A DNA stretch of 64,000 nucleotides, from NCBI GenBank assembly GCA_963815215.1, contig CAWFFU010000010.1, positions 160,001 through 224,000 on the forward strand. The letters are read 5' to 3'. Each line of letters starts with the position of its first letter. The first letter of the stretch is position 1. This DNA is from an uncultured Trueperaceae bacterium (lineage in GTDB: Bacteria; Deinococcota; Deinococci; Deinococcales; Trueperaceae). The position numbers and the translations under genes were made by a program. The notes under the pieces are model-generated. The model was given only the letters and a program-made list of their open reading frames with translations, searched no databases and was not told the origin of the DNA. Of this stretch, positions 1 to 64,000 are shown piece by piece.

Positions 1-35
1 TGTGGATGGCAGGGGCGCCCGCGGCGCCTCCCTTT

Positions 36-590
36 CTAGACCAGCTCGGCCTCCCAGCCTGCCCGGGCTGCGCCCCGCTCTAGCGCTTCGAGGTTCATGG
101 CCAGCAGGTTGCGCCGATGCGGCGGGATGACGTGGTCCAGGGTCGCCTTGATTTGCTCGAGCCCCACCACCGGCAGCCGCGCCAGCAGCGCGCCGACCAG
201 TACCAGGTTGGTGACCTTGCCGTCGCCCAGCGTGCGGGCGATGTCGTCGCCCGGGACCAGCACCACCTCGATGTCGGGGCGCTGCGGCCGGCGCTCGATG
301 ATCGAGCTGTTGACCACCAGCACCCCGCCGGGCTTGACCAGCGGCTCGTAGCGTTCGAGCGACGGCAGATTGAGGACGATGGCGGCGCGCGGGTTGCGCA
401 CCACCGGCGAGCCGATAGTGGCGTCGGAGACGATGGTGGTGCAGTGGGCGGTGCCGCCCCGCATCTCGGGGCCGTAGGAGGGGAACCAGGTGGTGTGCAG
501 GCCCGCGTCGAGCGCGGCGTAGGCCAGCAGCTGGCCGGCGAAGAGGGCGCCCTGGCCGCCGAAGCCGGAGATCACGATCTCGGTCTGCAT
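36..590 (-). CDS. 2-oxoacid:ferredoxin oxidoreductase gamma subunit
   Basis: Starts [23 protein letters not shown] and NLVLVGA motifs of the POR gamma family; ATG at 590 overlaps the upstream stop (TGATG). Confidence 0.92.
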   Translation of the reverse strand: MQTEIVISGFGGQGALFAGQLLAYAALDAGLHTTWFPSYGPEMRGGTAHCTTIVSDATIGSPVVRNPRAAIVLNLPSLERYEPLVKPGGVLVVNSSIIERRPQRPDIEVVLVPGDDIARTLGDGKVTNLVLVGALLARLPVVGLEQIKATLDHVIPPHRRNLLAMNLEALERGAARAGWEAELV

Positions 591-1399
591 CAGCGTGCCG
601 CCTTCCCGTTCCCGGAGGGCTGCGCCGCGGCCGTGGCCTGCGGGGCCTTGAACTCGCCCAACGGGTAGACCGGCACCATGGAGTCGCGGATGAAGTCGAG
701 CGCGCCCTGTGCGTCGAGGCCCCAGTTGGTGGGGCAGCTCGATAGCAGCTCGACCATCGCGAACCCCAGATCCTGCTGCTGCACTTCGAAGGCCTTGCGG
801 ATGGCCTTCTTGGCGCGCCGGATGTGCACCACGTCGTGGAGGCTCTGACGCGCCACGTAGACGGCGCCGTCGACCTGGGCGAGCAGTTCGCTCATCTTCA
901 ACGGGTAGCCCTGGGTCGCGACGTTGCGGCCCAGCGGCGAGGAGGTGGTGGCCTGCCCCACCAGCGTGGTGGGCGCCATCTGACCGCCGGTCATGCCGTA
1001 GATGGCGTTGTTGATGAAGATGACGGTGATCCTCTCGCCCCGTGCGGCCGCGTGCAGGATCTCGGCGGCGCCGATGGAAGCGAGGTCGCCGTCGCCCTGG
1101 TAGGTGAAGATCGTCTTGCCCGGGCTGGTGCGTTTGAGGCCCGTGGCCAGCGCCGGTGCGCGGCCGTGGGGCGCCTGTGCGAAGTCGACCGCGAAGTAGT
1201 TGTAGGCGAACACCGAGCAGCCGACCGACGCCACCCCGATGGTGGTCTCGCGCAACCCGAGCTCGTCGATCACCTCGGCCACCAGGCGGTGGGCGATGCC
1301 GTGGGTGCAGCCCGGGCAATAGTGGGTGGACGTCGGTGCCAGCGCCTCGGGGTAGCTCACCACCGGCGCCAGCGTGCGGCTGGGTGCCTGAACGCTCAT
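590..1399 (-). CDS. 2-oxoacid:ferredoxin oxidoreductase beta subunit (TPP-binding)
   Basis: HYCPGC, GCS, PHGRA, GDGD TPP motif, YGMTGGQ, CPTNW. Confidence 0.93.
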
Positions 1400-2478
1400 G
1401 CCACCGCCTCCTCGGGATGGAGCTCTCGCTGCAGGTCCCGGATGGCGCCCAGGACCTCCTCGGGCATCGGTACCACGCCGCCGGTGCGCCCGAAGAAGTG
1501 GATCGGCACGCGCTCGCGGGTGGCGCGGCGCACGTCGGTCAGCATCTGGCCGGCGTTCATCTCGACCACCAGGATGGCGTCGACCTCGTCGGCGAGGCGC
1601 AACAGCCGCTCCTCCGGGAAGGGGTAGAGGGTGATGGGCCGGAGCAGGCCCACCGCGGTCCCCTCGGCCCGCGCCGCCTCGATGGCGGTGAGCGACAGCC
1701 GGCCGGCGGTGCCGAAGGCGACCACCGCGATGCGGGCGTCCTCGAGGTACGTCTCGTCGAAGCGCACCTCGTGGCGTTCGATCTCGCGGTAGCTGGCCTG
1801 CAACTCCCGGTTGTACGCCTCTTCCTCCTCGGGGTCGAGGTAGATCGAGGTGATGGCGTGGGGCTCGCGGCCGTGGGCGCCGGTGAGGGCCCAGGCCGGG
1901 CGCGCCTCGACGGGTCGGGGCTCGGTCATCGGCGGCAGCTCGGCGGGCTCCATCATCTGGCCGAGGCTGCCGTCGGCCAGGACCACGGTGACGCAGCGGT
2001 AGCGCTCGGCCAGGTCGAAGGCCAGGACCGTGAGGTCGATGAGCTCCTGTACGGTGGCAGGTGCCAGCACGATCATGCGCATGTCGCCGTGGGGACCGCC
2101 CTTGACCATCTGGTTGTAGTCGCTCTGGGCGGGGGCGATGTTGCCGAGGCCGGGCCCGCCGCGCATGACGTCGACGATGACCACCGGGACGCGCGAGCCG
2201 GCGATGTAGGACAGACCCTCCATCATCAGGCTGACGCCCGGGCTGGACGACGAGGTCATGACGCGCACGCCGGCGGTGGCGGCGCCGTAGACCATGTTGA
2301 TGGCGGCCACCTCGCTCTCGGCCTGCACGAAGGTTCGACCCAGCTCGGGCATGCGCCTGGCCATGTGCTCGAGCGCCTCGGTCTGCGGCGTGATGGGGTA
2401 GCCGAAATAGGCTTCGCAGCCGGCACGGATGGCGGCCTCGGCGAAGGCGACGTTGCCCTTGAGGAGCTGGCGTGCCAT
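1396..2478 (-). CDS. vorB: 2-oxoacid:ferredoxin oxidoreductase alpha subunit (VorB-like)
   Basis: Starts [47 protein letters not shown] motifs. Confidence 0.9.
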
Positions 2479-2702
2479 CAGGCGGCCGCTCGCTCGCGGT
2501 AGACGGTGAAGGCGGCTTCCGGGCAGATCACGGAGCACAGCTCGCAGCCGGTGCACAGGCCGTCGGGATCGGTCAGCTCCACCGGGTGGTAGCCGCGCGC
2601 GCTGAACCGCGTGGAGAGCGCGAGCAGACCCTTGGGGCACACCCCGGTACAGAGCCCGCAGCCCTTGCACAACGATTCGTCGACGGAAACGGTACCCTTC
2701 AT
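2478..2702 (-). CDS. 2x[4Fe-4S] ferredoxin, oxidoreductase delta subunit
   Basis: 74 aa with [12 protein letters not shown] and [22 protein letters not shown] upstream. Confidence 0.92.
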
Positions 2703-2730
2703 GGGTCCCTCCTCGCTTGTCTGTTGCCTA

Positions 2731-2777
2731 ACGGTAGCGCCGTCGAGGTGGGCCTTTTGTCCCAACACGGTACAAAA
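2731..2777 (-). promoter_or_regulatory. Putative promoter of the oxidoreductase operon with upstream inverted repeat
   Basis: -10-like TACCGT (2731-2736, minus strand); TTTTGT-N11-ACAAAA inverted repeat at 2755-2777. Confidence 0.45.
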
Positions 2778-2875
2778 CCGGGATCGACATGCCGCGCGCG
2801 GTCGAGCCGGGACGCCTCGCGCGACCCGGCGGCGCAGCGTTCGTGGCGACCGGCGTGAGGGCGGCGGGCCCGAAG

Positions 2876-4600
2876 TCAGGCCCGGTCCGGCGTCCGGTCG
2901 CTCGGGCCGGTCCGGCGGGCGCGCAGGCGGTTGGCGAGCGCCAGCCGCAACTCGCCCCACGCTCCCACCGGCGAGTCGGCGATGGCCACGGCCTCCAGCG
3001 CTCTCAGCACCCCGACGCCGGGAGGGTGGGCCAGGTAGCGCGGCTCCCAGTCGGGATGGAACTTGCTCTTGAACACGTGCAGGCCCTTGAAGTTGTACAG
3101 GGCGTTGCCGCGCTCGAAGACCGTCGCGAGCGCGCGCTCGGTGAGCGGCGCCCGCGCCGAGGCGTCGAGCCCGCTCAGCGCCGACAGGCCGAGGTCCGCC
3201 CGCTCCACCCCTTGCTCGCGCAAGCGTTCCAGGAGCCGCACGAACAGGAACAGCATGGTCTCGGAGGGCGCGCCGTCGACGAAGCGCATGAGGTCGACCG
3301 CCAGCCCGGAGCGGCCGTACTCGGGGATGAGGTTCACGAACGCCTGCACCGCGGCGTCGGGTCCTTCCACGGTGACCACCGGGCAGCCGGCGATGTAGGC
3401 CTCGTCGTAGCGGCCCAGCGAGAAGTCCTTCTCGGAGGTACGCCGGCTCCGCAGCCACGCCGCGGACACGGCGGCCAGGGCGTGCAGGCGTTCGGGCGGT
3501 TGCGGCGGGTCGTGCCACACCACCCGGTACCCCTCCCGGTCCATCCGGTTCACGCCGGCGCGCAGGTTCTTGTTGCGGGCACCGGAGAGGGTGAACGACG
3601 CCAGCGCGACGACCGCCTGCTGGCCGATGAGGGTGGTCTGCAGGCCGGCGGCCCGGTAGTGCGCCCGGGCGTCGGGCCGTACCTGGTAGAAGACCGGTCG
3701 CCAGGCGCGCTCCCGGCAGAAGCTCACGAACGCGGCGGCCGCGGCGGCGGCGTCCTCGTCCGGGCCGATCGGGTCGCCCAGCGCCAGCCCGACGTTGCCG
3801 ACCGGCTTGTAGGCGACGACCGATCCGCCTGGGGTGAACAGGTACTGCTTGTTGCCCAGCAGGGCGATGTGGGCCAGGCTGGAGCGACCGTGCGCATCGA
3901 CGATGGCCTGCGCAGCCCGGCGCTCCGGCTCGCCGGCGCGGTCGCGTTCCACCACCGGCCGCAGGGCCATCACCACGGCGGTTCCGAGGCTGGCCGCCGC
4001 CAGCAGGTAGATGCTGTCGAGGAAGAAGTGCGCCAGCCGCGTGTGCGGCAGGGGAGGGGCGCCGAAGGTGAACATCGAGACGGTGGCCGACAGTGCCTGC
4101 GGGAGGCTCAGCCGCAGGTGGAACTCGCGGTCGAGTGCGTCGTAGCCGAGGGTGCCGTAGAGCAGCGTCACGAACACCGCCAACGCCAGCACGCGCAGCG
4201 CCATGCGCGCCGTCGGGTGGTCGTGGCGCGCCACGAACTGGTGCCGGCCCAGCAACAACAGGCCGAGCATCAGCAGGCTGACGGCGGCCGCCTCGAGCTC
4301 GAGCCCCTTGAGCAAGTTGGCCAGCGTGCCCAGGCTCAGTACCGCCACGCTCAACCACCAGGCGTTGCGTTGCCGTCGTGCCAGCCCGCGCGCCAGGACC
4401 AGCAGGGCGAAGCCTGCCAGGCCGGCGGCGAGACGGCTGGCGGCGCGGTACTCGAACGGGACCACGGCCCGTAGCAGGTCGAGGCGTTCGGGCACGACGG
4501 CCTTGGCCGCCGACCAGATGTCGACCAGACCCACCGCGAACACCAGCAGCACCGCCAGCCGCACCCACCCGCCGGCGGCGAGGTGAAGGCCCCGCCTCAC
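2876..4600 (-). CDS. MprF/LysX-like aminoacyl-phospholipid synthase (DUF2156 domain, short membrane region)
   Basis: About 6 hydrophobic segments, then LALGDPIG, EKDFSLG, VDLMR, YNFKGLHVFKSKFHPDWEPRYL. Confidence 0.88.
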   Translation of the reverse strand: MRRGLHLAAGGWVRLAVLLVFAVGLVDIWSAAKAVVPERLDLLRAVVPFEYRAASRLAAGLAGFALLVLARGLARRQRNAWWLSVAVLSLGTLANLLKGLELEAAAVSLLMLGLLLLGRHQFVARHDHPTARMALRVLALAVFVTLLYGTLGYDALDREFHLRLSLPQALSATVSMFTFGAPPLPHTRLAHFFLDSIYLLAAASLGTAVVMALRPVVERDRAGEPERRAAQAIVDAHGRSSLAHIALLGNKQYLFTPGGSVVAYKPVGNVGLALGDPIGPDEDAAAAAAAFVSFCRERAWRPVFYQVRPDARAHYRAAGLQTTLIGQQAVVALASFTLSGARNKNLRAGVNRMDREGYRVVWHDPPQPPERLHALAAVSAAWLRSRRTSEKDFSLGRYDEAYIAGCPVVTVEGPDAAVQAFVNLIPEYGRSGLAVDLMRFVDGAPSETMLFLFVRLLERLREQGVERADLGLSALSGLDASARAPLTERALATVFERGNALYNFKGLHVFKSKFHPDWEPRYLAHPPGVGVLRALEAVAIADSPVGAWGELRLALANRLRARRTGPSDRTPDRA

Positions 4601-4648
4601 GGTGCTCGCCTCACGGTGCTCGCCTCACGATGTTCGCCTCACGGTGCC
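4593..4648. repeat. 4 x 14-bp tandem repeat at the gene junction
   Basis: cgcctcacggtgct x2, cgcctcacgatgtt, cgcctcacggtgcc; each unit carries GTGA on the minus strand. Confidence 0.95.
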
Positions 4649-5298
4649 TGCCTCGCGCCGCGGCGCGCGCGCGCACCCAGCAGCCAGCCGAGCGCGCCGC
4701 CGTAGACGACCGTGAAGAGGTGCTCGGCGCCGGCGTTGACGTCGCGCCCCGGCACGCCATGCGCCGTCGCCGCGGCGAGCCAGCCCACCGCCGTGACGAC
4801 CGCGAAGGCGGGCACAAGCCAGCGCCAGCGCGGCGTCATCGCCAGGGCCAGCGCCAGCGCCCCGAAGTAGCCGGCCGACGCGCCGACGTCGCGAGCGTTG
4901 CGTACCAGCCCAGCGGTGGGCGGCAGCACGTAGAGTAGCGCCAGCGTCAGGAACGACAGCACGTGTAGTCCCAGGAACGCCAGGGCCGCCCACCAGCTGC
5001 CCGCTCGGCGTTCGAGCAGGCCCACCCCGAGGCCGGTCAGGGCCAGCGCCTGCAGCAGGCTCCAGGGGTCGGTGGTGAACCAGGCGGCGCCGAGGAGGCG
5101 CAGTAGATCCAGCGAGAGTCCGTCGGTCGGTCGGAATCCGGCATCGTGGATCACGTAGCGCGGCACCGCGTGCCAGGCGCTGCCGGTCAGCAGGCCGACC
5201 ACGACGAGCACGAGGAGCAACGTCAGCGTGACGGGATAGCGCCGTAGGCCGCGGAGCCTGGGAGGGGTACGAGAGGAGGGTAGGCCCGAGGACGCCAT
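4639..5298 (-). CDS. Rhomboid-like membrane protein
   Basis: YPVTLTLL start of first TM, multiple TM helices, DVGASAG (GxS) and AEH motifs; TATCCT 8 nt upstream of ATG 5298. Start uncertain. Confidence 0.7.
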   Translation of the reverse strand: MASSGLPSSRTPPRLRGLRRYPVTLTLLLVLVVVGLLTGSAWHAVPRYVIHDAGFRPTDGLSLDLLRLLGAAWFTTDPWSLLQALALTGLGVGLLERRAGSWWAALAFLGLHVLSFLTLALLYVLPPTAGLVRNARDVGASAGYFGALALALAMTPRWRWLVPAFAVVTAVGWLAAATAHGVPGRDVNAGAEHLFTVVYGGALGWLLGARARRGARQAP

Positions 5299-5405
5299 CC
5301 ACCGCCAGGATAAGCCCCGCCCGCTCCCCGAATCGGGCCGGAGACGACCGTGAGGGCGTGTCTGGGGCGTGCCGAGCCGGCGATGAGCGTGGTATGTCGG
5401 TAGGC

Positions 5406-6209
5406 ATGAGCGAGGCGGCGCTAGGCAGTCCGTGGTGGGGCGAGATGGAGCTGACGCCGGGGGAGCTTCGCCACTGGCACGTTGGACCCTACCGACTGTG
5501 GGTGCGGGCGATGGCACTGGAGTGGCGCCTGTGGAGCCTGTCGAGCGTCGAGGCCATGGCCGAGGAGATGGTGCTCGGCGCCGAGGCGCAGGACGGCGAG
5601 GTGCCGGCCGAGGCGGTGCTCACCCGGGTGGGGTTGAACTCGGCGCGTCCGGTCCTCGAGCTGCGGCCGGCGCTGGCCGACCGCGACGTGGTGGTGCGCC
5701 CCGACACCCCGGTGGTGGTGCCGGGCGGGGCGAGGCTCGAGCTCTACGTCACCACGCCGGTGTGGGTCATCGTGCGTGCCGGCGGGGGCGTGCCGCTCCT
5801 CGATGAGCCCAGCCTCCGCCTCTCCGATACCTGGTTCGGCCCCAACACGCTGGAGGGGGAGCTTGCCTACGCCATCCGCACGGCGGCGAGGCTCGATCTC
5901 GAGGAGCTGCCGCGCCGCCCGCACCGGGCCATCACCAAGGTGGTCGTCGTCAACGGAGCGCGCGAGGCGCTGGTGCTCGAGAAGCTCAAGGTGCCGGTCG
6001 CCGGCCTGGTGCTCTACACGTCCCAGGGCAGCGGACTGTGGACCGACCAGGTCACGCTCGAGCGCAAGCAAGGGAGTGGCGTGGCCGAGGCATCGGTGGG
6101 CGCCGGGCCGAACGTACCGGGCGTGGACGCCGAGCGCATCGCCGAGCCCCGCGTCACGACGCCGTCACGCTTCTCGCTGAACGCCTTCGGGCGGCTGCTG
6201 GGCGTGTGA
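5406..6209 (+). CDS. Hypothetical protein, possibly DUF432-like
   Basis: Coding-like composition (LSDTWFGPNTLEGELAY); directly upstream of MscS. Family call tentative. Confidence 0.65.
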   Translation: MSEAALGSPWWGEMELTPGELRHWHVGPYRLWVRAMALEWRLWSLSSVEAMAEEMVLGAEAQDGEVPAEAVLTRVGLNSARPVLELRPALADRDVVVRPDTPVVVPGGARLELYVTTPVWVIVRAGGGVPLLDEPSLRLSDTWFGPNTLEGELAYAIRTAARLDLEELPRRPHRAITKVVVVNGAREALVLEKLKVPVAGLVLYTSQGSGLWTDQVTLERKQGSGVAEASVGAGPNVPGVDAERIAEPRVTTPSRFSLNAFGRLLGV

Positions 6210-6222
6210 GGAGGGAGGGAAG

Positions 6223-7122
6223 GTGGGCTGGCTCACATCGACGCTACATCTCCAGGTGACCCCTGCGCAGGTGGCGGCCGCCGTCCGCGCCGGGGTCTAC
6301 GTGGTGCTGGGGATCGGACTGGCGCGCCTGACCGCCGTCACCGTCACCCGCGCCACGCGCCACATGGGTGCCCAGGAGCGGGTGCTCCTCCGGCGGCTGG
6401 CGAGCTACGCCGTCCTGGCGCTGTTCCTGGCATCCGCGCTGAGGGAGGCGGGTTTCCGCTTCGATGTGCTGCTCGGCGCCGCCGGCATCCTCACGGTGGC
6501 GGTCGGGTTCGCCTCACAGACGTCGGCCTCGAACATGATCTCGGGCCTGTTCCTGATGTTGGAACGCTCCATCGCCATCGGTGACGTGATCAACGTCAGC
6601 GGCACGGTCGGCGAGGTGCTGTCGGTCGACCTGCTGTCCACTCGCCTGCGCACCTTCGACAACTTGATGGTGCGCATCCCCAACCAGACCATGGTCACCA
6701 CCCTGATCACCAACTACAACCGGTTGCCGATCCGACGTTTCGACCTGCAGGTGGGGGTGGCGTACAAGGAGGACCTGGCCAAGGTCGAACAGGCGCTGCT
6801 CGACATCGCCGATCGCGACCCGCTGTGCCTCGAGGATCCGGCGCCGCTGTTGATCGCCATGGGCTTCGGGGCTTCGTCGATCAACTACCAGCTCTCGGTC
6901 TGGGCCAAGCGCGAGAACTGGCTCGAGCTGCGCAACCGCATCACCCGTGAGGTGAAGGCGGGCTTCGACGAGCTCGGGATCGAGCTCCCGTTCCCCCACG
7001 TGTCCCTCTACACCGGCAGCGTCACCGAGCCGTTCCCGGTGATGGTGACGAACCCGGCGGCCGTGACGGGCGCATCCGCTCCGTCCGGCGCCGCCACCAC
7101 GCCCCCGGAGGCCGAAGCATGA
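6223..7122 (+). CDS. mscS: Small-conductance mechanosensitive channel (MscS family)
   Basis: AVGFASQTSASNMISG, GDVI, RIPN, GIELPFP motifs; GGAGG RBS before GTG. Confidence 0.92.
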   Translation: MGWLTSTLHLQVTPAQVAAAVRAGVYVVLGIGLARLTAVTVTRATRHMGAQERVLLRRLASYAVLALFLASALREAGFRFDVLLGAAGILTVAVGFASQTSASNMISGLFLMLERSIAIGDVINVSGTVGEVLSVDLLSTRLRTFDNLMVRIPNQTMVTTLITNYNRLPIRRFDLQVGVAYKEDLAKVEQALLDIADRDPLCLEDPAPLLIAMGFGASSINYQLSVWAKRENWLELRNRITREVKAGFDELGIELPFPHVSLYTGSVTEPFPVMVTNPAAVTGASAPSGAATTPPEAEA

Positions 7123-7949
7123 GCGCACCTGGTCCGAGTACTGGCGACTTCCCTAGGGAGCCGCGGGTCTGGTACGTGACCTTCCCGACTCTCCACGCCG
7201 AGCCGTTGAGGGTGGCCGGGCAGCTCCGCATCCCGCAGGACGTTCCCGGCCCGCTCCCGGCCGTGGTGATCGTGCACGGCTCGTTCGGCGTCGACGGCCG
7301 CGGCGCCGCCATGGCGGAGGCCCTGAACGCCGCGGGGATCGCCACGCTGGAGATCGACATGTGGAGCCCACGCAGCCTGGTGGGCGCGCTGTCACGTCCG
7401 GAGCACGCCGCCGAGACCTTGCCCGACGCCTTCGGAGCACTTCGCTACCTGGCGGGCCGCCCCGAGATCGACGGAGACCGGGTCGGCATCACCGGCTTCT
7501 CGTGGGGTGGCGGGGTGTCGATGCTGACCGCCACCCGCCGCTACGTGCGGCAGATCGTCGGCGAGGGGGGTGAGCGCTTCGCGGCGCACGCGCCCTTCTA
7601 CCCGGTGTGCTGGGCCTACAACCACCGTCCGGGGTACGAGTTCTCGGGCCTCACGGGCGCGCCGGTGCTGCTGCAGGCCGGGGCGGAGGACACCTACGAT
7701 CGGCCCTCCGGCTGCCCGGACCTGGTGGCGGCGCTGCCGGAGGAGGACCGGAGGCACGTGCGCGTGATCGTGTACGAGGGTGCCACCCACGCCTTCGACC
7801 GCCCGGGACCCGCCGTCACGGTCAACGATCCGCATGCTCACGAAGGGGAGGGCGGCGAGGTCACGTTCGCGCCGAACCCGGAGGTGACGGCGCGGGCGCA
7901 CCGCGAGACGGCGGCGTTCTTCTCGAAGGTGCTCGCTCCTCGCGGCTGA
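7119..7949 (+). CDS. Dienelactone-hydrolase-family alpha/beta hydrolase
   Basis: VIVHGS, GFSWGG nucleophile elbow, [17 protein letters not shown] overlap with mscS. Confidence 0.85.
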
Positions 7950-8067
7950 GCGCCCCGCAAGGCGGCCGGCCGTCACCGACCCTGCCGGGCGAGCGGGGGA
8001 CGGCCGTCCCTCGCGGGCCTTCCACCCTCACCGCTACGGTGTCGAGAGGGGGTGGAAGGAGGCCGGC

Positions 8068-9053
8068 ATGCCCGGTGACACGCCGATGGTGGATCGAGCA
8101 GAGAGCGGGAAGTCGGTATCTCCGGCACCGGGTCCGGCCCTGCGCGTCGAAGGCCTGACCAAGCGCTTCGGTGAGGTGATCGCCGTCGACGAGCTCACGC
8201 TCGAGGTGCCGCGCGGCACAGTGTTCGGCTTCCTGGGGCCGAACGGCGCCGGCAAGACCACCACCATCGGGATGCTGCTGGGCCTGGTGCACCCCACGCG
8301 CGGCCGCGTGGAGGTGCTCGGTGGCGCGTGCGGCCGGGGGATCTTACTGCGCTGCGACGGGTCGGAGCCCTGGTGGGCGCCCCCGCGCTGATCCCGTCGT
8401 TCAGCGCCCGGCGCAACCTGGCGTTGCTGGCGGGCCTGGCGCCGGGGCACGACGGACGGGCCGCCATCGACGCCGCCCTGCGGCGCGTGGGTCTGGGCGA
8501 GTCCGCGCACCGGAGGGCGGGCACCTTCTCGACGGGCATGAAACAACGCCTCGGGCTGGCCATGGCCCTGATCGAGGAGCCCGACCTGCTCATCCTCGAC
8601 GAGCCCACCAGTGGAATGGATGCGGCGGCGCGCCGCGAGGTCAAGAACCTGCTGCGGGAGGTCGCGGCCGAAGGCGTCACCGTCTTCCTGAGTAGCCACC
8701 TGTTGCACGAGATCGAACAGGTGTGCGACGAGGTCGCCGTGCTCGACCGGGGACGGCTGGTGACCCGCGGCACGGTGGCGTCGCTGCTGCCCGACGCCAA
8801 CATGGTGCGCGTACGCGTGGACGACCCGGCTGCCGCGGGGCGGCGCCTGGAGGAACTGGAGGGCGTCACACGTCTCGACCCCAACGGCTCCTACCTCGAG
8901 GTCGAGGGGGTCGACCCGCAACGCCTGGTCGCATTCCTGGTGGGCGCGGGCCACGTGCCGAGCGAAGTGACGAGCGGCCGGCCCGACCTGGAGACGCTCT
9001 TCTTACAGCTCACCGCCCCTGAAGAGGGCGCACGGACGGGAGTGGAGGCGTGA
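8068..9053 (+). pseudogene. ABC-2 type exporter ATPase, frameshifted near 8320-8328
   Basis: Walker [10 protein letters not shown] in frame 8068; FSTGMKQR, LLILDEPTSG and SSH in frame 8328. One base appears missing (real lesion or sequencing error). Confidence 0.85.
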
Positions 9054-9580
9054 TCGTGCTGACCTCGGCCGAACTCACCAAGCTCTTCCGGAGGCCGCCG
9101 CTGTGGCTGGCCCGGGGGGTGGCCCGCGGGCCGCTGCTGCTGGCGCGCTTCCTGGCGACCCTCCCGGCACTGCTGCTGGTCGCGCTGGTAGTCGTGGCGG
9201 TCGGCCTCCTGCTGTCGCTCGGCCACCTCGATGCCGCGCTTCTCGCCAGCCACCTCACCCTCGGCGGCCTCGCCCTGGCGGTGCTGGCCATGGCGTTCGG
9301 CGCGCTGCCGTACGTGGCGCTCTCGCTGGGTCTGGCGGTGGGGACCCGCGCCGTGGCGGTGCCGGTCGGCGGCGTGCTGTTGCTGGCGCTGCTGGTCGAG
9401 CCGATCGTGGGCCAGCTGGCACCGGGGGTCGGCGCCTACCTGCCGTCGTCGCTGAGCCGGACGCTGCTCGCCGGAGGCGGGGACGGGAGCCTGGCGGCGG
9501 GCCTCCTCATCGCCCTGTACACGGCGGTCCTGCTGGCCGTCGCGGTGGCGACCTTCCGGCGCCAGGACCTGACCGGGTGA
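9050..9580 (+). CDS. ABC-2 type permease, apparently internally deleted
   Basis: N-terminal AELTKLFRRP joins directly to LARGVARGPLLLARFL; YLP and FRRQDL C-terminus; only 176 aa. Confidence 0.7.
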   Translation: MIVLTSAELTKLFRRPPLWLARGVARGPLLLARFLATLPALLLVALVVVAVGLLLSLGHLDAALLASHLTLGGLALAVLAMAFGALPYVALSLGLAVGTRAVAVPVGGVLLLALLVEPIVGQLAPGVGAYLPSSLSRTLLAGGGDGSLAAGLLIALYTAVLLAVAVATFRRQDLTG

Positions 9581-9605
9581 CCCCAGGGCGCCAGGCGGCA
9601 GACCG

Positions 9606-10106
9606 TCAGGCCGCCGGGGCCTCGCTACGCTTGAAATAGTGGAGGGTGCCCATCCAGCTGCCGCAGTAGGTCCAGCCCTCCTGCTCGGTGCGCTCGCGCT
9701 GGCGCGTGCTGAGCACCTCGGTGATGCGCAGGTAGCGCCACGGTTCGCGCAGTTCCGGCTTCTCCGGGCGGCGGAAGTGCAGCACCATCGGGCCGAAGCC
9801 GGTCAGCTCCCAGCCCTGGCGGCCCATCTCGTCCATCACCCCGACCTCGTCGAAGGCGGTGGCGGCACGATCCTGGTACTCCCAGGCTTCCGCGAGGAGT
9901 GTCATCTTCTCCTCCAGGTCGATCAAGAACAGGTCCTCGACGTGGGTGTTGAACAGCCAGGCGAGGCGTAGCGCAGTCTGCAGGCTGGGATCGCTCCGGC
10001 CCGTCTCGACGGCGTTGACCGCCTGGCGCGAGAGCCCCAGACGCTGCGCGAGGTCCGCCTGCGACCATCCACGCCCGCGACGGTGCTCCTTGATGGTGTT
10101 GTGCAA
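9606..10106 (-). CDS. XRE-family HTH regulator with C-terminal extra domain
   Basis: TTG start; HNTIKEHR-WSQADLAQRLGLSRQAVNAVETGRSDPSL; C-terminal repeated G(R)QGWEL / EQEGWTY motifs. Confidence 0.85.
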   Translation of the reverse strand: MHNTIKEHRRGRGWSQADLAQRLGLSRQAVNAVETGRSDPSLQTALRLAWLFNTHVEDLFLIDLEEKMTLLAEAWEYQDRAATAFDEVGVMDEMGRQGWELTGFGPMVLHFRRPEKPELREPWRYLRITEVLSTRQRERTEQEGWTYCGSWMGTLHYFKRSEAPAA

Positions 10107-10146
10107 CGCGCTTCCCTTCGTCGGACCCGGGGGCCGCTCCACGGCC

Positions 10147-10189
10147 AGCGTAGTCCATCGAGCGATGACATGTAAAGCCTGCATGTCAT
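10147..10189 (-). promoter_or_regulatory. XRE gene promoter with overlapping operator palindrome
   Basis: TTTACA-N18-TACGCT on the minus strand; ATGACATG-N9-CATGTCAT at 10165-10189. Confidence 0.65.
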
Positions 10190-10262
10190 GACGTGTGAAG
10201 ACTCCACCCATCGAAGTGGCGGAGGCCGCCCCAGGATGGGCTCCGCCACGGCACGATGGGGT

Positions 10263-10838
10263 ATGGCCGATCCTCCACGCCGCGCTGCGGGAGGCCGCGC
10301 GCCCGGCTGGGCGGCGTTCCTCCGCGGCATCAACGTCGGCGGCAAGCACAAGCTTCCCATGCGCGAGCTGACGGCCTTCTTCGCCGAACTCGGCGCGCGC
10401 GACGTCCGCACCTACATCCAGAGCGGCAACGTCGTCTTCCGGGCCACGCCCGACGTCATCGCCGGCCTGCGCGAGAGTTGGCCCTCGCGGGCCGCCGCCC
10501 GCTACGGCTTCGAAGTGCCGCCCGTGCTGCGCTCGTACGAAGAGTTGCGTGAGGTCGTGCGTGCCAACCCCTTCCCGCATGGCGACGTCGACGAGAGGAC
10601 GCTGCACGTGATGTTCCTGGGCGACACGCCCGCTCCCGAAGCGGTCGCCCGGATCGACGTGGGGCGCTCGCCGCCCGATGCCTTCGCCGTACGTGGCCGC
10701 GAGATCTACCTGCACCTCCCCGACGGTATGGCGCGCACCCGGCTCACCAATGCCTACCTCGAGGCCATACTCGCCACGACGTCTACGGCCCGCAACTGGC
10801 GGACCGTGCAGGCGGTGCTGGCGCTGGCTGGCGCTTGA
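10263..10838 (+). CDS. DUF1697-family protein
   Basis: AFLRGINVGG, VRTYIQSGNVVF, TARNWRTV motifs. Confidence 0.88.
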   Translation: MADPPRRAAGGRAPGWAAFLRGINVGGKHKLPMRELTAFFAELGARDVRTYIQSGNVVFRATPDVIAGLRESWPSRAAARYGFEVPPVLRSYEELREVVRANPFPHGDVDERTLHVMFLGDTPAPEAVARIDVGRSPPDAFAVRGREIYLHLPDGMARTRLTNAYLEAILATTSTARNWRTVQAVLALAGA

Positions 10839-10915
10839 GAGGGTCGGCGCCGTGGCGACGCCGCCGTCCCTACCGAACCGGGCATGGCTCGATGCGCCCT
10901 CGACGGCGCCCCGGC

Positions 10916-10944
10916 TTGACGTTCCCCTGATGCCAACGTAGGAT
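10916..10944 (+). promoter_or_regulatory. Sigma70-type promoter of sugar ABC operon
   Basis: TTGACG-N17-TAGGAT. Confidence 0.7.
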
Positions 10945-11020
10945 GATTCGACCTGGAAATGCAGTTCGCACCAGCGGTACGGATCCCGGATCCGTCCGCC
11001 GATCGAGGAGGACACGTATC

Positions 11021-12304
11021 GTGAAACTCAGAGTCCTGGCCATTGTTGCCGCGCTCGGTCTGCTCGGCCTCGCCTCCGCGCAGACCCTCCGCTACTTCTC
11101 CTGGGAACCGAACATCACGGAGCAGACCAACGCCCTCATCCAGCAGTTCGAGGCCGCTCACCCCGGTGTGAAGATCCAGTTCGAGGCCGATTCCCCCGAC
11201 CAGTACTGGCCCAAGATGAGCGCACTGGCGGCGGCCCACAAGCTGCCCGACGTCTTCTACATGTCGAGCGGCTACATCGACGAGTGGCAGTCCAACGGCC
11301 TGCTGGCTGACCTGCAGCCGTTCACGAAAGGTGTCGACTGGAGCCAGTACTTCACCGGCGTGCTGTCGACGGCGCGTTTCCCCCACGGCGCTACCGGCGA
11401 CCTCTACGCCGTCCCCATCGACTGGGTGGGTCCGGTGCTGTACTACAACAAGGACGCCTTCGACAAGGCCGGCGTGCCCTACCCCAGCGCCGACTGGACC
11501 TGGAACGACTTCCTCGATGCCGCCAAGAAGCTGACGGTGCGCGACGCCAACGGCAAGGTCACCCAGTGGGGCTTCTGGGCCTACGGCCGCTACGCACACA
11601 TCGAGCCGTGGATCTTCCAGAACGACGGTCACGTCCTCAACGCCGCGCGCACCCGCATCCAGGTGGATGCCAACGCCAAAGCGGCCATGAAGTTCGTCAC
11701 TGACCTGGTCAACGTCGAGAAGGTGGCGCCGGCGCCCAAGCTGATGTCGGGCGTGAACCAGCAGGACGTGTTCCCGCAGGGCCTGGCTGCGATGTGGGTC
11801 GACGGCAGCTGGAACATCGCGAACAACCGCAAGATCATCGGCGACAAGTTCCACTGGGATATCGCCATGGTGCCGCGCGGCCCGGCCGCAAGCTCCGACA
11901 CGGCCTACACCTGGCCCGACATGATGGCGGTCTCGGCTACCTCCAAGAACAAGGAGTTGGCCTGGGAGTTCGTGCAGTTCATGACCGGTTCGGCGCGTCC
12001 GGCCAACACCTACCTGGCCGGCACGGTGCCCTTCGCCAAGTCCACCGAGGAGGCCGTGCTGAAGAACGACGCGGCGCTGCAACCGGCCCACGAGTCGCTC
12101 CTGCTCGAGATCGGCAAGCTTCCCAGCCGGACCACCTTCACGCCCAAGTGGAGTGAGTGGCGCGGCTACTCGGCGGCCGGCGGCGGCGGGATGAACGGCG
12201 AGCTCGATAAGGTCTTCAACGGGCAGGAGTCCCTGGACGACGCCATCGCTGCCTTCACCAGCCACGGCAACCAGGTGCTCGCCCGGGTCTACCCGAACCC
12301 CTAG
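11021..12304 (+). CDS. Sugar ABC transporter solute-binding protein
   Basis: GAGGAGG RBS; signal peptide ending ASA-Q; PDVF, LYYNKDAFDKAG, WTWNDF motifs. Confidence 0.92.
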   Translation: MKLRVLAIVAALGLLGLASAQTLRYFSWEPNITEQTNALIQQFEAAHPGVKIQFEADSPDQYWPKMSALAAAHKLPDVFYMSSGYIDEWQSNGLLADLQPFTKGVDWSQYFTGVLSTARFPHGATGDLYAVPIDWVGPVLYYNKDAFDKAGVPYPSADWTWNDFLDAAKKLTVRDANGKVTQWGFWAYGRYAHIEPWIFQNDGHVLNAARTRIQVDANAKAAMKFVTDLVNVEKVAPAPKLMSGVNQQDVFPQGLAAMWVDGSWNIANNRKIIGDKFHWDIAMVPRGPAASSDTAYTWPDMMAVSATSKNKELAWEFVQFMTGSARPANTYLAGTVPFAKSTEEAVLKNDAALQPAHESLLLEIGKLPSRTTFTPKWSEWRGYSAAGGGGMNGELDKVFNGQESLDDAIAAFTSHGNQVLARVYPNP

Positions 12305-12317
12305 GCCGCTCGTCACG

Positions 12318-12362
12318 ACGGCGTGTGGGTCGCGGAGCCGAGCTCCGCGACCCACACGCCGT
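12318..12362 (+). other. Perfect 21-bp stem-loop after SBP gene
   Basis: acggcgtgtgggtcgcggagc-cga-gctccgcgacccacacgccgt; no U-tract. Confidence 0.85.
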
Positions 12363-12376
12363 GAGGCTCTCGCCAG

Positions 12377-14128
12377 GTGCGCTACCGAAGGATCACGCCC
12401 TACCTGTTCATCGGCCCCATGATCGTGGGACTGCTGGTCTTCCGGCTGATCCCCATCGCGGCCTCGCTGGCCGCCAGCTTCACGAGCTGGAACGTCTTCT
12501 CGGCGCCGAGCTGGGTGGGTCTGGCGAACTACCGGACCATGCTGGGGTCGGCCGAGTTCTGGCAGGTGCTGAGGAACACCGGCGTCTTCGCCGCCATCTA
12601 CGTGCCGGGGACGATGGTGCTTGGCCTGGCGCTGGCGCTGCTGGTCAACCGCAACCTGAAGGGGGCGACCGCCCTGCGAGGGGTGTTCTTCATGCCCTAC
12701 ATCACCTCGGTGGTGGCAGTGGCCATCGTCTGGCGCTGGATCTTCGCGACCCAGTACGGGGTGCTGAACTACGCTCTGACCCACTGGTTCGGCGTCGCCC
12801 AGGGTCCGTCGTGGCTCGGGGACGGCCGCTACGCGCTGCTGGCGCTGGCCATCGTGTACGTGTGGCAGAGCTCGGGCTTCCAGATGCTGCTGTTCCTGGC
12901 GGGGCTCCAGAACCTCGACGCCAGCCTGGAGGAGGCGGCACGCTGCGACGGCGCGAGCCGCTGGCAGGTGTTCCGACACATCACGCTTCCACTGCTTTCG
13001 CCGATGACGTTCTTCATCCTGATCGTGTCGCTCATCAACTCCTCGAAGACCTTCCAGGTCACCTACGCCCTGACGGGCGGCGGTCCCAACCATGCCTCCA
13101 CGACGCTGGCCTACGCCATCTACCAGAACGCCTTCGTGTTCTTCCGCATGGGCTACGCCTCGGCGCTCGCCTACGCCTTGATGGTGTTCGTAGGGGCGGT
13201 CACCGTCCTCAACTTCAACCTCCGGCGCCGCTGGGTCTACCAGACGAGCCACGAGCGTCGTAACATGGCGGACGCGCCTGCGGTGCGCCGGCCGTGGCGC
13301 GGCCGGCTGACGGCGGCGGTGGTCTACGTCTTCCTGGCGGGGTTCGCCCTGTTGACGCTGTTCCCCTTCCTGTGGATGGTGTTGACCTCGTTCCAGACGG
13401 CCGGCGACACCTTCCGCATCCCGCCGAGCCTGACGCCGTCGCTGCTGTTCAGCGCTCACCCGTTCGCGAACTTCGTCGAGCTGTTCACCCGCTTCACCTT
13501 CGGGCGCTATCTGCTCAACTCGGTCTTCGTGTCGACGGTGGCCGCCGCCGGTCAGCTCGTGACCTGCTCGCTCGCGGGCTTCGCCTTCGCACGCATGCGC
13601 TTCCCGGGCCGAATGCTGCTGTTCGGCGCCCTGGTGTTCACGATGTTCGTGCCCACCGAGGTCACCATCATCCCCGAGTTCCTGCTGATGGCGAAGCTGA
13701 ACTGGCTCGACACCTATCTGCCGCTGATCGTGCCCTCGCTGATGGTGGGGGCCTTCGGGACGTTCTTGCTGACCGAGACCTTCCGGTCCGTGCCCTACGG
13801 GCTCGAGGAGGCGGCCACCATCGACGGAGCGTCGCCGCTGCGCATCTACTGGCACGTCTTCATGCCCATCGCCCGACCGGCGCTGGTGAGCCTCTTCGTC
13901 ATCGCCTTCATCGACAACTGGAACGAGTTGCTGCGCGCCGTTCTGTACATCTCGAGCAACGGCCTCAAGACGGCGCCGCTCGGCCTGGTGTCGCTGCAGG
14001 GGCAGTACCAGTCGGAGTGGACGCTCCTCATGGCGGGCTCGCTACTGTCGATCCTGCCGATGATCCTGGTATACCTGCTGGCGCAGAGGTACATCGTGCA
14101 AGGCTTCGTCACCTCCGGGCTCAAGTAG
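12377..14128 (+). CDS. Carbohydrate ABC permease, two permease subunits in one ORF
   Basis: Two EAA loops (LEEAARCDGAS, LEEAATIDGAS); second unit begins at internal Met 13265. Confidence 0.88.
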   Translation: MRYRRITPYLFIGPMIVGLLVFRLIPIAASLAASFTSWNVFSAPSWVGLANYRTMLGSAEFWQVLRNTGVFAAIYVPGTMVLGLALALLVNRNLKGATALRGVFFMPYITSVVAVAIVWRWIFATQYGVLNYALTHWFGVAQGPSWLGDGRYALLALAIVYVWQSSGFQMLLFLAGLQNLDASLEEAARCDGASRWQVFRHITLPLLSPMTFFILIVSLINSSKTFQVTYALTGGGPNHASTTLAYAIYQNAFVFFRMGYASALAYALMVFVGAVTVLNFNLRRRWVYQTSHERRNMADAPAVRRPWRGRLTAAVVYVFLAGFALLTLFPFLWMVLTSFQTAGDTFRIPPSLTPSLLFSAHPFANFVELFTRFTFGRYLLNSVFVSTVAAAGQLVTCSLAGFAFARMRFPGRMLLFGALVFTMFVPTEVTIIPEFLLMAKLNWLDTYLPLIVPSLMVGAFGTFLLTETFRSVPYGLEEAATIDGASPLRIYWHVFMPIARPALVSLFVIAFIDNWNELLRAVLYISSNGLKTAPLGLVSLQGQYQSEWTLLMAGSLLSILPMILVYLLAQRYIVQGFVTSGLK

Positions 14129-14129
14129 C

Positions 14130-15458
14130 GTGCTGACGATCCGCAAGGAGCGGCGTTCGTTCGACGCCGGTGATGCGCAGGTCGTGGTGATCCGCACCGA
14201 CAGGCTGCGCCCGGTCAGGCTCACGGCTGTCGCGAAGGTGCGCGCGGCGGAGCTGGCGCACATCCTCGGTCAGCGCTTCGAGCGCCCGGTCATGGCGGCG
14301 GCGTTGCCGCCGCCCAGCCTGCGGGCGTCCTCCTGGTCGGAGGGCGCCCAGCCCCGACGGGACGGGCACGAGCTACTGGCGCTGCGCTCGCTGGCGGCCG
14401 CGGCGGTGGGCGCCGTCGGCGCAGAAGGCGGAGATGCCAGGGCCGAGCGCTTCTTGCGCGACCTCGAGGCTCGCGGGCTCGTGGCGCGGGCGCGTCACGA
14501 CGGTGGCCCCGGTGCGGTCCTGACCGTGGTGGTGGGGGGTCTCGGGTTCCCGCGGGCGCTGAGTCGAAGGTCACCGGGCCGGCTGATCGTCAACAGCCAC
14601 TTCTTCGTGCTCGAGCCCGCTGAGCTGGACCGACCCCATGCCGTCATCGGCGATCCGGTGGGGATGCTGGCGGTCGACGGCGTGGTGGTCCGGCCGCCGG
14701 TGACGCGGCGGGCCACCTTGGTGCAGGGGCCTACCGGGTGGTCGGTGACCCAGCTCGGTCCGGACGACGTCGAGTTGCGGGTCGGCGACCGCCCAGGCCG
14801 GGGCCGCCTGTTGGGGCGCGGCGCCGAATCCGCCGCCGGCGCATTCGAGGCTGTCCTGAACGGGCGCTGGCCGATGGCGCTTTCCGAGGAGGGCGGCCTC
14901 GCTGCGCCCCACGGCGGACTGGTGGCCCGTTGGGAGGCGCCGCCCGCCGACGACGTCCGCGGGATCCTCCGCCGCGCCACCCCCGTGAGCTACCTCGTCC
15001 CGCGGCTGCCCGACCTGATCGCGGCCGTGCAGGGCGGTCCGGAGTTGGTGCGCGAGGGAGAGGTCGTGGTCTCGGAGCGGCAGCTCCAACTCGAGGGCCT
15101 GCCCAACCCCATGTCTCCGGCGGCGACAGCGCCGCTGGCCTTTCCGACGGACGTCGACCGCACACCGGCGGCGCGCGTGGCGGCCGCGGTGACGGCGTCC
15201 GGCGAGCTGCTGATCGCCGTGGTCGAAGGGGCCTCTAGCATCGCCGGGCCGTCGGCGTCGGGCTCGTCGGGCTGCACCTTGGTGGAGCTCGCACGGCTGC
15301 TGCGTGACGCCGGTGCCGTCGAAGCGCTGAACCTCGACGGCGGCGGCTCCGCCCAGGCGTTCGAGGGCGCCAGCGCCTGGGTCGTGCCGGGCGATACCCG
15401 GCGGACGGCGGGCGCGTCGTTCGATCGGCCGGTGCCGGTGGCCTTGAGCCTGGGGTGA
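14130..15458 (+). CDS. Phosphodiester glycosidase (NAGPA) family protein
   Basis: C-terminal QGGPELV, GCTLVELA, ALNLDGGGSAQ, RPVP motifs. Confidence 0.75.
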   Translation: MLTIRKERRSFDAGDAQVVVIRTDRLRPVRLTAVAKVRAAELAHILGQRFERPVMAAALPPPSLRASSWSEGAQPRRDGHELLALRSLAAAAVGAVGAEGGDARAERFLRDLEARGLVARARHDGGPGAVLTVVVGGLGFPRALSRRSPGRLIVNSHFFVLEPAELDRPHAVIGDPVGMLAVDGVVVRPPVTRRATLVQGPTGWSVTQLGPDDVELRVGDRPGRGRLLGRGAESAAGAFEAVLNGRWPMALSEEGGLAAPHGGLVARWEAPPADDVRGILRRATPVSYLVPRLPDLIAAVQGGPELVREGEVVVSERQLQLEGLPNPMSPAATAPLAFPTDVDRTPAARVAAAVTASGELLIAVVEGASSIAGPSASGSSGCTLVELARLLRDAGAVEALNLDGGGSAQAFEGASAWVVPGDTRRTAGASFDRPVPVALSLG

Positions 15459-15493
15459 GCGCCGCCGGGCGGCTAGGGCATAGGATGAACGGC

Positions 15494-16495
15494 ATGAGCG
15501 CAGCCAATCCCACCCCTCACGCCGACGGGACGGTCAGCGCCTTCCTGCGCCACCACTACCGCCACTTCAACGCCGCCACCCTGGTGGACGCGGCCGATGC
15601 CTACGTGCGCCACCTCGACGGCGGCGGCGCCATGATGGTCACCCTGGCCGGCGCCATGAGCACCGGTGAGCTGGGCCTGTCCCTTGCCCAGATGATCCGT
15701 CAGGACAAGGTACACGCGATCAGCACGACCGGGGCCAACCTCGAGGAGGACGTCTTCAACCTCATCGCCCACGACTTCTACGAGCGGGTGCCGCACTACC
15801 GCGACCTGACGCCGCAGCAGGAGAGGGGGCTGCTCGACCGGCACATGAACCGCGTCACCGACACCTGCATCCCCGAGGAGGAGGCCATGCGCCGGCTGGA
15901 GGGGGCACTGCTGGAGGCGTGGGTACGGGCGGACGCGGCGGGCGAGCGGTACTTCCCGCACGAGTTCCTGTACCGGTTGCTGCTGAGCGGCGCGCTGGAG
16001 GAGCACTACCAGATCGACCCGCGCGACTCCTGGCTGCTGGCCGCGGCGGAGAAGGACCTGCCGATCGTGACGCCCGGCTGGGAGGACTCCACCACCGGCA
16101 ACATGTTCGCCGCTCACGTCATCACCGGCGAGATCGGCAACGCTCACACCGTCAAGAGCGGCATCGAGGCGATGACCTACCTGGCCGACTGGTACACCCG
16201 CACCGCGCAGGAGCGCAGCATCGGGTTCTTCCAGATCGGTGGGGGCATCGCCGGCGACTTCCCCATCTGCGTGGTGCCGATGCTGCACCAGGACCTACAG
16301 CGCGAGGGCGTGCCGATGTGGGGCTACTTCTGCCAGATCAGCGACTCCACCACCAGCTACGGCTCGTACTCCGGCGCCGTACCCAACGAGAAGATCACCT
16401 GGGGCAAGCTCTCGGTGGATACGCCGAAGTTCATCGTGGAGTCCGACGCCACCATCGTCGCGCCGCTCATGTTCGCGCTGATCCAGGGTCTCTAG
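15494..16495 (+). CDS. Deoxyhypusine-synthase-like protein
   Basis: LAGAMS, TGANLEED, GGG, YGSYSGAVPNEKITWGK, ESDATI; TAGGAT 7 nt before ATG. Confidence 0.9.
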   Translation: MSAANPTPHADGTVSAFLRHHYRHFNAATLVDAADAYVRHLDGGGAMMVTLAGAMSTGELGLSLAQMIRQDKVHAISTTGANLEEDVFNLIAHDFYERVPHYRDLTPQQERGLLDRHMNRVTDTCIPEEEAMRRLEGALLEAWVRADAAGERYFPHEFLYRLLLSGALEEHYQIDPRDSWLLAAAEKDLPIVTPGWEDSTTGNMFAAHVITGEIGNAHTVKSGIEAMTYLADWYTRTAQERSIGFFQIGGGIAGDFPICVVPMLHQDLQREGVPMWGYFCQISDSTTSYGSYSGAVPNEKITWGKLSVDTPKFIVESDATIVAPLMFALIQGL

Positions 16496-16510
16496 GGGCC
16501 GGGCTCCCGC

Positions 16511-17443
16511 TCACGCCGCCGGAACGCCGATCCCTACCAGCGGATCGCCGGCGTTGATGGCGAGGCTGGTCACCGCGAACAGCACCGTGCCGTCAACGGT
16601 GCTGCGCGCCTGCTGCAGTGTCTCGCCCAGCAGGTCGGTGACGGTCCCCAGCGCCTGACCGGGATGCACGCGCTCGCCGACCGTGACGGCGGGGTACCAG
16701 CAACCGGCGTGCTCGCTGCGCGACCAGGCGAAGGTATCGATGACCCGGCTCGGCTCGCCGGCCGGAACGTCCCCCTCGCCCATGCCGAGGTGCGCCAGGA
16801 CGCGCCGCGAGCCCTCCTCGAGCATGCCCACGGCGCTGTCGGGCCACAGCCCCTGGCCGCCGGCCTCCGCCAGCACGGCCGGGATCCCCAGGTCGTGGGC
16901 GGCGGCGAAGGTCATGCCGGCCCCGGCCTCCTCGATCCGGAAGGGGAGTCCGAACGCGTCGGCCATGGCGGCGCTGGCGGCGTCATCGCGCCAGTGGATG
17001 GCGAACGGTGTGAGCGCCTCGATGAGGTCGCCGCCGTGAAGGTCCAGGTAGGCGTCGGCACCCGTCATGAGCTCGTGGACGAGCCAGTGCGCCAGGCGCT
17101 CGCTGGCGCTGCCGTCGGCCCGACCCGGGAAGACGCGGTTGAGGTTCTTGCCGTCCAGCGGGTTCAGGTAGATGCTGCGCGCGACGTAGGCGCTGGTGTT
17201 GACGATCGGTACGATCACGAGCCGTCCCGTCAGCGCGGCGGGGTCGAGGGTGGCCAGCCGCTGGGCGGCCGCGATCGACGCGTACTCGGCGCCGTGGATG
17301 CCGGCGGTCACCAGCAGGGTGGGGCCGGCGGCTCGACCCTGGAGGACGTGGCATGGCACGGGGGGCGCCTCGTCGAGCGGCGCCAGCAGCCCGGACCAAC
17401 GCGAGCCGGGTGCGAGGCCATCGGGAGGGCGGATCGGAGCCAC
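16511..17443 (-). CDS. Succinylglutamate desuccinylase/aspartoacylase (M14) family
   Basis: GIHGAE, NLNRVFPG, LDLHGGD, EAGG motifs. Confidence 0.88.
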   Translation of the reverse strand: MAPIRPPDGLAPGSRWSGLLAPLDEAPPVPCHVLQGRAAGPTLLVTAGIHGAEYASIAAAQRLATLDPAALTGRLVIVPIVNTSAYVARSIYLNPLDGKNLNRVFPGRADGSASERLAHWLVHELMTGADAYLDLHGGDLIEALTPFAIHWRDDAASAAMADAFGLPFRIEEAGAGMTFAAAHDLGIPAVLAEAGGQGLWPDSAVGMLEEGSRRVLAHLGMGEGDVPAGEPSRVIDTFAWSRSEHAGCWYPAVTVGERVHPGQALGTVTDLLGETLQQARSTVDGTVLFAVTSLAINAGDPLVGIGVPAA

Positions 17444-17457
17444 GGTCCGGCTCCCGC

Positions 17458-18216
17458 TCAGCCCTGCTCGAGAGGACGGATCAACACCTCGTTGATGCTC
17501 ACCCGCTTCGGGCGCGTGACCACGTAGCGGATGGCGTCGGCGATGTCCTCGCTCTGCAGCATCTCCATCTTGGCGATGTTGGTCTCGTAGCGTTCCTTGG
17601 TGGCGGCGTGAGGGATGTGGTCGGTCAGCTCGGTGGCGACCACCCCGGGCTCGATGAGCGTCACCTTGATGCCGTCGCCGTTGACCTCCCGCCGCAGGGC
17701 CTCACTGAAGCCGTTCACGCCCCACTTGGTGGCGTTGTAACCCCCTTGGGTGGGGCCCGCGAAGCGTCCGGAGACCGACGAGACGTTGACGATGTGCCCG
17801 CCGCCGCGCGAGCGCATCGGGGCGATCGCCGCTCGGCACGCCACCATCAATCCCAGCAGGTTGATATCGATCATGCGCTCCCAGTCCGCGGGGTCGGTCT
17901 CCTCGATCGGCCCCAGGAACATGACGCCGGCGTTGTTGACCAGCACGTCGAGGCCGCCGAGCGCTTCGACGGTGGCGTCGACCGCCCGTTGTGCGCCGTT
18001 GCGGGTGGCGAGGTCGCCGACGTGCACGAAGACCTCGCTGCCGGCCCCGCGCAACTCGGCGGCCAGCGCCTCGAGCCGGTCGGCTCGGCGGGCGCTCAAC
18101 GCGAGGTTGGCGCCTTCGCGGGCCAGCGCACGGGCCGTGGCCTCCCCGATCCCGCTCGAGGCCCCCGTCACCAGCGCCACCTTGCCGTGAAGCGTGCCTA
18201 CTGTGGTTTCGTTCAT
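17458..18216 (-). CDS. Short-chain dehydrogenase/reductase
   Basis: TGASSGIG, NNAG, YNATK. Confidence 0.92.
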   Translation of the reverse strand: MNETTVGTLHGKVALVTGASSGIGEATARALAREGANLALSARRADRLEALAAELRGAGSEVFVHVGDLATRNGAQRAVDATVEALGGLDVLVNNAGVMFLGPIEETDPADWERMIDINLLGLMVACRAAIAPMRSRGGGHIVNVSSVSGRFAGPTQGGYNATKWGVNGFSEALRREVNGDGIKVTLIEPGVVATELTDHIPHAATKERYETNIAKMEMLQSEDIADAIRYVVTRPKRVSINEVLIRPLEQG

Positions 18217-18800
18217 GCGTCCGTCCCTTCGTGGCCCGGATCGCGCTCCGCGCGCAGCCAGGCGAGTGCGTGGTTCTGGAGCTCCTCGGTACGCTCGGCG
18301 GCGACCACGATCACACCGTCGGCGTCGGCGAGGACCAGATCGCCGGGAGCGATGCTCACCCCCGCGACCTCCACGGCGACATCCAGCGATCCGGCCGAGG
18401 TCGGCTCGCCGCGGGCCGGCAGGCTGCCGCGGGCGCGGACGGCCAGGCCGGTGGCGGCGACCGCGCGAACATCGCGAACGTAGCCGTCGACGATCACGCC
18501 GGCTGCGCCGCGTTCCAGGGCGACGGCCGTGAGCCGGTCGCCCCATAGCGCGGCCTCGAGGCCGGCCGCCGCGATCACCAGGACCTCGCCGGGTCGCAGC
18601 GCCTGCGCGCCTGCGCGCACCGCCGCCAGGTCGCCGTCCGGCGCGGACACGGTGCGTGCGACGCCGGCGAAGTCCCCGCCGAGGTGCACCTGCCACACCG
18701 GACCGGTGGCGCGGGCCACGCCGCGGTCGCACAGCATGCAGCTGACGCCGCCGTCGGCCAGGGCCGGGGCGAGCAGGCGTGCGGCGTCGCCGGCGCTCAC
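18213..18800 (-). CDS. RraA / HMG-CHA aldolase family protein
   Basis: ALWGD, VDGYVRD, PGDLVLADADGVIVV. Confidence 0.88.
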   Translation of the reverse strand: MSAGDAARLLAPALADGGVSCMLCDRGVARATGPVWQVHLGGDFAGVARTVSAPDGDLAAVRAGAQALRPGEVLVIAAAGLEAALWGDRLTAVALERGAAGVIVDGYVRDVRAVAATGLAVRARGSLPARGEPTSAGSLDVAVEVAGVSIAPGDLVLADADGVIVVAAERTEELQNHALAWLRAERDPGHEGTDA

Positions 18801-18842
18801 GAGCGGCGCCTCACGAGCGGTAACTCACGAGGCGTGCCTCAC
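18796..18842. repeat. Degenerate 14-bp tandem repeat at the gene junction
   Basis: ctcacgagcggcgc, ctcacgagcggtaa, ctcacgaggcgtgc, ctcac; tcac at 18797, 18811, 18825, 18839. Confidence 0.9.
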
Positions 18843-20356
18843 AGGTCGTACAGCTCCCGGTACTTGCCGTCGAGGTAGGTGAGGTAGGGCTCCGGAGCGA
18901 GGCCACGGCCGGTGGCGCGCGTCAGCAGCGCATCCGGGGAGTAGCGCCGTCCGTGCCGGTAGACGTTCTCCTGCAGCCAGGCGCGTAGGGGAGCGGTGTC
19001 GCCGCGCTCCAACGCCGGCGTGATCGCCGGTTCCTGCGCCCGAGCCGCTTCCAGCCACTGCGCGCTCATCACGTTGCCGATGGTGTAGGTCGGGAAGCTC
19101 CCGAACAGCCCGGTCGACCAGTGGATGTCCTGCAGGCAGCCGCGCGCGTCGTCGGGCACCTCGAGGCCGAGGGTGGCCTCGACGCCCGCGTTCCAGGCCT
19201 CGGGCAGGTCCCGCACGCTCAACGAGCCGTCGAGCAGGGCCATCTCGATCTCCACGCGCAGCATGATGTGGAGGTTGTAGGTCACCTCGTCGGCCTCGAC
19301 CCGGATCAGGCTGGGCTCGACGTGGTTGACGGCCCGGTAGAAGGCCTCGGCGTCGACGTCGGCGAGCTGCTCGGTGAAATGGTCGCGGAGCGCCCCGAAG
19401 TGGGCTCGCCAGAAGGGCCGGCTGCGGCCGACCAGGTTCTCCCACAGCCGGGACTGGCTCTCGTGGGTGCCGTAGCTGCTGCCCGCCACGGCGTAGAGCC
19501 CCGGAACGTCGGTGGTGAAGGCGGTGCGAACGTAGGCGGGGTCCACCCCCTGCTCGTAGAGCGCGTGGCCGGCCTCGTGCAGCGTGCCGAACAGGCTCAT
19601 CGGCAGGTAGTCGCGCCGGAAGCGCGTCGTGATGCGCACGTCGTCGCGGGTGAAGGAGATCTCGAAGGGGTGCGCCGACACGTCGAGCCGCCCGCGTCCC
19701 AGGTCGTAGCCGATCAGCCGGGCGAAGTGCAGCGCCGCGTCACGTTGCGCGCTCTCCGGGTAGTCCCGCTGCAGGAAACGCCGGTCCGCGACCACGTCGC
19801 TCGCGCGGATCCCTTCCAGCAGCGGCAGGATGCCACCGCGCAGGGCGCCGAACAGGTCCTGGAGGCGGGCGGCCGTCATGCCGGGCTCGTACAGGCCGAC
19901 CAGGGCATCGTACGGATGCTCCCGGTAGCCGATCGCCTGGGCCAGGCGCTGCTGCAGCTCCAGCATGTGCTCCAGCGCGGGTGCGAAGGCCGCCATGTCG
20001 TCGTCGGCGCGAGCGCGTTCCCAGGCGGCCTGCGCCACCGAGCGATGCTCGGCGAGCGCCTCGACCAGGCCGTCGGGCAGGCGCTGCAGCAGCTCGAGCG
20101 CGTCGGCGAGCTGATCGAGCTCGTCCGCTTCCTCGGCGCTCGCGCTCTCGGCGCGGGCCTCCTGCAATGCCCCGACGAGCTCGCGCGACAGCAGGCGCTC
20201 GCGTGCCACCTTCGACAGGGTGGCGAGCTGCTTGCCGCGCGCCGCCGCGCCTTGCGGCGGCATCTGGGTGCGGGCGTCCCAGGTCAGCAGGTTGACGGCG
20301 CACAGCAGGTCGTTGATCTCGGCGACGTGGCTGCGCACCCGTTCGATCGTCCTCAT
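18839..20356 (-). CDS. Carboxypeptidase M32 (Taq-like)
   Basis: HPF, DVRITTR, HEAGH, HESQS, IRVEAD, GCLQDIHW. Confidence 0.95.
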   Translation of the reverse strand: MRTIERVRSHVAEINDLLCAVNLLTWDARTQMPPQGAAARGKQLATLSKVARERLLSRELVGALQEARAESASAEEADELDQLADALELLQRLPDGLVEALAEHRSVAQAAWERARADDDMAAFAPALEHMLELQQRLAQAIGYREHPYDALVGLYEPGMTAARLQDLFGALRGGILPLLEGIRASDVVADRRFLQRDYPESAQRDAALHFARLIGYDLGRGRLDVSAHPFEISFTRDDVRITTRFRRDYLPMSLFGTLHEAGHALYEQGVDPAYVRTAFTTDVPGLYAVAGSSYGTHESQSRLWENLVGRSRPFWRAHFGALRDHFTEQLADVDAEAFYRAVNHVEPSLIRVEADEVTYNLHIMLRVEIEMALLDGSLSVRDLPEAWNAGVEATLGLEVPDDARGCLQDIHWSTGLFGSFPTYTIGNVMSAQWLEAARAQEPAITPALERGDTAPLRAWLQENVYRHGRRYSPDALLTRATGRGLAPEPYLTYLDGKYRELYDL

Positions 20357-21786
20357 GCCTTCCTCCATGTCGACGGCAGCGCGCGCCACAGGCGCGCCCA
20401 GGCCTGCTGGCCCAGGCGGAAGCGCTCCGGCCGGTAGAACTCGTTGGGAGCGTGGATGTCCTCATCTCCGGTGCTGAACGAGAAGAACACCGTGTCGGCG
20501 CCGAGCGCTTCGCGGAAGGTGGAGGTGATCGGCACGCTGCCGCCCATCCCCACGAGGGTCGGGGCCGAGCCGAACACACTCCGCAGCGTGTCGGCGGCCG
20601 CACGTACCGCCCAGTGGTCGTCCGCCACGCGGTAGGCGGGCGCGCCCGCTCCGGGGCCCCGGACCTCCAGCGTGACGCCGGGCGGGCAGTGGGCTTCGAG
20701 GTGGCGGCGCACCGCGGCGCCGACGGCGTCGGGGTCCTGCCCGGGCACCAGACGGCAGCTCAACTTGAACGTCGCCTCGCTCGGGAGCACGGTCTTGCTG
20801 CCCGGGCCCTGGTAGCCACCGTAGAGTCCATTCACTTCGAGGGTGGGCCGGTACCACTGGCGCGCCAGCGTGCCGTAGCCAGGCTCGCCGAAGGGCGCGG
20901 ACGCCCCCACCTCGTCCAGGTACGCGGCCTCGTCGAACGGCAGGCGCTCGAGCGCGGCCAGCGTCGCGGCATCGGGGGGCTCGGCGCCGTCGTAGAAGCC
21001 GGCGACCGCCACGCGCCCGCCGTCGTGGAGGCCCGCTACCAACTCCGCTGCGGCGTGCAACGGATTCGCCACGCCGCCACCGTGGCGGCCCGAGTGCAGG
21101 TCCTTGCCGGGGCCGCGCACCGTCGCTTCGAGTGTGGTCATGCCCCGCGCGCCGGTCACCAGGGTGGGCACGTCGGGCCGCCACATGCCGCCGTCGGCCG
21201 AGAGCACCACGTCGCACGCCAGGGCGGAGGCGCGCTCGCGCACCAGCGGCCCCAGGCTGGGGCTGCCGATCTCCTCCTCGCTCTCGAACAGGAAGCGCAG
21301 GTTCACGGGAGGTCGTTCGCCGGCCCGTGAGAACGCCTCCGTCACCAGGATCGGGATGAGCATGGAGGCCTTATCGTCGCTGACGCCGCGACCGTAGAGC
21401 CGCCCGTCGCGCTCGGTGAGCTCGAACGGGGGCGAGTGCCACGCCGCCAGCGGCTCCGGCGGCTGAACGTCCATGTGGCCGTAGACGAGAACCGTCGGCG
21501 CGCCGTCGCCGGCGGCGTCCCAGCGCGCGTAGACGGCAGGATGCCGGGGCGTGTCCCACACCTCGACCTCGAGCTCGGGGATGGCCCGCAACCGCTCGGC
21601 CACCCAGGCCGCGGCCCGCCGCACCTCGCCGGAGCGCTCCGGGTCGGTGCTCACCGACGGGATCGCCACGAAGTCGCGAAGTAGCTCCAGCGAGCGTTCG
21701 TAGCCGTCGGCCAACAGGGCGGAGACCGCGTCGTCGCCGGACGGTGCTGTCTCGGGCGCATCCGGTCGGTCGCCGTGCGCGGGCAC
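20353..21786 (-). CDS. M20 family dipeptidase/deacylase
   Basis: YGHMDVQP, GRGVSDDK, EEEIGS, DLHSG, HAPNE. Confidence 0.93.
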   Translation of the reverse strand: MPAHGDRPDAPETAPSGDDAVSALLADGYERSLELLRDFVAIPSVSTDPERSGEVRRAAAWVAERLRAIPELEVEVWDTPRHPAVYARWDAAGDGAPTVLVYGHMDVQPPEPLAAWHSPPFELTERDGRLYGRGVSDDKASMLIPILVTEAFSRAGERPPVNLRFLFESEEEIGSPSLGPLVRERASALACDVVLSADGGMWRPDVPTLVTGARGMTTLEATVRGPGKDLHSGRHGGGVANPLHAAAELVAGLHDGGRVAVAGFYDGAEPPDAATLAALERLPFDEAAYLDEVGASAPFGEPGYGTLARQWYRPTLEVNGLYGGYQGPGSKTVLPSEATFKLSCRLVPGQDPDAVGAAVRRHLEAHCPPGVTLEVRGPGAGAPAYRVADDHWAVRAAADTLRSVFGSAPTLVGMGGSVPITSTFREALGADTVFFSFSTGDEDIHAPNEFYRPERFRLGQQAWARLWRALPSTWRKA

Positions 21787-21789
21787 CGC

Positions 21790-22557
21790 TCAGCGCCCCC
21801 CGTCGACGGACAGCGTCTGCCCGGTGATCCAACCGGCCTGGTCGCTGGCGAAGAACAGCACCGCATTGACGATGTCCTCCGGCGCACCCAGGCGCTTCAG
21901 CGCGATGCCCTGCACCAGCTTGCGCTGCCCCTCCTCGCCGTACGACGCCCACTGCTTCTCGGTGGTCGGATTGGAGAGCACGAAACCGGGGGCCACGGAG
22001 TTCACCGTGATCCCCCAGGATCCGAGCTCGTGGGCCAGCTGGCGGGTGAGGCCGATCTGTCCGGCCTTGGCCGCGGCGTACGCCTGGATGCCGGTGAGAC
22101 TGATGCCCAGGCCCGCCCCGCTGGAGATGTTCACGATGCGGCCGGCGCGGGCGGCCTTCATCGTCGGCGCGACGGCGCGGCTGGTGTGGAAGGCGCCATC
22201 CAGGTTGACGGCGAAGATACGTCGCCAGTCCTCGTCCGGGACCTCCTCGAGAGGCCTCCCGACCTGGCCGAGCACGCCGCCGGCGTCGTTCACGAGGATG
22301 TCGAGGCGACCGCTGGCGGCCAGCGCGTGCCCGACCCAGGCGTCCACGGCCTGGCGATCGGAGACGTCGACGGCGGCTACCTCCAGCGGGTGGCCGGCGT
22401 CCTGCGCCAGCCGCCCGGTCTCTGCGAGCTCGGTGGCGGCGACGTCGCTGGCGAAGACCGACGCCCCCAGTCGGGCGAGCCCGAGGGCGATGGCGCGGCC
22501 GAAGCCGTGCGCCGCGCCGGTCACGAGCGCGGTCCTTCCGTCAAAGCGCAGCTGCAT
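21790..22557 (-). CDS. SDR oxidoreductase (FabG-like)
   Basis: TGAAHGFG, YAAAK, ITGQTLSVDGG. Confidence 0.92.
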   Translation of the reverse strand: MQLRFDGRTALVTGAAHGFGRAIALGLARLGASVFASDVAATELAETGRLAQDAGHPLEVAAVDVSDRQAVDAWVGHALAASGRLDILVNDAGGVLGQVGRPLEEVPDEDWRRIFAVNLDGAFHTSRAVAPTMKAARAGRIVNISSGAGLGISLTGIQAYAAAKAGQIGLTRQLAHELGSWGITVNSVAPGFVLSNPTTEKQWASYGEEGQRKLVQGIALKRLGAPEDIVNAVLFFASDQAGWITGQTLSVDGGR

Positions 22558-23617
22558 GCGGGTCCCCTTCCGGCTGGTCCTCGGCGATGGCGGCGAGGTT
22601 CTCCCAGGCGCGCGCCCGCCGTCCGTTCTCGACATCGTGCATCAACTCCACCAGCCGTCGCAGGTAGGGAACGGCGACGCCGTGCCCGTCGGCGATGCCA
22701 AGGATGGGCGCGAACTGGGCGTCGGTCTCGGTCTTGCGGTGGTGCACGGCGAGGTCGCGCCACACGCCCGAGTGGGTCTTGGCCGAGCGTTGGTTGAAGG
22801 CGACCATGGCGTCGAAGGAGGCCTTGCGGGCTGCGGCGTCTCCCCCCGGCGCGAAGGCCGCCGGATCGAAGCCGTTGAAGCCGACCGGCCTGGCCCCGTG
22901 GGCGCTCGCCACCTCCATGACCTCTCGAGCCAGGGTCGCCAGCACCGGCTGGACCGTGGCGTCGGCCAGGGTGTCGACGATGCTGGCATCGGTCAGAGCC
23001 TCGGCGAACAGCATCGCGCCGTAACCCATCTTCCCCCACAGGTAGCCCCAGATGTTGTCCGTGGTCTCGGCGCCGGGCTCGAAGTCGCGCAGGGCGATCG
23101 TCAGCCGTTGCAGCCGCTCGCTGGCGCGCCCGTCGAGCTCGCCGAGCACCACCGCGCCGCGGCCGGAGAACTGCACGATCCCGGGCTCGAGCACGTCGGC
23201 GCCGAAGTTCACGAACGCACCCATGGTGCGCTCCGCGCCCACCGACTGGGCGAGCACGACCTCGTTCAGACCGTTCTGCATCGACACCACGCAACCGCCC
23301 TCGGACACGTGCGGCGCGAGCCGGGCCGCGGCACGCTCGGTATCGAGCGCCTTGACGGCCAGCAGCACCCAGTCCCAGGTGCCGTCGACCTCGTCGGGGC
23401 CGACGATGGGGGCGTGCACCGTGAACGTGTCGATGGGCCCGACGATGCGCAGGCCGTCGCGGCGCACCGCCTCCACGTGCGCCTGGTTGGCGTCCACGAA
23501 GGTGACGTCGTGGCCTGCGCGTGCCAGATGCGCGCCTACCACGCCACCGATCGCCCCCGCACCCCACACCAGCGCCCGTAGGCGCGGCCTTGCCGGCGCG
23601 TCGTCGTTCAGTTCCAC
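22541..23617 (-). CDS. Ketopantoate reductase (PanE/ApbA) family protein
   Basis: WGAGAIGG, LAVK, MQNGL, LWGKM, RKTE; start approximate. Confidence 0.85.
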   Translation of the reverse strand: MELNDDAPARPRLRALVWGAGAIGGVVGAHLARAGHDVTFVDANQAHVEAVRRDGLRIVGPIDTFTVHAPIVGPDEVDGTWDWVLLAVKALDTERAAARLAPHVSEGGCVVSMQNGLNEVVLAQSVGAERTMGAFVNFGADVLEPGIVQFSGRGAVVLGELDGRASERLQRLTIALRDFEPGAETTDNIWGYLWGKMGYGAMLFAEALTDASIVDTLADATVQPVLATLAREVMEVASAHGARPVGFNGFDPAAFAPGGDAAARKASFDAMVAFNQRSAKTHSGVWRDLAVHHRKTETDAQFAPILGIADGHGVAVPYLRRLVELMHDVENGRRARAWENLAAIAEDQPEGDPHAAAL

Positions 23618-24306
23618 GGCCCCTCCAGGGCGGCGCGCGTCTCCTCGACGCCGGCACGCCACACGACCTCCATCGCCTCGTCGGGCTTCTGGTAGGCGCC
23701 GCCCATGTTGCCGTCGCCCAGCATGTCGCGGACCTCGGGCGCGGTCATCAGGCGCATGCGCGTCATGTCCGTCATCGGCTTGGCGCCGTCGGGCGGGTGC
23801 ACGCCTTCGAGCCGGGTCCAGGCGAAGTTCTCCATCCAGGAGGCGTGCGAAGCGGCCTCGTCGATGGCGTGGACGGCGGCGAACGTCGCCGGCGCGTTCC
23901 ACCAGTTGTGCCACTTCACGCGCACCCCAGGGTGGGTGTTCATCCACTCCTGAACGACCGATCCGGCGGCGCTGTTGCCGCCGTGCCCGTTGACGAACAG
24001 CACCCGCTTGAAGCCGGTGGCGGCGAGGCTCTCCAGGATGTCCTCGACGATGCGGCGATAGGTGTCCAGGCGCAGGCTCACCGAGCCCGGGTAGGACAGG
24101 AAGTAGGGTGTCACGCCGTAGTTGAGGGTGGGGAAGACGGGCACACCCAACGGTGCAGCGGCCTCGCGCGCCACGCGCTCGGCCAGGATGTTGTCCACCG
24201 CCAGGCTGAGGTAGCCGTGTTGCTCGGTGCTCCCCATCGGGACGACGGCGCGATCGTCGCGCTCCAGCTGCTTCTCGACCTGCATCCAATTCATCGCGTG
24301 GATCAC
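23608..24306 (-). CDS. Creatininase-family amidohydrolase
   Basis: MNWMQVE, PMGSTEQHG, VNGHGGN, HASWME. Confidence 0.9.
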   Translation of the reverse strand: MIHAMNWMQVEKQLERDDRAVVPMGSTEQHGYLSLAVDNILAERVAREAAAPLGVPVFPTLNYGVTPYFLSYPGSVSLRLDTYRRIVEDILESLAATGFKRVLFVNGHGGNSAAGSVVQEWMNTHPGVRVKWHNWWNAPATFAAVHAIDEAASHASWMENFAWTRLEGVHPPDGAKPMTDMTRMRLMTAPEVRDMLGDGNMGGAYQKPDEAMEVVWRAGVEETRAALEGPWN

Positions 24307-24311
24307 ACGCC

Positions 24312-25406
24312 TCACTCCTTTGCGTCGCGCTCCTGCCGCACGCTCTCGAGCGTGGGGAGCAGGAGGCGGCTGATGGAACCGACCTCGGGTTCGTACCGGA
24401 ACTCGAAGGCGTCGATGTCGGGGGGAACGTGGGCGAGCGCGTTCCGGCTGCCGCTGGCATAGACCATCACGGTGCAGCGGCGTTGCGCCAGGGCGAGCGC
24501 CGCGGGATCGAGCGGCACCGCCTCGATCTTGCGCACGTGCGGGCAGAAGCGTGTCACGTTGCGGCGCAGCGTGGGGAGGAAGTCGGGGATGCTGGCGACC
24601 ACCATCACGCAGGCATCGGACGGCACCGCGGCGAGGCGCGTGCGCGTCTCCCGCGAGGGATGGAAGGCGAGGCTCAGCACGGGCACGTCGCCACCCACCC
24701 GGGCACGCAGCTCGGCCTCGCGGTTGGCCAGGGTGACGTAGACGTCGGGCGCGGTGTCGCTCGAGCCCGGCAGCGCGATGGCGTCGGCGTCGAAGGTGGT
24801 CCATTCCAGCACGTCGCCGGGCGGGAGGTGGCGACGGATGGCCTCGACGTACGCCACGGTCGCGTCAGGGAAGATGCCGACGAACAGGATGTGGACGCTG
24901 CGTCCGGTGCGGGCGGGTCGATGAGCGCGCACCGTCACCGCCTCGGCGGCGGCGCTGCGCGAGAAGCCGAGCGCCTCGGCCGCCGTGAAGAAGGTGTCGA
25001 CGGCGTGGCTCAGCGCCAGCATGGCCTCCGTGGCCTGTTGTGGCGGAAGGCGTTCGGGCACGAAGGTGCCGCGGCCCTGCTGGCTCTCCAGCAGCCCCTG
25101 CTGGCGCAGCTCGCGGTAGACCTGCGAGACCGTCACCGGCGCCAGGTGGAGCAGGCGCGCCAGCTCGCGCACCGACGGGAGCTTGCTGCCCCGCGGGATC
25201 TCGCCCGTGGCGATGCCGTACTCGATCTGGCCTCGCAACTGGACGCCGACCGGCAGGGGGAGGTCGCGGTCCAAGGCCAGACGCCAGGGGGCCGCGCCGG
25301 TTTGGAACTCGATGGCGGCGTCCGCCTGCGGCGCGGCCGGCCGGTCGCGCGCCTCGCCCACCGGCACGGCCGGGTCCAGCGCCTCCGAGGGGCCGGAGCG
25401 GGTCAC
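24312..25406 (-). CDS. GntR-family regulator with long C-terminal domain
   Basis: KLPSVRELA, TVSQVYRELRQQG, GRGTFV; GTGA overlap with upstream ATPase. Confidence 0.88.
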   Translation of the reverse strand: MTRSGPSEALDPAVPVGEARDRPAAPQADAAIEFQTGAAPWRLALDRDLPLPVGVQLRGQIEYGIATGEIPRGSKLPSVRELARLLHLAPVTVSQVYRELRQQGLLESQQGRGTFVPERLPPQQATEAMLALSHAVDTFFTAAEALGFSRSAAAEAVTVRAHRPARTGRSVHILFVGIFPDATVAYVEAIRRHLPPGDVLEWTTFDADAIALPGSSDTAPDVYVTLANREAELRARVGGDVPVLSLAFHPSRETRTRLAAVPSDACVMVVASIPDFLPTLRRNVTRFCPHVRKIEAVPLDPAALALAQRRCTVMVYASGSRNALAHVPPDIDAFEFRYEPEVGSISRLLLPTLESVRQERDAKE

Positions 25407-26494
25407 GGCCGCGCCTCCGGGCGGTGCTCGACGCCGCTCGCCGGCGCGCCGCCGCCGTCGGGGTCGTACAGGTGGCAGGCGCACTCGCGTCCGTCGCGCT
25501 CGACCAGCTCGGGGACGCGGACGTTGCAGCCCTCGAAGGCGCTGGAGCAGCGCGGGTGGAAGGCGCAGCCGCTGGGTACGCGTAGCGGGCTCGGGAGCTC
25601 GCCACGCACCGCCTCGGTGGTGGTGGTGTGCTCGGGGTCCAGCGACGGCGCCGCGGAGAGCAGCGCACGGGTGTAGGGGTGGCGCGGGTCGTGGAACAGC
25701 GCCTCGGTCTCGCCGACCTCGACCACCCGGCCCAGGTACATGACCGCCACGCGGTGCGAGATGTGCCGCACCAGCCGCAGGTCGTGTGCGACGAACAGCA
25801 CCGTCAGGTGGAGGCGCTCCTGCAGCTCCAGCAGCAGGTTGATGACCTGTGCCTGGACGCTGACGTCGAGCGCCGAGACGAGCTCGTCGGCGACGAGGGT
25901 CTCGGGCTCGAGCGCCAACGCCCGCGCGATGCCGATGCGTTGCCGCTGGCCGCCCGAGAACTCGTGCGGCATGCGGTCCGCGGAATCGATGGGCAGGCCC
26001 ACCATGTCGAGGAGCTCGCGTAGGCGTTCGGGGATGGCCTTGGGGGGCCGCATGTTGTGGACGCCCAGCGCCTCCCGCAGGATCTGACCCACGCTCATGC
26101 GCGGGTTGAGGCTGGAGTAGGGGTCCTGGAAGATCATCTGGACCTTGCGGTGGTAGCGGCGCAGGGCGTCGCCCTGCAGGGCCAGGACGTCGGTGCCCCG
26201 GTAGCGCACCGACCCGGCGTCGGGCTCGTGGAGCCGGACCAGGCAGCGCGCCAGCGTGGACTTACCGCAACCGGACTCCCCCACGATGCCGAGCGTCTCG
26301 CCACGCTCCACGCGTAGCGTGACGCCGTCGAGCGCCCGCACGGCCAGCTTGGGCTCGCCCTTGAGGCGGTCGAAGAGGGTGCGCTGGACCGGGAAGGTCT
26401 TGACCAGGCCATCGATCTCGTACGCCGCGGCCGATCCCGTCGGCCCGGCGATGCTGACGTTCTGCCGGGTACCCTGCCGTGCGGTGGCGGTCAC
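25403..26494 (-). CDS. Peptide ABC ATPase (OppF/DppF-like)
   Basis: GESGCGKST, FSGGQRQR, HPYT, Cys-rich C-terminus. Confidence 0.94.
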   Translation of the reverse strand: MTATARQGTRQNVSIAGPTGSAAAYEIDGLVKTFPVQRTLFDRLKGEPKLAVRALDGVTLRVERGETLGIVGESGCGKSTLARCLVRLHEPDAGSVRYRGTDVLALQGDALRRYHRKVQMIFQDPYSSLNPRMSVGQILREALGVHNMRPPKAIPERLRELLDMVGLPIDSADRMPHEFSGGQRQRIGIARALALEPETLVADELVSALDVSVQAQVINLLLELQERLHLTVLFVAHDLRLVRHISHRVAVMYLGRVVEVGETEALFHDPRHPYTRALLSAAPSLDPEHTTTTEAVRGELPSPLRVPSGCAFHPRCSSAFEGCNVRVPELVERDGRECACHLYDPDGGGAPASGVEHRPEARP

Positions 26495-27507
26495 GCGGAC
26501 ACCTCCGCGGGGGCGGGGAGCTCGGCGTGGTGCAGGCAGGCGCTGGTATGATCCTCCGCCACGAGCTGACGCCGCGGCTCCTCAGCCAGGCAGGCGTCGG
26601 TCACGAAGCCGCACCGCGGCCCGAAGGGGCAGCCGGGGGGCAGCCCGCTGAGGTCGGGGGGCGATCCCGGGATGGGCTTGAGCGGTTGACGGTTGGCGCC
26701 TCCGCTGGGCAGCGACAGCCGCAGGCCCAGTGTGTAGGCGTGCTTGGGGTGCATGAACAGGGCCCGCACCGGCGCCGTCTCGACCAGCCGTCCGGCGTAC
26801 ATGACGGCCACCCGATCGCAGGTCTGCGCGACCACACCGAGGTCGTGCGTCACCAGGATCACGCTCATGCCGAGTTGCTCGCGCAGGCGCAGCAGCAGCT
26901 TGAGGATCTGGTCCTGGATGGTGACGTCGAGGGCGGTGGTGGGCTCGTCCGCCAGCAGCAGGCTGGGCGACGAGGCCAGTGCGATGGCGATCATGGCGCG
27001 CTGGCGCATGCCGCCGCTGAACTCGTGGGGGTAGGCTCCGAGGCGTTCGCGCGCCGAGGGGATGCCGACCAAGTCGAGCAGCTCGGCGGCGCGGTCGGTG
27101 GCGGCGGCGCCGCTCAGTCCCTCGTGCTCGCGCAGGCTCTCCAGGATCTGCTCGCCCACTGTCAGCACCGGGTTGAGGGCGGTCATCGGCTCCTGGAAGA
27201 TCATGCTGATCTCGCCGCCGGTGACCTGGCGCATGCGGCGGGCGCTGACGTCGAGCAGGTTCTCGTCGCGCCAGCGCACCTCGCCCGTTACCTTGGTGGG
27301 GGGCCGAAGCAGCCGCAGGATCGAGCGCAGCGTGACGCTCTTGCCCGACCCGGACTCGCCGACGATGCCGAGCACCTCGCCCGCGCCCACGTCGAAGCTC
27401 ACGTCCCGGACGGCGTTGAGAGGACCTCGTGGGGTGTGGAAGGTGGTGTCGAGGTGGCGGACGCTGAGCAGCGGCGCGGCCGCCCCGGCGGCTTGCATCG
27501 CGCTCAT
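26491..27507 (-). CDS. Peptide ABC ATPase (OppD/DppD-like)
   Basis: [26 protein letters not shown]. Confidence 0.94.
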
Positions 27508-28364
27508 CGTGTCGGCCTCAACAGGTCCGCCAGGCCGTCGCCGACCAGGCTGAAGCCCACGCCGGCGAGCGTCAGCACCAGCCCGGGGAACGACGAAATC
27601 CAGGGTGCCGTGACCATGAAGTTCTTGCCGTCCGCCACCATCACCCCCCACTCGGCGGTGGGCGGTTGGGCGCCCAGGCCGAGATAGCCGAGCGAGGCGC
27701 CCAGCAGGATTCCCAGGCTCATGTCGGTCATCCAGTAGACGATGGCCGGGGTGACGGCGTTGGGGAAGATGTGGCGGAACACGATGCGGCTCGGTGAGTA
27801 ACCCATCACTCGGGCCGCCTGCACGTACTCCGACTGCTTCTGGACCAGCGTCTCGCCGCGCACCAGGCGGGCGTAGTACACCCAGCCCACGACGCTGACC
27901 GCCAGGTACATGTTGCGCAGGCCGGGGCCGAGCATGGCGACGATGGCGATGACGAGGATCAGGAACGGGAACACCATCACGACGTCGACCAGCCGGCCGA
28001 AGCCGGCGTCGAGCCAGCGGCCCACGTAGCCGGTTATGGCGCCGGCCAGCGTGCCGAACAGGAACGGGAACAGCGTACAGAACAGCGCGATCTGCAGGTC
28101 GACGCGCGCGCCGTAGATCACGCGCGAGAACACGTCGCGGCCGAAGTTGTCGGTGCCGAACAGGTGCTGCGCACTGGGGCCCTTGAGGATGGCGCCGTAG
28201 TCGAACTTGCTCGGGTTGTAAGGGGCGATCAGGTGCGGGAAGAGCGCCATCGCCAGCAGAGCGGTGACGATGGTCAGCCCGATCACCAGGGTGGGCTTGG
28301 GCCGGACGCGAAGCCGGCGCCGGCGGGTGCGTGGAGCGGTCGTCACGGCCGACGGGAGCGCCAT
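27504..28364 (-). CDS. Peptide ABC permease (OppC/DppC-like)
   Basis: HLFGTDNFGRDVFSR, EYVQAARVMG, AEWG. Confidence 0.94.
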   Translation of the reverse strand: MALPSAVTTAPRTRRRRLRVRPKPTLVIGLTIVTALLAMALFPHLIAPYNPSKFDYGAILKGPSAQHLFGTDNFGRDVFSRVIYGARVDLQIALFCTLFPFLFGTLAGAITGYVGRWLDAGFGRLVDVVMVFPFLILVIAIVAMLGPGLRNMYLAVSVVGWVYYARLVRGETLVQKQSEYVQAARVMGYSPSRIVFRHIFPNAVTPAIVYWMTDMSLGILLGASLGYLGLGAQPPTAEWGVMVADGKNFMVTAPWISSFPGLVLTLAGVGFSLVGDGLADLLRPTR

Positions 28365-28365
28365 G

Positions 28366-29307
28366 TCAGGCCACCTTCGTACGGGGGTCGAGGGTGCTGT
28401 AGGCGAGGTCGGTCAGCAGGAACACCACCATGATGACGACGGCGAAGGCCAGGGTGAGGCCCTGCACCACCGCGTAGTCGCGCCCGAAGATGGCGTCGAC
28501 CATGAGCCGGCCCACCCCCGGGATGGCGAAGACCGTCTCGGTGATGACCGCGCCGCCCATGAGCTGACCGACCGAGAGCCCGAACAGGGTCACGGTGCTG
28601 ATGAGGGCGTTGCGCAGGATGTGCTTGAAGAGCACCAGCCGGGGGCGGATGCCTTTGGCCCGCGCGAAGTCGACGTACTCGGCGTCGAGCACCTCCAGGA
28701 TGGAGGAGCGCAGGTTGCGCATCAGGATGGCGGCCAGATAGAAACCGAGTGAGAGAGCGGGTAGGAACAGATAGTACAGATCCGACGCCGCGGTGGGTCC
28801 GATGCCCCCCACCGGGAACCAGTGCAGCCGGGCGCCGAAGAAGCCCAGGAGCTGCAGCGAAAGATAGAACACCGGCAGCGACAGGCCGACCTGGAAGATG
28901 GCGCGGATGAGGTTGTCGACCCAGGTGCCACGCTTCAGCGCCGAGAGCACCGCCGCCGGCACCGACAGCAGCGCCGCCAGGACGCCGGCGTAGAGCGTGA
29001 GGAACAGCGTTACCGGCATGCGGTCGGCGATGAGCTGGGTGACGGGCACCTTGAGGTTGATGCTGGTGCCGAGATCGCCGCGCGCCACGCGTTCGAGGAA
29101 GTACCAGAACTGGACGGGCAGAGGCTTGTCCAGCCCCAGCTCCTTGTGCACGCGGGCGACGGCCTGATCGGTGACGCGGTCGCCGAGGATGGCGACGGCG
29201 GGATCGCCCGGCAGCAGCCGGACCATGGCGAACACTAGGATCATGATCACCAGCAGCGTGGGGATCATCTGCAGGATCCGGGTGAGGGCGAACTGCCAGC
29301 GGTTCAC
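28366..29307 (-). CDS. Peptide ABC permease (OppB/DppB-like)
   Basis: LPGDP, GLDKPL, GDLGTS, ARAKG, ETVFAIPGVG. Confidence 0.94.
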   Translation of the reverse strand: MNRWQFALTRILQMIPTLLVIMILVFAMVRLLPGDPAVAILGDRVTDQAVARVHKELGLDKPLPVQFWYFLERVARGDLGTSINLKVPVTQLIADRMPVTLFLTLYAGVLAALLSVPAAVLSALKRGTWVDNLIRAIFQVGLSLPVFYLSLQLLGFFGARLHWFPVGGIGPTAASDLYYLFLPALSLGFYLAAILMRNLRSSILEVLDAEYVDFARAKGIRPRLVLFKHILRNALISTVTLFGLSVGQLMGGAVITETVFAIPGVGRLMVDAIFGRDYAVVQGLTLAFAVVIMVVFLLTDLAYSTLDPRTKVA

Positions 29308-29360
29308 GTCGGCTACCTCCCGGGACCAGGCCCGGCCGCGAGCTGGTGCGGCTGGGGGAG

Positions 29361-29393
29361 CCGGGGCCGCTCGCAGGATGCGAGCGGCCCCGG
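29361..29393 (-). other. Perfect 15-bp stem-loop after SBP gene
   Basis: ccggggccgctcgca-gga-tgcgagcggccccgg. Confidence 0.85.
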
Positions 29394-29407
29394 AGGCGAG
29401 TCGGACG

Positions 29408-30982
29408 TCAGTTGGTCGTCTTGTACGCGGTCTTGAAGATGTAGTTGCCGAGCGGGATCTGGTTCAGGCCCGTGACGGTCTTGCGGATCGCGACCGGGTA
29501 GGGCGTCTCATACAGGAACACGATCGGGGCGGCGTCCATGTAGATCTTCTGGATCTCCTTGTAGTCCGCGGCGCGCTTGGCGGTGTCGAGCTCCTGCTGC
29601 GACTGCTCGAACAGCTGGTCGATGCGGTCGTTCTGGAAGCCGGTGTGCAGCGACTGGATGTTCTTGTAGACCGCGAAGTAGCTGGTGATCTCGCTGGGGT
29701 CGTTGATGTCGTTGGTCCAGCCGGCGGTCCGCATCTGGAAGTCGTTCTTGCGGTAGCGCTCGGTCTTGGTGGCGGCGTCGAGCTGCTCGATCTTGAGCTT
29801 GATGCCCACTTCGCCCCACATGCTCTGCAGAGCCGTCAGCAGCGCCAGGTCGTTCTGGCTGCCGGCGGTGGCCAACGCGGAGACCGTGAAGCCGTTGGGG
29901 AACCCGGCCTGAGCCAGCAGCGACTTGGCCTTCTCGAGATCGTAGGCGTAGCCGCGGGTGGCGACGTAGTACGGGGTGGTCGTCGACATGAACGACTGCA
30001 TGGGGGTGCCGATGCCGAAGTTCACCACCTGGATGAGCGCCTGCTTGTTGGTGGCGTAATTGATGGCCTGGCGCACCTCGAGGCTGGACAGCGGGTTCGG
30101 CGTGCCGTCGGGCAGGGTGGGCCGGTTGTTCATCAGCACGCTGTTGACCTGGGTCGACGGGAACAGCTCCATGTTGATGTTGGGGTCCTTCTGCAGCTCA
30201 CCGACGCGCGACAGCGGGATGAATTCGGCCGCGTCGAGCTCGCGTGACTGCAGCTTGAGGATGCGCGTGGCGTCGTCGGGCACGATGTCGAAGCGGATGC
30301 TGTCGAGGTAGGGAAGCGCCTTGCCGTCGGCACCCTTCTCCCAGTAGTACGGGTTGCGCGTGATCACCATGTAGGAGCCGCGCTTCCACTCCGAGAGCAC
30401 GAACGGACCGGAGCCGATGGGGTGCTCGGCGAAGGCCTTGGCCTTCTCCGCGTCGGTCGACCCCTTGGCCGCCTCGAACAGCTTCTCGGGCATGATGGCG
30501 GCATTGAACATGGACAGCGCCGGGACGATGGTCGGGTCCGGGTGCTTGAGGTGGATGATCACCTTGTTGCCGCTGGCGTCGATGGAGTCGATGGCGGCGA
30601 GAGTGAAGTTCCAGATGCCGTTGTCAGGGTTACGGGCGCGATCGAGCGACCACTTGGCGTCCTGGGCGGTGATGGGGCTGCCATCGGCGAACTTGATGCC
30701 GTCGCGCATGGTCAGCGTGAGTGTCAGGCCGTCGCTGGAGAAGCTCCAGGCGGTGGCCAGATCGGGCGCCACGTCCTTGCCGTCGGCCGTGGGCTGGAGG
30801 AGCGGATCGTAGAGGTTGGTGAGGACCCAGATGTCGAGGTTGGCGTCGTTGAGGACAGGATCGAGGAACAGCGAGTCGGCGTAACGTCCGAAGACGAGCT
30901 GTCCCCCACGCTGCTGCGCGAACGTGGTTCCGAGCACGAGGGTGGCCAGGAGGGCCAGGGCGAGCGTTGTGAGCCGTTTCAT
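29408..30982 (-). CDS. Peptide/nickel ABC solute-binding protein (family 5)
   Basis: Signal peptide ending TFA-Q; PDLATAW, KFADGSPITAQD, PIGSGPF, RNPYYW, VRQAI. Confidence 0.94.
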   Translation of the reverse strand: MKRLTTLALALLATLVLGTTFAQQRGGQLVFGRYADSLFLDPVLNDANLDIWVLTNLYDPLLQPTADGKDVAPDLATAWSFSSDGLTLTLTMRDGIKFADGSPITAQDAKWSLDRARNPDNGIWNFTLAAIDSIDASGNKVIIHLKHPDPTIVPALSMFNAAIMPEKLFEAAKGSTDAEKAKAFAEHPIGSGPFVLSEWKRGSYMVITRNPYYWEKGADGKALPYLDSIRFDIVPDDATRILKLQSRELDAAEFIPLSRVGELQKDPNINMELFPSTQVNSVLMNNRPTLPDGTPNPLSSLEVRQAINYATNKQALIQVVNFGIGTPMQSFMSTTTPYYVATRGYAYDLEKAKSLLAQAGFPNGFTVSALATAGSQNDLALLTALQSMWGEVGIKLKIEQLDAATKTERYRKNDFQMRTAGWTNDINDPSEITSYFAVYKNIQSLHTGFQNDRIDQLFEQSQQELDTAKRAADYKEIQKIYMDAAPIVFLYETPYPVAIRKTVTGLNQIPLGNYIFKTAYKTTN

Positions 30983-31060
30983 GCCTACCTCCCTAGGGTT
31001 CTCCAGCTACAGGTCGGCCGTCGAAGCGCCCGTTCACCGCCCTGCGAACTGTGATGGCGG

Positions 31061-31089
31061 AACATAACACAGCGATTTGTTGCCGTCAA
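31061..31089 (-). promoter_or_regulatory. Sigma70-type promoter of peptide ABC operon
   Basis: TTGACG-N17-TATGTT with TGn extension; AT-rich spacer. Confidence 0.72.
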
Positions 31090-31161
31090 TCGCATGGAGA
31101 TTCAACCTGGGGCGGCGTGTCGCAGGCCCGTCGCCGGCGTACCACGTGCGCGGCCGCCCCC

Positions 31162-32538
31162 TCAGCCGGGACCGAAGGGCGGCCCCGGCCGTGGCGTCAC
31201 CGGTGCCAGGGCGGCCAGCGCGCCGGCCAGCTCGAGCAGGCGCGCGTCCGCGCCGCGAGCGGTGACGAGCTGCAGGCCCACCGGGAGCCCGGCCTGAGCG
31301 TTGAACGGGACGGCGACGGCAGGGGCGCCCACCAGGTCGAAGGGACCGCTGAAGTGCATCTCGACCGCTCCCTCCTGCCCGCTGACGACGGGATCCTCGG
31401 CCGGCGCCACGGTGTTGACCGCGGGCATCAGCAGCGCGTCGAAGCCCGCGAGCAGGTCGTCGGAGACCGCGGTGAGGGCACGGCGCGTCTCCAACGCCCG
31501 CAGGTAGCGAGTGGCCGGCACCGTGAATCCGTACTCGAGCTGGGACCGCGTAGCGGGGGCGTATCCCTCGGCGGAGGACTTCATGTACTGTTCGTGCAGC
31601 ACACTTGCCTCGGGGTAGAGGATGTCCAGCAGCGCCTCGTTGGCATGCTCCAACGCACCCAGCGGCGCATCCACGACCACGGCGCCGGCCTCCGTGAGCG
31701 CGCGTTCGGCAGCGTCCAGCGCGGCGCGCACGGGCGGCTCGAGGTCCACGGCATCGACGTACGCGCGGGGGACGCCGAAGCGGAGGCCGGTCAGCGGCGG
31801 CGTGTCGCCGTCGGGACGCGTTCTGCGCTCGCGCAGCGCCTCCGGGCCGTCCGCCATCAGCGCCAGCAGGTCGGCGGCGTCACTGGCGGTCCGCGCCAGG
31901 GGCCCGACGTGATCGAGGGTCCAGGAGAGGGGGAAGACGCCGTCCACGGGCACCCGGCCGTAGGTCGGCTTGTGGCCGAAGACGCCGCAGTAGGCGGCCG
32001 GGATGCGGATCGACCCTCCGGTGTCGGTGCCGATGGCGAGCGTGGTCAGGCCGGCGGCGACCGCCGCCGCGCTCCCGCCCGACGAACCGCCGGCGGTACG
32101 GCCGAGGTCGTGCGGATTGCGGGTGGGACCGACCTCCGGATGGACGGCGCCGTAGGCGTACTCCAGGAGGTTGGTCTTGCCGACCAGGATCGCTCCGGCC
32201 TCGCGCAGGCGCGCGACCACGGTGGCGTCGCGCTCGGCGCGCTCGACGCGGCCCACGCGGGAGCCGAAACCGGTCGGGGCGCCCGCCACCGCCATCAGGT
32301 CCTTGATCGCGACGGGCACGCCGTGCAGGGGACCGCGGTCGACGCCGGCCGCGAGCTCGCGCTGCGTCTGCTCGGCCTGGGCCAGCGCGCTGTCGGCCAG
32401 CACCAGCGCGAAAGCGTTGAGGTCGGCATCGAGCTCGGCGATGCGCTGCAGGAGCGCCTCGGTGACGGCGGTCGGGGTGACTTCACCGGACCGGTAGGCG
32501 GCGGCCAGGCGCCGTGCGGAGAGGAAGGGCGCGGTCAC
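31162..32538 (-). CDS. Amidase-signature (GatA-like) amidase
   Basis: [32 protein letters not shown]; start could be 32538 or 32589. Confidence 0.92.
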
Positions 32539-32758
32539 CGCCGGAACGCTTCGCCGACGGCGCGGGATCCGGACGGGGGAACTGGGCATGCGGGCATGGC
32601 CACCTCCTGGTGTGACGTCATCCTTACGTCCCGGGGGGTCCCGTGCCAAGGGGGCACCGCTTGTACCGAGTGAAGGGCTCGGCGAGAATGGAGTAGCGAG
32701 CGCGCAACCGCAACCCTTTCCGACGGGGCCCTTCGCGAAGGACCCGCAGGAGGACGTC

Positions 32759-34063
<1,305 letters not shown>

Positions 34064-34346
34064 CGCACTGGCAGCCGAATGTCCCTTGGAGACGTGGGCT
34101 GCGGAGGTCTATGACTGGAGCGAGTACGTATGTCGAGGGGTACGAAGGAGGTGAGCGTCCTACCGGAGTCCCCGGGCGCGGCGCGATCGAGGGGGGTCAC
34201 GCTGCACGGGGTGGGGGGCTGTCACCGATGTGTCGAGGGGCGAGGGCCGCGCGTCATGGCCGTGACCCTTCGGCCGTTGACACGTGGTCGGCGCGGCGGG
34301 CCCTGCGCCCGCATGGCCGTGCCGCGAGTTCCGCAAGGAGAACCGC

Positions 34347-35591
34347 ATGGTACGCATCCGACTCGTACTGGCGTTGCTGGTCGCCGGGCTCATCGGCATG
34401 GCCGCCGCCCAGAACGTCACTCTCCGGGCACTGTTCATGCAACAGGCGGCCTACAGCGACGCCGACGTCCGTAGCATGACCGCCGCCTTCGAGCAGCAGC
34501 ACCCCGGCCTCAAGGTCGATATCGAGTTCGTGTCCTACGAGGCCCTGCACAACAAGATCATCACCGCGGCCGCGGCCGGTGCCGGCGGCTACGACGTGGT
34601 GCTCTTCGATGTCATCTGGCCCGCCGAGTTCGCGAAGAACAACGTCCTGGTGGACATCACGAACCGCCTTCCGCAGACGATGATCGATGCGGTCGTGCCG
34701 GGCGCCTGGACCACCGTCACCTACGACAAGCACTACTACGGCATCCCGTGGATCCTCGACACCAAGTACCTCTTCTACAACAAGGACATGCTCCAGAAGG
34801 CCGGCATCATGGCGCCGCCGACCACCTGGCAGGAGCTGCTCGATCAGGCCCAGAAGATCAAGGACGCGGGCATCGTCCAGTACCCCATCGTGTGGAGCTG
34901 GGGCCAGGCCGAGGCCATCATCTGCGACTACACCACCCTGCTGTCGGCGTTCGGCGGCAGCTTCTTCGACATGGGCCAGCCGACGTTCAACCAGGGCGGG
35001 GGCCTGCAGGCGCTGCAGTACATGAAGCAGTCACTCGACCAGGGTCTCTCCAACCCGGCCTCCACCGAGTCGCTCGAGGAGGACGTGCGTCGCATCTTCT
35101 CGTCGGGCCAGGCGGCCTTCGCGCTGAACTGGACCTACATGTACAACCTCGCCAACGACCCCAAGGAGTCGCAGGTGGCCGGCCAGGTCGACGTCGTCCC
35201 GGCACCCGGCGACGGCATCCACTCCCAGGTCTCGGCCATGAACGGCTCCATGGGCCTGGGCATCACCACCGGCTCGACGCACCCCAACGAGGCCTACCAG
35301 TACATCGAGTACCTGACCAGCCAGGCGGTGCAGGAGAAGTACGCCAAGCTGTCGCTGCCGATCTGGAAGGCGTCGTACGACGACCCGGCCGTCGCGCAGG
35401 GGCAGGAGTCGCTGATCGCCGCCGCCAAGCTGTCGCTGGCCGCCATGTATCCGCGCCCGTTGCTCATCCAGTACCCTCAGTTCAGCACCTGGCTGCAGAC
35501 CGACATCCACCGCGCACTCCTGAACCAGGCGTCGCCGCAGGACGCGCTCGACAACACCGCCAAGCAGGTCACGCAGAGCAAGCTCAACTGA
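34347..35591 (+). CDS. Sugar ABC solute-binding protein
   Basis: AAGGAG RBS; signal peptide ending AAA-Q; LFYNKDML, PTTWQEL. Confidence 0.92.
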   Translation: MVRIRLVLALLVAGLIGMAAAQNVTLRALFMQQAAYSDADVRSMTAAFEQQHPGLKVDIEFVSYEALHNKIITAAAAGAGGYDVVLFDVIWPAEFAKNNVLVDITNRLPQTMIDAVVPGAWTTVTYDKHYYGIPWILDTKYLFYNKDMLQKAGIMAPPTTWQELLDQAQKIKDAGIVQYPIVWSWGQAEAIICDYTTLLSAFGGSFFDMGQPTFNQGGGLQALQYMKQSLDQGLSNPASTESLEEDVRRIFSSGQAAFALNWTYMYNLANDPKESQVAGQVDVVPAPGDGIHSQVSAMNGSMGLGITTGSTHPNEAYQYIEYLTSQAVQEKYAKLSLPIWKASYDDPAVAQGQESLIAAAKLSLAAMYPRPLLIQYPQFSTWLQTDIHRALLNQASPQDALDNTAKQVTQSKLN

Positions 35592-35642
35592 GGCCGCGCG
35601 TCTCGCCGACGCGTTTCGAGAGGACCCGGAGAGAACCCACCC

Positions 35643-36578
35643 GTGGCCGACGTCCCTGACCGCACGACCGGTCCCCGGCGCGCCCCGGCTCGTTGGAGCT
35701 GGGGCCTGCGCCGGGCGGCGTTGCCGTGGCTGATGCTCCTGCCCGCGCTGGCGGTGGTGGGCGGGGTCGTCGGCTACCCCTTCTTCCGCACCTTCTATCT
35801 GGGGTTCTTCGACGCTCCGCTTCTCGGCAAGACCCGCACCTTCGTGGGTCTTGCCAACTATCTTCATGCCTTCCGGACGGAGGAGTTCCGCGCCGCGGTG
35901 GAGCATACGCTGCACTTCACGGTGGGCTCGATCGGCTTGGAGCTGGTGCTGGGCGTGGCCGTGGCGCTGTTCCTCAATCGCCCGTTCCTGGGCCGGCGCT
36001 TGCTGCGCGCCCTGCTGATCCTCCCGCTGGCGCTGCCCACGGTGGTCAACGCGGTGATGTGGCGCTGGATCTACAACCCTGAGTACGGCGCGCTCAACGC
36101 GCTGCTCACGCAGTTGCACCTGCTGCCGGGCTACCGCACCTGGCTCGGCACGCCGGGACTGGCCATGAACATGATCATCGTGGCCGACGTGTGGAAGAAC
36201 TTCACCCTGGTGGCGCTGCTGGTGCTGGCCGCGCTGCAGACCATCCCGGCCGAGCTGCACGACGCCGCCCGGGTCGACGGTGCCAGCGCCACCCAGCGCA
36301 TGCGCTTCATCACGCTGCCCGGCATCCGGCCGGCGCTGTTGGTGGCGCTGGTGCTGCGCACGGTGGAGGCGCTCAAGGTGTTCGACATCATCTACGTCAT
36401 GACCGGCGGCGGGCCGGCGAGCTCCACCAAGACGCTATCGTTCATGGTCTACCAGGAGGCGTTCAGCTTCCTCAAGCTGGGCACCGCCGCGGCCGACGCG
36501 TTCCTGACCGTGGCGTTGATCATGGTGTTCGTCGGGGTCTACCTCCGGCTGCTGCAGTCGCGCGGGGTGGCGGGATGA
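35643..36578 (+). CDS. Carbohydrate ABC permease 1
   Basis: FVGLANY, DAARVDGAS, FITLP. Confidence 0.92.
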   Translation: MADVPDRTTGPRRAPARWSWGLRRAALPWLMLLPALAVVGGVVGYPFFRTFYLGFFDAPLLGKTRTFVGLANYLHAFRTEEFRAAVEHTLHFTVGSIGLELVLGVAVALFLNRPFLGRRLLRALLILPLALPTVVNAVMWRWIYNPEYGALNALLTQLHLLPGYRTWLGTPGLAMNMIIVADVWKNFTLVALLVLAALQTIPAELHDAARVDGASATQRMRFITLPGIRPALLVALVLRTVEALKVFDIIYVMTGGGPASSTKTLSFMVYQEAFSFLKLGTAAADAFLTVALIMVFVGVYLRLLQSRGVAG

Positions 36579-37465
36579 GCCGGGCGAGCGCGAGCCCCTC
36601 CGCCGTGCGGGCGCACGACGTCCGCCGGCGACGCGCCTGGCTGGAGGCGGCGCTGACCTACGCCGGGGCGCTACTGTTGGCGGCGTTCATCCTGGCGCCG
36701 TTCGTGTGGCTGCTCATCTCCAGCGTCGCGCCGCTGGCCGACCTGTTGCAGCGGCCGCTGCGGTGGATCCCGCCGCACGCGACCTGGGAGCGCTACCACA
36801 CCATCTTCTTCGGCGCCGACGGCCGCGAGTTCCGCTACGCGCTGCGCAACAGCGCCGCGGTGGCCGGGATCGCCACCTCCATCAGCCTGGTGGCGGGGAT
36901 GCTCGGCGCCTACGCGCTGTCGCGTTTCCCCAGCCGCGGCCGCACGGGTCTGCTGTACCTGATGCTGGCGACCTACATGACGCCGCCGGTGGCGATCCTG
37001 CTGCCCGTCTATCTCATCCTCAGCCGCTTGGGCATGCTCAACACGGTGATCGGCCTGGCACTGGTCTACACCTCGTTCCTGACGCCCTTCCTGACCTGGA
37101 TCCTGAAGGGCTTCTTCGACTCCATCCCGGTGGAGCTGGAGGAGGCGGCGATGATCGACGGCGCCACCCGGGTGGGAGCGCTGCGGCGCGTCACCCTGAG
37201 GTTGTCGCTTCCCGGCGTGATCACTGCCGTGCTGTTCGGGGTGATCCTCGCCTGGGACGAGTTCCTCTACGCGCTGATCTTCACCTCGTCGGTGGCAGCC
37301 AAGACGCTGCCGGTGGCCATCAGCGAGTTCACCTCGCGCCACGCCGTCGATTACGGACTGATCGCGGCGGGCGGGATCGTCGCCGCGCTGCCGCCCCTCA
37401 TCCTGGCGTTCGCGTTGCAGCGCTACCTCGTCGCCGGGCTGACCGCCGGTAGCGTGAAGGGGTGA
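36575..37465 (+). CDS. Carbohydrate ABC permease 2
   Basis: LEEAAMIDGA, WDEFLYA, GLTAGSVKG. Confidence 0.92.
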   Translation: MSRASASPSAVRAHDVRRRRAWLEAALTYAGALLLAAFILAPFVWLLISSVAPLADLLQRPLRWIPPHATWERYHTIFFGADGREFRYALRNSAAVAGIATSISLVAGMLGAYALSRFPSRGRTGLLYLMLATYMTPPVAILLPVYLILSRLGMLNTVIGLALVYTSFLTPFLTWILKGFFDSIPVELEEAAMIDGATRVGALRRVTLRLSLPGVITAVLFGVILAWDEFLYALIFTSSVAAKTLPVAISEFTSRHAVDYGLIAAGGIVAALPPLILAFALQRYLVAGLTAGSVKG

Positions 37466-38547
37466 GCATGGACCGACGCTCGCGAGAGTTGGAGCTGAGC
37501 GCCGCGCTGCGGCGCGAGATCGCCGGCCAGGAGGAGGCCGTCTCCAGGACGTTGCGCGACGGCGCACTGTCCTGGAGCCTCGACGCGCTGGCCGCCGACG
37601 TGCGGGCGTCGGGCGAGTTGCTGGTGAGCGGCATGGGCGCGTCGCTCCATGCCGGCATGATCCTGACGCAGCTACTGAGGGAGAAGGGGGTTCGCGCCTG
37701 GGCGTTGCCGACGTCGGAGCTGCTGCACTTCGGCGAGGCGCTGGCGGTCCGTCCGCTGCTGCTGATCAGCCAGTCGGGTGCCTCGGTGGAGATCGAGAGG
37801 ATGCTCGCGCGCGCCCGCGAGGGCGTGTACGGCCTGACCCTCGATGGCGCCAGCCCGCTCGGCCGCTTCGGGGCGGCGGTCGTTCCCGGCGGCCCCGAGC
37901 GCGCCTACGCGGCCACGCGCTCGTTCACGACCACGGTGGCGGCCCTCTACGCGCTGGCCGGGCGCCTGGGGGTGCAGGTCGACGTGCCGGGCCTGTCGGA
38001 GTCGGTCGGGCCGGCGCTCGGCCCGCTGCCGGAGCTGGAGGCCGCCTGCGCGACGCTGGAGGGCGCCGACGCCATCTTCGTGACCGGACGCGGTCCGCTC
38101 CACGGCCTGGCCGAGTACGTCGCGCTGCTGCTCATGGAGCTGGCCCGCCTACCGTGCGCCGCGTTGGAGGCGGCGCAGTTCCGGCACGGCCCCAAGGAGG
38201 CCGCGGGGGGGCGACTGGGCGTCCTGGCCCTCGCCGCGCAGGGCGAGGCCGGCGACCTGGTGCGGCGCTTCGCGTCGGAGCTGGCCGAGGCGGGCAGCCC
38301 CACGGTGCTGCTCGACGCCGGTGCGGCGCCGGCCGTGAGCGGTGCTGTGAGCGGTGCTGTGAGCGGTGCTGTGCCAGGTGCTGTGGGCGGCGCCGTGACG
38401 ACGATGGCCCTGCCCGCGGCGGACGGACTCGGCGCCGTGTTGCCCATGGCGGTGGCGGCGCAGCGACTGGCGGTGGCGCTGGCCGAGTCGCGTGGCATCG
38501 AGCCGGGGGTGCCGCTTCGCTCGGAGAAGGTGACGCGGGAGGAGTGA
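37462..38547 (+). CDS. Double SIS-domain protein (GlmS/FrlB-like isomerase or deglycase)
   Basis: SGMGAS, ISQSGAS, ATRSF, EAAQFRHGP, C-terminal KVT; no glutaminase domain. Confidence 0.85.
   Translation: MSMDRRSRELELSAALRREIAGQEEAVSRTLRDGALSWSLDALAADVRASGELLVSGMGASLHAGMILTQLLREKGVRAWALPTSELLHFGEALAVRPLLLISQSGASVEIERMLARAREGVYGLTLDGASPLGRFGAAVVPGGPERAYAATRSFTTTVAALYALAGRLGVQVDVPGLSESVGPALGPLPELEAACATLEGADAIFVTGRGPLHGLAEYVALLLMELARLPCAALEAAQFRHGPKEAAGGRLGVLALAAQGEAGDLVRRFASELAEAGSPTVLLDAGAAPAVSGAVSGAVSGAVPGAVGGAVTTMALPAADGLGAVLPMAVAAQRLAVALAESRGIEPGVPLRSEKVTREE
38332..38397 (+). repeat. In-frame 12-bp tandem repeat (AVSG) x5.5
   Basis: gctgtgagcggt units encoding AVSGAVSGAVSGAVPGAVGGAV. Confidence 0.9.
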
Positions 38548-38550
38548 GCG

Positions 38551-39507
38551 GTGGGGCGTGAGTTCGAGCAGGGTTCCGCCGCTGCGCCCGGACCCGGAGG
38601 CGGCAGACGTGGGCCGCTCCCCATCCACCTGATCGGCAACGTCAACGTCGACATCGTGATGGGACCCGTGGAACCCTGGCCGGAGCCCGGCACCGAGAGC
38701 ATCGTGGACCGTCAGGAGGTCCGGGTCGGCGGTGCGGCGGGGGTGGCGGCGATGGCGCTGCAGGCGCTTGGCACGCACTTCCGGTTGCACGCACGCATCG
38801 GCGACGACGCGTTCGCGGCGTTCGTGCGCCGCGAGCTGGGGCCGGCCGGCGGGCAACTCGAGCGGGTACGGGCCGGGACGGCGGTCTCCGTGGGGCTGAG
38901 CCACCCGGACGGTGAACGTACCTTCGTCACCCACCTCGGGCACCTTGCCGAGCTCGACTTGGACGCGATCGCCGCAGCGCTTGAGCGCGCCGGGGCGGGG
39001 CTGGTGGTGGTGTGCGGCTACTTCCTGCTGCCGCCGCTGCGGCACGGTGGAGGGCTCGAGCTGATGCGGCGCGCCCGCGGGGCGGGGCACCGGGTCCTGT
39101 TCGATAGCGGCTGGCCGAGCGAGGGCTTCACGGAGCCGGTACGCCTCGAGCTGGATGCATTGTTGCCGTGGATCGACGTGCTCCTGCCGAACGAGGCCGA
39201 GGCTCGCGCCTGGTCGTCGAAGGGCGACCTGCTGGAGGCCCTGGACTGGCTTCAGCGGGACGGCGCCCGCGTGGTGGTCAAGCGCGGCGCACTGGGTGCA
39301 AGCTGGGTGCGCGACGGCGGGCTCGAGACGTGCCGGGCGCCGCGCGTGCCCGTCGCCGACAGCGTGGGCGCGGGTGACTGCTTCAACGCGGCGTACGTCG
39401 CCGCGCTCGCCCGCGGCGCGGCGAACGCGGCGGCCGTCGACTCCGCCGTGCGGTACGCCGCCGACGTCGTCGGGCGGCGACCCCGGCACTACGGGCGACC
39501 GGGCTAG
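38551..39507 (+). CDS. PfkB-family carbohydrate kinase
   Basis: VGGAAG, PNEAE, VVKRGALG, DSVGAGDCF. Confidence 0.92.
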   Translation: MGREFEQGSAAAPGPGGGRRGPLPIHLIGNVNVDIVMGPVEPWPEPGTESIVDRQEVRVGGAAGVAAMALQALGTHFRLHARIGDDAFAAFVRRELGPAGGQLERVRAGTAVSVGLSHPDGERTFVTHLGHLAELDLDAIAAALERAGAGLVVVCGYFLLPPLRHGGGLELMRRARGAGHRVLFDSGWPSEGFTEPVRLELDALLPWIDVLLPNEAEARAWSSKGDLLEALDWLQRDGARVVVKRGALGASWVRDGGLETCRAPRVPVADSVGAGDCFNAAYVAALARGAANAAAVDSAVRYAADVVGRRPRHYGRPG

Positions 39508-39583
39508 TCGCGCGCGCTCGCGAACGGCGCGGCTGAGGCGTGAACCGGGATCCGCGGCGCCGCCGATGAGGTGGTGGCGATCG

Positions 39584-40351
39584 TCATACCCGGTGACGTC
39601 GTCCGCCGGGTGCGCCGCCGGCTCGCGCAGCCAGCAGCGCCTCGCGCCGCTCCGGCGCCAGGTGCTTGGCCGCCTCGCGCAGGGTCAGGATCGAGGCGCG
39701 CGCCGCGCGCGGCAGCAGCCAGGCGTAGGCCTCGTCGGCGCGTCGCTTCGCGTACTCTCGCAGCGCCCAGCCGATCGCTTTGCCGATGAAGAACTCGCGC
39801 TCCTCCAGCATCACGTCGGCGTGGCGGGCGAAGGCCTCGAAGGCGGCCCGGTCGCCGGCGCGCAGGGGCAGCAGGAAGCTCAGCAGGGCCGCCCGCCGCA
39901 CCCAGAAGGCTTCGTCGACCGCCCAGCGGTCCAGTGTGGTGCGCCCCGACGCCTCGTCGCGTCGCGTCAGCGGCCCCGCCACCTGCACCGCGAGGGGGTC
40001 GACGAGCGCCCACGTTGCGGCCTCACGCAAGTACGTCTCCAGCCACTTCAGATCGGACGGCTCGAGCCGGTCGCGGAGCGCCACCAGCAGCTCGACGGCG
40101 GCCACTCGCAGCTCGTGCACGCCGCGCTCCCACAACGCGCCGGCCAGGGCGCGGACGCGTGCGCGGTCGAGATCGGTCCGGGCCTTCAGCATGGCGCGCA
40201 CGGCGCGCCGGATCTCCGGAACCGCGGTGCCGTAGTGTCGGAGAGAGCTCTTCAGGTAGCGCTTCTCACGCTCGGCCCGCTCCGGCGTGGCGGCTTCCCG
40301 CAGCCTCTCGTCCAGGCGCGCCACGAACGCATCGACATCGGGCGGAGGCAT
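39584..40351 (-). CDS. DNA alkylation repair protein (AlkD-like HEAT-repeat glycosylase family)
   Basis: HELR, TWALVD, FWVRRAA, EFFIGKAIGWALRE; TACACT 5 nt before ATG. Confidence 0.88.
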   Translation of the reverse strand: MPPPDVDAFVARLDERLREAATPERAEREKRYLKSSLRHYGTAVPEIRRAVRAMLKARTDLDRARVRALAGALWERGVHELRVAAVELLVALRDRLEPSDLKWLETYLREAATWALVDPLAVQVAGPLTRRDEASGRTTLDRWAVDEAFWVRRAALLSFLLPLRAGDRAAFEAFARHADVMLEEREFFIGKAIGWALREYAKRRADEAYAWLLPRAARASILTLREAAKHLAPERREALLAARAGGAPGGRRHRV

Positions 40352-40414
40352 GGCCCAGTGTAGACGCGTGCGCTCGAGGGCCCGCCCGCCGGGCTCGCCG
40401 GGCTCTGGATCGCG

Positions 40415-40903
40415 TCAGACGAACTCGGGACGGTTCTCGACCTCGGGGGAGCCGTACAGCCGTTCGCGGGCGGCGCGCAACGCTTCTGCCGCCAGTCGGC
40501 AACCGCCGTGGGTCTGCTGCCACGCCTCCAGTCGATGCTGGATCGCGGCTTCGAGCTCGTCGGCGCGGCGGCGGTAGTGACCGCCGAACGAGAAGTGCTG
40601 GGTGGCTTTGAGATCGTCGCCGACCGACAGTGCGTCCTCGGCTACGCGGGTCTCCACCAGCGCGCGGTCGCGGAGTTGCATCATGCGGCGGTAGAGCGCG
40701 ACCAGCCGGTCGAAATCGGCGCCATGGGCGCCGCGCTCCGCCGTGCCGGCGCCGGTCCCAGCGCCGGTCCCAGCGCCGGTCCCAGCGCCGAGGTGGGCGT
40801 CGGACGCCGCGGGCCTGGGTCGGTGGAACCAGGGACGGGGACCGGGTCTCAAGAGGCGGCGCAGGCCTCGCGGCGGGTGGTTGAGTCGATCGAGATGCTT
40901 CAC
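40415..40903 (-). CDS. Hypothetical protein, helical C-terminal part
   Basis: GGAGG RBS 5 nt before GTG 40903; coding-like C-terminal half; no family recognised. Confidence 0.6.
   Translation of the reverse strand: MKHLDRLNHPPRGLRRLLRPGPRPWFHRPRPAASDAHLGAGTGAGTGAGTGAGTAERGAHGADFDRLVALYRRMMQLRDRALVETRVAEDALSVGDDLKATQHFSFGGHYRRRADELEAAIQHRLEAWQQTHGGCRLAAEALRAARERLYGSPEVENRPEFV
40749..40790. repeat. In-frame 12-bp tandem repeat (GAGT) x3.5
   Basis: gcgccggtccca x3 plus gcgccg. Confidence 0.92.
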
Positions 40904-41202
40904 GGGCACCTCCGGGTTGCGGTGCAGGCGACGCCGTTCGAGCCAGGGGGTCCACGGCCGCCTGGCGGCGGCGCGCGAAGGCGTCGGTGGCGTAAGGATC
41001 GTTGGGGAAAGCTCGTCGGATAGGGCGCGCGCACGAGGGCGCGCCGTCCCTGGCCGGAAGGGCCTAGCCGGACGAGGTATGGGTGTGAAGGCGTTGCGGT
41101 CGTTGCATCGGGGACCTCGCTTCGGAACGCGCCGGGGCGCGGGGGCTCGCAGTTCGTGGCGACCGGCGGGGCGTCCCTCCGCGGCCGCCCTCGGTCAGCC
41201 GG

Positions 41203-41231
41203 AGCATAGAGGAGAGGGTGTGGGGTGTCAA
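41203..41231 (-). promoter_or_regulatory. Near-consensus sigma70 promoter
   Basis: TTGACA-N17-TATGCT on the minus strand. Confidence 0.75.
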
Positions 41232-41324
41232 GGCCGAGGTGGACGGATGCTCGCCTTCATGATGACGATGCGCGCACGGTCGCGGTGGACGCGTCGGAAT
41301 GTGAGGATGAGCGTTGCGTGCGAT

Positions 41325-44189
41325 TCACTCTCCTCTAACGTTCGGGCCGTCGGCGCCGTCGGCACCGACGGCCCGGTCGGGGGTCCCCTCGTCGAGCAAC
41401 TCGACGTAGCCCGCGTCGCCGTGCAGGCGGATGCGTTGCCCCGTCGCGATGATGGTGGTGGCGTTCTCCACCCCGACGACCGCGGGCAGCCCGTACTCGC
41501 GCGCCACCACCGAGCCGTGGGTCATGAGGCCGCCCACCTCCATCACCAGGCCTGCGGCCTGCGTGAACAGTGGGGTCCAGCCCGGGTCGGTGAAGGGGGC
41601 GACCAGGATCTCGCCGGGCTCGAGCCCGGCCTGGGCCGGATCGAGCACCACTCGCGCCCGCCCCTCCACCACGCCCGGCGACACGGCGCTGCCGACGAGC
41701 GCGCCGGCCGGTACGGTACCGGTCCGGTGGGCGAGCGCCGGGATGTAGCCCTCGCTGGTCATGAGCCTGGGGGGCGTCAGGCCCGCGAAGCGCTTCTGGT
41801 CCGCACGGCGGGCCGCCACGATGGCGCGCAGGTCGGGCTTCGCGCCGGCGGCCGCCCCGCTGCGCTCGTCGGCAGCCCGGTCACCGGCCTCGTGTTCGTC
41901 GGCGCCTCGTTCGTCTGTGCCTTGCTCGGCGACCGCGTGCGCCCCGGCCTCGTGCCCGCCGGCGGCCGCCAGGAGCTCCGGCCACGTCAGCCACCACACG
42001 TCCTCGCGCAGCTCCAGGCGACCCGCGGCCGCCAACTCGGCGCCGGCGTCCAGCACCAGCGGCCGGACCAGGTCGAGCGTCCGGACCAGCAGGTACTTGG
42101 GGTGCTCCCGCAGGACCGGAAGCGTGCGCGCCACGCGCGTCAGCCGTGCCACCAGCGGTCCGCGCAGCCAGCCCCAGGGCCCGCCACGAGCCGCACCGGC
42201 CAGGCGCTCGGCGGCGGCGGCGCCGGTCGCGGCCAGGGCGGCGTGGCGGGCCCGGTGTGCGCCCGCCGTCTCGTGCTGAAGATTGCTCGCGATCATGCCC
42301 AGGAGCGAGGTGGGGTCGTCGCGCCAGCGCGGTCGGGCGATGTCGATCTCGGCCGGCCCGCGCATGCCGTAGCGCTCCAGGAAGCCCTCCAATGCCTCCA
42401 GGAAGGCTGCGCCGCCGGCGCTCCGGCGGGCGTGCTCGAGGCGCTCCTGGGCGGTCCTCCGGCTGTCGGCGAGCCACGTCGCCAGCTCGGGGTACGGCCT
42501 GGCCGCATCGGCCACATCGCCCACCCGCAGGTCCATCTCGGTGGTGACGTTGCCGGAGAGCCCGCGGCTCACGGCGGCGACGTCCTCGTCGTGACCGGCC
42601 GGCGCCCAGCGCCTCAGCAGGTGGTAGCCGAGGATGCCGGCGGCGATGAAGGGCGGCAGCTTCCAGGCGCCCTCAAGGAAGACGTCCTCGAGTACGCGGT
42701 AGGCGGCGTGAAGACGCTGCGGGCCGGCGGCGGCGGCGAGATCGCGCCGGGCGCGGGCCAGGTAGCGCTCGACGGCGCGGTCGGCGGCGGGCGCAGCGCC
42801 GTTCAGGCGCCGGACCGTGAGCCAGGCCAGGCCGTGCAGGGCGACCGGCGCCATGCTACGGCGCAGCCCGGCCCAGCCGGCCCGTTCGCCGCGGCGCAGG
42901 AATTCCGGATCGGCAACCAGCTCTCGCAGCGCAGCCGGCGCCAGCGGATCGGCGTTGGCCAGGATGCCGGGGATGACGCGGCGCCCCAGCGGGTGGCGCA
43001 GCACCGGTGACAGGTCGAGGTACATGCGGCCCCCTGCCAGCGCCAGGTAGGGGTTCTCCTCGCCGTCGGGCCGGCCGAACGGCAGCAGCACGCGCCAGGT
43101 CGACAGCCCCAGCGGCGTCATGGGCTCGAGCACCCCCTGCGCGTGCGCGAAGCTGAAGTACAGGTGCAGGCCGCCGTCGGCGGGTCGCGGTTCGGGCAGC
43201 GGGTAGAGCGATGTGATGGGGCGGGCCTGCAGCGTCGTCAGCTCACCGCCGCGGTAGGCCCATTCGATGTCCTGCGGCAGGCCGAAATGCTCGGCGATGC
43301 GCGTTCCCAGCGCCGTGAGCTCCAGCACCTGGCGATCGGTCAGCGAGGCCGCGCGGCTACGCTCGTGCGGGAGCGCCACCCGCTCGACCCCGCCGTCGGC
43401 GGCCGCCACGATGCTCAGGCCCTTGTCGGCGATGTGACGCTCGACGATGGCGCCGTGGCGGCGGTCGACGCGGAAGCGATCGGCCGTCACCACGCCCGAG
43501 ACCAGCGCCTCCCCGAGACCGAACCCGGCGTCGATGACGGTGGTGAGGCGGTCGCCCGAGACCGGATCGGCGGTGAACAGGATGCCCGCCACGTCCGCGT
43601 CGACCATCCGCTGCACGACCACGGCCAGGGCCACCTCGCGATGGTCGAACCCGTTGCGCGCCCGGTAGAGGATGGCGCGCTCGGTGAACAAGGATGCCCA
43701 GCAGCAGCGCACCGCGTCCAGCAGGGCGCGCTCGCCGCGGACGTTGAGGTAGGTGTCCTGCTGGCCTGCGAAGGAGGCGCCCGGCAGGTCTTCGGCCGTG
43801 GCGCTGGAGCGCACTGCATAGGCGCGGTCGGCGCCGGCCCGCCGCCAGGCGCCCTCGATGTCGCGGGCCACCTCGTCCGGGATCGGCGCCGCCACCAGCA
43901 CGGTCCGCAGCCGTTCGCCGACGGCGCGGGCGCCGTCGGCGTCGTCGCGCGCCAGTGCTGCCAGCGCGTCGAGGAGCGGTGCGGCCTCGGAGGCGGAGGC
44001 CACGAAGGCGCGGTAGGCGTCGGTCGTCACGCAGAACCCCGGCGGAACCGGCAGCCCCGCGCGCGTCAGCTCGCCCAGGTTGGCCCCCTTGCCGCCGGCG
44101 CGCGCCACGTCCTCGGCGCCGAGATCGCCGAGCGCGATGACCCGGGGCGCCGGGGCGGGGGCGCTGTCCCGTCGGGGCTGCCGGCGCAC
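41325..44189 (-). CDS. Rifamycin phosphotransferase-like PEP-utilising kinase (ATP-grasp, substrate domain, C-terminal swivel His)
   Basis: GGKGANLGEL, AVRSSATAEDLPGASFAGQQDT, LQARPITSL, YGMRGPAEIDI, TDPGWTPLF, GGLMTHGSVVAREYG; His domain is C-terminal as in RPH, unlike PpsA. Confidence 0.85.
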   Translation of the reverse strand: MRRQPRRDSAPAPAPRVIALGDLGAEDVARAGGKGANLGELTRAGLPVPPGFCVTTDAYRAFVASASEAAPLLDALAALARDDADGARAVGERLRTVLVAAPIPDEVARDIEGAWRRAGADRAYAVRSSATAEDLPGASFAGQQDTYLNVRGERALLDAVRCCWASLFTERAILYRARNGFDHREVALAVVVQRMVDADVAGILFTADPVSGDRLTTVIDAGFGLGEALVSGVVTADRFRVDRRHGAIVERHIADKGLSIVAAADGGVERVALPHERSRAASLTDRQVLELTALGTRIAEHFGLPQDIEWAYRGGELTTLQARPITSLYPLPEPRPADGGLHLYFSFAHAQGVLEPMTPLGLSTWRVLLPFGRPDGEENPYLALAGGRMYLDLSPVLRHPLGRRVIPGILANADPLAPAALRELVADPEFLRRGERAGWAGLRRSMAPVALHGLAWLTVRRLNGAAPAADRAVERYLARARRDLAAAAGPQRLHAAYRVLEDVFLEGAWKLPPFIAAGILGYHLLRRWAPAGHDEDVAAVSRGLSGNVTTEMDLRVGDVADAARPYPELATWLADSRRTAQERLEHARRSAGGAAFLEALEGFLERYGMRGPAEIDIARPRWRDDPTSLLGMIASNLQHETAGAHRARHAALAATGAAAAERLAGAARGGPWGWLRGPLVARLTRVARTLPVLREHPKYLLVRTLDLVRPLVLDAGAELAAAGRLELREDVWWLTWPELLAAAGGHEAGAHAVAEQGTDERGADEHEAGDRAADERSGAAAGAKPDLRAIVAARRADQKRFAGLTPPRLMTSEGYIPALAHRTGTVPAGALVGSAVSPGVVEGRARVVLDPAQAGLEPGEILVAPFTDPGWTPLFTQAAGLVMEVGGLMTHGSVVAREYGLPAVVGVENATTIIATGQRIRLHGDAGYVELLDEGTPDRAVGADGADGPNVRGE

Positions 44190-44190
44190 G

Positions 44191-44991
44191 CTAGCTCGCC
44201 GCCCCGTCGAGGAACAGGCGTACGGCGAGCCTCGCCAGGGCGTCCGGATCGTCCATCGCCATGTCGTAGTGCTCAGGGCCGATCACGGCGAACGCCAGCA
44301 GCGTGCCGACGAACGCGAGTGCGAGGTGCCGGGGTGGCCCGGTCCGGGCCAGCCGCCCCGCCCCCGCTTCGCGCTCGAACAGTGTAGCCAGCCGGTCGAG
44401 CGTCCGTTCGGAGGAGCCCTTCAGGACGCGCAGCACCTCGAGTTCGTCCGGCGTACCGGCCAGCACGATCCTCATCAGATCGCGGTTGTCGCCGAACAGC
44501 GTCAGCGCCTCGCGGGCGATGGCGGTCAGATCGGTCGGGAGGTCGCCGCTCGAGCGCTCGACCCGGTCGTGCACCCGAGCCCGGCCGGCGGCGGCCCTCA
44601 CGAACGCCTCGAGCAGCCCCTCGCGACCGCCGAAGTGGCGGTAGACGGTGGCGACGCCGACGCCCGCCCGCTCGGCCACACGTTCGATGGTGGTTCCCGT
44701 CACGCCGCGTTCGGCCACCACCCGCCGCGCCGCGGCCAGGATGCGCGTGTGCGGGTCCTCTCGATCGGGGAGGCGCTCGCCGCGTGCGGCGAGCTGCGCC
44801 AGTACCGCTCTCTTGCTGCCGACACGGCGGTAGAGCGTGGCCCGTGACAGCCCGGTGCGGCGCTCGAGCTGCTCCATGGTGAAGGCGGCGCCGTGGCTGC
44901 GGCTGAGGGCCGCGGCGGCGCGGAGGATCGCCTCGGTGCGGCTATCGTCGTCCGTGCCGGCCGGAGGTGGGGCCGCATCGGGGGCTGACAT
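44191..44991 (-). CDS. TetR-family regulator with two tandem HTH domains
   Basis: TMEQLERRTGLSRATLYRRVGSK and TIERVAERAGVGVATVYRHFGGR. Confidence 0.88.
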   Translation of the reverse strand: MSAPDAAPPPAGTDDDSRTEAILRAAAALSRSHGAAFTMEQLERRTGLSRATLYRRVGSKRAVLAQLAARGERLPDREDPHTRILAAARRVVAERGVTGTTIERVAERAGVGVATVYRHFGGREGLLEAFVRAAAGRARVHDRVERSSGDLPTDLTAIAREALTLFGDNRDLMRIVLAGTPDELEVLRVLKGSSERTLDRLATLFEREAGAGRLARTGPPRHLALAFVGTLLAFAVIGPEHYDMAMDDPDALARLAVRLFLDGAAS

Positions 44992-44998
44992 GGTTGAT

Positions 44999-45027
44999 AG
45001 CCTAAGCTCTCACGACGTATCAGTCAA
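44999..45027 (-). promoter_or_regulatory. Leaderless promoter of tetR-kinase operon
   Basis: TTGACT-N17-TAGGCT, 7 nt before ATG 44991. Confidence 0.72.
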
Positions 45028-45128
45028 CGGTCCCCGGCCCGATCCCTGCTGAAGTGTCGGCCCGACCGGCCGAGTTCGGTGCCTATTCTCCGGTGGCCGC
45101 CGCGGCGCGGCGCGAGTAGAGTGCGGCC

Positions 45129-46244
45129 ATGACCCAACCGGTGCTGGATCTGCCCGTCGCTGCGGTCCCGGGCCGGCGCTCACCCGAGCTGCCACCGCGC
45201 GACGCGATGTTGAGGGCCACGCTCGAGCGTGACGCCACCCTCGACGGCGTGTTCTTCGTGGCCGTGCGCACCACCGGCATCTTCTGCCGTCCCTCGTGCC
45301 CGGCCCGCAAGCCCAAGCCCGAGAACGTCGAGTTCTTCGGCACTGCCAAGGAAGCGCTCTCCAGCGGCTACCGCCCTTGCCAGCGCTGTCACCCGCTGGA
45401 GCCGGCTGGCACCACCCCGGGCGCCATAAGGCAGCTGCTCGACGAGCTGGAGGCCGACCCCGGCCGCCGCCTGCGCGACGGCGACCTGCGTCAGCGTGGG
45501 CTCGATCCGGGTTGGGTGCGGCGCTGGTTCAAGAAGCACCACGGCATGACCTTCCACGCCTACCAGCGCGGGCGCAGGCTGGCCAAGGCCATCCATCAGC
45601 TGGCGGACGGCGCGCCCGTCGTCCACGCCGCGTTCGACAACGGTTACGACTCGCTCAGCGGCTTCCAGGACGCGCTGCGCGCCATCACCGGCCGCACCGC
45701 GTCGCAGAGTCGCGACGCGCGGCTCGTCCACGTCTCGCGGCTGGCCACGCCGCTGGGGCCGATGCTGGTCGCCGCCACCGACGACGCCGTGTGCCTGCTG
45801 GAGTTCACCGACCGTCCCATGCTGGAGACCCAGCTCAAGCGGCTCGCGAAGCGTCTAGAAGGCGCCTTCGTGCCGGGCCTGAACCCGGTCGGGCGGGCGC
45901 TCGAGCGTGAGCTCGCGGCGTACTTCCGTGGGGAGCTGCGAGCCTTCGAGACACCCCTGCTCACGGTCGGTACGGAGTTCCAGGAACGCGTCTGGCGCGA
46001 GCTCCGCTCTATCCCCTACGGGTCCACCCGGAGCTACGCCGAGCAGGCGTCCGGCATCGGCTCGCCCAAGGCGGTGCGCGCCGTCGCCCGGGCCAACGGG
46101 GACAACCGCCTGGCCATCGTCGTCCCCTGTCACCGTGTCATCGGGAGCGACGGGAAGCTGGTGGGGTACGGCGGGGGCCTGTGGCGCAAGCGCTACCTGC
46201 TGGAGTTGGAGCGGCGGGCGCGCGGCGCTCCGACGGCGGGCTGA
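45129..46244 (+). CDS. ada: Bifunctional Ada regulator / O6-methylguanine-DNA methyltransferase
   Basis: FCRPSC and PCQRC Zn site, AraC-like HTH, PCHRV active site; TAGAGT 6 nt before ATG. Confidence 0.93.
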   Translation: MTQPVLDLPVAAVPGRRSPELPPRDAMLRATLERDATLDGVFFVAVRTTGIFCRPSCPARKPKPENVEFFGTAKEALSSGYRPCQRCHPLEPAGTTPGAIRQLLDELEADPGRRLRDGDLRQRGLDPGWVRRWFKKHHGMTFHAYQRGRRLAKAIHQLADGAPVVHAAFDNGYDSLSGFQDALRAITGRTASQSRDARLVHVSRLATPLGPMLVAATDDAVCLLEFTDRPMLETQLKRLAKRLEGAFVPGLNPVGRALERELAAYFRGELRAFETPLLTVGTEFQERVWRELRSIPYGSTRSYAEQASGIGSPKAVRAVARANGDNRLAIVVPCHRVIGSDGKLVGYGGGLWRKRYLLELERRARGAPTAG

Positions 46245-46271
46245 CCGAACGCGGGCCCGAGGGCCGAGTCT

Positions 46272-47207
46272 CTAGCTCCGCAGCACGCTGAGCGGCAGGT
46301 AGCACGACACGATCCAGTTGGGCGCGTCGACCACCTCGCTGATCTTCAGGTCCGCCGCCACGCTGCACAGTACGTACGCCTTCTCGCGCGTCAGGCCGTG
46401 GTTGGCCGCCAGCCAGGCCACCATGTCGCGGACCGCGGTGCGGGCGTTCTGGTAGAGGTCGGGTCCGTGCGCGGTGGTGGCGAAGTAGCCGGCGCTGTCG
46501 GTGCGGGTGAGGGGGCTGGGCGTGGTGAACTGCAGCTCCCGTACGGTCAGGTCCTTGCGTACGCGGAAGCGCAAGGTCACCGTCATCGGCGCCTCGATGC
46601 CGGTGCCGCACACCTCGCCGTCGCCCTGCGCGGCGTGGCAGTCGCCGGTGGAGAAGAGCGCGCCCGGCGCCAGCACCGGGAAGTAGCCGGTGGCGCCGAC
46701 GGTGAGCCCGCGGATGTCGATGTTGCCGGCGTTGGCGCGCGGGGGTGCGGTGATCAGCCGGCCGGCCTCGGCCGGCGCCACGCCCATCACCCCGCAGAAC
46801 GGTTCGAAGGGGACCCTCACCGCGTCGGAGTCGCGGAAGCGGCAGGTGTCGCCGTCCAGCGTCCAGTGTTGCAGGTAGGGGGCGTCGAACTCGTCGGGGA
46901 TGAGTCCGATGCCGCGGGGCTTGAACGCGGTCCAGCCCCAGCCGTGATGCTCGAGCTCTAGGATCTCGACCTCGAGCGTGTCGCCCGGACGGGCGCCTTC
47001 CACGAACACCGGTCCGGTCAGCGCGTGGGCGCGGGACGCGTCGAAGGTCGCGTAGGCGTCCGCGTCCGATGCCGGCGTCACCTGGGCGTCGCTGGCGTCT
47101 TTGCACTCGAAGGTGACGGTGTCCCCCGAGTCGATCGTCAGGCGGGCGGGGTAGTCGCGGTCCCAGAAGGCATGGACCACGCTGTCGTCGAGGTGGTGCT
47201 CGGCCAC
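46272..47207 (-). CDS. Acetamidase/formamidase family protein
   Basis: HALTGPVFVEGARPGD, GNID, GDCHAAQGDGEVCGTGIE. Confidence 0.92.
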   Translation of the reverse strand: MAEHHLDDSVVHAFWDRDYPARLTIDSGDTVTFECKDASDAQVTPASDADAYATFDASRAHALTGPVFVEGARPGDTLEVEILELEHHGWGWTAFKPRGIGLIPDEFDAPYLQHWTLDGDTCRFRDSDAVRVPFEPFCGVMGVAPAEAGRLITAPPRANAGNIDIRGLTVGATGYFPVLAPGALFSTGDCHAAQGDGEVCGTGIEAPMTVTLRFRVRKDLTVRELQFTTPSPLTRTDSAGYFATTAHGPDLYQNARTAVRDMVAWLAANHGLTREKAYVLCSVAADLKISEVVDAPNWIVSCYLPLSVLRS

Positions 47208-47301
47208 GGTGAGGCTCCTATTCGTCCGGACGCGTCTTCGGGCGCTCCGGAGGGGACGGCGCCCGCGGGACGCCGTGGCTCACGATACCGACCGACCAGG
47301 C

Positions 47302-48027
47302 TCAGCGCAGCCGCTTGCCCATCCACACGGCGCGACCGTCCTGTCCCTCGCCGAGAGGGATGAAGCCGAGGTGCTCGTAGAAGCCGATGGCGCGCGCGTT
47401 GGCCTCCGCCACCCCCAGGTGCACGCCGGCGGAGCCGTCCCGCCGCAGGGCCTCGAGTAGGCGTTCCATCAGCGCCCTGCCATGGCCGCGACCCTGGGAA
47501 GTGGGGAGCAGATCGATGTGCAGATGCGACGGATAGGACCGGAACGCCTCGGGCAGGATGCGGGGGAAAGCCTCGTCGGGATGGTGAAGCAGGTGCATCA
47601 GGCGCTGATCGGGCGTCCAGCGCTCCGGGTCGCCGCCCGGATCGGGGTAGCGATGTTGCAGTGGCGGCAACCAGTGCGCGCGGACGTGGGCGTGGAAGGC
47701 GACCGTGTCGAGCGCGCCGACGGCGTAGCCGGCCACACGGGAAAGGACGCTGGCAGGCAGGTTCGCAGCCACGCTGCCGACCCCGGCGCCGCCGTCCACG
47801 ACGCCCCCGACCGCCATCGGGCCAGCCGCCTCCTCGAGCACCAGCACGTGCTCCGGCTCGAGCGCGGCGTACGGGCCCACGTACAGGTGGCCGAGCAGCT
47901 CCGGGTCGTCGTGGAGTGTGCTGGCGTCCGCGCCTGCGTCGCCCGTCGCCAGGCACACCCGGTAGAGGCCGACGACGTCGTCCGGCCGGAAGGCGCGGAT
48001 GTAGCGGGCCCGCGCCGCCACGCTCAT
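47302..48027 (-). CDS. GNAT N-acetyltransferase
   Basis: HLHIDLLPTSQGRGHGRALM acetyl-CoA motif, NARAIGFYEHLGF; ATGA overlap with GH84 gene. Confidence 0.88.
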   Translation of the reverse strand: MSVAARARYIRAFRPDDVVGLYRVCLATGDAGADASTLHDDPELLGHLYVGPYAALEPEHVLVLEEAAGPMAVGGVVDGGAGVGSVAANLPASVLSRVAGYAVGALDTVAFHAHVRAHWLPPLQHRYPDPGGDPERWTPDQRLMHLLHHPDEAFPRILPEAFRSYPSHLHIDLLPTSQGRGHGRALMERLLEALRRDGSAGVHLGVAEANARAIGFYEHLGFIPLGEGQDGRAVWMGKRLR

Positions 48028-49382
48028 CGGTGGACCTCCCGGCGACTCGCCGCGCCGCGGATGCGCGGTTCCGGCTCGGGCAGCATGCGCCGCAGCGTGC
48101 CGGCGAATCCGCGCCCGTAGGTGTTGTCGACGCCATCGCGCGGAGGCTCGGGCGCCCGTCCGTCGCGGCGCGCCGCCAGCTGCCGAACGGCGCGCGCGGC
48201 CTCGATCAGCACGTCCTGCACGTACGGGCGGAGGCTCACCACCAGTTCCCGATCGCGCAACTGCGACAGCCGTTCGGCGAGGTCGGCGAGTCGCGCCACG
48301 GTCCCCGCCACGGCGTCGAAGGTGGCGCCCCAGGCGGCGGGCGGGGTTGCCAGCAGAGTACCCACGTCGTCGAGGAACGCGCGCGCGGCCGGACCGTGCT
48401 CGAACGGCAGGTACAGGAAGTCGGCCAGGAAGGCCAGGTCGTCGGGGGTGGGGGGTTCGAGGCCGACCGGCTCGAGCGCGCTCGCCCAGTCACGGATGGC
48501 CTCCAGGAAGGCGGCGCGGGGTTCGAAGGCGTCGTCGTGCAGGTAGGCGGCCAGGGTCGCGAGCGGGACGGTGTCGGCGGCGAGCTCGCCGTTGGGATTG
48601 AGGAGGATGCCCGCGACCGCGTCGCGCAGGGCCGCGGGGCGTCCCTGGTAGGGACCGAGGTAGACGCGTCCCAGGTCGTAGTCGTTGGCGTGGAGGTTGT
48701 CCCACAGCAGCGGCTTGCGTCGCAGCGCGCGTGCCACCTCGCGCACGCCTTCGACGTCGATCGTCTCGGAAACGACGTCCGGACCGGTCCAGAAGACCTC
48801 GATGTCGGGGTCGAGGCGCTCGCCGAGCTCGCCCAGGTAGGGGCTCTCGCCCACGCCGGGGCGCGCCATGGCGCCGCAGTAGTCGGTGGGGCAGAAGAGC
48901 AACGTCCCGCCGCCCGCCGCCTGGAGCTGCGCATGAAGCCGGTTGGCGGCGTCGGCCTGGGCGGCGGCCAGGCTGCCGAAGCGGGCGGTGTCCTCGTCCG
49001 AGAGCGTGCGCGGCACGTCGTCGAACAGCAGCGCAACGGTGCGCACCCCCAGGGCGAGCGCCTGCGCCACCTTGCCCTGCAGCGCCGCCGCGTCCGCGTC
49101 GTCGGCGAAGCGCAGGTCGAGGCCGGGAGCCAGGGCGTAGGCGAAGGTCACACCCTCAGCGGCGGCTCCCTCCACCAACCTCGCCAGCTCCGTGCGCTCG
49201 GTGGCGTCGTACGGTTCGCGCCAGAGCAGGCGGTGCTTGAGGTCGTCCTTGGGCGCGAAGAGGTAGGTGCCGAGTCGCCACGCGCGCATCCGCGCGAACA
49301 GCGCCAGGCGCTGAGCCTCGCTCCAGGGGCGGCCGTAGAAGCCCTCGATCACGCCACCGCGGAAGACCGCATCGTCGCTCAT
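48024..49382 (-). CDS. GH84 O-GlcNAcase / beta-N-acetylglucosaminidase, no signal peptide
   Basis: GVIEGFYGRPWS, YLFAPKDD, catalytic LLFDD, FCPTDY, WTGP, LWDNLHANDYD; GGGAGG RBS. Confidence 0.92.
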   Translation of the reverse strand: MSDDAVFRGGVIEGFYGRPWSEAQRLALFARMRAWRLGTYLFAPKDDLKHRLLWREPYDATERTELARLVEGAAAEGVTFAYALAPGLDLRFADDADAAALQGKVAQALALGVRTVALLFDDVPRTLSDEDTARFGSLAAAQADAANRLHAQLQAAGGGTLLFCPTDYCGAMARPGVGESPYLGELGERLDPDIEVFWTGPDVVSETIDVEGVREVARALRRKPLLWDNLHANDYDLGRVYLGPYQGRPAALRDAVAGILLNPNGELAADTVPLATLAAYLHDDAFEPRAAFLEAIRDWASALEPVGLEPPTPDDLAFLADFLYLPFEHGPAARAFLDDVGTLLATPPAAWGATFDAVAGTVARLADLAERLSQLRDRELVVSLRPYVQDVLIEAARAVRQLAARRDGRAPEPPRDGVDNTYGRGFAGTLRRMLPEPEPRIRGAASRREVHR

Positions 49383-49499
49383 GTCCGCCTCCCTCGCCGC
49401 GTGCCGCGGCCCGGCTCCCAGGATAGGGGCCGCACGCCGGGCGCGCGGGGGCGCGGTGCGCGCGAGGGGCAGGTGGGCCGTAACGGCGGCCAAGAACGG

Positions 49500-49667
49500 G
49501 CCGCGCGTCGCGACCTCGCCCTCACCTGGTTCGAGCAGGTGAAGGCTCCCATCAAGCGCCTGTACACCTTCGAGGATGCCGGTCACTCCGTCGCCTTCGA
49601 GCACTTCCAGGACCTGCACCGCATCCTGCTGGAGACGGTGCTGCCCGAGACCTACGCGCAGCGCTGA
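49500..49667 (+). pseudogene. C-terminal remnant of an alpha/beta hydrolase
   Basis: AARRDLALTWFEQVKAPIKRLYTFEDAGHSVAFE with His motif; no upstream part of the gene present. Confidence 0.65.
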
Positions 49668-49766
49668 GCGTCGCAGGGGCTGCGCTCGTCTCAGCGCACC
49701 GGCGGCAGTGGGTATCCCGCGCCCGTCCGACCGAGCCGCCGGCGCAGCTGGACGGGCGCGGTCGGC

Positions 49767-50570
49767 TCAGCTCCGCTGCGCGTTCGCGCGCACGGCCGCG
49801 GCCACGTAGACCGCCAGGCCCGGCGCGCGATCGTCGTAGTGCCTGGCGAAGCGCGGGTCCGCCTCGTACAGATCGGCCAGACCGGCGTGCATCTCCGTGC
49901 TGCAGTCGTAGAACCAGCGGCCGATGTGCTGCCGGTGCTCCTCGGCGGCGTCCATGGCCTCGGGAGCGTCCGCCGGCACGCCGGCGGCGTACGCCCGGGC
50001 GAGGCGACGTTCGATCCGCTCCGCTTCCTGCTGCATGCGCGTCCAGTCCTCCTTGCCGTAGCGCCGGGTGCGCTCCCGGCTCTGCCGGTAGGCGTCGGTG
50101 TCCCCCCAGCGTTCCTCGGCTTCGACGGCGTGTTCGGTCGGGTCGACGTCGCCGAAGACCTCCAACATCTCCTTGGGGTCGAGGTCGATTCCCATCTGGT
50201 AGGCCTCCATCGTCTTGTGCAGGGTGGCGCGCATCGCGGCGATGCGCTCCATGCGCGCCTCGAGCTGCGCCGCCTGGCGCCTGAGATGCTCGAGGCGATC
50301 GGTGGCGGGGTCGTCGAGCAGGTCGCGGATAGCGCTGAGCTCGAAGCCGAGCTCGCGATACGCGAGGATGCGTTGCAGCCGCTCGAGGTCGCCGGGGCTG
50401 TAGCGGCGGTAGCCGTTGGCGGCGCGCTCCGTCGGGCACAGCAAGCCGATGGCGTCGTAGTGGTGGAGCGTGCGGACGCTCACGGCCGCGATCGCCGCGA
50501 CGTCGCTCACGGCGTAGCGCCGTTGCGCCCGTCGGCCGGCCGACGGGCCGTGCTCCGGGGTACGGGTCAT
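49767..50570 (-). CDS. tipA: MerR-family thiopeptide-responsive activator, TipA-like
   Basis: VSVRTLHHYDAIGLL, NGYRRY HTH; C-terminal TipAS domain (MGIDL, EAEERWGDTDAY, FYDC). Confidence 0.88.
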   Translation of the reverse strand: MTRTPEHGPSAGRRAQRRYAVSDVAAIAAVSVRTLHHYDAIGLLCPTERAANGYRRYSPGDLERLQRILAYRELGFELSAIRDLLDDPATDRLEHLRRQAAQLEARMERIAAMRATLHKTMEAYQMGIDLDPKEMLEVFGDVDPTEHAVEAEERWGDTDAYRQSRERTRRYGKEDWTRMQQEAERIERRLARAYAAGVPADAPEAMDAAEEHRQHIGRWFYDCSTEMHAGLADLYEADPRFARHYDDRAPGLAVYVAAAVRANAQRS

Positions 50571-50596
50571 GCCCTGGTACCTCCTTCCCGGAGCGT

Positions 50597-50627
50597 AGCC
50601 TAGAGCCTCACGTACCGTGAGGGTCAA
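50597..50627 (-). promoter_or_regulatory. MerR-type promoter with 19-bp spacer and dyad operator
   Basis: TTGACC-N19-TAGGCT; CCTCACG-TAC-CGTGAGG at 50606-50622. Confidence 0.9.
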
Positions 50628-50800
50628 GGCCCTCGCGCGATCGCCGGGCGCGGCGCCGGACCCGCGTCCTCCCGGTACCATGCGAGTTATGGAGGTCGTC
50701 GCACGGTGACGGTGAATGGCGGCAGCGGGGAGGGCGCCCGCCGGCCCGGCCCGGCCCTCGCAGCAGCCGCCGGCCTGTCCCGGAGTCCGGAGCCCGCGCC

Positions 50801-51862
50801 GTGACGTTCGCCTGGCTGCTGCTGCTGGTGCCGGTGTCGGTGGCGGCGAAGCTCGTGCTCCACCTGCCCGATCTGGCGGTGTTCGGGCTCGCCATCGTGG
50901 CGATCGTGCCGCTGGCCGAGTGGATCCGCCGCGCAACCGAACAGCTCGCGCGCCTGACGGGGCCCGCCGTGGGGGGGCTGCTCAACGTGACCTTCGGCAA
51001 CACCGCGGAGCTGGTGCTGGCGCTGTTCGTACTCCAGGCAGGTCACACCGACGTGGTGAAGGCGCAGATCACCGGGTCTATCATCGGCAACTGTCTGCTG
51101 GGCTTCGGCGTAGCGGTCCTGGTCGGGAGCTGGGGGCGGGAGCGGCAGACCTTCAGCCGCGAGCGGGCGGGACTGTTGTCGAGCCTGCTGGTGATGGCCG
51201 TGCTGGGCCTGCTGGTGCCGGCCCTGTTCGACATCACCGAGCGCGCGGCGGGCGTGCCGAACGTCGCCGCCCTCGACGAGCGACTGAGCCTGGGCGTGTC
51301 GGTGGTGCTGGTGCTCGTCTACCTGGGGAACCTGGCCTACACGCTGGTCACCCACCGCGACGTGTTCGCGCGGCACCAGCCGGAGGCGGTGGCGAGCTGG
51401 CCGTTGTGGGCGGCGCTGGGCGTGCTGCTCGGCGCGACCGCCCTGACGGCGCTCGAGGCCGAGCTGGTGTCGGGCGCGCTGGACGCCACGGCGGCCGGCC
51501 TCCACCTGACCCCCTTCTTCCTGGGCATCACCGTGCTGGCCGTGGTGGGCAACGCCGCCGAGTACATCTCGGCGGCCTACTTCGCGCGGCAGGACCGGAT
51601 GGGGCTGGTGCTGTCCATCACCGTCGGCTCGAGCATCCAGGTGGCCCTGCTGGTGGCGCCGCTGCTGGTGCTGGTGTCGTTCCTGATGGGCCGGCCGATG
51701 GACCTGGTGTTCGCCAATCCCCTCGAGCTCATCGCCATCGCCGGGGTCAGCTTCGTCGTCAATGCCATCGCCAGCGACGGCGAGACCACCTGGTTCGAGG
51801 GCATGCTGCTGGTGGCGGTGTACGTGGTGCTGGGCCTGGCGTTCCTGTTCGCCGCACCCTGA
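50801..51862 (+). CDS. cax: Ca2+/H+ antiporter (CAX/ChaA family)
   Basis: [37 protein letters not shown]. Confidence 0.92.
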
Positions 51863-52033
51863 CCCGGCGCTGCCCGGGCGGCGCCGGTCCTGAGGGCCGT
51901 ACCGGGCGCGGTGCGCGGGGTGTGCCTCGCGCCCACGACGGTGCCCGCGAGTACCGCTACACTGGCGTCAGGTCCCCGTCACAACCTTTCACGTCGTCCC
52001 GCAGTCTCGTGAGGGACCGGAAGGAGCGCCGGT

Positions 52034-52402
52034 ATGCGCTTCACACGACGTTGGCTGGTAGCGGTGAGTCTGGCGGCGGGGGCGTGGCTCTTCTTCTCGC
52101 CGTGGCTGCTGGGATACACCGCGGTAGCGGTCGCAACCTGGATGTCGTATCTCCTCGGGGCCGCGATCTTCGTGGCCGCCCTGTGGGCGATGATGGCGAG
52201 AGAGCCGAGGAACCCGGAGCTGATCACGGCCATCCTGGGCGCGTTGGTGTTCGCGTCGCCCTGGATGCTCGGCTTCATGTCTGAATCGGCTGCCCGCGTC
52301 GACGCCTGGTTCGTCGGTGCGGTGGTGGTCGTGGCGGCGTTGCGTGCCGCGACGATGGAGTATGCCGGCCACCGTCCGGAACGGCGGCATCCGGTGGCCT
52401 GA
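52034..52402 (+). CDS. SPW-repeat membrane protein
   Basis: GAWLFFSPWLLGY and FASPWMLGF; GAAGGAG RBS. Confidence 0.85.
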   Translation: MRFTRRWLVAVSLAAGAWLFFSPWLLGYTAVAVATWMSYLLGAAIFVAALWAMMAREPRNPELITAILGALVFASPWMLGFMSESAARVDAWFVGAVVVVAALRAATMEYAGHRPERRHPVA

Positions 52403-52482
52403 TCGAGGCACCGGTCGCGACCTCGAGCGATGTACTCCGGTCGCCGCACCACATGGTGCGGCGACCGGCTCCGCTGGGGCCT

Positions 52483-53052
52483 TCAGCGGGACGTCGTGGT
52501 CGTCGCGTGGGTGTGGCTCAGTCGTCGCGGCGGCGGCCCTGAGCTGCCGCGAACCAGCAGCCGGGCGGGGAAGACGCGGCGCACCGGCTCGTCGCCGTTC
52601 GTTCTGCTCTCCACCAGATCGAGCAGGATGTCGATCGAGGCCTGCGCCATGGCTTCGATCGGCTGCTCGATGACGTCGATCCGCGGCTCGACGAGCTGCG
52701 TCCAGGAGTAGTTGTCGAAGGTCACGAGGGAGACGTCGCGGGGCACGCGCAGGCCCGCTTCGCGGATGGCGCGGTAGGCGCCGGCCCCCTGGCCGCCCGT
52801 GAGAGCGAGCAGGGCGGTCGGCGGTTCGGGCAGGGCCAGCAGCTCGCGCGCGAAGGCATAGGCTTCGCTCTCGGTGAGGGCGATGACCCGGCGGTACTGC
52901 GGTCGCGCCCGCAGGCCGACGTCGGCGAGAGCGCGCTCGAAGCCTAGCGAGCGGTCCTCGGGGTTGCGTTCGGGGTCGAACGCGCCGAGTGCCGCGATGC
53001 GCCGGTGTCCGAGCGCGGCCAGGTGGCGCACGCCCAGCTCGACGGCGCCAAC
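52483..53052 (-). pseudogene. LacI-family regulator, C-terminal part only
   Basis: HLAALGHRRIA, PPTA, GLRVPRDVSLVTFD, LLVRGS; HTH missing, sequence switches into a permease at about 53052. Confidence 0.85.
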
Positions 53053-53343
53053 ACCGCCCAGGTGATGGCGCGCGTGGTGTTGCCCGTCGCCATCCCCGGC
53101 CTCGCTTCGACCTGCCTGCTGGCCGTCATCCTGGCGTGGAACGAGGCCTTCTGGAGCATCAACCTCACCAACACCTCGGCCGCCACGCTGCCGGTGTTCA
53201 TCGCCGGCTTCAAGACCGCCGAGGGCTTGTTCTGGGCGAAGATGTCGGCAGCGTCGGCGCTGGCCGTGGCGCCGATCCTGGTGTTCGGCTGGATGGCGCA
53301 GCGGCAGCTCGTCCGCGGCCTCACCTTCGGTGCCGTCAAGTAA
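53032..53343 (+). pseudogene. Carbohydrate ABC permease, C-terminal part only
   Basis: AQLDGA, ILAWNEAFW, LVRGLTFGAVK; N-terminal part absent. Confidence 0.85.
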
Positions 53344-53420
53344 CGCGGCCCAGCGCACCCCTCGCCCGCGCCCGGCTGCCCCGTCCGCTCGTCCACCCTC
53401 GTTCTCTACGGGAGGTTTCC

Positions 53421-54194
53421 ATGGCTGAGTCCAATCCCTTCGATCTCTCCGGTCGCGTCGCAGTCGTGACCGGCGCCGGCCGCGGTATCGGCCGAGCCAT
53501 CGCATCCGCGCTGGGCGCCGCCGGCGCGTCCGTCGGGGTGGCCGAGTACCTGGAGGAGAACGGTCGGCGCGCCGCCGAGGAGCTCGTCCACGAAGGCGTC
53601 GATTGCGCCTACCTGCCGGTCGACGTGCGCGATCCCGACAGCGTCCGGGCCATGGTCGGGGCCGCGCTGGAACGCTTCGGGCGCATCGACATATTGGTGA
53701 ACAACGCCGGTGTGGCCACCAACACGCCCTCCGAGGACGTCAGCGACGACGAGTGGATGCAGGTGATGAACGTCAACCTCAACGGCACCTTCTGGTGCTG
53801 TCGCGAGGTAGGCCGCCACATGCTGGAGCGCGGCTCGGGCGCGATCGTCAACATGGCCTCCATGTCCGGCGTGATCGCCAACGCGCCGCAGCCGCAGAGC
53901 CACTACAATGCCTCCAAGGCCGGCGTCATCCTGCTCACCAAGTCGCTGGCCGGCGAGTGGGCGAAACGCGGGGTGCGGGTCAACGCGGTGTCGCCCGGCT
54001 ACATCGGGACCGAGATGACCAAGCGCGGGATGAGCCACGCCGAGTGGTACCGGATGTGGTTGGACATGACGCCGATGGGCCGCGTGGGGGAACCGGACGA
54101 GGTCGCCCGGGCGGTGTGGTTCCTGGCCTCCGACGCCGCCAGCTTCGCGACCGGCACCAACCTGCTGATCGACGGCGGCTACACCTCCTGGTGA
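53421..54194 (+). CDS. SDR polyol dehydrogenase-like oxidoreductase
   Basis: TGAGRGIG, NNAG, ASMSG, PQPQSHYNASK; GGAGG RBS. Confidence 0.9.
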   Translation: MAESNPFDLSGRVAVVTGAGRGIGRAIASALGAAGASVGVAEYLEENGRRAAEELVHEGVDCAYLPVDVRDPDSVRAMVGAALERFGRIDILVNNAGVATNTPSEDVSDDEWMQVMNVNLNGTFWCCREVGRHMLERGSGAIVNMASMSGVIANAPQPQSHYNASKAGVILLTKSLAGEWAKRGVRVNAVSPGYIGTEMTKRGMSHAEWYRMWLDMTPMGRVGEPDEVARAVWFLASDAASFATGTNLLIDGGYTSW

Positions 54195-54261
54195 ACCAAC
54201 CGGGACGGTGCCCGGCGCAGTGGCGAGCGGGCGCCGCCCCGTCGCGAGAGGACGGTGCAGG

Positions 54262-55242
54262 GTGCTGCAAGTCGAGATCCCAGGCGTAGGCGAGGTCCGC
54301 GTGGTCGAGGTCGAGCCCTCGACGCCGGCTGCTGAGCAGGCCCTCGTGAGGGTCGAGGCCATCGGCATCTGCGGCTCCGATCTCCATACCCTCCACGGGG
54401 AGCACCCGTTCGTGAGCTATCCGGTGTGGCCGGGTCACGAGCTGGTGGGTGTGGTCGAGTCCGTGGGGGCGGCCGTGGACCGGTCGCTGATCGGCGTGCG
54501 CGTGGCTCTGGAGCCCTCGCTGCCCTGTGGTCGCTGCCGGACCTGTCGAGAGGGCCGTTACAACATCTGCGAGAACCTGCGCGTGCTGGGCTTCCAGGCT
54601 CCCGGCGGCATGGCCGAGACGTTCGTGGTGAACGCCGAGCGCCTGCACCCACTGCCCGACACGCTGTCGGTCGACGGTGGCGCGCTGGTGGAGCCGATGG
54701 CGGTGGCGGTGCATGCCGCACGCCTGCCGGGGCCGCTGGCGGCTCTGCGTGTCGGGGTGGTCGGCGCCGGCACCATCGGACTGCTCACCGGCGTGGCGGC
54801 GGGCGCCTACGGCGCAGCCGAGGTCACCGTGGCCGACCCGCTCGAGCCTCGACGCGACGTAGCCGCGGCGCTGGGCCTCCGAGCGGTGCCGTTGCTGCCG
54901 GCGGCGAGCTGCGACGTGGTGTTCGAATGCGTCGGGAACGAGTCGGCGCTGCGTGCATCGGTGGACGCCGTCGCCAAGGGCGGGACGGTGGTGGTGGCAG
55001 GCGTCTACGGCACCGATCCTCAGGTGCAGGCCGGCCTGGTCCAGGACCGTGAATTGCGGCTGCAAGGGAGCTTGATGTACGTGGCGTCGGACGTTCGGGA
55101 CGCCATCCGCCTGCTGGCTGAGGGGCGAGTGGACCCGCAGCGGGTGATCACGCACCGGTTCGCCCTGGCGCAGGCCGCGGAGGCGTTCCGCGTGGCCGGC
55201 GCCCGCGGGGAGGCGCTCAAGGTCCTGCTGATCCCGTCGTAG
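54262..55242 (+). CDS. Zn-dependent alcohol/polyol dehydrogenase
   Basis: GICGSD, GHE, CGRCRTC..C, GAGTIG; start approximate. Confidence 0.9.
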   Translation: MLQVEIPGVGEVRVVEVEPSTPAAEQALVRVEAIGICGSDLHTLHGEHPFVSYPVWPGHELVGVVESVGAAVDRSLIGVRVALEPSLPCGRCRTCREGRYNICENLRVLGFQAPGGMAETFVVNAERLHPLPDTLSVDGGALVEPMAVAVHAARLPGPLAALRVGVVGAGTIGLLTGVAAGAYGAAEVTVADPLEPRRDVAAALGLRAVPLLPAASCDVVFECVGNESALRASVDAVAKGGTVVVAGVYGTDPQVQAGLVQDRELRLQGSLMYVASDVRDAIRLLAEGRVDPQRVITHRFALAQAAEAFRVAGARGEALKVLLIPS

Positions 55243-55251
55243 GACGAGCGC

Positions 55252-57207
55252 TCAGCCGGCGAGGAACGGCACCTGCCAGTACACCAGGAAAGGCAGGAAC
55301 AGCGCCGCCGCGATCGCCACCACCACCGCCACCACGGTGCGCGGCGCGCGCGTGCTACGGCGCACCAGCAAGGTCAGGACCGCAAGGGCGACGGCCAGGA
55401 CGCCGCTCAGTGCCGAGAGCGCCCTCAGACCGGCTGCGAGCGGCGGCAGCGACAGGCCGTGGGGGTGGTAGAGCCCGAGTAGGAAGCCGATCGCCACCGC
55501 CATGCCCGCTAGCAGCGCCAGGTCCACCAGACTGACGAGCGCCTGGGTGACGCGGAGCAATGAGGCGGCGCGGCTCGCCGGCGCGTCGCTCGCTTCCGGG
55601 CGCGTGGCCGCTGTTCGGAGTGCGCTTGCTCCTCGGCGCGTGTCCGGCTCGCGCCGGCCGCCGATCGCGTCGGGCCGCCGGCGACGAGGCAGCACGCTCA
55701 ACAGCAGACCCTCGCCGAACGCGATCAGGAAGAACACGGCGGCGCCGAGCTGCACCCAGGGGCTGGCGTACCAGGGGGGCGGCCGGTCGCTGCTGGTGGG
55801 CAGCAACAGCGACCGGTCCGCGGCGGGACCGCGCGCCGTGCTCGAGAGCGGGCTCGCCCCGGCAGCGGCCGGCAGGGGCGCTGCCGGCGCCGTCGGAGCG
55901 GTCGTCCCGGCGGTCGTTGCGGTCGTCGCCGCCACCAGCGCCAGGGGGGAGGGCGCTGTGCCGACCGCTGTGCCTACCGCTGTGCCGCCCGCGCTGGCGA
56001 GGAGCGCGCCGCCTGGAGCCGCCGGGGCCAGGCTGCGGACCACGGTCGTGGTCCACCCCACCACCAGCGAGCGGTAGGTGGGGTCGGCGGCCCGGCGGGC
56101 GTTGGCGAGTGCGCTAGCGGAATCGCCGCCGACGCCTGCGCCGTCATGCCCCTGGTTCTGGCGCCCCAGCACGCCGACGTGATCCAGGGGCTGGTCGCGG
56201 TGCTGCGCGGCCTGCAGCAGCGCCACCGTGGGTTTGACGCCGGGGGCGTTGGGGTCGAGGTCGTCGTACACCAGCAGGGTCGGCGCCCTGGCGCGCTTCA
56301 GAGCGTCGGCCGGTGTGTTGTAGGGGTCGTCCTTCAGGAATCCGAGCTGGCTATGCGGCAACAGCGCGGCCAGCACCGGACGGGCGCCCACCAGCAGCCG
56401 CACTCCGCGCATGGCGGCGTCCGCGGCAGCCGAGGAGAAGCCCCTGGCGCGCACGACGTCGCCGGTGCGCCAGATCTCCTCCTGGCCCAACGGAGCGGCC
56501 GAGGTGTTGAGCAGGATCAGGAAGGCGACGTCGGCGTGCTCTCCCACGAAGGGAGCCAGCCAGGCTCCCTGGCCGACGCCCCAGACGCCCACCCGCGAGG
56601 GGTCGACGTCCGCCTGCCGACGCACCGCCGCGACGGCCGCCACCGCGTCGCCGACCTCGTCGTTGAGGTCCAGGGTGCTGCGCCAGTCGCCGGTCGAGGC
56701 GCCCGTCCCGCGCTTGTCGTAGGCGAAGGCGGCGACGCCGTGGGACGCGAACAGTCGGGCGTCGGCGGCGGCCTGGTCCCGGCCCGCGGCGCCGCGTCCC
56801 GGCAGGAGCACCACCGCGGGGAAGGGGCCCGTACCGGCGGGCAGCAGCAGCGTTCCGGCGAGCGTGACGGCGCCGTTGTGCACGGACAGGTCCCGCGCCA
56901 CGGGGGGACCGACCGGCACCGCGGCGGGAGACGCAACGGCGGGAGACGCTACGGCGGGGGCGGAGCGCGCTGAGGGGTCGTTGGCGGCCCCGCCGCTCGT
57001 GAGCGCCGGGACGTCCACCGCGGCGAAGGGGTCGGAGGCCGGGAGCCGATCCAGTCCCGTCCGGCCCGCGGCAGCCCGGAGCGGTAGGTTCGCGCCCAGG
57101 GCCCAGCCGAGTCCCAGCGCGATCGTCAGGACGGCGGCGGCGGCACGCCGACGTCTTGACGGGGCACGTCGGCGTGGGAGCGGGTTCCGAGAGTTGGCAA
57201 GACGCAA
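55252..57207 (-). CDS. Membrane-anchored alpha/beta hydrolase-fold protein lacking the nucleophile Ser
   Basis: LAGTLLLP, GPFPAVVL, YDKRGTGAS, GVWGVGQG; N-terminal TM, Ala/Pro/Thr linker, about 4 C-terminal TM; TTG start after GGGAGG. Confidence 0.75.
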   Translation of the reverse strand: MRLANSRNPLPRRRAPSRRRRAAAAVLTIALGLGWALGANLPLRAAAGRTGLDRLPASDPFAAVDVPALTSGGAANDPSARSAPAVASPAVASPAAVPVGPPVARDLSVHNGAVTLAGTLLLPAGTGPFPAVVLLPGRGAAGRDQAAADARLFASHGVAAFAYDKRGTGASTGDWRSTLDLNDEVGDAVAAVAAVRRQADVDPSRVGVWGVGQGAWLAPFVGEHADVAFLILLNTSAAPLGQEEIWRTGDVVRARGFSSAAADAAMRGVRLLVGARPVLAALLPHSQLGFLKDDPYNTPADALKRARAPTLLVYDDLDPNAPGVKPTVALLQAAQHRDQPLDHVGVLGRQNQGHDGAGVGGDSASALANARRAADPTYRSLVVGWTTTVVRSLAPAAPGGALLASAGGTAVGTAVGTAPSPLALVAATTATTAGTTAPTAPAAPLPAAAGASPLSSTARGPAADRSLLLPTSSDRPPPWYASPWVQLGAAVFFLIAFGEGLLLSVLPRRRRPDAIGGRREPDTRRGASALRTAATRPEASDAPASRAASLLRVTQALVSLVDLALLAGMAVAIGFLLGLYHPHGLSLPPLAAGLRALSALSGVLAVALAVLTLLVRRSTRAPRTVVAVVVAIAAALFLPFLVYWQVPFLAG

Positions 57208-57356
57208 GGTGGGCCTCCCGCGGAAGTCGGTTCTCCGAGCATAGAACGGAGGGCCGGCGGCGGACCGCTGGGCAGTCACGCCGTCCTCGCGCGCCGCCGC
57301 CTGCACCACCCCGCGGAGGATCCCGCCTCTCGTTCGCGTCGACGTGGCGCAGCCGC

Positions 57357-57417
57357 TTGACAGGTCCCGCCCGTCGTTGCATTATTTAACCAACTGGTCA
57401 GGAAAAGACCTGACCAG
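57357..57417 (+). promoter_or_regulatory. Promoter and operator palindromes upstream of SPW gene
   Basis: TTGACA-N17-CATTAT; TAACCA-AC-TGGTCA; CTGGTCAGG-N6-CCTGACCAG at 57394-57417. Confidence 0.7.
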
Positions 57418-57449
57418 ACGTACATCTCGGAACCGGAAGGAGGTTCCTC

Positions 57450-57809
57450 ATGCGTGCATGGACTCGCGGGCAAGACTGGATCAACCTACTGGCAGGCGTC
57501 TGGCTGTTCTTCTCGCCCTGGATCCTGGCCTTCACGGGCGCCTCGGCCGGCGCTTGGAACGCATGGATCCTCGGCGCGCTGGTGGTCATCGTGGCGTTGT
57601 GGTCGCTCGGGAACCCGGAGTCCCGCGGCGTGCTGTGGCTGCAGGTCATCTTCGGGGCGTGGACGTTCATCGCGCCCTGGGTGCTCGGCTTCGCGGTGGC
57701 GGCCGTCGCCGCCTGGAACGCCTGGATCCTGGGCGCCATCATCTTCATCCTCGCTCTCTCGGCGATGGGCTCCGCGGGCGAGCCGCGCGGCGCGCCGCAG
57801 CGAGCCTGA
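57450..57809 (+). CDS. SPW-repeat membrane protein
   Basis: QDWINLLAGVWLFFSPWIL, FIAPWVLGF, AWNAWILG x2. Confidence 0.9.
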   Translation: MRAWTRGQDWINLLAGVWLFFSPWILAFTGASAGAWNAWILGALVVIVALWSLGNPESRGVLWLQVIFGAWTFIAPWVLGFAVAAVAAWNAWILGAIIFILALSAMGSAGEPRGAPQRA

Positions 57810-57986
57810 GCGAGCGTCCGCCACGTAGCGTACAGACGAGAGCGAACCGACGACGGTCGGAACATCCGGGCGGGCCCGAACGAGGGCTCGCCCGGACTCG
57901 TACACTGGACGGGAAGTCATGGAACACGAACTGCGAACGCCACGGGATTCCCGCGTTGCGGCGCGGCGGTCGAGTCGAGGCGTGCC

Positions 57987-58652
57987 ATGAGCCCGCCGGC
58001 CCCACCGTTCGGCACGAACGGGGGCGACGCCTCGACCGACGCCCCCTCCGCGGACGGCGCCGGGCGCAAGAGCAAGAGCGTGGGACGGCCGAGGGTGGAT
58101 CGGCAACAGGCGGAGGCGCGGTGCAAGATCTTGGACGCGGCCGAGGCGCTCTTCGCCGAGAACGGTTTCGACGCCACCCCTACCAGTGCCGTCGCCGCCC
58201 GCGCCGGCGTGACCAGCGCGCTGATCTTCTACTACTTCCAGACCAAGCGCGGCCTGCTGCAGGCGCTCATCGACGAGCGCCCGTTCTTGCCGCGCTTCGC
58301 CGAGCTGGTGGCGGACGTCGATGCCGGCGACCGTCGCACCCTGCTGCGCATCGCCGGTGAGCGGCTCTACGATCTCGCCCACCGCAGCGGGCCGATGGTG
58401 CGCATCGTGGTGCGTGAGATCCTGCAACGCGACGAGTTGCGGCGTCACTGGGAAGATGTCTTGGAGCGCGCCGTCACGGCCCTGGCCGAACGGGTCCGTG
58501 CGACCGACGGTCCCGTGCTGGACGGGGAGCGGGCCGATGCCGTGGCGCGCCTGTTCTTCAACGCCGTGGCCTTCCAGGCGCTCTTCGGACCCGATATCGA
58601 CAAGGAGCGCACCGTTGCCGAGGCAGTCGAAGTGGTGCTCGCGGGCGCCTGA
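57987..58652 (+). CDS. TetR-family regulator
   Basis: GRPR, ILDAAEALFAENGF, AGVTSALIFYYFQTK. Confidence 0.9.
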   Translation: MSPPAPPFGTNGGDASTDAPSADGAGRKSKSVGRPRVDRQQAEARCKILDAAEALFAENGFDATPTSAVAARAGVTSALIFYYFQTKRGLLQALIDERPFLPRFAELVADVDAGDRRTLLRIAGERLYDLAHRSGPMVRIVVREILQRDELRRHWEDVLERAVTALAERVRATDGPVLDGERADAVARLFFNAVAFQALFGPDIDKERTVAEAVEVVLAGA

Positions 58653-58868
58653 ACGCCCGCTGGCGTACGTCCGACTCGGGTCCTCCGTGCCGCCGCTCGC
58701 CCGCGCATGTGGGGCTCCGAGGGGTTCGATCGCCGGTGGTAGGTTGGGTCTGCCGGCGGCCACCGGTCCGTACCGGAGCGGCCGCGCCGACGTCACGATC
58801 GAGGGCCGTTCGCGTTGGCGGCGGGCGTATTGCTCGAGCGGCCCACCCCTCGAAGGGAGCTGGAGAGC

Positions 58869-60437
58869 GTGAGTGACGCCTCGCAGTCCTGGAACGCAGC
58901 TTCGAATCCGACCGGCGACGCCCTGTCTTCTGCGCCTCCCGGCGTGCCGCTGCGCCCGTTGCAACGGATCGGCGGGCGGAGCGTGCCCGCGGCAGGGGGC
59001 GGCCTGCGCGAGATCCTGGAGCCGTCCCTGGGAGGGGTGCTGGCGGTGGTCCCGGAGGGCACCTCCGAGGACGTCGACGCCGCCGTTGCCGCCGCCCGTA
59101 GCGCCTTCGACGACGGCCCCTGGCCGCGTCTGCGCGTTCAGGAGCGTGCCCGCGTGCTTCACCGCGCTGCCGACCTGATCGAGGCGCATGCCGAGGAGCT
59201 GGCGCGCCTGGAGACCTGGGACACCGGCAAGACGCTCCCCGAGAGTCGTGACGACATGGCTCAGGTGGCCGAGGCGTTCCGCTACTTCGGTTCGCTGGTC
59301 GCCACCCGCGGTGACGAGGTGAACCCAGTGCCGGCGGAGGCGCTCAGCCTGACGCTGCACGAGCCGATCGGGGTGGCGGCGCTGGTCACCCCCTGGAACT
59401 ACCCGCTGCTGCAGGCGTCGTGGAAGCTCGCGCCGGCGCTGGCTGCCGGATGCACCCTGGTGATCAAGCCCAGCGAGCTGACGCCGCTCAGCACCGTGCG
59501 CGCGGTCGAGCTGCTGCACGAGGCGGGTGTTCCGGGGGACGCCGCCAACGTAGTCCTGGGCTCCGGTCCGGGCGTTGGCGCACCGCTGGTGGCGCACCCG
59601 GACGTCGACATGGTGTCGTTCACCGGCGGCATCGTGACCGGTCGCGCCATCGCCGCGGCGGCGGCGGACACGGCCAAGCGGGTGGCGCTGGAGCTGGGGG
59701 GCAAGAATCCCAACATCGTTTTCGACGACGCCGACATCGACGCCGCGCTCGACCACGCCCTCAACGCGGTCTTCTACCACGCCGGCCAGGTGTGCTCGGC
59801 AGGCTCGCGCCTGCTGGTCCAGGAAGGTCTCCACGACCGCTTCGTGGACGCCATCCTGGAGCGCGCGGCCGCCATCCGTCTGGGGTATGGCTGGGAGCCC
59901 GGGACCGAGATGGGCCCGCTGGTATCCGAAGCGCACCGCGCCAAGGTGGAGGGCCTCGTGGCGTTGGCGCTGGACGAGGGCGCCACCCTGCGCTTGGGCG
60001 GCCAGCGACCGGGAGATGAACGCTTCGGGCAGGGCAGCTTCCTGCTGCCCACCGTCCTGACCGACGTCCAACGGGGCATGCGTATCGCCCACGAGGAGAT
60101 CTTCGGGCCGGTGCTCACCATCGAGCGCTTCCGCGACGAGGACGACGCGATCGCCGCAGCCAACGGCACCCGGAGCGGGCTGGCGGCCGCGGTGTGGACG
60201 CGCGACGTGGTGCGGGGGTTGCGCGTCGGCCGTGCACTGCGCTTCGGCACGGTGTGGCTCAATGACTTCCATCCGTACTACCCGCAGGCTCCGTGGGGCG
60301 GCATGAAGGAGTCCGGTGTCGGCCGCGAGCTCGGGCTCAGTGGGTTGCGCGAGTACCAGGAGGAGAAGCACCTATACCTGAACCTCGACGTCCATCCGGT
60401 GGGATGGTTCGGCCGTCACGGAGTGAAGCGGGGCTGA
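58869..60437 (+). CDS. NAD-dependent aldehyde dehydrogenase (betaine-aldehyde-DH-like)
   Basis: PWNYP, KPSELTP, SFTGG, LELGGKNP, GQVCSAG, EEIFGP. Confidence 0.93.
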   Translation: MSDASQSWNAASNPTGDALSSAPPGVPLRPLQRIGGRSVPAAGGGLREILEPSLGGVLAVVPEGTSEDVDAAVAAARSAFDDGPWPRLRVQERARVLHRAADLIEAHAEELARLETWDTGKTLPESRDDMAQVAEAFRYFGSLVATRGDEVNPVPAEALSLTLHEPIGVAALVTPWNYPLLQASWKLAPALAAGCTLVIKPSELTPLSTVRAVELLHEAGVPGDAANVVLGSGPGVGAPLVAHPDVDMVSFTGGIVTGRAIAAAAADTAKRVALELGGKNPNIVFDDADIDAALDHALNAVFYHAGQVCSAGSRLLVQEGLHDRFVDAILERAAAIRLGYGWEPGTEMGPLVSEAHRAKVEGLVALALDEGATLRLGGQRPGDERFGQGSFLLPTVLTDVQRGMRIAHEEIFGPVLTIERFRDEDDAIAAANGTRSGLAAAVWTRDVVRGLRVGRALRFGTVWLNDFHPYYPQAPWGGMKESGVGRELGLSGLREYQEEKHLYLNLDVHPVGWFGRHGVKRG

Positions 60438-60546
60438 TCGGGCGCTCCCTCCCGTCGCCTGAAGGGTTGCGGCCCGTGTACGCCTGGCACCACCATGGGG
60501 TTGCGGGCTAGCGGCGCCGATGCCCTGCCCGGAGCGGAGGCTCGCG

Positions 60547-61278
60547 GTGAGCGATCGCCCGAAGCGGAAGCGGCCCCGGCGGCCAGGGTGGACCCTGCTC
60601 GGCGGGTGCCTGCTCGGTCTGGTCGTGATGGTGTCGGGTTGCGGACCGCGGTTGCCGGGCGGCTCGACCGCGACGTCACGCACGTCGGTCGCCTCGAGGC
60701 CGACGTCGATCGGCAGCAACTCGCCGGTGGGGTCCGGCGCGTCGGATGGCGTGGTGGCCGTGGCGGGCGCGCCGCCGCCGTGGCCCTGCAGCGGCTGGGC
60801 GAATGCCGGCGTCACCGCGTACGACCGGGCATCGACGGCGGCTCGGGTGTTCGGAACGTTGCAACCGGGCGAGCCTGTGGCGGTGGTGGCCCGTGACGTG
60901 AAGGGTTGGCTGGCCTTCTCGCCGGGCACCGCGCAGGCAGCCAACGTCGGCCCGTTCCGCCTGCGCTGGCTGCCCCCGGGCGCCCCCGTCCGGCTCCAAG
61001 GATCGTGCACGGATCTGCCCGTCCGGGTCTCACCGCCGCCTGGCGTGTGCTTCGAGATGGCGATGGGCGCGACGCCGATCCTCACGGCTCCCGATGCGAG
61101 CGCGTCGACGCTGGTCGTCCTCGCGGCCGACGGCTACGTGGCGGTGACCGGGAGCGGTCCGTCCGGCTGGCTGCGCGTCGATGCCGGTAGCGGCAGCGTG
61201 CCGGCCTCGGGCACGGGCTGGATCGCACCCGAGGCGGTGAACGTCAACGGACCGTGTGACCCCTTCCTGATGCGGTGA
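60547..61278 (+). CDS. Putative lipoprotein with two SH3b-like repeats
   Basis: Basic N-terminus, hydrophobic stretch, VSGC lipobox, Ser/Pro linker, two GWL-containing repeats with Cys pairs. Confidence 0.6.
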   Translation: MSDRPKRKRPRRPGWTLLGGCLLGLVVMVSGCGPRLPGGSTATSRTSVASRPTSIGSNSPVGSGASDGVVAVAGAPPPWPCSGWANAGVTAYDRASTAARVFGTLQPGEPVAVVARDVKGWLAFSPGTAQAANVGPFRLRWLPPGAPVRLQGSCTDLPVRVSPPPGVCFEMAMGATPILTAPDASASTLVVLAADGYVAVTGSGPSGWLRVDAGSGSVPASGTGWIAPEAVNVNGPCDPFLMR

Positions 61279-61306
61279 GGGGCTCCGTGAGCTGCGCGGC
61301 CGCGGC

Positions 61307-63835
61307 TCAGGCGCGGCCCGGCGCCCGCACCACGTCGTTGGCGCAGGTCAGGACGGGCGCGCACGTCAGCCGCTCGGCGTCGAGGTCCGCGGGGCAGCGA
61401 ACGGTGAACGTGTGGCTCTCGCCGGGTAGCAAGGTCACCAGCGCGTCGTCGACGGTGGCGTCGGGGTGCAGCCGATCCGGGAGCACGGTGAGATCGCGCA
61501 CGAGCGAGTCGGCGTCGACGCGCAGCCGCAGGCCGCCTGTGAATCGCTCGACCTCCGTGTGCAGGCGGGCGGCCGGGTAGCGCAGATCCTTGTCGCGTGC
61601 GAAGAAGTGCAACGCCCGCAGCCCGCCGGCTTCGGCCACGAGCAGCTCCGCGGCCGCGTCGCCGGGCGTGGCGAGCGCGTCCGGGAGCAGCGCCGCGACC
61701 GCGGGGCCGCGCGCTGTGGTCCGCAGCGCAAGCCTCGCCGACGCCAGCTCGCCACCGTCGAAGCGTAGCCGCCGGACCCGCACCTCTCCCTCCCATGGCA
61801 TGTCGCTGTCGTTATGGAGGGACAGCATGAGTCCCTCGGGCCCCGGTTCGAACGTCAGCAGACGTGGTGCGAAGACACGCCGCAGCGCGAACCACGAAGG
61901 CTTGAGGCGCCCGTCGACGTCGACCGCGGCCCAGCTCGTCGACGGCCAGCAGTCGTTGAGTTGCCACACCAGCGCCCCCATGCAGTGGGGGGCCAACGTA
62001 CGGAAGTGGCGGATGCCGAGGTCGAGCGCCCGTGCCTGGTTGAGCTGCGTAGCGAAGTGCCAGGCGTCGAAGTCGCGCGGGATCGGGAAGTGCTCGGCCA
62101 GGCGGGCCTCGAGCTTGTCGTTGCCGCCGATGGCCTTCTGGTGATGGAGCATGGCGGGGCCGGCGGGCGTCAGCGGCCGGTCGGAGATCGCCCGCCGCAA
62201 GGTGGCGTAGGTCGGCGGCGCCTGGTGCCCGAACTCGGCCACGAAGCGCGGCCGGTACGACCGGTAGACGGTGTAGTCCTTCTCGTTCCAGGCATCCCAG
62301 ATGTGCTTGCAGCCGGCGCCGTCGGCGTTCGGATGGAGGTCCTCGCGCCCCGACCATGGGCTGCCGGGCCAGTAGGGGCGGGTGGGGTCGAGCTCCGCCA
62401 CGAGGCGAGGCAGGGTGTCGAGGTAGAAGCCGCGGCCCCAGCTGAGATCGCCCAGCGCCGCCTGCCAGTTCCAGTCCTCGTGCCCCCACAGGTTCTCGTT
62501 GTTGCCGTTCCATAGCACCAGGCTGGGGTGGGCCGCGAGACGCACGATGTTGGCGCGGGCCTCGTCCGCCACCTCGGAGGCGAATGGCTCCTCCTCCGGG
62601 TAGGCCGCACAGGCGAAGGCGAAGTCCTGCCACACCATCAGGCCGAGCTCGTCGCACACGTCATAGAAGGTGTCGCTCTCGTAGAGGCCGCCCCCCCAGA
62701 CGCGCAGCAGGTTCATGTTGGCGTCGACGGCCTGTTGCAGGCGAGTGCGCAGGCGCTTCTCGGTGAGCCGCGACGGGAAGGGATCGTCGGGGATCCAGTC
62801 GGCACCCTTGGCGAAGACCTCCCGCTCGTTGACGACCAGCGTGAACGCCGCGCCCGCCTCGTCGGGGTGGGTGTCGAGCGTGACGCTCCGGAAGCCGATG
62901 CGCAGCCGGCGCTCCTCGAGGACCGGGCCGTCCTGCCCCTGCAGCGTCACCCGGAGGTCGTACAGCGGGTGATCCCCGTAGCCGCGGGGCCACCAGCGGC
63001 GCACCGAGCGGGCGTCGAGGCGCAGTGTGGCGTCGGTGTCGTCCGGGCCGAGGGCCAGCGTGGCCCTGGCGTCACCTCCCTCGCCCTCCGGACGCGCGAG
63101 TCGCAGGGTCAGCAGCAGCGGTTGCGGCCGCCCGGTGCGCGCCAGCTCGACCCGCAACTCGACGCTTCCGTCGACGGGCGCCGCGGGATCGACCGGCGGC
63201 GCGTCGGCGGCATCGGTGACACGCGCGAGCGCGCGGAGCTCGCGGATGCGCGCGCCCGACCAGCCCTCGAGCCGGATCGGCTTCCAGATCCCGGCCGTGA
63301 CCAGCGTCGGACCCCAATCCCAGCCGAAGTTGCACGCCATCTTGCGGATGAAGTTGAACGGCAACGGGTAGGCGCGGGGCCGCTCGCCCAGCCGCTCGGC
63401 CTGCGATCGCGCGTAGGCGAGCGCCGAGGTGAAGGTCACGCTCACCTCGTTGTCGCCCGGTCGCAGCGCGGCCGCGACGTCGAAACGGTGGGGCCGGTGC
63501 ATGTTCTGGGCACGCCCCACCGACCGGCCGTTGACCTCCACCGTCGCCACCGTGTCGAGCCCTTCGCAGTGCAGCTCCACGCGCTCGTGCGCCAGGAGCT
63601 CGGGCGGCGCGGTGAAGCGGCAGCGGTAGCGCCAGTCGCCTTCGCCGATCCACTGCACGAGGTCCTCGTTGCGTTCGACCAGGGGGTCCGGGATGACGCC
63701 TTGCGCCAGCAGATCGGTATGCACGCAGCCGGGCACGCTGGCGGGTAGCACGCGTCCCGCCAGCTCCGTGGGGGTGCCGTCACCGGCGCGCACCAGCTCC
63801 AGCGTCCAGCCGGAGGAGAGGGTCAGGGTCGTCAC
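61307..63835 (-). CDS. GH2 beta-mannosidase
   Basis: VPGCVHTDL, EGLDT, FGWDWGP, RVWGGG, WNGNNE acid/base, AEFG nucleophile, WQLNDCWP. Confidence 0.93.
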   Translation of the reverse strand: MTTLTLSSGWTLELVRAGDGTPTELAGRVLPASVPGCVHTDLLAQGVIPDPLVERNEDLVQWIGEGDWRYRCRFTAPPELLAHERVELHCEGLDTVATVEVNGRSVGRAQNMHRPHRFDVAAALRPGDNEVSVTFTSALAYARSQAERLGERPRAYPLPFNFIRKMACNFGWDWGPTLVTAGIWKPIRLEGWSGARIRELRALARVTDAADAPPVDPAAPVDGSVELRVELARTGRPQPLLLTLRLARPEGEGGDARATLALGPDDTDATLRLDARSVRRWWPRGYGDHPLYDLRVTLQGQDGPVLEERRLRIGFRSVTLDTHPDEAGAAFTLVVNEREVFAKGADWIPDDPFPSRLTEKRLRTRLQQAVDANMNLLRVWGGGLYESDTFYDVCDELGLMVWQDFAFACAAYPEEEPFASEVADEARANIVRLAAHPSLVLWNGNNENLWGHEDWNWQAALGDLSWGRGFYLDTLPRLVAELDPTRPYWPGSPWSGREDLHPNADGAGCKHIWDAWNEKDYTVYRSYRPRFVAEFGHQAPPTYATLRRAISDRPLTPAGPAMLHHQKAIGGNDKLEARLAEHFPIPRDFDAWHFATQLNQARALDLGIRHFRTLAPHCMGALVWQLNDCWPSTSWAAVDVDGRLKPSWFALRRVFAPRLLTFEPGPEGLMLSLHNDSDMPWEGEVRVRRLRFDGGELASARLALRTTARGPAVAALLPDALATPGDAAAELLVAEAGGLRALHFFARDKDLRYPAARLHTEVERFTGGLRLRVDADSLVRDLTVLPDRLHPDATVDDALVTLLPGESHTFTVRCPADLDAERLTCAPVLTCANDVVRAPGRA

Positions 63836-64000
63836 GTGGGGGCCCCCTTCACCGCCGCCATGCCGCCGACGGCGGTTGCCGCCAGCATCTACCACGCACG
63901 CCCCGGGGGTCAACGGACGTTTGCCCGGTGCAGGCGCGCCCAGCCGCGAGTCCCTGCGCGCATCGGGTGGCGCCGCCGCTCGGTCGTCCCTCGTAGCATG

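What the first reader, a model, noticed from the sequence alone, without database searches (positions are those of the whole stretch)
4597..4642. Stop-start relay 1: three 5-codon mini-ORFs chained by GTGA overlaps every 14 nt
Seen (minus strand): the rhomboid-like TGA overlaps a GTG, then GTG AGG CGA ACA TCG TGA, GTG AGG CGA GCA CCG TGA (twice), each TGA overlapping the next GTG, and the fourth GTG starts the MprF-like gene. A 14-nt (3n-1) period puts every start in frame with the next stop, and GAGG in each unit lies 8 nt before the next GTG (SD spacing). Known: NTGA overlaps mediate termination-reinitiation. Inference: a ribosome relay that preserves or tunes coupling, with repeat number possibly setting downstream expression.
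Basis: partly seen in the sequence, partly recalled or inferred. Interest (0 to 1): 0.7.

Follow-up and report, generated by a model that had tools for sequence, protein, structure and literature searches.

The report
Duplicated stop/start junction forming mini-ORF chain
The 14-base piece of DNA in which one gene's stop codon overlaps the next gene's start codon has been copied head to tail, making a chain of three tiny reading frames between two membrane-protein genes; it is a young, copy-variable repeat, but repeats and gaps of this frame-closing kind recur in this bacterial genus more often than chance allows.

Summary
On the minus strand, 4642-4597 reads GTGA-N10 three times and then GTGA. 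The first TGA stops a weakly rhomboid-like ORF. The last GTG starts an MprF C-terminal-domain gene. Between them lie three closed 5-codon ORFs (MRRTS, MRRAP, MRRAP), each with GAGG 8 nt before the next GTG.

It is a 14-bp tandem duplication of an ancestral single RTGA overlap. Six same-genus genomes keep the single overlap, one has three units, and a metagenome contig lacks exactly 14 nt. The genome (Trueperaceae-like, 70% GC) is full of unique 11-15-nt tandem repeats.

Arrays that cover a start codon are mostly 14-mers (7/25 non-genic arrays) and never 13-mers (0/23). RTGA chains favour 3n-1 periods (36 loci against 10 across six genomes).

On my own crude gene calls, mini-ORFs opened at stop-overlapping starts end exactly on the next gene's start twice as often as in a CTGA control (79/324 against 59/498). 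This repeated in a same-genus genome. In another genus it was not significant.

Best reading: a slippage product that survives a frame-closure filter and probably passes ribosomes on by serial termination-reinitiation. Tuning by copy number is untested. An earlier report of this scan reached the same verdict for the sister array at 18797-18842.

The parts
4639..5220 (-). Upstream gene. It encodes a multi-pass membrane protein that is weakly rhomboid-like. The longest ORF runs to 5517. Its stop TGA is at 4641-4639.
   Evidence: ORF list. My codon-usage call gives 4639..5220 with score 75. Pfam Rhomboid PF01694 scores E=0.026, below the cut-off. The C-terminus ...AEHLFTVVYGG... is conserved in same-genus genomes and always ends on the junction TGA.
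4643..4656 (-). Proto-unit GCGAGGCAGGCACC. These are the last codons of the upstream gene and match the repeat unit at 11 of 14 positions. Its GAGG (4654-4651) lies 8 nt before the first GTG. GAGGC recurs 14 nt apart, which gives microhomology for slippage.
   Evidence: Read. Tandem Repeats Finder extends the array to 4647 at period 14 and to 4654 at period 28.
4597..4642 (-). The array: four GTGA at a 14-nt period. That is three extra copies of the stop/start overlap plus the functional last one.
4625..4642 (-). Mini-ORF 1: GTG AGG CGA ACA TCG TGA (MRRTS). Its GTG overlaps the upstream stop.
4611..4628 (-). Mini-ORF 2: GTG AGG CGA GCA CCG TGA (MRRAP).
   Evidence: read directly.
4597..4614 (-). 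Mini-ORF 3: GTG AGG CGA GCA CCG TGA (MRRAP). Its TGA overlaps the start of the downstream gene.
   Evidence: read directly.
2876..4600 (-). Downstream gene of 574 aa: an N-terminal membrane region plus the phosphatidylglycerol lysyltransferase C-terminal domain (MprF/LysX-like). The start GTG is at 4600-4598.
   Evidence: PF09924 at 1.7e-77 and PF16995 at 2.2e-5. Orthologues place the start at the same point.
18797..18842 (-). Sister array with the same architecture and a different unit: GTGAGGCACGCCTC GTGAGTTACCGCTC GTGAGGCGCCGCTC GTGA. It lies between an M32 carboxypeptidase gene and an RraA-like gene.
   Evidence: Pfam PF02074 at 6e-171 and PF03737 at 6e-34.

Best explanation
This is a young, copy-number-variable 14-bp tandem duplication of a '-4' stop/start overlap (GTGA). 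It lies between two co-directional genes of a Trueperaceae-like bacterium. Replication slippage, seeded by GAGGC microhomology 14 nt apart, copied the junction. Each unit carries GTGA and the period is 3n-1. Every extra GTG therefore opens a 5-codon frame that the next unit's TGA closes. Both flanking proteins stay unchanged, no ribosome can enter the downstream gene out of frame, and no N-terminal extension is made. This genus makes 11-15-nt tandem duplications at a high rate in non-coding DNA. Where such a duplication covers a start codon, mainly the frame-closing variants persist. Shown here: the structure, the copy variation, the ancestral state, and the period and closure enrichments. Inferred: ribosomes that terminate at each TGA re-initiate at the overlapping GTG (helped here by GAGG 8 nt upstream), so coupling between the two genes survives a 38-nt gap with some loss at each step. 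The array is a tolerated by-product that passed a translational filter. It is not a purpose-built regulator.
For: Structure.

Ancestral state: G003, G004, G005 and G002 and G007 and G001 each have one RTGA where the homologous upstream ORF stops and the MprF-like ORF starts. G008, whose protein is 96% identical, has TTGA+GTGA+GTGA, one unit fewer.

Natural allele: one metagenome contig (run X5) spans the locus with exactly 14 nt left out at 4593. The contig of run X1 matches the 4-unit form.

Mutational background: 1365 TRF rows, with periods 11-15 dominating. Among 509 non-redundant arrays of at least 2.5 copies, purely intergenic arrays number 15, 26, 18, 12 and 27 at periods 11 to 15. Units differ at every locus.

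Filter: arrays covering a called start codon are 7/25 non-genic arrays at period 14, 0/23 at period 13 and 1/19 at period 11. Fisher tests give 14 against 13 p=0.0099 and 14 against 11+13 p=0.003. Stop-only arrays show no difference, 6/25 against 5/23.

RTGA chains of 3 or more units, as distinct loci in G000 plus five relatives: 36 at periods 11/14/17 against 10 at 10/13/16. Against intergenic arrays (28 against 24) this gives p=0.019.

Exact junction relays in G000: period 14 has three, plus one single-step case. Periods 11 and 17 have one each. Period 13 has none. Three more lie in relatives.

Other junctions tell the same story. The C12:44719 array has 4, 3 and 3 RTGA in G000, G008 and G003, and a single RTGA in G002, G005 and G007. 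At C8:68830-68886 the frame-closed bridges are 4x14, 4x14, 2x14, 14, 14 and 20 nt long across six genomes.

SD plausibility: a canonical anti-SD tail is present. 1127/2668 confident genes have an SD core upstream, against 402/2668 in a control window. The GAGG spacer mode is 7 nt and the range 4-10 nt.

Nothing else was found in the array: no RNA structure (z=0.45), no promoter or terminator, no Rfam family.
Against: There is no expression or translation data at all: no RNA run holds the locus. Re-initiation on the mini-ORFs is therefore pure inference.

Gene calls and start sites are my own crude codon-usage calls, and the thresholds were chosen after looking at the data.

Counts are small and the genomes are kin, so some loci are orthologous. 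G000 alone gives 13 against 4 chains, which is not significant against the intergenic baseline (p=0.15).

The 3n-1 rule does not explain why period 14 beats period 11: 11 chains against 1, although intergenic arrays run 12 against 15.

The reversed-pattern control also rises at period 14 in the relatives: 24 forward matches against 6 control, and at period 13, 7 against 2. Part of the period-14 excess may therefore be mutational.

Within TRF-defined arrays, TGA positions are not significantly better conserved than spacers (15/102 against 60/328). That test is confounded by proto-units inside upstream genes.
Confidence: 0.65

Rival explanations
1. Adaptive rheostat. The chain is kept because it relays ribosomes, and unit number is selected to set the ratio of downstream to upstream protein. 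Each hop loses a fixed fraction of ribosomes, so copy-number change by slippage gives heritable, reversible tuning.
For: Closure is statistically favoured. Upstream [AGT]TGA stops followed by a 1-200-nt gap lead through ORF hops exactly onto the called downstream start in 79/324 cases, against 59/498 for CTGA stops (OR 2.4, p=3.9e-6). In G003 the figures are 35/130 against 20/188 (p=2.5e-4). A version independent of start calls gives 101/471 against 96/725 in G000 and 49/178 against 29/282 in G003. One junction keeps a closed bridge in all six genomes examined, although its length varies (56, 56, 28, 14, 14, 20 nt) and its spacers have diverged. The relay 2 junction in G003 is a single 19-codon bridging ORF of 56 nt. 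Unit number does differ between close strains.
Against: At this locus the array is recent: 6 of 8 same-genus genomes work with a plain overlap. Nothing links unit number to any phenotype. Copy change does not switch either gene on or off. The downstream start has its own GAGG and could initiate independently. SD-like motifs are absent from many arrays. The closure effect was not significant in another genus: G020 gave 27/116 against 23/166, p=0.057, with no 14-nt chains in 1.2 Mb.
Confidence: 0.15
2. Pure neutral junk. The array is a slippage product with no translational consequence. The mini-ORFs are not translated, the downstream gene initiates on its own SD, and the excess of period 14 reflects mutational bias or chance, not selection.
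For: The genome carries unique short tandem repeats all through its non-coding DNA. Several RTGA chains touch no gene end: 2 of 11 in G000 and 5 of 14 in relatives. The reversed-pattern control is also higher at period 14 than at 13 in relatives. TGA positions are not measurably more conserved than spacers inside arrays.
Against: It does not explain why arrays covering a start codon are 7/25 at period 14 and 0/23 at period 13, while stop-only arrays are equal. It does not explain why closure depends on the single base before the upstream TGA, A/G/T against C. It does not explain why one junction keeps closure through length changes in six genomes.
Confidence: 0.15
3. The repeats are binding sites (iterons or operator repeats) for a DNA- or RNA-binding protein, or part of a structured regulatory RNA. 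On this view the stop/start content is incidental.
For: GTGAG-type units recur in arrays of periods 12-15. [quoted passage not shown]
Against: Unit sequences differ from locus to locus beyond RTGA. Folding is no better than shuffles (z=0.45). There is no Rfam match at the array. Orthologues without the repeat keep the same gene pair.
Confidence: 0.05

Closest known systems
-4 (NTGA) stop/start overlap with translational coupling by termination-reinitiation or ribosome scanning
   Same: Every link of the chain is an NTGA overlap, the commonest overlap motif in prokaryotes (review PMC12548453, passages read). In G000, 365 of 2010 co-directional neighbour pairs on my calls have it. The ancestral junction here is one such overlap.
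   Different: Here the overlap is repeated four times in series, with non-coding 5-codon ORFs between two real genes. I found no description of serial overlaps of this kind in the searches. Coupling itself was not measured.
MIRUs, mycobacterial interspersed repetitive units (Supply et al. 1997; known to me through the review PMC12548453, and from recall)
   Same: Both are intergenic tandem repeats inside operons. Their internal ORFs overlap the flanking stop and start at -4 spacing, so the insertion barely disturbs expression. Both are copy-variable between strains (that point is recalled).
   Different: MIRUs are a dispersed, sequence-related family of much longer units (tens of bases, recalled) and are thought to be mobile. 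Here each locus has its own 14-nt unit, made locally from the junction itself.
[quoted passage not shown]
   Same: [quoted passage not shown] Sources: the review's reference list, and the search-listing abstract of PMC13255528, 'Boosting gene translation by a short ORF'.
   Different: Those are single engineered or leader ORFs with their own strong RBS. Here natural mini-ORFs are themselves started by overlap with the upstream gene's stop, and they are chained.
TAACTGA heptamer direct repeats upstream of start codons in Beggiatoaceae, Cyanobacteria and Bacteroidetes (PMC4679880, abstract read)
   Same: Both are short stop-codon-bearing direct repeats that sit next to start codons at many loci of a genome, with a suggested role in translation.
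   Different: Those repeats share a single 7-nt sequence genome-wide, carry no start codon, and are proposed to be a protein-binding site. Here the units are locus-specific, 14 nt long, and start/stop overlapping.
Simple-sequence contingency loci (phase variation by slippage)
   Same: Both are slippage-prone tandem repeats whose copy number differs between close strains.
   Different: Copy change here cannot shift the frame of either gene or alter promoter spacing, so no on/off switch results.

Membership tests
NTGA (-4) overlap coupled gene pair | [quoted passage not shown] | tested here: met
   Four consecutive GTGA. The first is the real upstream stop and the last is the real downstream start.
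NTGA (-4) overlap coupled gene pair | Both ORFs lie on one transcript. | tested here: inconclusive
   No promoter-like or terminator-like site in 4300-5000, and the gene pair is conserved in 8 same-genus genomes. No RNA data exist.
NTGA (-4) overlap coupled gene pair | Downstream translation depends on upstream translation. | not testable with these tools
   This needs reporters or ribosome profiling.
Variable-number tandem repeat made by slippage | Head-to-tail copies of one unit. | tested here: met
   TRF: period 14, 3.9 copies, 90% matches, no indels.
Variable-number tandem repeat made by slippage | Copy number differs between close relatives, and a single-copy ancestral state exists. | tested here: met
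   G000 has 4 GTGA. G008 has 3. The X5 contig lacks exactly 14 nt. Six genomes have one RTGA.
MIRU-like dispersed intergenic repeat family | Copies at different loci share a sequence (one family). | tested here: not met
   Units at the 11 period-14 chains of G000 share only RTGA.
MIRU-like dispersed intergenic repeat family | An internal ORF overlaps the flanking stop and start codons. | tested here: met
Phase-variable contingency locus | A change in repeat number shifts the frame of, or silences, a gene. | tested here: not met
   The 3-unit and 4-unit alleles leave both flanking ORFs intact.

The most novel reading that the evidence does not exclude
In this Trueperaceae-like genus, gaps between co-transcribed genes are systematically bridged by non-coding mini-ORFs. 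Each mini-ORF has a start that overlaps the upstream stop and a stop that overlaps the downstream start. Bridges are either single (5-185 nt) or chains of 3n-1 tandem units. On this reading they form a selected 'ribosome relay' that extends -4 coupling across real intergenic distances, and slippage of the 14-nt units makes relay length evolvable. The array at 4597-4642 would be the youngest visible member of that system.
Probability: 0.3. Interest if true: 0.75.

Novelty: new variant of a known kind. Interest (0 to 1): 0.5.

Why it matters
If the frame-closure bias holds up with proper annotation, it is genomic evidence that start codons overlapping stop codons are actually used after termination. 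Otherwise selection could not see where the frames they open end. The mechanism of translational coupling is still disputed: RNA unfolding against 30S or 70S scanning (review PMC12548453, passages read). Natural alleles with 1, 3 and 4 overlaps in series at the same junction form a ready-made allelic series for measuring per-hop re-initiation efficiency. For genome annotation, these arrays explain apparent 'gaps' between operon genes and warn against calling the internal GTGs as gene starts. For this one locus taken alone, the finding is an ordinary young tandem repeat.

Tried and rejected
RNA evidence: no RNA holder is listed for the locus, and only Logan contigs could be laid. Contigs of runs X2 and X4 break inside the array.

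RNA fold of 4560-4690(-): -68.7 kcal/mol, z=0.45, no better than shuffles.

Promoter and terminator scan: none found. Rfam: the only hit is P26 at 4246-4293, E=0.18, outside the array and below the cut-off.

Family-level pattern search over 61 genomes: not usable. The group is heterogeneous. Many genomes carry heptamer repeats that also match period 14, and control counts are as high as or higher than the signal. No claim is drawn from it. That call included one genome flagged unpublished (G057), and nothing here rests on it.

Orthologue test of gap-length changes, G000 against G003. Of 32 G000 junctions that 'arrive', 18 also arrive in G003. Gap changes were 3n in 9 cases and non-3n in 6, against 28 and 60 for CTGA non-arriving junctions. 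This is suggestive but confounded by differing start calls. NTGA non-arriving junctions also show 27 against 18.

Conservation of TGA against spacer positions inside TRF arrays: 15/102 against 60/328 mismatches, not significant, and confounded by proto-units inside genes.

Replicate of the closure test in another genus (G020, 1.2 Mb): same direction, p=0.057.

Orthologues of the period-11 relay (C7:12020): the junction is not conserved in the five genomes searched.

Structure prediction, complex prediction and protein homology searches were not used, because the question is not about a protein.
Full report
WHAT IS THERE

On the minus strand, 4642..4597 reads GTGAGGCGAACATC GTGAGGCGAGCACC GTGAGGCGAGCACC GTGA. 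The first TGA (4641-4639) ends an ORF that my codon-usage caller places at 4639..5220; the longest ORF runs to 5517. The last GTG (4600-4598) begins a 574-aa ORF at 2876..4600. Between them are three closed frames of five sense codons each: MRRTS, MRRAP, MRRAP (for the first, direct reading for the others). GAGG lies 8 nt before each GTG, including the first. There it belongs to the proto-unit GCGAGGCAGGCACC (4656-4643), which is the upstream gene's last codons.

Tandem Repeats Finder reports 4593..4647 as period 14, 3.9 copies, 90% matches. The four-unit pattern RTGA-N10 x3-RTGA occurs twice in the window and in none of 100 dinucleotide shuffles. The second site is 18797-18842.

The downstream protein carries the phosphatidylglycerol lysyltransferase C-terminal domain (PF09924, 1.7e-77). 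The upstream protein matches Rhomboid only weakly (E=0.026, below the cut-off).

WHERE IT COMES FROM

The window is G000:C10:160001-224000 of a 3.32-Mb, 70% GC assembly. Record titles of the closest relatives read Deinococcales and Trueperaceae.

The MprF-like gene was found in 7 of 9 other same-genus genomes. I read the junction in those seven.
- G003, G004, G005 and G002 and G007 and G001 have one RTGA. There the homologous upstream ORF stops and the MprF-like ORF starts.
- G008, whose protein is 96% identical, has TTGAGGCGAACATC GTGAGGCGAACACC GTGA, one unit fewer.
- A contig of metagenome run X5 (about 95% identical) spans the locus with exactly 14 nt left out at 4593 and the same G-to-T change in the first unit. 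The contig of run X1 is identical to the 4-unit form.

The array is therefore a recent, lineage-specific, copy-variable duplication of an ordinary -4 overlap. GAGGC occurs 14 nt apart around the ancestral junction (an SD-like GAGG upstream, and GTGAGG at the start). That is the kind of microhomology that seeds slippage. This last step is inference.

THE GENOMIC BACKGROUND

The genome is unusually rich in short tandem repeats with locus-specific units. TRF gives 1365 rows, with periods 11, 12, 13, 14 and 15 at 62, 331, 88, 73 and 284 rows. After removing redundancy, 509 arrays have at least 2.5 copies. The table classifies those at periods 11-15 against my crude gene calls (2875 genes, 88% coverage).

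| Period | Genic | Intergenic | Stop only | Start only | Stop + start |
|---|---|---|---|---|---|
| 11 | 4 | 15 | 3 | 0 | 1 |
| 12 | 111 | 26 | 3 | 3 | 0 |
| 13 | 8 | 18 | 5 | 0 | 0 |
| 14 | 11 | 12 | 6 | 3 | 4 |
| 15 | 83 | 27 | 7 | 6 | 2 |

Arrays that cover only a stop codon are spread evenly over periods. Arrays that cover a start codon are 7 of 25 non-genic arrays at period 14, against 0 of 23 at period 13 and 1 of 19 at period 11. Fisher tests give 14 against 13 p=0.0099, and 14 against 11+13 p=0.003.

This is what a translational filter predicts.
- Duplicating a start codon with a 3n+1 period creates starts that read out of frame across the true start.
- A 3n period creates N-terminal extensions.
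- A 3n-1 period with RTGA creates frames that close themselves.

In G000, maximal RTGA chains of 3 or more units number 11 at period 14, of which 6 have 4 or more units. At period 13 there are 5 (4 distinct, because two contig ends are identical). At period 11 there is 1, at 16 none, at 17 one, and at the other non-3n periods from 8 to 29 between 0 and 2. At 3n periods there are 5-20, which is the coding background.

In five same-genus genomes the distinct loci are as follows, with reversed-pattern control matches of 6 at period 14 and 2 at period 13.

| Period | 10 | 11 | 13 | 14 | 16 | 17 |
|---|---|---|---|---|---|---|
| Distinct loci | 0 | 6 | 2 | 14 | 4 | 3 |

Pooled, there are 36 loci at 3n-1 periods and 10 at 3n+1. 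Against the intergenic-array baseline (28 against 24) this gives p=0.019. G000 alone is not significant (p=0.15). These genomes are kin and some loci are orthologous, so the p-values overstate the evidence.

In G000, exact junction relays are loci where coding potential ends at the first TGA and begins at the last RTG. They are this locus, 18797-18842 and C12:44719-44764 at period 14. A one-step case lies at C14:49827. C7:12020 is a relay at period 11 and C3:781240 at period 17. Period 13 has none. Three of the 14 period-14 loci in relatives are also exact relays. Three more touch only a stop, three only a start, and five neither.

OTHER JUNCTIONS

Relay 2 in G008 (99% identical flanks) also has four GTGA, but with different inner units. 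In G003 the same junction is ATGA + 52 nt + GTGA, a single 19-codon frame that still opens on the upstream stop and closes on the downstream start.

The C12 array has 4, 3 and 3 RTGA in G000, G008 and G003, with diverged units. G002, G005 and G007 have a single RTGA there.

The most telling case is G000:C8:68830-68886.
- G000 and G008 have TGA every 14 nt five times, with spacers only 40-50% alike.
- G003 has three TGA and G005 two, both at period 14.
- G002 has a TAG and an ATGA 14 nt apart.
- G007 has GTGA...GTGA 20 nt apart, again a 3n-1 distance.
Length and sequence change at this junction, but closure does not.

A BROADER PATTERN SEEN IN PASSING

On my gene calls, 365 of 2010 co-directional neighbour pairs have the -4 overlap. 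I then took pairs separated by 1-200 nt in which both the upstream stop and the called downstream start sit in [AGT]TGA. The distance D between the two motifs falls in classes D mod 3 = 0, 1, 2 as 28, 29 and 75. Class 2 is the one in which the frame opened on the upstream stop closes on the downstream start. With CTGA upstream, which has no start codon, the classes are 53, 57 and 60.

Following ORFs hop by hop, 79 of 324 [AGT]TGA stops lead exactly onto the downstream start, against 59 of 498 CTGA stops (OR 2.4, p=3.9e-6). Most of the 75 single bridges (65) have no inner stop, and their codon usage looks non-coding. Their lengths spread from 5 to 185 nt, so they are not decayed 14-mers.

| Test | [AGT]TGA stops | CTGA stops | p |
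|---|---|---|---|
| G000, hop test | 79/324 | 59/498 | 3.9e-6 |
| G003, 1.2 Mb, same genus | 35/130 | 20/188 | 2.5e-4 |
| G000, independent of start calls | 101/471 | 96/725 | 2e-4 |
| G003, independent of start calls | 49/178 | 29/282 | 3e-6 |
| G020, 1.2 Mb, another genus | 27/116 | 23/166 | 0.057 |

The G020 sample also held no 14-nt chains.

Caveats:
- The gene calls are crude.
- My start rule could deplete class 0, but it cannot affect class 1.
- An unexplained excess of class 2 also exists among pairs with neither motif (163, 177, 225).
- G003 is not evolutionarily independent of G000.

HOW IT MOST LIKELY WORKS

Shown: slippage origin, copy variation, intact flanking ORFs, and frame closure at every step. 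An SD-like GAGG also sits at a spacing this organism uses. It has the anti-SD tail, and 1127 of 2668 confident genes have an SD core upstream, against 402 of 2668 in a control window. GAGG spacers run 4-10 nt.

Inferred: a ribosome finishing the upstream gene at TGA re-initiates on the overlapping GTG, as proposed for -4 overlaps. It then translates five codons, terminates, re-initiates, and reaches the true start after three hops. The review of coupling states that efficiency falls with intergenic distance and that the mechanism (unfolding against scanning) is unsettled (PMC12548453, passages read). A chain of overlaps would replace a 38-nt gap with four zero-distance hand-overs. At the least, it prevents re-initiating ribosomes from running out of frame over the downstream start.

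Each hop is presumably less than fully efficient, so unit number could scale downstream output. Nothing here tests that.

From recall, not from any call: proline before UGA (the CCG TGA of the upstream gene and of units 2 and 3) is a slow-terminating context in E. coli. That could lengthen dwell time at the overlap.

RIVALS

- A purpose-built rheostat is not excluded. At this locus it is contradicted by the array's recent origin and by six relatives that work without it.
- Pure neutral junk does not explain the contrast between start-covering and stop-covering arrays, the dependence of closure on the base before the TGA, or the C8 junction.
- A protein-binding or structured-RNA role finds no support.

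WHAT IS KNOWN

The closest precedents are the NTGA overlap itself and MIRUs. MIRUs are repeats inside mycobacterial operons whose ORFs couple at -4 to the gene they precede (review passage; the original paper was not seen). Other precedents are leader mini-ORF and bicistronic designs, and the TAACTGA heptamer repeats next to start codons in Beggiatoaceae (abstract).

This case differs from MIRUs in three ways: the units are locus-specific, they are 14 nt long, and they are made from the junction itself. Four full-text searches returned no description of serial overlap chains or of a genome-wide closure bias. That shows only that those searches did not find one.

An earlier report of this scan on the sister array (e1-7547283) reached the same verdict. 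I read it after forming my own, and I re-examined that locus independently.

VERDICT

The locus is a young, copy-variable duplicated stop/start junction, which makes it a new variant of known kinds. Its 3n-1 design is probably what allowed it to persist. The wider closure bias in this genus is the more interesting lead and needs proper annotation and experiments.

Noticed in passing
whole genome G000 (window examples: 38335-38398 period 12, 40749-40790 period 12, 56922-56958 period 15): The genome is unusually rich in short tandem repeats of period 11-15, each with a locus-specific unit. TRF gives 1365 rows. About 100 non-redundant arrays of at least 2.5 copies lie in purely intergenic DNA, which is about 12% of the genome. 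The cause of this slippage-prone state is unknown.
   Followed up: partly
whole genome G000, 1.2 Mb of G003 and 1.2 Mb of G020: Frames opened by a start codon overlapping an upstream TGA stop end exactly on the next gene's start about twice as often as frames opened at CTGA: 79/324 against 59/498. This was replicated in the same genus and was not significant in another genus.
   Followed up: partly
G000:C8:68830-68886 and its orthologues (L213-L217): This junction has TGA every 14 nt five times, with diverged spacers. Across six genomes of the genus, frame-closed bridges of 56, 56, 28, 14, 14 and 20 nt occupy the same junction.
   Followed up: yes
whole genome G000: Gaps between co-directional genes show an excess of lengths equal to 1 mod 3 (D classes 348, 344, 473 for gaps of 1-200 nt). 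The excess persists where neither gene end sits in NTGA (163, 177, 225). It is unexplained and may be an artefact of my start calls.
   Followed up: no
G000:C8:163739-164302: About 560 bases of non-genic DNA hold eight overlapping arrays of period 15 or 30 with different units, several starting with GTGAG.
   Followed up: no
G000:C14:17230-17295: An intergenic 13-nt array, GTGACGGGGTGTA x5. Its TAGTG overlaps give 8-codon frames that span two units. This is a different way of closing frames with a 3n+1 period.
   Followed up: no
G000:C6:608-637 and G000:C9:152263-152292: Identical sequence at two contig ends, probably one repeat or one locus assembled twice. I counted it once.
   Followed up: no
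window 38530-38561 (G000:C10:198530-198561): A third 14-nt RTGA chain in the window, with diverged units (GTGACGCGGGAGGA GTGAGCGGTGGGGC GTGA). The upstream gene stops at the second TGA, and the next called gene starts 4 nt after that stop.
   Followed up: partly
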